Virus record (IMG/VR): IMGVR_UViG_3300000574_000109
Span: 1-25,384 of that record
Strand: one strand, 5' to 3'
DNA from: a virus
Taxonomy: Duplodnaviria > Caudoviricetes
Length of the DNA: 25,384 nucleotides
The position numbers and the translations under genes are program-made. The notes under the pieces were generated by a model. That model saw only the letters and a program-made list of their open reading frames with translations. It did not search any database and was not told where the DNA came from. Positions 1 to 25,384 of the stretch are shown in pieces; position 1 is the first letter of the stretch; each line of letters opens with the position of its first letter.

Positions 1-22
1 TCAAATCCCTGCGGCCCGACCA
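1..22 (+). tRNA. 3' end of a tRNA, probably tRNA-Pro (partial); likely att core
   Basis: TCAAAT-CCCTG-CGGCCCG-A-CCA fits T-loop remainder, 5-nt T-stem strand, 7-nt acceptor strand, discriminator A and CCA; G72/A73 are the bacterial tRNA-Pro identity elements. Anticodon is outside the window. Confidence 0.75.
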
Positions 23-1500
23 TCTTTCAAAAACCCCCTTTTGGCCAGGTAGTCAAAAGGGCTTCTCTTTTCCAGGCAAAGACTTGCGTCGTTCAGAGTA
101 CGGTTCCAAGTCACACACTCCAATAGCTCGCGTTTTTCGGCGAACTTGGAACCGCGCCAGAGATCGGCAAGATTCTGGCTGAAATCGAAGACGCTCAGGG
201 CCAGCTCCCCGGCCTCCGGATCGACCTGGCCCACCTCTTCGAGCCTTCGCGCCACGTTTTCCGCCTCTCGCTTCAGCTCCGCCGACTTCGCATTGAAGGC
301 CCCTTCTTCGATGGTTCCAGCCAGGAAGGCGGTGAGGAGCCGGTCCTGCATGCTCGCCAGCTCGGTCTTGCGCTTGGCCAGGGCGGCCCTCTGTTGGGCC
401 TGGAGGCGCGTCTGGTCCCCCATGGCGTGCCCGATACCATCCCGGAACCATTCGGCCATCTCGGGGTCTGGAAGGCGGACCGATTCGAGGTCCCGAACGA
501 TGGCCTCCTCGACCAATTCCTCCGTCCAGCGCACCCTCGGGTGCTCCTTCGGCTTGTAGTTGTTCCCGCAGCCGTAGTACACGTGGACGTTGTGCCCGCC
601 TCCCTTGAGGCACTTGCGCTTCAGTTCCCCGGTGATCCCGTACCCGCAGCATCCGCAACGAAGGACGCAACCCGACAGCATGATCTCCGACTTGCCCGTG
701 CGCCGGTTCCGGCCGTTGAGGATGTCCTGGCACCGGTCGAACAGGACCGGGTCGATGACGATCTTGTATCGCCCGCGGTGGACGGAGCCATTGCGGTGCA
801 GCTCTCCGATGTAGAAGCGGTTGCTGAGGAAGAAGGAAAGCCCGTTGCGGCTGAACTTCGCCCGGCTGCGGCTGTAGACATAGCCGTCCGCCAGGAGCTT
901 GTCCGAGAGCGATTCGATGGTGTAGTGGCCGCTCGCGTAGAGCTCGAAGATCCGCACGAGCGTCTTCGAGTTCTCGGGGTGCGGCACGACCGGCTCGTCC
1001 TTGTCGGCCACGTTGAGGTATCCGAAGGGCGCGTGGCCGGCGGGCCAGCCCTGGCGGATCTTTTCGTCCATGCCCTTCAGGACCTCGGACCGCAGGTTGT
1101 CGGAGTAGTACTGTGCGACGGCGGCCATCACGTTGAAGGAGAGCGCCCCGGCCGCGCCCGGACCGAACTGGTTTTCGACGAAGGCCAGCTTCACGCCGCA
1201 GAGGTCTTCAAGCTCCTGGAGGCGCACGGCGTCCCGCATATTCCGGCAGACGCGGTCGAGCTTGTGGGCAAGGATCGCCTGGATCTTCTCCTTCTTGGCG
1301 TTGGCCTTCACCCACCGGAACATCTCGTTGAAGGCCAGGCGCTCGGCGCCGCGTTTGGCCGACTCCGCGACGACGAACTCGCGCGCGACCGTCCAGCCCT
1401 GCTTCTCAGCCCTCTCGCGGCTGGCCCGGAGCTGCGCGTCGAGCGAATAGCCCTCCCGCTGCTCCCGGGAGGACACCCGTGCCCAGATGACGACTTTCAT
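1..1500 (-). CDS. Large serine recombinase (phage integrase)
   Basis: N-terminal resolvase motif WARVSSREQ with catalytic Ser, KLDRVCRN, recombinase domain (APFGY, NRFYIG), Cys Zn-ribbon (LRCGCCG...YYGC), coiled coil; 499 aa. Confidence 0.95.
   Translation of the reverse strand: MKVVIWARVSSREQREGYSLDAQLRASRERAEKQGWTVAREFVVAESAKRGAERLAFNEMFRWVKANAKKEKIQAILAHKLDRVCRNMRDAVRLQELEDLCGVKLAFVENQFGPGAAGALSFNVMAAVAQYYSDNLRSEVLKGMDEKIRQGWPAGHAPFGYLNVADKDEPVVPHPENSKTLVRIFELYASGHYTIESLSDKLLADGYVYSRSRAKFSRNGLSFFLSNRFYIGELHRNGSVHRGRYKIVIDPVLFDRCQDILNGRNRRTGKSEIMLSGCVLRCGCCGYGITGELKRKCLKGGGHNVHVYYGCGNNYKPKEHPRVRWTEELVEEAIVRDLESVRLPDPEMAEWFRDGIGHAMGDQTRLQAQQRAALAKRKTELASMQDRLLTAFLAGTIEEGAFNAKSAELKREAENVARRLEEVGQVDPEAGELALSVFDFSQNLADLWRGSKFAEKRELLECVTWNRTLNDASLCLEKRSPFDYLAKRGFLKDGRAAGI
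36..71 (+). terminator. Putative intrinsic terminator downstream of the tRNA end
   Basis: CCCTTTTGGC (36-45) pairs with GTCAAAAGGG (52-61) with one G-U, 6-nt loop, followed by CTTCTCTTTT. Confidence 0.55.
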
Positions 1501-1736
1501 GGCTTCATCATCTCCCGTTTGATCTTGAGCAGGACCTCGGCCGCGCGCTTGAAGTTCATCAGGATCTCGACGGCCTCCCTGTCGTCCACCTCCCGACCAT
1601 AGGCTTTGCTCCAGACCCGCTTCGTCTTGGCCAGGAACTCGTCCGGGATCCAGGCCATAGACAACGGCCGCTCAGGCCGGTCCTGCTCTACCGGATCAGC
1701 CGGTAGGATGCCACTCGATTCTCGCTCGTCCGCCAT
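1497..1736 (-). CDS. Small hypothetical protein coupled to integrase (possible directionality factor)
   Basis: 79 aa helical ORF whose TGA overlaps the integrase ATG (ATGA); start uncertain (may be the internal MAWIP Met). Confidence 0.7.
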   Translation of the reverse strand: MADERESSGILPADPVEQDRPERPLSMAWIPDEFLAKTKRVWSKAYGREVDDREAVEILMNFKRAAEVLLKIKREMMKP

Positions 1737-1775
1737 AGCGGCAGAGGGCCGCCGAAATTAGGACATTCGCGCCCT

Positions 1776-2276
1776 TTAGGCCGCGAGATAGGCGTCGAGA
1801 CCCAGCTCCTCGAAGTGCTCGCGGATGCGCCGGACTAGCCGGTCCACTTTGTGCCAGCCGCAATCCAGGCGCCGGGCGATCTCCTCCTTCGAGCAGCCCT
1901 CGCCGAGGGCCCGGCAGACAGCACGCTCGGGTTCGGAGAGCGAGGCGACGGCCGCCTGAATATCGAGGCCGCGGGCCTGGTCAGGGCAGGCGCTCTCGGG
2001 GAGAGGCTCCTCTTTCAGCCGCTCCAGTCGGGCGCGATAGCGGGCCGTCGTGCGGCACATCTTCTTCAGTTGGTTGTCGATAAGCGCCTGGAGGACGGTG
2101 CTTTCCTTCGCACCGTTGGACTTCGCGGCGTCGAAGCGGAACGCCACCACGTCCAGGATCATCCCCTGCTGCGCGTCGTTGATCTCGTCGCGGCGGAATC
2201 CCATGCGCCGCGCCCGCGCCACGATCAGCTCCACCTTCCAAGCATCCACAACCCCGTCGTAGCCGCACCTGTCCAT
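1776..2276 (-). CDS. ECF/sigma-70-like factor (region 2 and region 4 HTH)
   Basis: 166 aa; DEINDAQQ..IL region-2-like helix; LSEPERAVCRALGEGCSKEEIARRLDCG region-4 HTH; GGAGG RBS upstream. Confidence 0.8.
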   Translation of the reverse strand: MDRCGYDGVVDAWKVELIVARARRMGFRRDEINDAQQGMILDVVAFRFDAAKSNGAKESTVLQALIDNQLKKMCRTTARYRARLERLKEEPLPESACPDQARGLDIQAAVASLSEPERAVCRALGEGCSKEEIARRLDCGWHKVDRLVRRIREHFEELGLDAYLAA

Positions 2277-2403
2277 ATCGGGCCTCCGTTTCTGAAATGG
2301 CGAGTCGAGACAACCTCGACTTCACGAGGGCCCATGGTCCGCACGAAGCGCGCGTGGGTATGTGGCGGTAAAGGTGATGAAGTGAGCGGCAACCTCCCGA
2401 TCA

Positions 2404-2453
2404 ACGTGAGTGAAATGACGCCTACGTGAGTGCCAACGTGAGTTGCCTCACTC
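2404..2453. promoter_or_regulatory. Operator-like repeats in the divergent control region
   Basis: ACGTGAGT at 2404-2411, 2424-2431 and 2436-2443, plus an inverted CTCAC at 2447-2451. Confidence 0.55.
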
Positions 2454-2531
2454 CGACGAACAAACAGCCCGGCCGGGTAACAACCGGTGCGAGCGCAGCC
2501 CATCACGAGCCGCGACGCACTGGAGGAAGAC

Positions 2532-2822
2532 ATGGCCCGAGCGAGAAAGACCGACCCCCGCACGTCGCATGAAGCAGCGAGAGAGGCGGAAGCGAGCGGG
2601 CGCGCTGCGACGCACCGCGAGATCTGCTTCAAGGAAGTGATCCAGAACCCTGGCTGTACGGCGGCCGAGATCGCTGCCGCGACGGGGCTGGAGCGCCACG
2701 TCCCTTCCAGGCGCCTTCCGGAGCTCCGCGACGCGGGACTCGTCCGTAATGCCGAGATCCGCCTCTGCCGCGTCACCGGCCGCAACAGCATGACCTGGTA
2801 CTTCCGGGAGGAGGCGTCATGA
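2532..2822 (+). CDS. Winged helix-turn-helix DNA-binding protein
   Basis: GGAGG RBS before ATG 2532; ARKTDPRTSHEAA N-terminus; PGCTAAEIAAATGL...SRRLPELRDAGLV wHTH pattern. Confidence 0.8.
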   Translation: MARARKTDPRTSHEAAREAEASGRAATHREICFKEVIQNPGCTAAEIAAATGLERHVPSRRLPELRDAGLVRNAEIRLCRVTGRNSMTWYFREEAS

Positions 2823-3625
2823 TCGCCTCGGCCCAGGACGACTTCCTCCAGCGCGAGCCCGAGGCCCTTTACCGCGCCCAGGCCCAGGACTTCCTCACGA
2901 GCCACCAGCTCGCCGACTTCCGTAAGTGCCCGGCGCTCCACCGAAAGAAGAAGCTCGGGCTCGTCGAGGATGCGGACCGGCCTGCCTACCTCATCGGACG
3001 CGCCGTCCACGCGCTCACCCTCGAAGGTGGGCGGGTCTTCGAGAATCGCTACGCCGTCGGCGGTCCGGTCAACCCGAAGACCGGAAGCCCCTTCGGCGCG
3101 AACACCAAGGCCTGGGCCGAGTGGGCTGAGGCCCAGGGCAAGCCCGTCCTCACCGACGCGCAGTACGACATCGTGACGAAGCTCGCCGGGGCGGTGCAGG
3201 CCCACGACGCGGCGCGGGAGTTGCTCGCCGAAGGCGTCCCCGAGGGGGTCGCTAGGGGGGAGTACTCGGGCGAGGCCTGCCAGGGGCGCCTGGACTGGTT
3301 CAACGCCGAGCACGGCATCGTGGACCTCAAGACCTGCGACGACCTCACCTGGTTCGAGTCCGACGCGCGCCGCTACGGCTACGCCCACCAGATGGCCTTC
3401 TACCGGGCCCTCCTCAAGGCCGTCAGCGGCGAGAGCTTCCCCGTCCACCTCATCGCCGTCGAGAAGTGCGAGCCCTTCCGCTGCGGGGTGTGGCGCATGG
3501 GCGAGGACGTGCTCGCCATCGCCCAGAAGGAGAACGAGGAAGCCATCGCCCGGCTGCGCCGGTGCCGCGAGCAGGACCGCTGGCCCACGCTCTACGAGGA
3601 CATCCGTGTGTTCGATTGGCTCTAA
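2819..3625 (+). CDS. PD-(D/E)XK exonuclease (RecE/ExoVIII C-terminal, DUF3799-like)
   Basis: GRAVHALTLE, GRLDW, IVDLKT, YGYAHQMAFY, AVEK motifs. Confidence 0.88.
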   Translation: MIASAQDDFLQREPEALYRAQAQDFLTSHQLADFRKCPALHRKKKLGLVEDADRPAYLIGRAVHALTLEGGRVFENRYAVGGPVNPKTGSPFGANTKAWAEWAEAQGKPVLTDAQYDIVTKLAGAVQAHDAARELLAEGVPEGVARGEYSGEACQGRLDWFNAEHGIVDLKTCDDLTWFESDARRYGYAHQMAFYRALLKAVSGESFPVHLIAVEKCEPFRCGVWRMGEDVLAIAQKENEEAIARLRRCREQDRWPTLYEDIRVFDWL

Positions 3626-3630
3626 ACCCA

Positions 3631-3706
3631 GCGGCGAGAGGGCGGGATGGCGTGGCCGGGAGCGTATCTCCTGGTCCGGACTCCCTGGGCCCGTCCCTCT
3701 CGTCGC
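3631..3706 (+). ncRNA. Candidate structured intergenic RNA (nested stems)
   Basis: Outer stem 3631-3646 with 3690-3706; inner hairpin 3654-3662 with 3668-3676; non-Watson-Crick positions are G-U. Confidence 0.5.
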
Positions 3707-3732
3707 CCTTTCAGACGAAGGAGGGATCTCCA

Positions 3733-4485
3733 TTGAAGCTTCTTGAACAGGTCCAAAGCGGCCGGAACGCCGCGCCGAGGCGCGTGATGCTCTACGGCAC
3801 GCACGGCATCGGCAAATCGACCTTCGCGGCGAACGCCCCGAAGCCGGTCTTCATCCAGACCGAGGACGGCCTGGGCGAGATCGAGTGCGACAAGTTCCCG
3901 GTCACCGCGACCTTCGACGCGGCCATGAAGGCCCTGTCGGAGCTCTACACCGACAAGCACGCCTACCGGACGGTCGTGGTGGACTCGCTCGACTGGCTGG
4001 AGCGGATCATCTGGGCCGAGGTCTGCAAGAAGCGGAACGTCGAGAGCATCGAGGACATCGGCTACGCCAAGGGCTACGTCTTCGCCCTAACGCAGTGGCG
4101 CGAGTTCCTCGAGGGCCTCTCGGCGCTCCGCAACGACAAGGGCATGGGGGTGGTCTTGATCGCCCATGCCCGCATCGAGCGCTTCGAGAACCCGGAGACG
4201 GAGAGCTACGACCGCTACGTCCCGCGCCTACACAAGCTCGCGGCCTCGGTCGTGCAGGAGTGGTGCGACGAGGTCCTCTTCGCCACCTACAAGGTCTACA
4301 CGAAGCAGACCGACGAGGGCTTCGACCGCAAGCGCACCCAGGCCCTCGGCACCGGCGAGCGGGTGATCCGCACGACGGAGCGCCCCGCGCACCTCGCCAA
4401 GAACCGCCTCAACCTTCCCGACGAACTCCCGCTCGACTGGAACGCCTACGCCCAATTCCTGGCCAAGAACAAAGGGGGAAAGTAA
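3733..4485 (+). CDS. AAA ATPase, Sak4-like/AAA_24 recombination protein
   Basis: TTG start after GAAGGAGG; Walker A GTHGIGKST, Walker B VVVDSLD, LIAH, AKNR. Confidence 0.88.
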   Translation: MKLLEQVQSGRNAAPRRVMLYGTHGIGKSTFAANAPKPVFIQTEDGLGEIECDKFPVTATFDAAMKALSELYTDKHAYRTVVVDSLDWLERIIWAEVCKKRNVESIEDIGYAKGYVFALTQWREFLEGLSALRNDKGMGVVLIAHARIERFENPETESYDRYVPRLHKLAASVVQEWCDEVLFATYKVYTKQTDEGFDRKRTQALGTGERVIRTTERPAHLAKNRLNLPDELPLDWNAYAQFLAKNKGGK

Positions 4486-4487
4486 CC

Positions 4488-4943
4488 ATGCCGAACCTGA
4501 ACGGCTTCAACGCCAACACCGTCGATCCCGCGACCGACTTCGAGCCGATCCCGGCCGGCAAGTACCTCGCCGTCATCACCGGCAGCGAGATGAAGCCCAC
4601 CAAGAGCGGAAAGGGCCAGTACCTGGAGCTGACCTTCCAGGTGATCGATGGGCCGCACAAGAACCGGCTGCTCTGGTCGCGCCTCAACCTCGACAACCCC
4701 AACGAGCTGACCGTGCAGATCGCCCAGGGCGAGCTCTCGGCCATCTGCCGCGCAGTCGGCGTGATGCAGCCCAAGGATTCCGTCGAGCTGCACAACCTCC
4801 CGCTCCAGATCACGGTCAAGTGCAAGAAGCGGGACGACACCGGCGACCTGGTGAACGAGATCAAGGGCTTCGCCAAGAAGGAGGCGGCGAGCGGCGCGCC
4901 CCAGCAGGAGGCGACGAACACGCCTCCCTGGGCGCGGCGATGA
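4488..4943 (+). CDS. DUF669-like single-stranded DNA-binding protein
   Basis: FEPIPAGKY...YLELTFQVIDG...NEIKGF pattern and PPW tail; follows the Sak4-like ATPase. Confidence 0.82.
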   Translation: MPNLNGFNANTVDPATDFEPIPAGKYLAVITGSEMKPTKSGKGQYLELTFQVIDGPHKNRLLWSRLNLDNPNELTVQIAQGELSAICRAVGVMQPKDSVELHNLPLQITVKCKKRDDTGDLVNEIKGFAKKEAASGAPQQEATNTPPWARR

Positions 4944-5284
4944 TCGAGATCGAGCTGCCCTACCCGCCGTCGGTGAACCACTACTACCGGCACGTGGGCC
5001 CGCGGACCCTTATCAGTCGCGAGGGGCGCAGGTTCCGGGAGCGGGTCTGCTCCATCCTCGCGGGGTTGAGCCTGACCAGGTTCGAGGGCCCGATCCAGGT
5101 CGAGATCGAGGTCTACCCGCCGGACGAGAGGCGGCGCGACATCGACAACCTGCAAAAGAGCCTCCTCGACGCCCTGGAACACGGGGGCCTCTACCGCGAC
5201 GACAGCCAGATCGTGAGGCTCGAAATCGAGCGGCGCGGCTCAGTCCCCGGCGGGCGGGCGCTCGTGCGCGTCAGGGCTGCGTGA
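4940..5284 (+). CDS. rusA: RusA-family Holliday junction resolvase
   Basis: LPYPPSVNHYY, RRRDIDNLQKSLLDAL, DDSQI motifs; ATGA overlap. Confidence 0.92.
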   Translation: MIEIELPYPPSVNHYYRHVGPRTLISREGRRFRERVCSILAGLSLTRFEGPIQVEIEVYPPDERRRDIDNLQKSLLDALEHGGLYRDDSQIVRLEIERRGSVPGGRALVRVRAA

Positions 5285-6979
5285 ATGCTGGAGCTGAGGC
5301 CCTACCAACAGGAGGCGGTGGCCGCGATCTACCGCCACCTCCGGGAGCGCGACGACAACCCCTGCGTCGTGATCCCGACCGGCGGCGGCAAAACGCCCGT
5401 CATGGCGACCGTCTGCAAGGACGCCGTCGCCCGCTGGCAGGGGAGGGTGCTCATCCTCGCCCACGTGAAGGAGCTCCTCGAGCAGGCGGTCGAGAAGCTC
5501 GGCCAGGTCGCGCCGGAGCTGGGGCCCCAGGTCGGGATCTATTCAGCGGGCTTGAAGAGCCGGGACACCGAGCACCCGATCATCGTGGCCGGGATTCAGA
5601 GCGTCTACAAGCGCGCCTGCGAGCTCGACCGCTTCGACCTCGTCATCATCGACGAGGCCCACATGATCCCGCCGGACGGGGATGGAATGTACCGGACGTT
5701 CCTGGAGGAGGCTCGCGCGGTCAATCCCCACCTTCGGGTGGTCGGCCTGACCGCGACGCCGTTCCGGATGAAGAGCGGCCACGTCTGCGCCCCCGGGAAC
5801 GTGCTCAACCACGTCTGCTACGAGATCGGCGTCAAGGAGCTGATCGTCCAGGGCTACCTGTGCCCGCTGGTCACCAAGGCCAGCCGGGAGAGGATAGACA
5901 CCTCAGGGCTCCACGTCCGCGCGGGGGAGTTCGTGGCCGGCGAGGCCGAGGACCTGATGGACACGGACGAGCTCGTCCAGGCAGCCTGCCGGGAGATCGT
6001 CGAGCAGACCCGGACCCGTTGGTCGGTGCTCGTGTTCGCCGCGGGCGTGAAGCACGCCCAGCACGTCGCGACGGTCCTCCGTGAGAGGTATGGCGCGGGG
6101 GTGGGGACGGTCTTCGGCGACACCCTGGCCTTCGAGCGCGAGCGCGTCCTTGCCGACTTCAAGGCCGGAAAGCTCCAGTACCTGGTGAACGTCAACGTGC
6201 TCACCACCGGGTTCGACGCACCCATGATCGACTGCGTCGCCATGGTCCGGCCGACGATGTCCCCGGGCCTCTACTACCAAATGGTCGGCCGCGGCTTCCG
6301 GCTCCATCCCGGCAAGGAGAACTGCCTGGTCCTGGACTTCGGGGGGAACGTGCTCCGCCATGGGCCCGTGGACGCGATCCGCATCCACGAGCCCGACGAA
6401 CGCGGGGGCGGAGAGGCGCCCGCAAAGGAGTGCCCCCAGTGCCGGAGCCTGATCGCGGCCGGCTACGCCGTCTGCCCCGACTGCGGCTACGAGTTCCCCC
6501 CGCCGGAATCCCAGAAGCACGACGCGACCGCCTCGACGGAGGGGATCCTCTCCGGCCAGGCGACCACCACCGATCATGCCGTCGAGGAGACCTTCTACAC
6601 GGTGCACCAGAAGCGCGGTGCCCCGGAGGACGCCCCGAAGACGCTCAGGGTCGAATACCGCATCGGCTTGAATCAATACCGCTCCGAGTGGATCTGCTTC
6701 GAGCACACCGGCTGGGCCAGGAAGAAGGCCGAGTCGTGGTGGCGCCTGCGCTCCGACGCCCCTGTGCCAGGGACGGCCGCCGAGGCGGCGGCGCTCGCCA
6801 ACGCGGGAGCGCTCGCACCGACGACGATCATCATCGTTCGCAGCGTCACCGGCGAGGACTTCGACCGCATCGTCGCCTACGAACTCGGCGAGAAGCCTCC
6901 CTGGGACGAAAGGGAAACGTCGGATCCCGCTGTCCCGCAACACGTCGGGGCCCCCGACGATGGCCTTGGCTACCGATGA
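5285..6979 (+). CDS. Superfamily 2 DEAH helicase with C-terminal Zn finger (RadD/YejH-like)
   Basis: LRPYQ, PTGGGKT, DEAH, LTATP, TGFDAP, QMVGRGFR; CPQC...CPDC. Confidence 0.93.
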   Translation: MLELRPYQQEAVAAIYRHLRERDDNPCVVIPTGGGKTPVMATVCKDAVARWQGRVLILAHVKELLEQAVEKLGQVAPELGPQVGIYSAGLKSRDTEHPIIVAGIQSVYKRACELDRFDLVIIDEAHMIPPDGDGMYRTFLEEARAVNPHLRVVGLTATPFRMKSGHVCAPGNVLNHVCYEIGVKELIVQGYLCPLVTKASRERIDTSGLHVRAGEFVAGEAEDLMDTDELVQAACREIVEQTRTRWSVLVFAAGVKHAQHVATVLRERYGAGVGTVFGDTLAFERERVLADFKAGKLQYLVNVNVLTTGFDAPMIDCVAMVRPTMSPGLYYQMVGRGFRLHPGKENCLVLDFGGNVLRHGPVDAIRIHEPDERGGGEAPAKECPQCRSLIAAGYAVCPDCGYEFPPPESQKHDATASTEGILSGQATTTDHAVEETFYTVHQKRGAPEDAPKTLRVEYRIGLNQYRSEWICFEHTGWARKKAESWWRLRSDAPVPGTAAEAAALANAGALAPTTIIIVRSVTGEDFDRIVAYELGEKPPWDERETSDPAVPQHVGAPDDGLGYR

Positions 6980-9045
6980 CCGCCACAAGGGAAGAGCTTC
7001 TCCGCGCCGCCCTGCGATACGCCGAGCTGGGATACCCCGTTTTCCCCTGTGCGCCCGGGAAGAAGACGCCCCTCACGCCGCACGGCTTCAAGGACGCGAC
7101 GACCGAGGCGGCCACCCTCGAAGCCTGGTGGGCCCAGTTCCCGGCCGCGAACATCGGCCTGCCGACGGCCGGGCTCCTCGTGATCGACGTGGACGGCAAG
7201 GACAACCCCTGGCCCACCGACGCGGAGCGGGCCCAGGGCCTCGCTCGCGGCCCGATCTCCCTCACCCCGCGCGGTGGCCGGCACCATCTTTTCCGACAAC
7301 CGGCGGGCAAGACCTGGCAGAACACCGCCGGGAAGCTCGCGCCCCAGGTCGATACCCGAGCCAACGGCGGCTACATCGTCGTCCCGCCCTCGGTGGTGGA
7401 CGGAAGGGCCTACCGCTGGGCCGAGACCTTCGAGCTCGACGCCGGGCCCGGGGAGTTGCCGGAGCCGCCCAGCTGGCTCGTCGAGCGTCTGGATGGGGAC
7501 GGGCCAAAGGGGGAGACGGCGCCGACCGAGGCCAACGCGATCCCAGAAGGCCAGCGCAACGACGCGCTCGCCCGCCTGGCGGGCACGATGCGCCGGGTCG
7601 GGATGAGCCGCCCGGAGATCCTCGCCGCCCTCGCCCAGATCAACGCCGACCGCTGCACGCCGCCGCTACCCCCGAGCGAGGTGGAGAGGATCGCAGCGAG
7701 CATCTGCCGCTACGAGCCGGACCAGGTCGCCGTCGCGGTGGCCGAGAGCCACTGGGCGCAGAACCAGGCTGCGACCAAGGATGAAACGCCGAGGCTCACC
7801 GATCCCGGGCCGCTTCCGGACGATCTCTTCCGCGTCCCGGGCTTCATATCCGAGGTGATGGACTACTGCCTGGCGACCGCTCCCTACCCGAACACGGTGA
7901 TGGCGTTCTCAGGGGCGTTGGCTCTCCAGGCGGTCTTGGCCGGGCGCAAGGTGCGCGACCCCAGCGACAACCGCACGAACGTCTACCTGCTCGGCCTGGC
8001 GCACTCGTCCGCCGGGAAGGACCGGCCACGCAAGATCAACACGGAGATCCTGCATCAGATCGGGCTGTCGCGCCAGGTCGGCGGCCTGTTCGCCTCCGGC
8101 GAGGGCGTGCAGGACGCGCTCTTCGGCGACCCGTGCATGCTCTTCCAGACCGACGAGATCGACCTGATGCTCCAGTCGATCAACAAGGCGAAGGACGCGC
8201 GCCACGAGAACATCATGGGCACGCTCCTCACGATGTACTCGTCGGCGAACTCCGTCTTCCCCATGCGGCGCAAGGCCGGCAAGGAATCCCCAGGGGCCAT
8301 TGACCAACCGTGCCTGGTGGTCTTCGGCACGGCGATCCCGAACCACTACTACCAGGCGCTCTCGGAGCGCATGCTCACCAACGGCTTCTTCGCCCGCATG
8401 ATCATCCTGGACTGCGGCAAGCGCTCGCCGGGCCAGGAGACGAGCATCCAGCCGCTTCCCGCGCGGGTGCTGGAGACGGCGAAGTGGTGGGCCGACTTCC
8501 GCCCCGGCACGGGCAACCTCGAAACCTGGCACCCGGTGCCCCGGGTCATCCCGCACACCGAGGAGGCCAAGGCCGTCCTGGTCGAGACCCGCCTGGAAGC
8601 GGAGGCCGAGTATGCAAAGGCCGAAGGCGCCGGCGATCCGGTCGGCACGACCGTCTGGGGCCGCGTCAGCGAGCACGCCCGCAAGCTCGCGCTCCTCCAC
8701 GCGGTGAGCGAGAACCACGCCCAGCCCCAGATCGGCAAGGCGGCCACCGACTGGGCCCGGCGCTTCGTCATCCATCAGACCCGGCGCATGCTCTTCCAGG
8801 CCCAGGCCTACGTCGCGGACAGCCCCTTCCACGCCGAGTGCCTGAAGTTCCTCCAGAAGCTGCGGGACGCCCCGGACAAGACGCTCCCGCACTGCGTGAT
8901 CCTGAAGCGCATGAAGACGGACGCGAAGACCTTCCTCGTCCTCGTGGCCACGCTCGAACAGCGCGGGGACATCGAGATCCGGACCCAGTCCAGCTCCGGC
9001 CGGCCCGGTCGCTACTACCGGCTCACGGAAGGGGGTGAAGCATGA
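6976..9045 (+). CDS. Bifunctional primase-polymerase with PriCT and C-terminal DUF3987-like P-loop domain
   Basis: GYPVFPC, NIGLPT, VIDVD, TPRGGRHHLF, GGYIVVPPS, IPEGQRND, divergent Walker A AHSSAGKD; ATG 6976 overlaps the helicase stop. Confidence 0.9.
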   Translation: MTATREELLRAALRYAELGYPVFPCAPGKKTPLTPHGFKDATTEAATLEAWWAQFPAANIGLPTAGLLVIDVDGKDNPWPTDAERAQGLARGPISLTPRGGRHHLFRQPAGKTWQNTAGKLAPQVDTRANGGYIVVPPSVVDGRAYRWAETFELDAGPGELPEPPSWLVERLDGDGPKGETAPTEANAIPEGQRNDALARLAGTMRRVGMSRPEILAALAQINADRCTPPLPPSEVERIAASICRYEPDQVAVAVAESHWAQNQAATKDETPRLTDPGPLPDDLFRVPGFISEVMDYCLATAPYPNTVMAFSGALALQAVLAGRKVRDPSDNRTNVYLLGLAHSSAGKDRPRKINTEILHQIGLSRQVGGLFASGEGVQDALFGDPCMLFQTDEIDLMLQSINKAKDARHENIMGTLLTMYSSANSVFPMRRKAGKESPGAIDQPCLVVFGTAIPNHYYQALSERMLTNGFFARMIILDCGKRSPGQETSIQPLPARVLETAKWWADFRPGTGNLETWHPVPRVIPHTEEAKAVLVETRLEAEAEYAKAEGAGDPVGTTVWGRVSEHARKLALLHAVSENHAQPQIGKAATDWARRFVIHQTRRMLFQAQAYVADSPFHAECLKFLQKLRDAPDKTLPHCVILKRMKTDAKTFLVLVATLEQRGDIEIRTQSSSGRPGRYYRLTEGGEA

Positions 9046-9274
9046 CCGGGAACGAAGGGGTGAGGGGTGAAAGAAGTCAGCCCAGAAAGGGCGGCGAGGG
9101 GGTGAAGGAAGGGGAAAGAAGGGTGAAAGAAGATTTGAACGTAAGTCCTTATATATCAACACACTCTCATCTTCTTTCTCCCTTTCACCCTATGCCCGCG
9201 CGCCCGCGTATAGGCGCGTATAGACCCCCTTTTCCGCGTGTGTGTGTAGGGGGGGGGGTGAAAGAAGAAAGAAG
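9033..9274. repeat. Iteron-like repeats around an AT-rich core; putative replication origin
   Basis: GGGTGAAAGAAG at 9065, 9121, 9256; variant GGGTGAAGGAAG at 9100; inverted CTTTCACCC at 9182-9190; AT-rich 9133-9164. Confidence 0.7.
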
Positions 9275-9403
9275 CCCCCCATGGCCCTGAGCTGGGGCGG
9301 GGAGGGGGGGCAAAAGGTACTCCGCCGCGCTCGACGCGCGACAGGCACGCCGGATCAGCCGCGCTTCTAGGTTCACTTTGTTTGACGGAAGGAGAAAGAC
9401 CCC

Positions 9404-10864
9404 ATGGACATTGAACTGAGAAGCCCCGACGAGATCCGCCCCTACGAGGGCAACCCCCGCCAGAACGCGGCGGCCATCGAGGCCGTGGCGGCGTCGATCA
9501 AGGCCTTCGGCTTCCGTCAGCCCATCGTGGTGGACGCCGAGGGCGTCATCATCTGCGGCCACACCCGCCACAAGGCCGCGCAGAAGCTCGGCCTCGCCAA
9601 GGTCCCGGTCCACGTCGCCCGGGAGTTGACGCCGCTCCAGGTCCGGGCGCTCCGCCTCGCCGACAACAAGACCCACGAGCTCGCGGAATGGGACCTGGAG
9701 CTCCTGCCCAAGGAGTTGCAGGCCCTCCTCGACGAGGCCTTCGACATCGAGAGCATCGGGTTCAGCCCCGAGGACCTGAAGACCCTCACGGACACGGGGG
9801 AGGACCCCAAGGCCAGGAAACTCACGGAGCGCTTCCTCGTGCCACCCTTCTCCGTGCTCGACGCCCGCCAGGGCTACTGGCAAAGCCGCAAGGAGGAATG
9901 GCTCACGCTCGGGATCGAGAGCGAGCTCGGCCGCCACGAAGGCGGCGAGGGCAAGCCCACCTTCTCGGTGAGCAGCCAGCCCATCCACGTCTACAAGCAG
10001 AAGGGCGCCTTCGAGGAGAAGCTCGGCCGCAAGGTCACCTGGGAGGAGTTCTACGTCGCGAACCCCGACGCCTACTGCCAGCCAGGGACGAGCATCTTCG
10101 ACCCCGTGCTCTCTGAGCTGGTCGTCCGGTGGTTCTGCCCGATGGGCGGGACGGTGCTCGACCCCTTCGCCGGCGGGAGCGTGCGCGGCATCGTCGCCAG
10201 CCGCCTCGGCCGCAAGTACGTCGGCGTCGAGCTTCGCCGCGAGCAGATCGAGGCCAACCGGAAGCAGGCCGAGCGCATCTGCACCGGGCCGATGCCCGAA
10301 TGGATCGAGGGCGACAGCCGCGACATCCAGAAGCTCGCCGCCGGCGTCGAGGCCGATCTTGTTTTTTCGTGCCCGCCCTACGCCGACCTCGAACGCTACA
10401 GCGACGACCCGCGCGACCTATCGACGATGGACTATGCGGAATTCCGCCGCAACTACCGCGAGATCGTCGCGGCCTCGACCGCTCTGCTCAAGCCCAACCG
10501 CTTCGCCTGCTTCGTCGTCGGCGACCTCCGCGACAAGGCGGGCTTCTACCGCGACTTCCCCATGCACACCGTCGAGGCCTTCGAGGGGGCGGGGCTCCGC
10601 TTCTACAACGACGCCGTGCTCGTGACGCAGATCGCCTCGCTCCCCGTGCGGGTCGCCAACTACTTCACCAAGAGCCGCAAGCTCGGAAAGGCGCACCAGA
10701 ACGTCCAGGTCTTCTACAAGGGCGCCCTCCAGGCCTTCCAAGACGACTTCCAGCTCGTGAAGCACCACGAGAACGTGATGCTCTTCGCCAAGGGATCGCC
10801 CGAGCAGGCGACCGCCGACCTGGGGGAGGTCGAGATCACCACCATCGCGGAGGACCCGGCGTGA
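9404..10864 (+). CDS. ParB/Srx N-terminal domain fused to a SAM-dependent DNA amino-methyltransferase-like domain
   Basis: PYEGNPR, FGFRQPIVVD, GHTR, LRLADNK (ParB-N); LDPFAGG (motif I); FSCPPY (motif IV variant); AAGGAG RBS. Confidence 0.9.
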   Translation: MDIELRSPDEIRPYEGNPRQNAAAIEAVAASIKAFGFRQPIVVDAEGVIICGHTRHKAAQKLGLAKVPVHVARELTPLQVRALRLADNKTHELAEWDLELLPKELQALLDEAFDIESIGFSPEDLKTLTDTGEDPKARKLTERFLVPPFSVLDARQGYWQSRKEEWLTLGIESELGRHEGGEGKPTFSVSSQPIHVYKQKGAFEEKLGRKVTWEEFYVANPDAYCQPGTSIFDPVLSELVVRWFCPMGGTVLDPFAGGSVRGIVASRLGRKYVGVELRREQIEANRKQAERICTGPMPEWIEGDSRDIQKLAAGVEADLVFSCPPYADLERYSDDPRDLSTMDYAEFRRNYREIVAASTALLKPNRFACFVVGDLRDKAGFYRDFPMHTVEAFEGAGLRFYNDAVLVTQIASLPVRVANYFTKSRKLGKAHQNVQVFYKGALQAFQDDFQLVKHHENVMLFAKGSPEQATADLGEVEITTIAEDPA

Positions 10865-11553
10865 CGCTCCCTGCCCCCGTCCTCGAGGAGGTCGAAGGCT
10901 TCCTGGTCGTGCGCGACGACCTGGTCCCCGGCGGCACGAAGCGCCGCGTCCTGGAGCCCCTCGTCGCGGCTTCGCCGGCGCGGGAGTTCGTCTACGCCTC
11001 CCCCGCCTACGGATACGCCCAGGTCGCCTTGGCGCATGCCTGCGCGGCCGCGGGCAAGCGCGCCACGGTGTTCGTCGCCCAGAGGAAAGCGCTCCATCCG
11101 CGGACCGCCGAGGCCCAGGCCGCCGGGGCGCGTCTCGTCGAGGTCCCGCACGGCTACCTCACCCACGTCCAGGTCAGGGCGCGGGCCTCCGCGCGCGTGA
11201 CCGGGGCCGAGCTCCTGCCGTTCGGGATGGACACCCCGGAGTTCATCGAGGCCCTCGCGGGGATCGCCAAGGCGCTCCCCGTCGAGCCCCGGGAGGTCTG
11301 GACCGTCGCCGGATCAGGCGTCCTCACCCGCGCCCTGCAACAGGCCTGGCCGGAGGCCGTCTTCCACGCTGTGCGGATCGGCCACACCCCCGACGCCGGC
11401 CGCGCGACGCTCTGGCGCGCGCCGGAGAGGTTCGAGCAGGCCGCCAAGACCCGGCCGCCCTTCCCCAGCTCAGACAACTACGACGCCAAGGCCTGGCGGT
11501 TCCTCAGGCAGTGGGGCAGGCCCGGCGCCCTCTTCTGGAACGTGGGAGCCTAG
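10861..11553 (+). CDS. Fold-type II PLP-dependent enzyme (ACC deaminase/D-cysteine desulfhydrase-like)
   Basis: GTG overlapping the upstream stop; VRDDLVPGGTKRR (Schiff-base Lys), VAGSG, NYDAKA, LFWNVG; 230 aa. Confidence 0.82.
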   Translation: MTLPAPVLEEVEGFLVVRDDLVPGGTKRRVLEPLVAASPAREFVYASPAYGYAQVALAHACAAAGKRATVFVAQRKALHPRTAEAQAAGARLVEVPHGYLTHVQVRARASARVTGAELLPFGMDTPEFIEALAGIAKALPVEPREVWTVAGSGVLTRALQQAWPEAVFHAVRIGHTPDAGRATLWRAPERFEQAAKTRPPFPSSDNYDAKAWRFLRQWGRPGALFWNVGA

Positions 11554-11556
11554 ACC

Positions 11557-12063
11557 ATGGAAGGCCAAGACGGAGACCCCGCGGCCCGGACGGCGATAGA
11601 AAAGATCGTCCTCCTCATGGTCAGCGGCATGAGCCAGGCCGACCTGGAAAGCGCCTGTGTCATGAAGCTCGGGCTGGAGCCGGAACGCGTGGCCTCAGCC
11701 GTCGCCGAGGCGCGCCGCAGGCTCACCCGTGCGGCCGACTACAACCGCGACGAGCAGCTCGGGACGGCCATCACCCGCATGAACGATCTCTACGCCCGGG
11801 CCGTCCGCACGGGCGACCTCAAGACCGCGCTCACCGCCCAGCGCGAGATCAACAAGCTCATGGACCTCTACCGCGAGGCCATTGGGGGGGAGGGTCCGGA
11901 GGCCGAGCACGCCGACCCCGAAGGGGCCCAGGCCGAGCTTGCCGCGATCCGCCGGCACCTCCTGCCGCTGGGGTTGGCAGCCGAGAGCTACCCCCTGCGC
12001 GAACACGCCCGAATCGCCGCCGACCTGATCCGTGAACAGGGGAAACCATGCCCCGGCGCGTAA
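11557..12063 (+). CDS. Putative terminase small subunit
   Basis: 168 aa helical protein overlapping the start of the large subunit; call is positional. Confidence 0.6.
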   Translation: MEGQDGDPAARTAIEKIVLLMVSGMSQADLESACVMKLGLEPERVASAVAEARRRLTRAADYNRDEQLGTAITRMNDLYARAVRTGDLKTALTAQREINKLMDLYREAIGGEGPEAEHADPEGAQAELAAIRRHLLPLGLAAESYPLREHARIAADLIREQGKPCPGA

Positions 12064-14126
12064 CCAAGGACGACTACCTCAAGCGCAAGGAGAGCGCCCG
12101 GGCCCGGGCGTCCGAGGAGAGCCGCATCGGCCGCGACATCGGCGACATCCCGCCGGTGCTGGATTCAGGCCGCAAGGCCGCCGCGCGCACCGATTTCAGA
12201 CGCTTCTGCGAGGCCTACTTCCCGCAGCGCTTCACCCTCCCCTGGTCGGCGGACCACCAGCGCGTCATCGCCAAGATCGAGGAGGCCGTGCTGGATGGCG
12301 GCCTCTTCGCCATGGCCATGCCGCGAGGCTCGGGCAAGACCACGCTCTGCGAATGCGCCGTGCTCTGGTCCCTCCTCATCGGGGCCCACCCCTTCGTGTT
12401 CCTCATCGGGAGCTGCGAGGAGCACGCGCTCGCCATGCTCGACAACCTCAAGAGCGAGCTCATGCACAACGAGCTCCTGCTCGCAGACTTCCCCGAGGCG
12501 GTCTACCCCATCCGATGCCTCGAAAACCAGAGCCGCCGCTGCGTCGGGCAGATCCACCACGGCCGCTCCACCTATATCAGCTGGAACGCCGACCAGCTCA
12601 TCCTGCCGAGCATCCCCGGCAGCCGGGCCTCGGCGGCCATCATCCGGGTAGCCGGGCTCACCGGGAACCTGCGCGGCGCGGTCCATACCAGGCCCGACGG
12701 CAGGCGGGTCCGGCCCAGCCTCGTCATCCTCGACGATCCCCAGACGGACCAGTCCGCGCGCTCACCCTCTCAGTGCGCCTACCGCGAGAGCATCCTCGCG
12801 GGGGCGGTCCTGGGCCTGGCCGGCCCGGGAAAGAAGATCAGCGGCATCCTGCCCTGCACGGTGATCCGCCCAGAGGACATGGCCGACAACATCCTCGACC
12901 GCGACAAGCACCCGCAGTGGCAGGGCGAGCGGACCAAGATGGTCTACGCATTCCCCACGAACGAGAAGCTCTGGGAGGAGTATGCCCAGGTCCGGGCCGA
13001 GGAACTCAGAAGCGACCGGGGGATCAGGGCCGCGACCGAGTTCTACCGCCGACACCGCGAGGAGATGGACCTCGGCGCGCGGATCGCCTGGCCCGAGCGC
13101 TTCAACACCGACGAGGCCTCGGCCGTCCAGCACGCCATGAACCTGAAGCTCCAAGACGAGGCCGCCTTCTTCGCCGAGTACCAGAACGAGCCGCTCCCTG
13201 AGGACGTGGGCGACGGCGAGGTCCTGACCCCCGATGACGTGGCGGCGAAGACGAACGGCCTAAAGCGCGCCGAGGTCGCCATCGGCGCGAGCCGCCTGAC
13301 GATGTTCATCGACGTGCAGCAGAAGCTCCTCTTCTACACCGTCGTCGCCTGGGAGGAGGACTTCACCGGTTACGTCATCGACTACGGGAGCTACCCCGAC
13401 CAGCAGCGGGCCTTCTTTACCTTGAGAGACGCCCGTCGGACGCTCGCCATGCAAGCCTCTGGCGCAGGGCTCGAAGGCTCGATCTACGCCGGGCTCGAAG
13501 CGCTCCTCAACGACTACCTCGGCCGCGAGTGGCGGCGCGACGACGGAGCGCGCATGAAGATCGACCGCTGCCTCGTGGACGCCAACTGGGGCTCGTCCAC
13601 GGAGGTGATCTACCAGTTCTGCCGGCAGTCGAAGCACGCGGCGCTGCTCCTTCCCAGCCACGGCCGCTTCGTCGGCGCCTCCTCGATGCCGTTCACGGAG
13701 TACAAGCGCAAGCTCGGCGACCGCGTCGGCCACAACTGGCGCGTCCCCAATGTCGCCGGCAAGCGCGCCATCAGGCACGTCGTCTACGACACCAACTACT
13801 GGAAGTCCTTCCTCTACGCGCGCCTCGCCGTCCCGATGGGCGACAGGGGCTGCCTCTCGCTCTTCGGCGACAAGCCCGACCTGCACCGCCTCATCGCCGA
13901 GCACGTCTGCGCCGAGTACCGCGTGAAGACGGAGGGCCGCGGGCGGGTCGTGGACGAATGGAAGATGCGCCCCGAGCAGTTCGACAACCACTGGCTCGAT
14001 TGCCTGGTCGGCTGCGCCGTCGCTGCCTCGCTCGAAGGCGTGGTCCTGCCCGGCACCGACGCGGCCAGGCCGCCCCGTGCCGCTCGCCTGAAGCTCTCCG
14101 ATCTTCAGAAGGACAGGCGGAGATGA
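12048..14126 (+). CDS. terL: Terminase large subunit (lambda GpA-like nuclease domain)
   Basis: Walker A MPRGSGKTT, Walker B VILDDPQ, EYQNEP, nuclease acidic motifs FIDVQ, LVDANWG, NHWLDC. Confidence 0.92.
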   Translation: MPRRVTKDDYLKRKESARARASEESRIGRDIGDIPPVLDSGRKAAARTDFRRFCEAYFPQRFTLPWSADHQRVIAKIEEAVLDGGLFAMAMPRGSGKTTLCECAVLWSLLIGAHPFVFLIGSCEEHALAMLDNLKSELMHNELLLADFPEAVYPIRCLENQSRRCVGQIHHGRSTYISWNADQLILPSIPGSRASAAIIRVAGLTGNLRGAVHTRPDGRRVRPSLVILDDPQTDQSARSPSQCAYRESILAGAVLGLAGPGKKISGILPCTVIRPEDMADNILDRDKHPQWQGERTKMVYAFPTNEKLWEEYAQVRAEELRSDRGIRAATEFYRRHREEMDLGARIAWPERFNTDEASAVQHAMNLKLQDEAAFFAEYQNEPLPEDVGDGEVLTPDDVAAKTNGLKRAEVAIGASRLTMFIDVQQKLLFYTVVAWEEDFTGYVIDYGSYPDQQRAFFTLRDARRTLAMQASGAGLEGSIYAGLEALLNDYLGREWRRDDGARMKIDRCLVDANWGSSTEVIYQFCRQSKHAALLLPSHGRFVGASSMPFTEYKRKLGDRVGHNWRVPNVAGKRAIRHVVYDTNYWKSFLYARLAVPMGDRGCLSLFGDKPDLHRLIAEHVCAEYRVKTEGRGRVVDEWKMRPEQFDNHWLDCLVGCAVAASLEGVVLPGTDAARPPRAARLKLSDLQKDRRR

Positions 14127-14311
14127 AGGGCCCCCTGTCCGACCCTGCGAAGCCCGCCCCGCGTGACAGGCGGGGGCTCGAATGCCCAGCCTGCGGGTGC
14201 CGGCACTTCCAGGTCATCTACACCCGGGCAGCCTGGGGCGGGCGAATCATGCGGCGGCGCGAGTGCCGCCACTGCGGCAGGCGGATCACGACCTACGAAC
14301 AGGCCCCCTAA
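14123..14311 (+). CDS. Stand-alone NrdR-N/Ogr-like zinc-ribbon protein
   Basis: CPACG...VIYTR...IMRRRECRHCGRRITTYE resembles the NrdR N-terminal ribbon; ATGA overlap with terL; 62 aa; no ATP cone. Confidence 0.85.
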   Translation: MKGPLSDPAKPAPRDRRGLECPACGCRHFQVIYTRAAWGGRIMRRRECRHCGRRITTYEQAP

Positions 14312-14321
14312 AGCCCTGCCG

Positions 14322-14414
14322 GTTCTACCGGTGTAACGATTCTTGCCCTCCGGACCCCGGGGCGGCGAGTTTCAGCAGGCAGCGGGTAACAACTCCCGAG
14401 GGACCATCGGGAGG
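14322..14414 (+). promoter_or_regulatory. Putative late promoter region: 16-bp dyad, promoter-like motif and RBS hairpin
   Basis: GTTCTACCGGTGTAAC (12/16 symmetric) at 14322-14337; CGGGTAACAAC at 14383-14393; CTCCCGA/TCGGGAG stem at 14393-14413. Confidence 0.5.
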
Positions 14415-14419
14415 ACCGC

Positions 14420-14617
14420 GTGACCGAGGAGCTCAAGGACAAGATCCAGGAGAACGCCTCCGGCCCCAAGCGGGCGCGGGGGGACTCCGGCGAGATCGAG
14501 CAGCACGACCTCAAGGACCAGATCGAGGCCGACCGCTACCTCGCGTCCAAGGCGGCCGCGAAAAATAAGACCCTCGGCATCCGCTTCGCCAAACTGGTTC
14601 CCCCGGGGGCGGATTAG
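14420..14617 (+). CDS. gpW-like head completion protein
   Basis: 65 aa between terminase and lambda-type portal; GGAGG RBS before GTG; call is positional. Confidence 0.7.
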   Translation: MTEELKDKIQENASGPKRARGDSGEIEQHDLKDQIEADRYLASKAAAKNKTLGIRFAKLVPPGAD

Positions 14618-16048
14618 ATGCCCCGGCTCCTGGACCGTCTCCTGGGACGGGGCGTGAAGCCCCCGATCCGGAGCTCTCTCAAGATCCCCCTTCGGGGCCG
14701 ATACGACGGCGCGCAGACCACGGACGACAACCGCCGCCACTGGGCCGCCGCGGACGCGCTCTCGGCCGGGGCCGCCGCGGTCCCTGGAGTCCGTCGCACG
14801 CTCCGCATGCGCTCCCGCTACGAGGTGGCGAACAACGCCTACGCCCGCGGGGTCGTCTCCACCCTGGCCAACGACACCATCGGGACCGGGGTGCGCCTCC
14901 AGATGGCGACGCCAGACGGGGATGCGAACAACCTCATCGAGGAAGTGTTCTCGGAGTGGGCCCAGGCCGTCTGCCTGGCCTCGAAGCTGAGGACCATGCG
15001 GATGGCGAAGACCCAGGACGGCGAGGTCTTCGGCATCCTGACGAGCAACCCCAGGCTGCCGACGGACATCAAGCTGGACCTCAGGCTGATCGAGGCCGAC
15101 CAGGTCGCCAACCCCTGGACCGTGGCCACGATGCGGAGCATGTCGGACGGCATCGAGTTCGACGCCTGGGGGAACCCCATCGGCTACTGGGTCCTCAGGC
15201 ACCACCCGGGGGACCTTTTCACGATGGGGGCCTACGAGTCGGACTTGGTCCCCGCCGAGGCGGTCATCCACTACTTCCGGACGGACCGTCCGGGACAGCT
15301 CAGGGGCATCCCGGAGATCACGCCCGCCCTGGGGCTCTTCGCGCAGTTGCGCCGCTACACCTCCGCCGTCCTCGCGGCGGCCGAGGTCGCGGCGGACCAG
15401 TCGCTCGTGATCTACACGGACGCTCCCGCGAACGGGGAGTCGGACGCGATGGTGCCCATGGACACCATCGAGCTGGAGAAGCGGATGGCGACCGTCATGC
15501 CCGGCGGTTGGAAGCTGGGGCAGGCCAAGGCGGAGCAGCCGACCACCACCTACGGGGACTTCAAGCACGAGATCCTCAACGAGATCGGCCGCTGCCTGAA
15601 CATGCCCCTGAACGTCGTCCTGGCCAATTCCAGCAGCTACAACTACGCCTCCGGCCGCCTCGACCACCAGGTCTACTTCAAGTCGATCCGGGTGGAGCAG
15701 GCGGCCATCGAGCACGTGATCCTGGAGCGCGTCTTCGCGGCGTGGTTCGCGGAGGCCGTCCTGATCGAGGGGCTCCTGCCCCAGTCCCTCAGGCGCGTGG
15801 ACGCGAAGCCGAGCCACCAGTGGTTCTGGGACGGGCAGGAGCACGTGGACCCGATGAAGGAGGCCACGGCCCAGGGCGAGCGCCTGCTCAACCACACCAC
15901 CACCCTGGCGGAGGAGTACGCCAAGCGCGGGAAGGATTGGGAGGCCGAGATCCGCCAGGCCGGCGTCGAGGCCGCGCTCCTGAAGGAGCTGGACTTGGCC
16001 GTTCCCACCCGGCTGGCGCCGGCTCCCGCGGGAGCACCCGGTGATTAG
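14618..16048 (+). CDS. Portal protein, lambda family
   Basis: LRMRSRYEVANNAYARG, DGIEFDAWG, RPGQLRGIP, YNYASGRLD, VDPMKE. Confidence 0.93.
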   Translation: MPRLLDRLLGRGVKPPIRSSLKIPLRGRYDGAQTTDDNRRHWAAADALSAGAAAVPGVRRTLRMRSRYEVANNAYARGVVSTLANDTIGTGVRLQMATPDGDANNLIEEVFSEWAQAVCLASKLRTMRMAKTQDGEVFGILTSNPRLPTDIKLDLRLIEADQVANPWTVATMRSMSDGIEFDAWGNPIGYWVLRHHPGDLFTMGAYESDLVPAEAVIHYFRTDRPGQLRGIPEITPALGLFAQLRRYTSAVLAAAEVAADQSLVIYTDAPANGESDAMVPMDTIELEKRMATVMPGGWKLGQAKAEQPTTTYGDFKHEILNEIGRCLNMPLNVVLANSSSYNYASGRLDHQVYFKSIRVEQAAIEHVILERVFAAWFAEAVLIEGLLPQSLRRVDAKPSHQWFWDGQEHVDPMKEATAQGERLLNHTTTLAEEYAKRGKDWEAEIRQAGVEAALLKELDLAVPTRLAPAPAGAPGD

Positions 16049-17957
16049 GGCCCAGCTGGAAACCCGCGACCGCCTGGACCTGGCGGCCAGCCCGACCTGG
16101 ATGGAGGCGGCCCCCGGCGACAAGCCCGCCCTGCCCGGCTTCTCCATGGTGGGCTACACGGGCGCCCCAATGCGCCTGATGGGATGGGGCTCGCCGGTCG
16201 TCGTGGACCTGGCCGGGATGAAGGTGCGCTCCCAGGCGCTCCCGATCCGCCGGGGGCACGACTCGGGGCGCGTGGTGGGCCACACCGAGAGCGTGTCCCT
16301 GGAGAACGGCCAGATCACGGCCAAGGGCGTCCTGTCCTTCAAGACGGCCGACGCCCAGGAGATCGTGGACGCCGCCCGCAACGGCTTCCCCTGGCAGGCC
16401 TCCATCGGGGCCAGCGTAGGGAAGACGGAGTTCGTCCCGGCCGGCCAGCAGGTCACGGTGAACGGCAAGCCGCTCGAAGGCCCCCTGAACGTGGTGAGGG
16501 CCTCTTCCCTCGATGAGATCAGTTTCGTGGACATCGGCGCCGACCGCAGCACGTCGGCCAGAGTCGCGGCCCAGGAGAAACCCAAGGAGGATCCCGTGAA
16601 GACGAAAGCAGAGCTGGAAGCGGAAGCGGCCGAGGCGGAAGCCGCCGCCAAGGTGGCGACCGAGGACCCCGTCCTGGCACTCCGCGCCCAGATGACCTCG
16701 GAACAGAAGCGCATCCACGCAGTCCTCAAGGCCGCCGGCAAGCACTCGGCCATCGCCGAGAAGGCGATGAGCGAGGGCTGGGACCTGAGCCGGACGGAGC
16801 TGGAGGTCCTCCGGGCGGAGCGCCCGGCGGCCCCCGGCGTCATCGTCCGGCACGAGGCGACGACGGCGGACGTCCTGGAGGCGGGCGTCGCCCTTTCCGG
16901 CGGCCTGCCCGGCATCGAGAAGCAGTACAAGCCCGAGGTCCTGGAGGCCGCGAGCCGGATCTTCCGGCGCCAGATGGGGCTCCAGGAGCTCCTCCTGGAG
17001 GCGGCCCGCGCCCAGGGCTACTCCGGGCGCTCCTTCCGTTCCGACATGCGGGGCGTCCTGGAGGCGGCGTTTTCCACGCTCTCCCTGCCCGGGATCCTCT
17101 CGAACGTGATGAACAAGTTCCTGCTCCAGGGGTTCGACGGGGTGGAGGGGACCTGGCGGGCCATCGCCGCGACCCGCAACGTCCGGGACTTCAAGCAGGT
17201 CTCCAGCTACCGCCTCTCGGGCGGCATGGAGTACGAGGAGGTGAGCCCCGACGGCGAGCTCAAGCATGGGGAGCTCGGGGAGCAGACCTTCCACAACCAG
17301 GCCAAGACCTACGGGAAGATGTTCTCGATCACCCGGCAGGACCTCATCAACGACGACCTGGGGGCCCTGACCCAGGTGCCCATGAGGATCGGCCGCGGCG
17401 CGGCCCTGAAGCTGAACAAGGTCTTCTGGACCGAGTTCCTGAACGATTCCGCCTTCTTCACCGCGGGCAACAAGAACCTGGAGTCCACGACCGCCGGGGC
17501 CTTCGGCATCGACGGGCTGACCCTGGTCGAACAGATGTTCCTGGACCAGGTGGACCCGGATGGGAACCCGCTGGCCGTGACCCCCGCCATCCTGCTGGTG
17601 CCGAATGCGCTCAGCGTCGCGGCGGCCCAGGCCATGCGGTCCACGGAGCTGAGGAGCGTGGACGAGGGAGGGAAGTACCCGACCCTGAACCCCCACGCGG
17701 GGAAGTTCGAGGTCGTGCGGTCGAGCTACCTGAACAACGACGCCATCCCGGGAGGGAGCGCGAAGGCCTGGTATCTGCTGGCGCGCCCGGCGGACATGGC
17801 CGTGATCGAGGTCGCCTTCCTGAACGGGCAGGAGACCCCGGTGGTGGAGAGCGCGGCGGCCGACTTCGACACCCTGGGCATCCAGGTGCGCGGCTACCAC
17901 GACTTCGGCGTGGCCAAGCAGGAGCCCCGGGCCGGCATCAAGGCCGACGGGCAGTAG
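16041..17957 (+). CDS. Fused prohead protease, scaffold and major capsid protein
   Basis: Protease motifs HDSGRVVGH, WQASIG, EISFVDIGAD; Ala/Glu-rich linker; capsid motifs TYGKMFSITRQDLINDDLGAL, AFLNGQETP, DFGV. Confidence 0.9.
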   Translation: MIRAQLETRDRLDLAASPTWMEAAPGDKPALPGFSMVGYTGAPMRLMGWGSPVVVDLAGMKVRSQALPIRRGHDSGRVVGHTESVSLENGQITAKGVLSFKTADAQEIVDAARNGFPWQASIGASVGKTEFVPAGQQVTVNGKPLEGPLNVVRASSLDEISFVDIGADRSTSARVAAQEKPKEDPVKTKAELEAEAAEAEAAAKVATEDPVLALRAQMTSEQKRIHAVLKAAGKHSAIAEKAMSEGWDLSRTELEVLRAERPAAPGVIVRHEATTADVLEAGVALSGGLPGIEKQYKPEVLEAASRIFRRQMGLQELLLEAARAQGYSGRSFRSDMRGVLEAAFSTLSLPGILSNVMNKFLLQGFDGVEGTWRAIAATRNVRDFKQVSSYRLSGGMEYEEVSPDGELKHGELGEQTFHNQAKTYGKMFSITRQDLINDDLGALTQVPMRIGRGAALKLNKVFWTEFLNDSAFFTAGNKNLESTTAGAFGIDGLTLVEQMFLDQVDPDGNPLAVTPAILLVPNALSVAAAQAMRSTELRSVDEGGKYPTLNPHAGKFEVVRSSYLNNDAIPGGSAKAWYLLARPADMAVIEVAFLNGQETPVVESAAADFDTLGIQVRGYHDFGVAKQEPRAGIKADGQ

Positions 17958-17991
17958 TGGCCCTGAGGCAGAAACCCAAGGAGATGAAACC

Positions 17992-18330
17992 ATGACCACG
18001 AAGTTCATCCAGGACGGAGAAAGCATCGATTACACCTCCGGCACCGCCAAGGCCGCCGGGTCCGTGGTCGTGCAGAACGACCTCGTCGGCGTCTTGAAAC
18101 GCGACATCGCCGCCAACGTGCCGGGCGCCCTCGCCGTCTCCGGCGTGTTCGACTTCCCGAAGGCCACCGGCGTCGGCACCGCCATCGCCGCGGGGAAGCC
18201 CGTCTACTACGACGTGGCCGAGGACGTGGCGAAGGAGAACTCCGAGAGCGGCGCAAACAAGCTCATCGGCAAGACCGTCCTGGCGGCCGCGGACGCCGAC
18301 GCCAAGGTCCGGGTCAGGCTGCTCCAGTAG
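17992..18330 (+). CDS. DUF2190-like capsid decoration protein
   Basis: FIQDGESIDYT, GALAVSGVFDFPK, VRVRL; AAGGAG RBS; follows the capsid gene. Confidence 0.88.
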   Translation: MTTKFIQDGESIDYTSGTAKAAGSVVVQNDLVGVLKRDIAANVPGALAVSGVFDFPKATGVGTAIAAGKPVYYDVAEDVAKENSESGANKLIGKTVLAAADADAKVRVRLLQ

Positions 18331-18333
18331 GCC

Positions 18334-18726
18334 ATGACGGACCTTCTCCAATCCGGCTCCGAGTGGCTGGAGAACCGCCGCACCGAGCACATGGCCCGGC
18401 CGGTGACCTACCTGCGGGGAGCCCAGACCCTGGAAGGCGTCCCGGCCACCGTGGGGAAGACCGTGTTCCGGCTCGACACCGGCTACGGGCAGAGCGAGAG
18501 GTCCGAGGCCCGGGACTACCTGATCCTGGCCTCGCACCTGACCCTGGGCGTGGGCGATGCCCCGGCGCTGCCGGAGCCGGGGGACCAGATCGTCGAGGTC
18601 GCGGAAGGCGTGGCCTACACCTACGAGGTCATGGCTCCCGGGGGAGAGCCTGCCTGGCGCTGGTCCGACCCCTTCTTCCTGACCCTCCGGATCCACACGA
18701 AGCTCGTGAAGACCGAACCCGCGTAA
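18334..18726 (+). CDS. Head-tail joining protein (gpFII-like)
   Basis: 130 aa, beta-rich, PEPGDQIVE motif; position after capsid/decoration genes. Confidence 0.7.
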   Translation: MTDLLQSGSEWLENRRTEHMARPVTYLRGAQTLEGVPATVGKTVFRLDTGYGQSERSEARDYLILASHLTLGVGDAPALPEPGDQIVEVAEGVAYTYEVMAPGGEPAWRWSDPFFLTLRIHTKLVKTEPA

Positions 18727-18735
18727 GGAGGCCCG

Positions 18736-19038
18736 ATGCTCGCAGAGACCGGGATGAAGCTGGGGATGGGGGCCCTCCTCCTGGCGGCCCTGCCGCCGGT
18801 CGAGGGCGGCGACCAGACCGTCTGGGCCCAGTGGGGCCTGGCCGGCCTGGTCGTCGGCTTCACCTTGTGGCGCGATCACCTGCGCGAGAAAGCCATGGCC
18901 GGGGCGATGGAGAAGCGCCAGGCCGAGGCCGTGGCGCAACAGAAGTGGGTCCAGGAGACGCTCCTGTCCGCCCTGGAGCGCAACACGATGGCGATGCAGA
19001 GCCTCATCGGTGGCCGCCGGCAGGGTGAAAGCCCATGA
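18736..19038 (+). CDS. Small membrane protein, possibly holin-like
   Basis: AAGGAGG RBS; hydrophobic segments LGMGALLLAAL and WGLAGLVVGFTLW followed by a charged helix. Confidence 0.6.
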   Translation: MLAETGMKLGMGALLLAALPPVEGGDQTVWAQWGLAGLVVGFTLWRDHLREKAMAGAMEKRQAEAVAQQKWVQETLLSALERNTMAMQSLIGGRRQGESP

Positions 19039-19391
19039 GCGATCCCATCGCCTACTCGGAGCCCAAGGCCGGCACCCTGGTTCGGAACGCCCTCTGGGCG
19101 AACCTCCGCCTCGGGGACGTCGGGCAGCCCTTCGGCTACCCGGACCACGCGGACCGCTCCATCCAGGTCTCCGGGCCATTCGGGGTGGGCGGCGTCCTCA
19201 TCGTCGAAGGCCGCAACTTCGGCCAGAGCGGCTTCGACGTCCTCAGGGACTTCCAGGGGAACGAGCTCCTCATCACCGCGGCCGGCCTCTACCAGATCAC
19301 CGAGATCACGGACGAGATCCGGGTGCGGGTCTCCGCTGGGGACGCGAACACGCTCCTGGCCGCGGCCCTCATGGCCCGAAGGAGCCCCTGA
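19035..19391 (+). CDS. Hypothetical beta-rich virion protein
   Basis: 118 aa; ATGA overlap; alternating beta-strand pattern (SIQVSGPFG, IVEGRN, IRVRVS). Confidence 0.75.
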   Translation: MSDPIAYSEPKAGTLVRNALWANLRLGDVGQPFGYPDHADRSIQVSGPFGVGGVLIVEGRNFGQSGFDVLRDFQGNELLITAAGLYQITEITDEIRVRVSAGDANTLLAAALMARRSP

Positions 19392-19627
19392 TGCTGACGC
19401 CCGACGAAGCCGCCACCCGGGACAGGATCCAGGCCGCCGCCGATGTGGAGGTCGAAGACGTGACGGAGGCCATCTCCGGCACGAGCCTGACCAGGCTCCT
19501 CAGCCGGACCTGGACGAGCGCCTCGGTCGACAGCCGCTACGCGGAGTCCTACCGCCACCTGAATCCGGCCTCCAGCCCCGAGTGGGGCGCCTTGGCCGGG
19601 ATCGACGAGAGCGTGGAGGCCCTGTAG
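19391..19627 (+). CDS. Hypothetical protein
   Basis: TGATG overlap with AAGGAG RBS; 78 aa, fills the gap exactly. Confidence 0.7.
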   Translation: MLTPDEAATRDRIQAAADVEVEDVTEAISGTSLTRLLSRTWTSASVDSRYAESYRHLNPASSPEWGALAGIDESVEAL

Positions 19628-20935
19628 ATGACCACCTACTACGTCCACAAGTCCGGCAACGATTCCAACAACGGCCTCACCCTGGGCACGGCCAAGAAGA
19701 CCATCGGCGCCGCGGTCTCCCTGCTCGGCAGCGCCGACACCGTGCAGGTGTACCGCGGGGTCTACAAGGAGACTGTTGCGCCCACGACGCTGGTCTGGAC
19801 CCTCAAGGCCATTGGCCGGGTCATCATCGACGGCGAGAACCTCCGGTCGTTCGGGATCCAGGCCAACAACATCAACCAGCCGACGATGTTGCGCGTCATC
19901 GACGGCTTCGAGATCCGAAACTGCGTCTCGGCCGGTATCTATTCCGGGGCCAACAACTCCCTCGGGTCCTGGCCCTCCACCTGGCTCACGATCCGGAACT
20001 GCCACATCCACCACTGCCCCCGCGGCGTCATGGGCCAGCCGGGGACCTGCTCCGGGCACACCGTGCTGGATACGGTCATCCACGACTGCTCGATTGCCGC
20101 CTGTGAGCTCGACAATAACGGCGACAACTCGAACTTCCAGGGCAACCTGGAGCGCGTCACGATCTACGGTTGCGCCAGGGGCGTGTCGAGGTTCAACAGC
20201 CAGGGCGGACAGGTCAACGGCGCCTACGACATCAAGAGCAGCCTCTTCCTCAACAACGCGGTCGCCCTCTACTCCTTCGGCGGCGCCCCGAACACGCCGA
20301 GCTCCAACTACAACAGCTTCTTCGGGAACACCAAGGTCGCCAGCCGCAACGGGACGGACTACGCCACCCTTGCCGACTGGTTCGCCGCAACCGGCAGGGA
20401 TGCCAACTCCCTCAGCTCCGATCCCCTGGTCATCGACCTGGCGGCGGGGCTCGTCGCCCTCCAGTCCGCGTCCCCGCTCCTCGGCGCCGGCTTCAACGGG
20501 GAGGACATTGGCGCCAGAGGGGTGGCGAAGTTCGCCCAGTCCGAGGCGTTCAGCCACACGGACTGGGGGAGCGGGATCATGGTGGATACCCAGGTCGCCG
20601 GGGGGAAGATCGAGCTCGTCCCGCCCGCGACGGTAGGCACCTTCACCTCGACGGTCTACGACCTGGGGACCGGGGTGACCCGGCGGCTCACCGGCTTCGA
20701 CTTGATGGCGGACGAGACGGAGCCCACGGACGTGGTGGACGCCGACATCGATGACGCGGGCCCCAACAGGAAGACCATCGAGGTCCGGATGTCGGCGACC
20801 GTCTTCTCCCAGGCCGCGGGCTTCCCCGCCTGGGTCAAGATCGAGCAGGGGGCCAACGTGGTCCTGCCGAACACCCTGGCCGGGCGCTACATCCAGTACC
20901 GCCTCACCCTCCGCAAGGACGGGGTGGAGGCCTAG
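19628..20935 (+). CDS. Right-handed parallel beta-helix (pectin lyase-like) protein with C-terminal beta-sandwich; possible appendage or depolymerase
   Basis: YYVHKSGNDSNNG...KTIGAA..GVYKE N-cap; Asn/Cys ladders (IRNC, IRNCHIHHC, IHDC); SASPLLGAG; GRYIQYRLTL. Confidence 0.8.
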   Translation: MTTYYVHKSGNDSNNGLTLGTAKKTIGAAVSLLGSADTVQVYRGVYKETVAPTTLVWTLKAIGRVIIDGENLRSFGIQANNINQPTMLRVIDGFEIRNCVSAGIYSGANNSLGSWPSTWLTIRNCHIHHCPRGVMGQPGTCSGHTVLDTVIHDCSIAACELDNNGDNSNFQGNLERVTIYGCARGVSRFNSQGGQVNGAYDIKSSLFLNNAVALYSFGGAPNTPSSNYNSFFGNTKVASRNGTDYATLADWFAATGRDANSLSSDPLVIDLAAGLVALQSASPLLGAGFNGEDIGARGVAKFAQSEAFSHTDWGSGIMVDTQVAGGKIELVPPATVGTFTSTVYDLGTGVTRRLTGFDLMADETEPTDVVDADIDDAGPNRKTIEVRMSATVFSQAAGFPAWVKIEQGANVVLPNTLAGRYIQYRLTLRKDGVEA

Positions 20936-21265
20936 ATGCCCGACACCGTCGGCCTCATCGACCCCGCACTCATCATCGACCCGGAGGTGTTCCCAGAGGA
21001 CGACCCGCCGACCGTGTCCGGGATCGCGATGTTCCTCCCTCCCGATCCACCCAAGGTCGTCGGGGTCGGCATGCTCCTCGTGGAGGACAGACCCAAGGTC
21101 TCCGGGATCGGGATGCTGCTGGCGGAGGACAGGCCCAAGGCCGCAGGGCTCCAGTTCTTCCTGAAGCCTGACGGCCCGAAGGTGGGCGGCCTCGCCTTCT
21201 ACTCCGTGCCGGCCGAGGAGATCAGGAAGCTCTGCTTCCGGCCCTTCCGGCGGAGGGCCGTGTAA
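20936..21265 (+). CDS. Hypothetical protein with five 14-aa tandem repeats
   Basis: GGAGG RBS; repeats DDPPTVSGIAMFLP, PDPPKVVGVGMLLV, EDRPKVSGIGMLLA, EDRPKAAGLQFFLK, PDGPKVGGLAFYSV. Confidence 0.78.
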   Translation: MPDTVGLIDPALIIDPEVFPEDDPPTVSGIAMFLPPDPPKVVGVGMLLVEDRPKVSGIGMLLAEDRPKAAGLQFFLKPDGPKVGGLAFYSVPAEEIRKLCFRPFRRRAV

Positions 21266-21696
21266 TGCCCTCCGACATCCTCAGCACGGCCGACGCCGTC
21301 GTGGCCGCAATCAATGCCTCCGGCCTCCTGGCCCCATTCCCTGGGGCCCTGCCGGCCGTCCGGGCCTACGTGCCCCAGTACGACCTCAAGGACATGGGCG
21401 TCCTTCATGTGACGGTGGTCCCCAAGGGGATCGTGGAGGCCATCGAGTCCCGCTCCGTCGTCCAGTACGACCACTCGGTGGACGTCGCGGTCCAGAAGAG
21501 GGGCGGGGTCGACCTGGATCCCCTCCTGGACCTGGTGGTGGCCATCGCGGACGCCTTTCGCCTCAAGCGGCTTGCGGCCTACCCGGACGCTGTCTGGATC
21601 CGGACGGAGCACCTGGCCCTCTTCGACCCGGACCATTTGGCGAACCTGCACCAGTTCACCAGCGTCCTCACCCTGACCTTCCGGGTGATCCGGTGA
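21265..21696 (+). CDS. Putative tail terminator/completion protein
   Basis: 143 aa; TAATG overlap; alpha/beta pattern ending in FTSVLTLTFR; call is largely positional. Confidence 0.6.
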   Translation: MPSDILSTADAVVAAINASGLLAPFPGALPAVRAYVPQYDLKDMGVLHVTVVPKGIVEAIESRSVVQYDHSVDVAVQKRGGVDLDPLLDLVVAIADAFRLKRLAAYPDAVWIRTEHLALFDPDHLANLHQFTSVLTLTFRVIR

Positions 21697-22271
21697 AGCT
21701 CGTCTTCAGGGACGAGACGCCCAGGCTCAAGGCCGAGGTCGGAAAGGCGGTTATCACCAGCCTCTCCCACGCCGCGGGCTACATCTACAAGGCCGCCCGG
21801 AACTCCATCAAGAGGCGCAAATCCTCCTCCCTGCCGGGAGAGCCGCCCCACACCCAGACCGGCGTCCTCAAGCGGGGCATCGCCTACGACGTCGACAAGG
21901 GCAGGCAGCTCGCGGTGATCGGGCCCACGCGGTCAGCCGTGGGGATCATCGCGCACACCCATGAGTTCGGGGGCACGGAGCCCCCCAAGCATCCGGGGGA
22001 CAGGGGAGCGCCCAAGCAGCGATTCCGCCTCGTCATCGGGGGCTTCGGCCCCATCAAGCTCATCGGGAAGAAGCTGATCGTGGTGAGCCTCCGGACGGAC
22101 CGGCAGGTGGCCCGGGCGGAGGCCATCGCCGCCACGATCCCGCCCTCCAAGGGCGGTCCGCCGAGCCGGAAGACCCGAGTCTACCCGGCCAGGCCCTTCA
22201 TGGGGCCCGCGCTCCATCGTTCTCTTTCAAGGCTTCCGTCGTTCTGGGCCAACTCAATCAAGGGGGGATAG
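21693..22271 (+). CDS. Putative neck/tail completion protein (HK97 gp10-like)
   Basis: Basic protein; SLPGEPPHTQTGVL, HEFGG, PARPFMGPAL motifs. Confidence 0.7.
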   Translation: MKLVFRDETPRLKAEVGKAVITSLSHAAGYIYKAARNSIKRRKSSSLPGEPPHTQTGVLKRGIAYDVDKGRQLAVIGPTRSAVGIIAHTHEFGGTEPPKHPGDRGAPKQRFRLVIGGFGPIKLIGKKLIVVSLRTDRQVARAEAIAATIPPSKGGPPSRKTRVYPARPFMGPALHRSLSRLPSFWANSIKGG

Positions 22272-22274
22272 CCG

Positions 22275-22724
22275 ATGGCACGCAAACTCGGAATGGAAGG
22301 GAAGCTCTACCACACCGGGGCCGGGGGGCCGATCATCGACATGCCCGCCTGGACCCTGGCCGGCAACGTCCGCGACGTCGCCCTGAACATGGACACGGGC
22401 GAGGCCGACGTCACGACCCGCGGGAACAACGGCTGGAAGGCCAAGGTCGGAACCCTGAAGGATGGCTCGGTGGACTTCGAGTCCATCTGGGATCCCGCGG
22501 ACCCCTTCTTCGGTTTCCTGTTCGCGGCCTTCATGAACAAGACCGCCATCGGGCTCGCCATCATGGACGGGGACATCACGACCCCTGGCTCCGAGGGCTT
22601 GGTCGGCGACTTCGCCGTCATCAAGTGCACCCGCGACGAGAAGCTGGAAGACGCCATGAAGGCCCAGATCACGGTCAGCCTCACCTACTCGGCGACGGCC
22701 CCCGTGTGGCTGGTGGTCGCATGA
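22275..22724 (+). CDS. Major tail tube protein
   Basis: 149 aa; EADVTTRGNNGWK beta-hairpin; precedes chaperone and tape measure; no sheath gene nearby. Confidence 0.8.
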   Translation: MARKLGMEGKLYHTGAGGPIIDMPAWTLAGNVRDVALNMDTGEADVTTRGNNGWKAKVGTLKDGSVDFESIWDPADPFFGFLFAAFMNKTAIGLAIMDGDITTPGSEGLVGDFAVIKCTRDEKLEDAMKAQITVSLTYSATAPVWLVVA

Positions 22725-23200
22725 GGATCTTCAAGGACGCCAAGGGCCGGCCCTGGGAGATTGCGGTGGACGTCGTCGTGATCAAGCGGCTCCGCACCTC
22801 GATCCAGTTCGACCTGGCCGGGGCCGATGTGATGGCCACGATGCGGCGGCTCATCGAGGATCCGATCCTCACCTGCGACGTGGTCTATGCCATCGTGAAG
22901 CCCCAGGCGGACGCCGCGGGGATCTCCCAGGACGACTTCTGGGGGGCGATGGCCGGGGACCCCATCGACAACGCCTTGAGGGCGGTCCTGGAGGAGGTCA
23001 CGGATTTTACCCCCAACAGGGCGGCGCGGGAGCGGCTGACCCTGTTGCTCAGGACCATGACGGAGATGGCGCAGGTGAAGGACGTCCAGGCGGACGAGGC
23101 GGTGAAGGGGCTGGTGGCCAAGGGTCTCGCGTGGGCGAAGACGTCTGGCCCGTCATCTGGCGTCTTGCAGGCGGCCTCGGAGTCGACCCGTCCCACCTGA
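22721..23200 (+). CDS. Tail assembly chaperone (gpG-like)
   Basis: ATGA overlap; position after the tail tube; low-complexity tail overlapping a -1 frame ORF. Confidence 0.78.
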   Translation: MRIFKDAKGRPWEIAVDVVVIKRLRTSIQFDLAGADVMATMRRLIEDPILTCDVVYAIVKPQADAAGISQDDFWGAMAGDPIDNALRAVLEEVTDFTPNRAARERLTLLLRTMTEMAQVKDVQADEAVKGLVAKGLAWAKTSGPSSGVLQAASESTRPT

Positions 23201-23445
23201 CGCTGAGGGAACTGGCATGGATGACGGAGGGCATGAACCGGAACCGCTGGGCGCACACGGCCGCCCTGATGGCCCACCTGGCGAACATCCACCGGGACCC
23301 GAAGCGACCGGCCTACACGGCAGAGGACTTCAACCCGATGGTCGAGGAGAGGAAGGACCTGCCCAGGATGAAGGGCGTGAGCGCCCTGAAGGTGCTCCTG
23401 GGCCCGAACCCCAAGGTGGTCATCCGGAAAGCGAGCGGTGCATGA
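23131..23445 (+). CDS. Tail assembly chaperone C-terminal ORF (gpT-like), probably made by -1 frameshift
   Basis: In the -1 frame relative to gpG and overlapping it; LTLRELAWM and AHLANIHRDPK...DFNP motifs; no clear RBS; start uncertain. Confidence 0.72.
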   Translation: MGEDVWPVIWRLAGGLGVDPSHLTLRELAWMTEGMNRNRWAHTAALMAHLANIHRDPKRPAYTAEDFNPMVEERKDLPRMKGVSALKVLLGPNPKVVIRKASGA

Positions 23446-23720
23446 AGCGGTGCCTGACATTTACGGGACTGATCTGCCTGACGGGCTGCGCGCCCCTGCC
23501 CCCGGAGGCCTACGCGGCCGCGGGGACGGCCGCCCTCGCGGGCCTGGCGGCCTTGAGGGGCGCCCATGGCGGGGCGCCGGGAGGGCCTGAGGCCACACCC
23601 GTGGCCGGCCTGCCCGCGCTTCCCGGGATGCCGCCTGGGCTCTCCCCATGCATGCAGATCGTCTACCTGTGCCTGGCGCTTGGGATGTTCGGCTTCGCAA
23701 CTCTCAAAGGAGGGAAATGA
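23442..23720 (+). CDS. Lipoprotein with C-terminal transmembrane helix (u-spanin-like)
   Basis: MKR, hydrophobic core, LTGC lipobox; Pro/Ala/Gly linker; IVYLCLALGMFGFATL followed by KGGK. Confidence 0.62.
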   Translation: MKRCLTFTGLICLTGCAPLPPEAYAAAGTAALAGLAALRGAHGGAPGGPEATPVAGLPALPGMPPGLSPCMQIVYLCLALGMFGFATLKGGK

Positions 23721-24133
23721 TGGATATTCACCTGTCTCACGCAGACCTCTGGTGTTCCGCGGTGATCGGGGCCCTCTGCGGCATGGCCTGGGCCTGGGCG
23801 ATGTTCGTGCGCCAGGCCGAGCATGACGCCGGGAGCGCCTTCGACTTCGCCCGCTTCTGCTGGCCGGTGCTGACCGGCGCGGCCGTCGGGCTGGTCCGTC
23901 GGATGCATGCCCACGACGTCCTGAGTCTCTGGGGGGCGGTGGACCGCATTGGGGGCATCGGCATGGTCTTCGTGGGCCTCCTGATCCTCCAGCGGCATGC
24001 CATGAAGAGCCTGGGCGGGGCCGCGTCCGAGGGCGGGTCTGGCCTGCTCCAGCGCCTCAGGGGGGCGGTTTCGGGCTTCCTGAACCCGGCCAAACCGTCT
24101 GCCCCGAAGCCTCCCACGACCTCCCTGAACTAG
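23717..24133 (+). CDS. Multi-pass membrane protein (holin-like or exclusion protein)
   Basis: AAGGAGG RBS; ATGA overlap; about three hydrophobic segments and a basic, Pro-rich tail. Confidence 0.62.
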   Translation: MMDIHLSHADLWCSAVIGALCGMAWAWAMFVRQAEHDAGSAFDFARFCWPVLTGAAVGLVRRMHAHDVLSLWGAVDRIGGIGMVFVGLLILQRHAMKSLGGAASEGGSGLLQRLRGAVSGFLNPAKPSAPKPPTTSLN

Positions 24134-24145
24134 GACGGATCCCAC

Positions 24146-25384
24146 TTGGGAGACGCCGCAGGGATCCGGGCAGGCAGGGCCTACGTCGAGCTGGGTCTCA
24201 ACGACTCGAAGTTCGTCCAGGGCCTACGCGGGGCCCTCCACACCCTGGAGGGGTTCGGCTCCACGCTCCAGCACTTCGGCCAACAGGTCGGGGAGATCGG
24301 CCACAAGATGGGCCTCCTGGGCGCCGCCATCACGGGGCCCATGCTGCTTGCGGCCCACAGCTTCGCGGACTCCGGGCACGAGCTGGAGGCCATGTCCAAG
24401 CGCACCGGGATCTCCGTGGGGGCCCTCCAGGAGCTTGGCTTCGCGGCCAAGGTCAGCGGGGCTTCCCTCGAGGACGTAGGGGTGGCCATCAAGAAGATGC
24501 AGAAGCTGATCGGCGAGGCCCTGATCGACCCGGCCGGCGCGGCTGCCCTGGCCCTGCAAGACCTCGGCTTCACGGCCGAGGGCCTCCAGAAGATGCTCCC
24601 CGACGAGCAGCTCGACGCCATCCTCAAGCGCCTGGAGCAGTTCCCTACGGCCGCGGAGCGGGCCCGGGCGGCGCTGAGCGTCTTCGGTCGCTCCGGCACC
24701 AACCTCCTGCCCATGATCGAGAACCTGTCCAAGACCCGGGCGGAGGCCCGGCGACTGGGCCTGGTGATGTCCGACCAGGATGTCGCCGCCGCCGTCGAGC
24801 TGGAGGGGGCCTGGATCCGGCTCAAGGCCACGGTCACGTCCTTGTGGAACGCCGTCGGGGCCGCTCTGGCGCCCAGCCTGACCGCCGCGGCGAAGAGGAT
24901 GGTGGAGCTGGCGGCCGCCGTGCGGACCTTCATCCAGAACAACCAGGCCCTCGTGGTCTCGGTGTTCAGGATCGGGGTCGTCCTGGCCGCCGTGGGGACC
25001 GCCCTGACCCTGCTGGGCCCCGCCATCACGGCCCTGGGGACCTCGATCATCGCGCTTTCCCATATCGCGGGGGGCGCGATCACGGTCCTTTCGGCCCTGG
25101 GGTCCGTCCTGCTGTTCCTGGCAACGCCGGCCGGGATCATCACGGCCGCCGTCCTGGGCCTGGGCGTGGCCATGGTCAGCATGTCCGGCGCTACCCAGAA
25201 CGCGCTGAGCGCCCTCGCCGAAGGCTTCCGCAACCTCAAGGGCTTCGTGCTGGACGCCTTCCAGGGGATCCAGGACGCCATCGCTGGGGACGACCTGGCC
25301 CTGGCCGCCGAGATCGCGGTGAACACCCTCGTCACCGTCTGGACCGCTGGCCTGAACGTCCTCAAGGGCTGGTGGATCGACTTC
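24146..25384 (+). CDS. Tail tape measure protein (3' truncated by the window; absent from the ORF track)
   Basis: TTG start gives MGDAAGIRAGRAYVELGLNDSKFVQGL; Ala/Leu/Gly-rich helical frame continuing to the window end; MSKRTGISVGALQEL and SVFGRSG motifs. Confidence 0.9.
   Translation, partial: MGDAAGIRAGRAYVELGLNDSKFVQGLRGALHTLEGFGSTLQHFGQQVGEIGHKMGLLGAAITGPMLLAAHSFADSGHELEAMSKRTGISVGALQELGFAAKVSGASLEDVGVAIKKMQKLIGEALIDPAGAAALALQDLGFTAEGLQKMLPDEQLDAILKRLEQFPTAAERARAALSVFGRSGTNLLPMIENLSKTRAEARRLGLVMSDQDVAAAVELEGAWIRLKATVTSLWNAVGAALAPSLTAAAKRMVELAAAVRTFIQNNQALVVSVFRIGVVLAAVGTALTLLGPAITALGTSIIALSHIAGGAITVLSALGSVLLFLATPAGIITAAVLGLGVAMVSMSGATQNALSALAEGFRNLKGFVLDAFQGIQDAIAGDDLALAAEIAVNTLVTVWTAGLNVLKGWWIDF

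Follow-up and report, generated by a model that had tools for sequence, protein, structure and literature searches.

A methylase-fold transferase and a compact PLP enzyme encoded before the phage terminase: a likely pair for aminopropylating DNA

Two overlapping phage genes, one coding for a ParB-fused enzyme of the DNA methylase fold and the other for a compact PLP enzyme, likely add an aminopropyl group and not a methyl group to DNA, and an aminopropyl base has not yet been demonstrated in phage DNA. In the mechanism that we propose, the transferase would move the aminocarboxypropyl (ACP) group of SAM onto a base of the phage DNA, and the PLP enzyme would then decarboxylate the DNA adduct in the manner of gp52 of phage M6, leaving a positively charged aminopropyl group with a presumably protective role. 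Members of the family without a partner gene would leave the ACP base, and a sister clade linked to an AdoMet decarboxylase (AdoMetDC) would arrive at the same aminopropyl base directly from decarboxylated SAM. One product, aminopropyl, would thus account for both partners, with decarboxylation following the transfer (PLP) or preceding it (AdoMetDC). We put the probability of this reading at about 0.6.

The window, by which we mean the whole analysed stretch of 25,384 nucleotides, is a 25 kb virus record with genes in the order serine recombinase, helicase, primase, the pair, terminase, portal and capsid genes. It is a fragment and stops within the tail genes. The features on which the argument turns are the following:

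9404 to 10864, + strand: ParB-N plus class I SAM-fold amino-methyltransferase-like enzyme, 486 aa, unpermuted; predicted ACP transferase
9425 to 9661, + strand: ParB N-terminal domain, aa 8-86 (PF02195, E 8e-8)
10160 to 10189, + strand: motif I, DPFAGGSVRG, in which G258 is F+3, V260 is F+5 and R261 is F+6
10280 to 10294, + strand: transferase loop, about aa 293-297, where a PLP domain is inserted in relatives (insertions at core profile positions 66-71)
10370 to 10381, + strand: motif IV of the transferase, CPPY, common to the whole family
10861 to 11553, + strand: compact PLP enzyme of fold-type II, 230 aa, homologous to M6 gp52; predicted to decarboxylate an amino-acid adduct on DNA
10939 to 10941, + strand: codon AAG of Lys27 of the PLP gene, invariant in 72 aligned homologs; proposed to form the internal aldimine
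11557 to 12063, + strand: 168-aa ORF, terS by position only; overlaps the start of terL
12048 to 14126, + strand: terL with gpA-type nuclease domain (PF20454, E 3e-22; phrog_38)

The transferase and PLP genes overlap by GTGA at 10861-10864, and the PLP ORF (10861-11553) starts with GTG and has a GC3 of 0.94. An alternative ORF of 474 aa in the same frame (10129-11553) was rejected, since upstream it runs into sequence coding for the core of the transferase and the GTG at 10861 suits all homologs. Neither a sigma-70 promoter nor a terminator on the + strand was found in 8900-12300. A sequence-only reading made before this analysis had given position 10160 for DPFAGG, 10370 for CPPY and 10939 for the Lys codon, and had noted the GTGA overlap, which lies at 10861; all of this is correct. 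It had also put the pair directly before terS and terL; the latter is confirmed by its PF20454 match, while terS is assigned by position only, its 168-aa ORF having no PHROG or NCBIfam match and in Pfam a weak, unrelated one. The pair is a real, conserved module.

The first product had been read as a ParB-N protein with a methyltransferase fold, which is borne out by the PF02195 match and by a match of the 486-aa protein to N6_N4_Mtase (PF01555, E 6e-13). Among the PHROGs it matches phrog_498 (E 3e-125) and phrog_12517 (E 5e-106), and its best PDB sequence matches are beta-class DNA methylases. Motif I (aa 253) comes before motif IV (aa 323), so the enzyme is unpermuted, and the halves of TTHA0409 match it in swapped order. 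The ligand-free model (pLDDT 92.6) places the loop that receives the PLP domain between a helix and a strand, and its best structural matches are the true methyltransferases aTrm11 (Z 19.7) and TrmN (Z 19.6), with MccD (Z 15.5) level with many methyltransferases. Judged from this model, the fold alone discriminates nothing as to which arm of SAM is transferred. The beta-class N4C/N6A methylases TTHA0409, CcrM, M.BceJIV, M.MboIIA and N4CMT share with the window enzyme the class I fold and homologous motifs I and IV (PPY); they differ from it in that the window enzyme is unpermuted, has a Cys in motif IV, lacks the Ser/Thr carboxylate anchors and is linked or, in relatives, fused to a predicted decarboxylase.

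This Cys is the first residue of motif IV and falls outside the (D/N/S/H)PP(Y/F/W) set of N4C/N6A DNA methyltransferases, whose first-residue set D/N/S/H is given in PMC4738411. The sequence-only reading had noted CPPY in a transferase coupled to the PLP enzyme. As a marker of the PLP step we rejected it, since the motif is constant with PLP, with AdoMetDC and without a partner: it is present in 116 of 120 transferase protein homologs, and its frequency is 100% in each of the PLP-linked, partnerless and AdoMetDC-linked groups. A Cys in motif IV is a near substitute for Ser and is compatible with methylation.

The second product is related to a known phage enzyme. The PLP protein matches phrog_7093 (E 6e-37), the PHROG that also holds M6 gp52 (E 2e-159); its label there is 'threonine dehydratase'. 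The alignment with gp52 runs end to end at 25% identity (hhalign 96.8%), brings Lys27 onto gp52 Lys36, the catalytic position, and shows a common C-terminal segment PFP..YDxKAW..FWN, with the PLP enzyme being 48 aa shorter. Its match to Pfam PALP (E 1e-6) is under the Pfam cut-off and its homology to ViI gp226 is only weak. The model of the enzyme (pLDDT 97) shows fold-type II, and its best superposition is with 1j0a, an ACC-deaminase homolog (TM 0.82). Both M6 gp52 and ViI gp226 have been proven to decarboxylate amino acids on DNA bases (Lee et al., PMC8989533), and we predict that the PLP enzyme of the window does likewise. Decarboxylation or deamination had both been proposed for the PLP step, and the former is the better supported.

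In M6 and ViI the amino-acid adduct is made from 5-hmU by a kinase and an amino-acid:DNA transferase. The pair described here differs from those systems in having neither of these two enzymes nor a radical SAM isomerase, its partner being a SAM-fold transferase. As previously stated for the window, a fragment, no 5-hmU kinase or amino-acid:DNA transferase was recognisable in it. The PLP enzyme could in principle serve a 5-hmU pathway encoded elsewhere and stand beside the transferase incidentally, since the window is incomplete and this is the pathway of the characterised homologs. However, a Pfam search of the complete GenBank phages R6L, Mae-JY30 and Pam4, all with the pair, found no 5-hmU kinase or amino-acid:DNA transferase (the positive control M6 was matched), tblastn with M6 gp51, gp53, gp54 and gp55 matched 0 of 498 fetched loci, and in some relatives the PLP domain is fused into the transferase itself. 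This explanation is largely refuted for the relatives and extremely improbable overall. As the PLP gene is accompanied by neither enzyme, its adduct should come from another source.

The PLP-seeded scans gave 160 loci, reduced to 113 representatives at 90% identity, of which 50 with flanks of 2 kb or more on each side were kept and 63, too short, were set aside. A CPPY transferase was present in 39 of the 50, a transferase of a sister family with the motifs GWGxR and SPPY in 10, and none in one. One representative duplicates the locus of the window itself, and a PPY transferase adjoins the PLP gene in 48 of 49 non-redundant loci of other phages, a pairing far beyond chance. No transferase lies nearby in the PLP locus L296 and on the contig L014 of a giant virus. 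The expectation that the two genes co-occur across phages therefore holds from one side, PLP genes being near-obligately accompanied by a transferase (49/50), whereas from the other side most transferases lack PLP: among 108 transferase-seeded representatives of the window type with enough flank, 18 had a PLP gene and 90 had none within the flank. PLP-positive transferases are scattered over a FastTree tree (14 changes for 20 rows), the phrog_7093 gene was absent from the whole of four partnerless genomes, and inspection of the 60 commonest neighbour clusters revealed no third recurring partner for partnerless members. The PLP gene is thus optional and loosely tied from the transferase side, and the product of the transferase is therefore probably viable alone, with the PLP step as an add-on.

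The two domains are also found in one polypeptide. In R6L gp1, ZS04 gp7 and Pam4 gp70 it is always one particular loop of the transferase that carries an inserted PLP domain; such an insertion occurs in 7 of 120 transferase homologs, and fusion in 12 of the 160 PLP-seeded loci. In Pam4 the insert falls into phrog_3650 (E 9e-29), the family that includes ViI gp226, and matches gp226 itself weakly by direct BLAST (E 3e-4). Because this insert is in the gp226 family, two PLP lineages, M6-like and ViI-like, each with a proven DNA decarboxylase, make use of one loop.

In the GenBank relatives P2559S and ZRG1 the PLP gene is replaced by an AdoMetDC gene, and this replacement is accompanied by a change in motif I. 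We tabulated the motif in 168 representatives of 254 full cores. FAG-G-x-x-R was read in 134 (28 with PLP, 90 with neither partner, 16 too short, none with AdoMetDC), FAG-D-x-x-F in 33 (31 with AdoMetDC, none with PLP, two without an adjacent AdoMetDC), and one, L186, reads otherwise. R261, its position compared by alignment, occurs in all but one of the representatives without the Asp (134 of 135), and the AdoMetDC clade lacks it. All readable motifs were G..R in PLP-seeded loci (98/98) and D..F in AdoMetDC-seeded loci (51/51), the latter being readable in 8 of 23 representatives, as 13 had no nearby transferase and two a cut one. The D..F set was fetched using the ZRG1 protein, itself an AdoMetDC-linked query, and the link between D..F and AdoMetDC is a single clade, i.e. 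one event and one reversal; the member L186, nested in this clade, retains neither the Asp nor the AdoMetDC. The clade departs from other members at ten further columns too. No alignment column separates PLP-linked from partnerless members, and the PLP-linked transferases keep G258 and R261 as the partnerless ones do (28/28 representatives).

The motif I of the window family aligns gaplessly to that of beta-class methylases. In N4CMT (Phe280, Ser283, Thr285; PMC10406627) and M.BceJIV (Phe241, Ser244, Thr246; PMC11380664) the cofactor's carboxylate is bound by the hydroxyl groups at F+3 and F+5. The window family lacks both this Ser and this Thr: its residue at F+3 is Gly or Asp, and that at F+5 is Val in nearly all members. 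Other true methylases likewise lack these two residues. Aminopropyltransferases select decarboxylated SAM by means of an acidic residue in this loop. In TYW2, a class I ACP transferase, a basic residue that binds the carboxylate is required (PMC3386263). By comparison of these sequences, R261 would be the residue that goes with SAM and the Asp the one that goes with decarboxylated SAM.

The retention of G258 and R261 in PLP-linked enzymes, as in partnerless ones, favours decarboxylation after the transfer. The reverse order, in which the PLP enzyme acts as a non-homologous AdoMetDC on free SAM and the transferase then moves the aminopropyl group to DNA, is in accordance with PLP and AdoMetDC genes sharing one gene position and never occurring together, with the free alpha-amino acid group of SAM, and with an insertion near the SAM-binding half of the transferase, which could channel the cofactor. 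We consider it quite unlikely, since the AdoMetDC-linked transferases changed both residues which the PLP-linked ones keep, and since the substrates of the characterised homologs are adducts on DNA (PMC8989533). ACP transfer followed by a PLP step, as the sequence-only reading suggested, is on the other hand consistent with the gp52 homology, with linkage and fusion, and with the replacement by AdoMetDC together with the motif I change, and these sequence relations support it as the probable course.

It could also be argued that the transferase simply methylates DNA to m4C or m6A, and that its partner drains host SAM from restriction systems or supplies polyamines. Its close matches, by sequence as by structure, are all methyltransferases, a partner is missing from most members, phage AdoMetDCs have been described as polyamine genes (PMC9992855), and the R6L fusion is annotated as a CcrM-like methylase, by prediction only (PMC5463345). 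Such an enzyme would leave unexplained the two PLP lineages in one loop, the tie of PLP genes to one group of transferases, their kinship to decarboxylases of DNA adducts and the change of motif I with AdoMetDC. As to the polyamines, in vivo activity has been shown for the AdoMetDC of Croceibacter phage P2559S (PMC9992855), presumably the product of the gene that follows the transferase, yet a spermidine synthase was found in none of five AdoMetDC-linked phage records. We therefore hold plain methylation to be unlikely. If it did take place, decarboxylated SAM would possibly be the methyl donor.

DNA is the probable substrate because of the PPY motif, the ParB fusion, the downstream TerL and the fusion of sister-family transferases to DNA polymerase A. 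Of 126 related loci, 116 encode a ParB domain, and TerL lies downstream in at least 65 of 122, a direct lower bound. A terminase count of 114/122 was discarded, as it came from single-linkage clusters and one representative had no Pfam match. The sister family, with the motif D-x-x-x-GWG-x-R and SPPY, is homologous to the CPPY transferases (hhalign 98.8%) and is fused to DNA polymerase A in three cases. As a guess at the target base, cytosine N4 would be our first choice, because the Cys occupies the position of the Ser of N4C enzymes and the sister family reads SPPY, followed by adenine N6 and then guanine N2.

An acceptor other than a base (phosphate backbone, tRNA, protein or small molecule), or an elimination or deamination by the PLP enzyme, would fit the tRNA m2G methyltransferases that are the top structural matches of the transferase, and the dehydratases, desulfhydrases and ACC deaminase homologs that are the solved fold-II neighbours of the PLP model. 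A further case in point is MccD/MccE, which aminopropylates the phosphoramidate of microcin C by ACP transfer and then PLP decarboxylation. Against another acceptor stand the intact PPY motif, which stacks the base, the ParB fusion, the terminase linkage and the DNA polymerase fusion of the sister family; against another PLP reaction, the proven decarboxylase gp226 was modelled on the template 1j0a (PMC8989533), the best superposition of our model too. Departures of this kind are very unlikely. That a class I fold can transfer ACP is known from TYW2 (PMC3386263, PMC12630136). TYW2 and MccD act on tRNA or on a peptide-nucleotide, unlike the proposed action on DNA, and we found no special closeness of either to the window family in sequence or structure.

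The methylases of ParB-terminase loci (PMC4738411, PMC12704722) are alike in ParB fusion and in their position before the terminase, and for these, with targeting by ParB, Aravind and coworkers predicted DNA modification during packaging (PMC4738411, PMC8256090). Fusions of ParB and N6_N4 domains are listed in PMC12704722, the main text of which mentions neither CPPY nor pyridoxal nor a decarboxylase. In the literature searched, mostly open-access main texts, neither a CPPY methyltransferase of phages nor phage DNA with an ACP or aminopropyl base is described, and we found no measured activity or modified base for any member of the transferase family. The abstract of Iyer et al. 2013 (NAR 41:7635) reportedly speaks of bases 'derived using modified S-adenosyl methionine derivatives'. 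The article probably treats phage methylases paired with a SAM decarboxylase in the ParB-terminase setting, and a prediction of the AdoMetDC arm may already be contained in it.

It is somewhat probable that many phage 'methylases' are in fact ACP or aminopropyl transferases of DNA, either by two convergent routes or with the amino-acid base alone. If confirmed, this would be a variant of post-replicative hypermodification of phage DNA and a new chemistry for the DNA methylase fold, whose enzymes would naturally transfer the long arm of SAM. It would constitute a third route to hypermodified DNA, one that leaves the nucleotide pool unaltered and is suited to small temperate phages, and it would account for AdoMetDC genes in phages without spermidine synthase. 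Thousands of 'DNA methylases' would have to be re-annotated, and phages may carry bases that nobody has sought. It would also provide a natural enzyme that adds a primary amine handle to DNA from plain SAM.

By our estimate, IMG/VR holds about 2,600 matching stretches for the transferase family and about 3,700 for the GWGxR sister family. The Arg of GWGxR falls on R261 only in a gapless alignment, with hhalign giving an offset of two. An independent switch to Asp and AdoMetDC in the sister family was not seen, with AdoMetDC in 0 of 80 loci, and the scan pattern GWG[GD] hides changed motifs. A PLP match was present in 18 of these 80 GWGxR loci.

In the comparison loci L288 (8744-12145), L292 (8544-11984) and L293 (8360-9736, where the fusion is cut), a family A DNA polymerase carries an N-terminally fused GWGxR/SPPY transferase, which belongs to the sister family of the CPPY transferase, and in all three loci a PLP gene lies about 1 kb away. 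Among the 80 loci of the GWGxR scan (L420-L499), for which the pattern required GWG[GD], a PLP match was present in 18, large phages carried up to three GWGxR paralogs each, and motif IV of some paralogs reads PPPY, PPPF or EPPY.

A PLP gene is also situated on a giant-virus contig (L014:5938-6729), with two glycosyltransferase-like genes nearby and no CPPY transferase within its flanks. The transferase at L186:4494-5120 belongs to the AdoMetDC clade, the decarboxylase gene having been lost; its motif I is one residue shorter and without Asp. In HCTV-2 a second methyltransferase-fold protein is encoded directly behind the CPPY transferase (L021:5141-5782).

At the C-terminal end of the window transferase the last-strand segment is duplicated (10694-10798; HQNVQVFYKG followed by HHENVMLFAKG), and similar duplications were observed in L012 and ZRG1 (L022). 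Two other ORFs of the window are listed here:

14123-14311, small Cys-rich ORF (CPACGC ... RECRHC) directly 3' of terL
19628-20935, predicted beta-helix protein of 435 aa within the head-tail genes, with a weak PF13229 match
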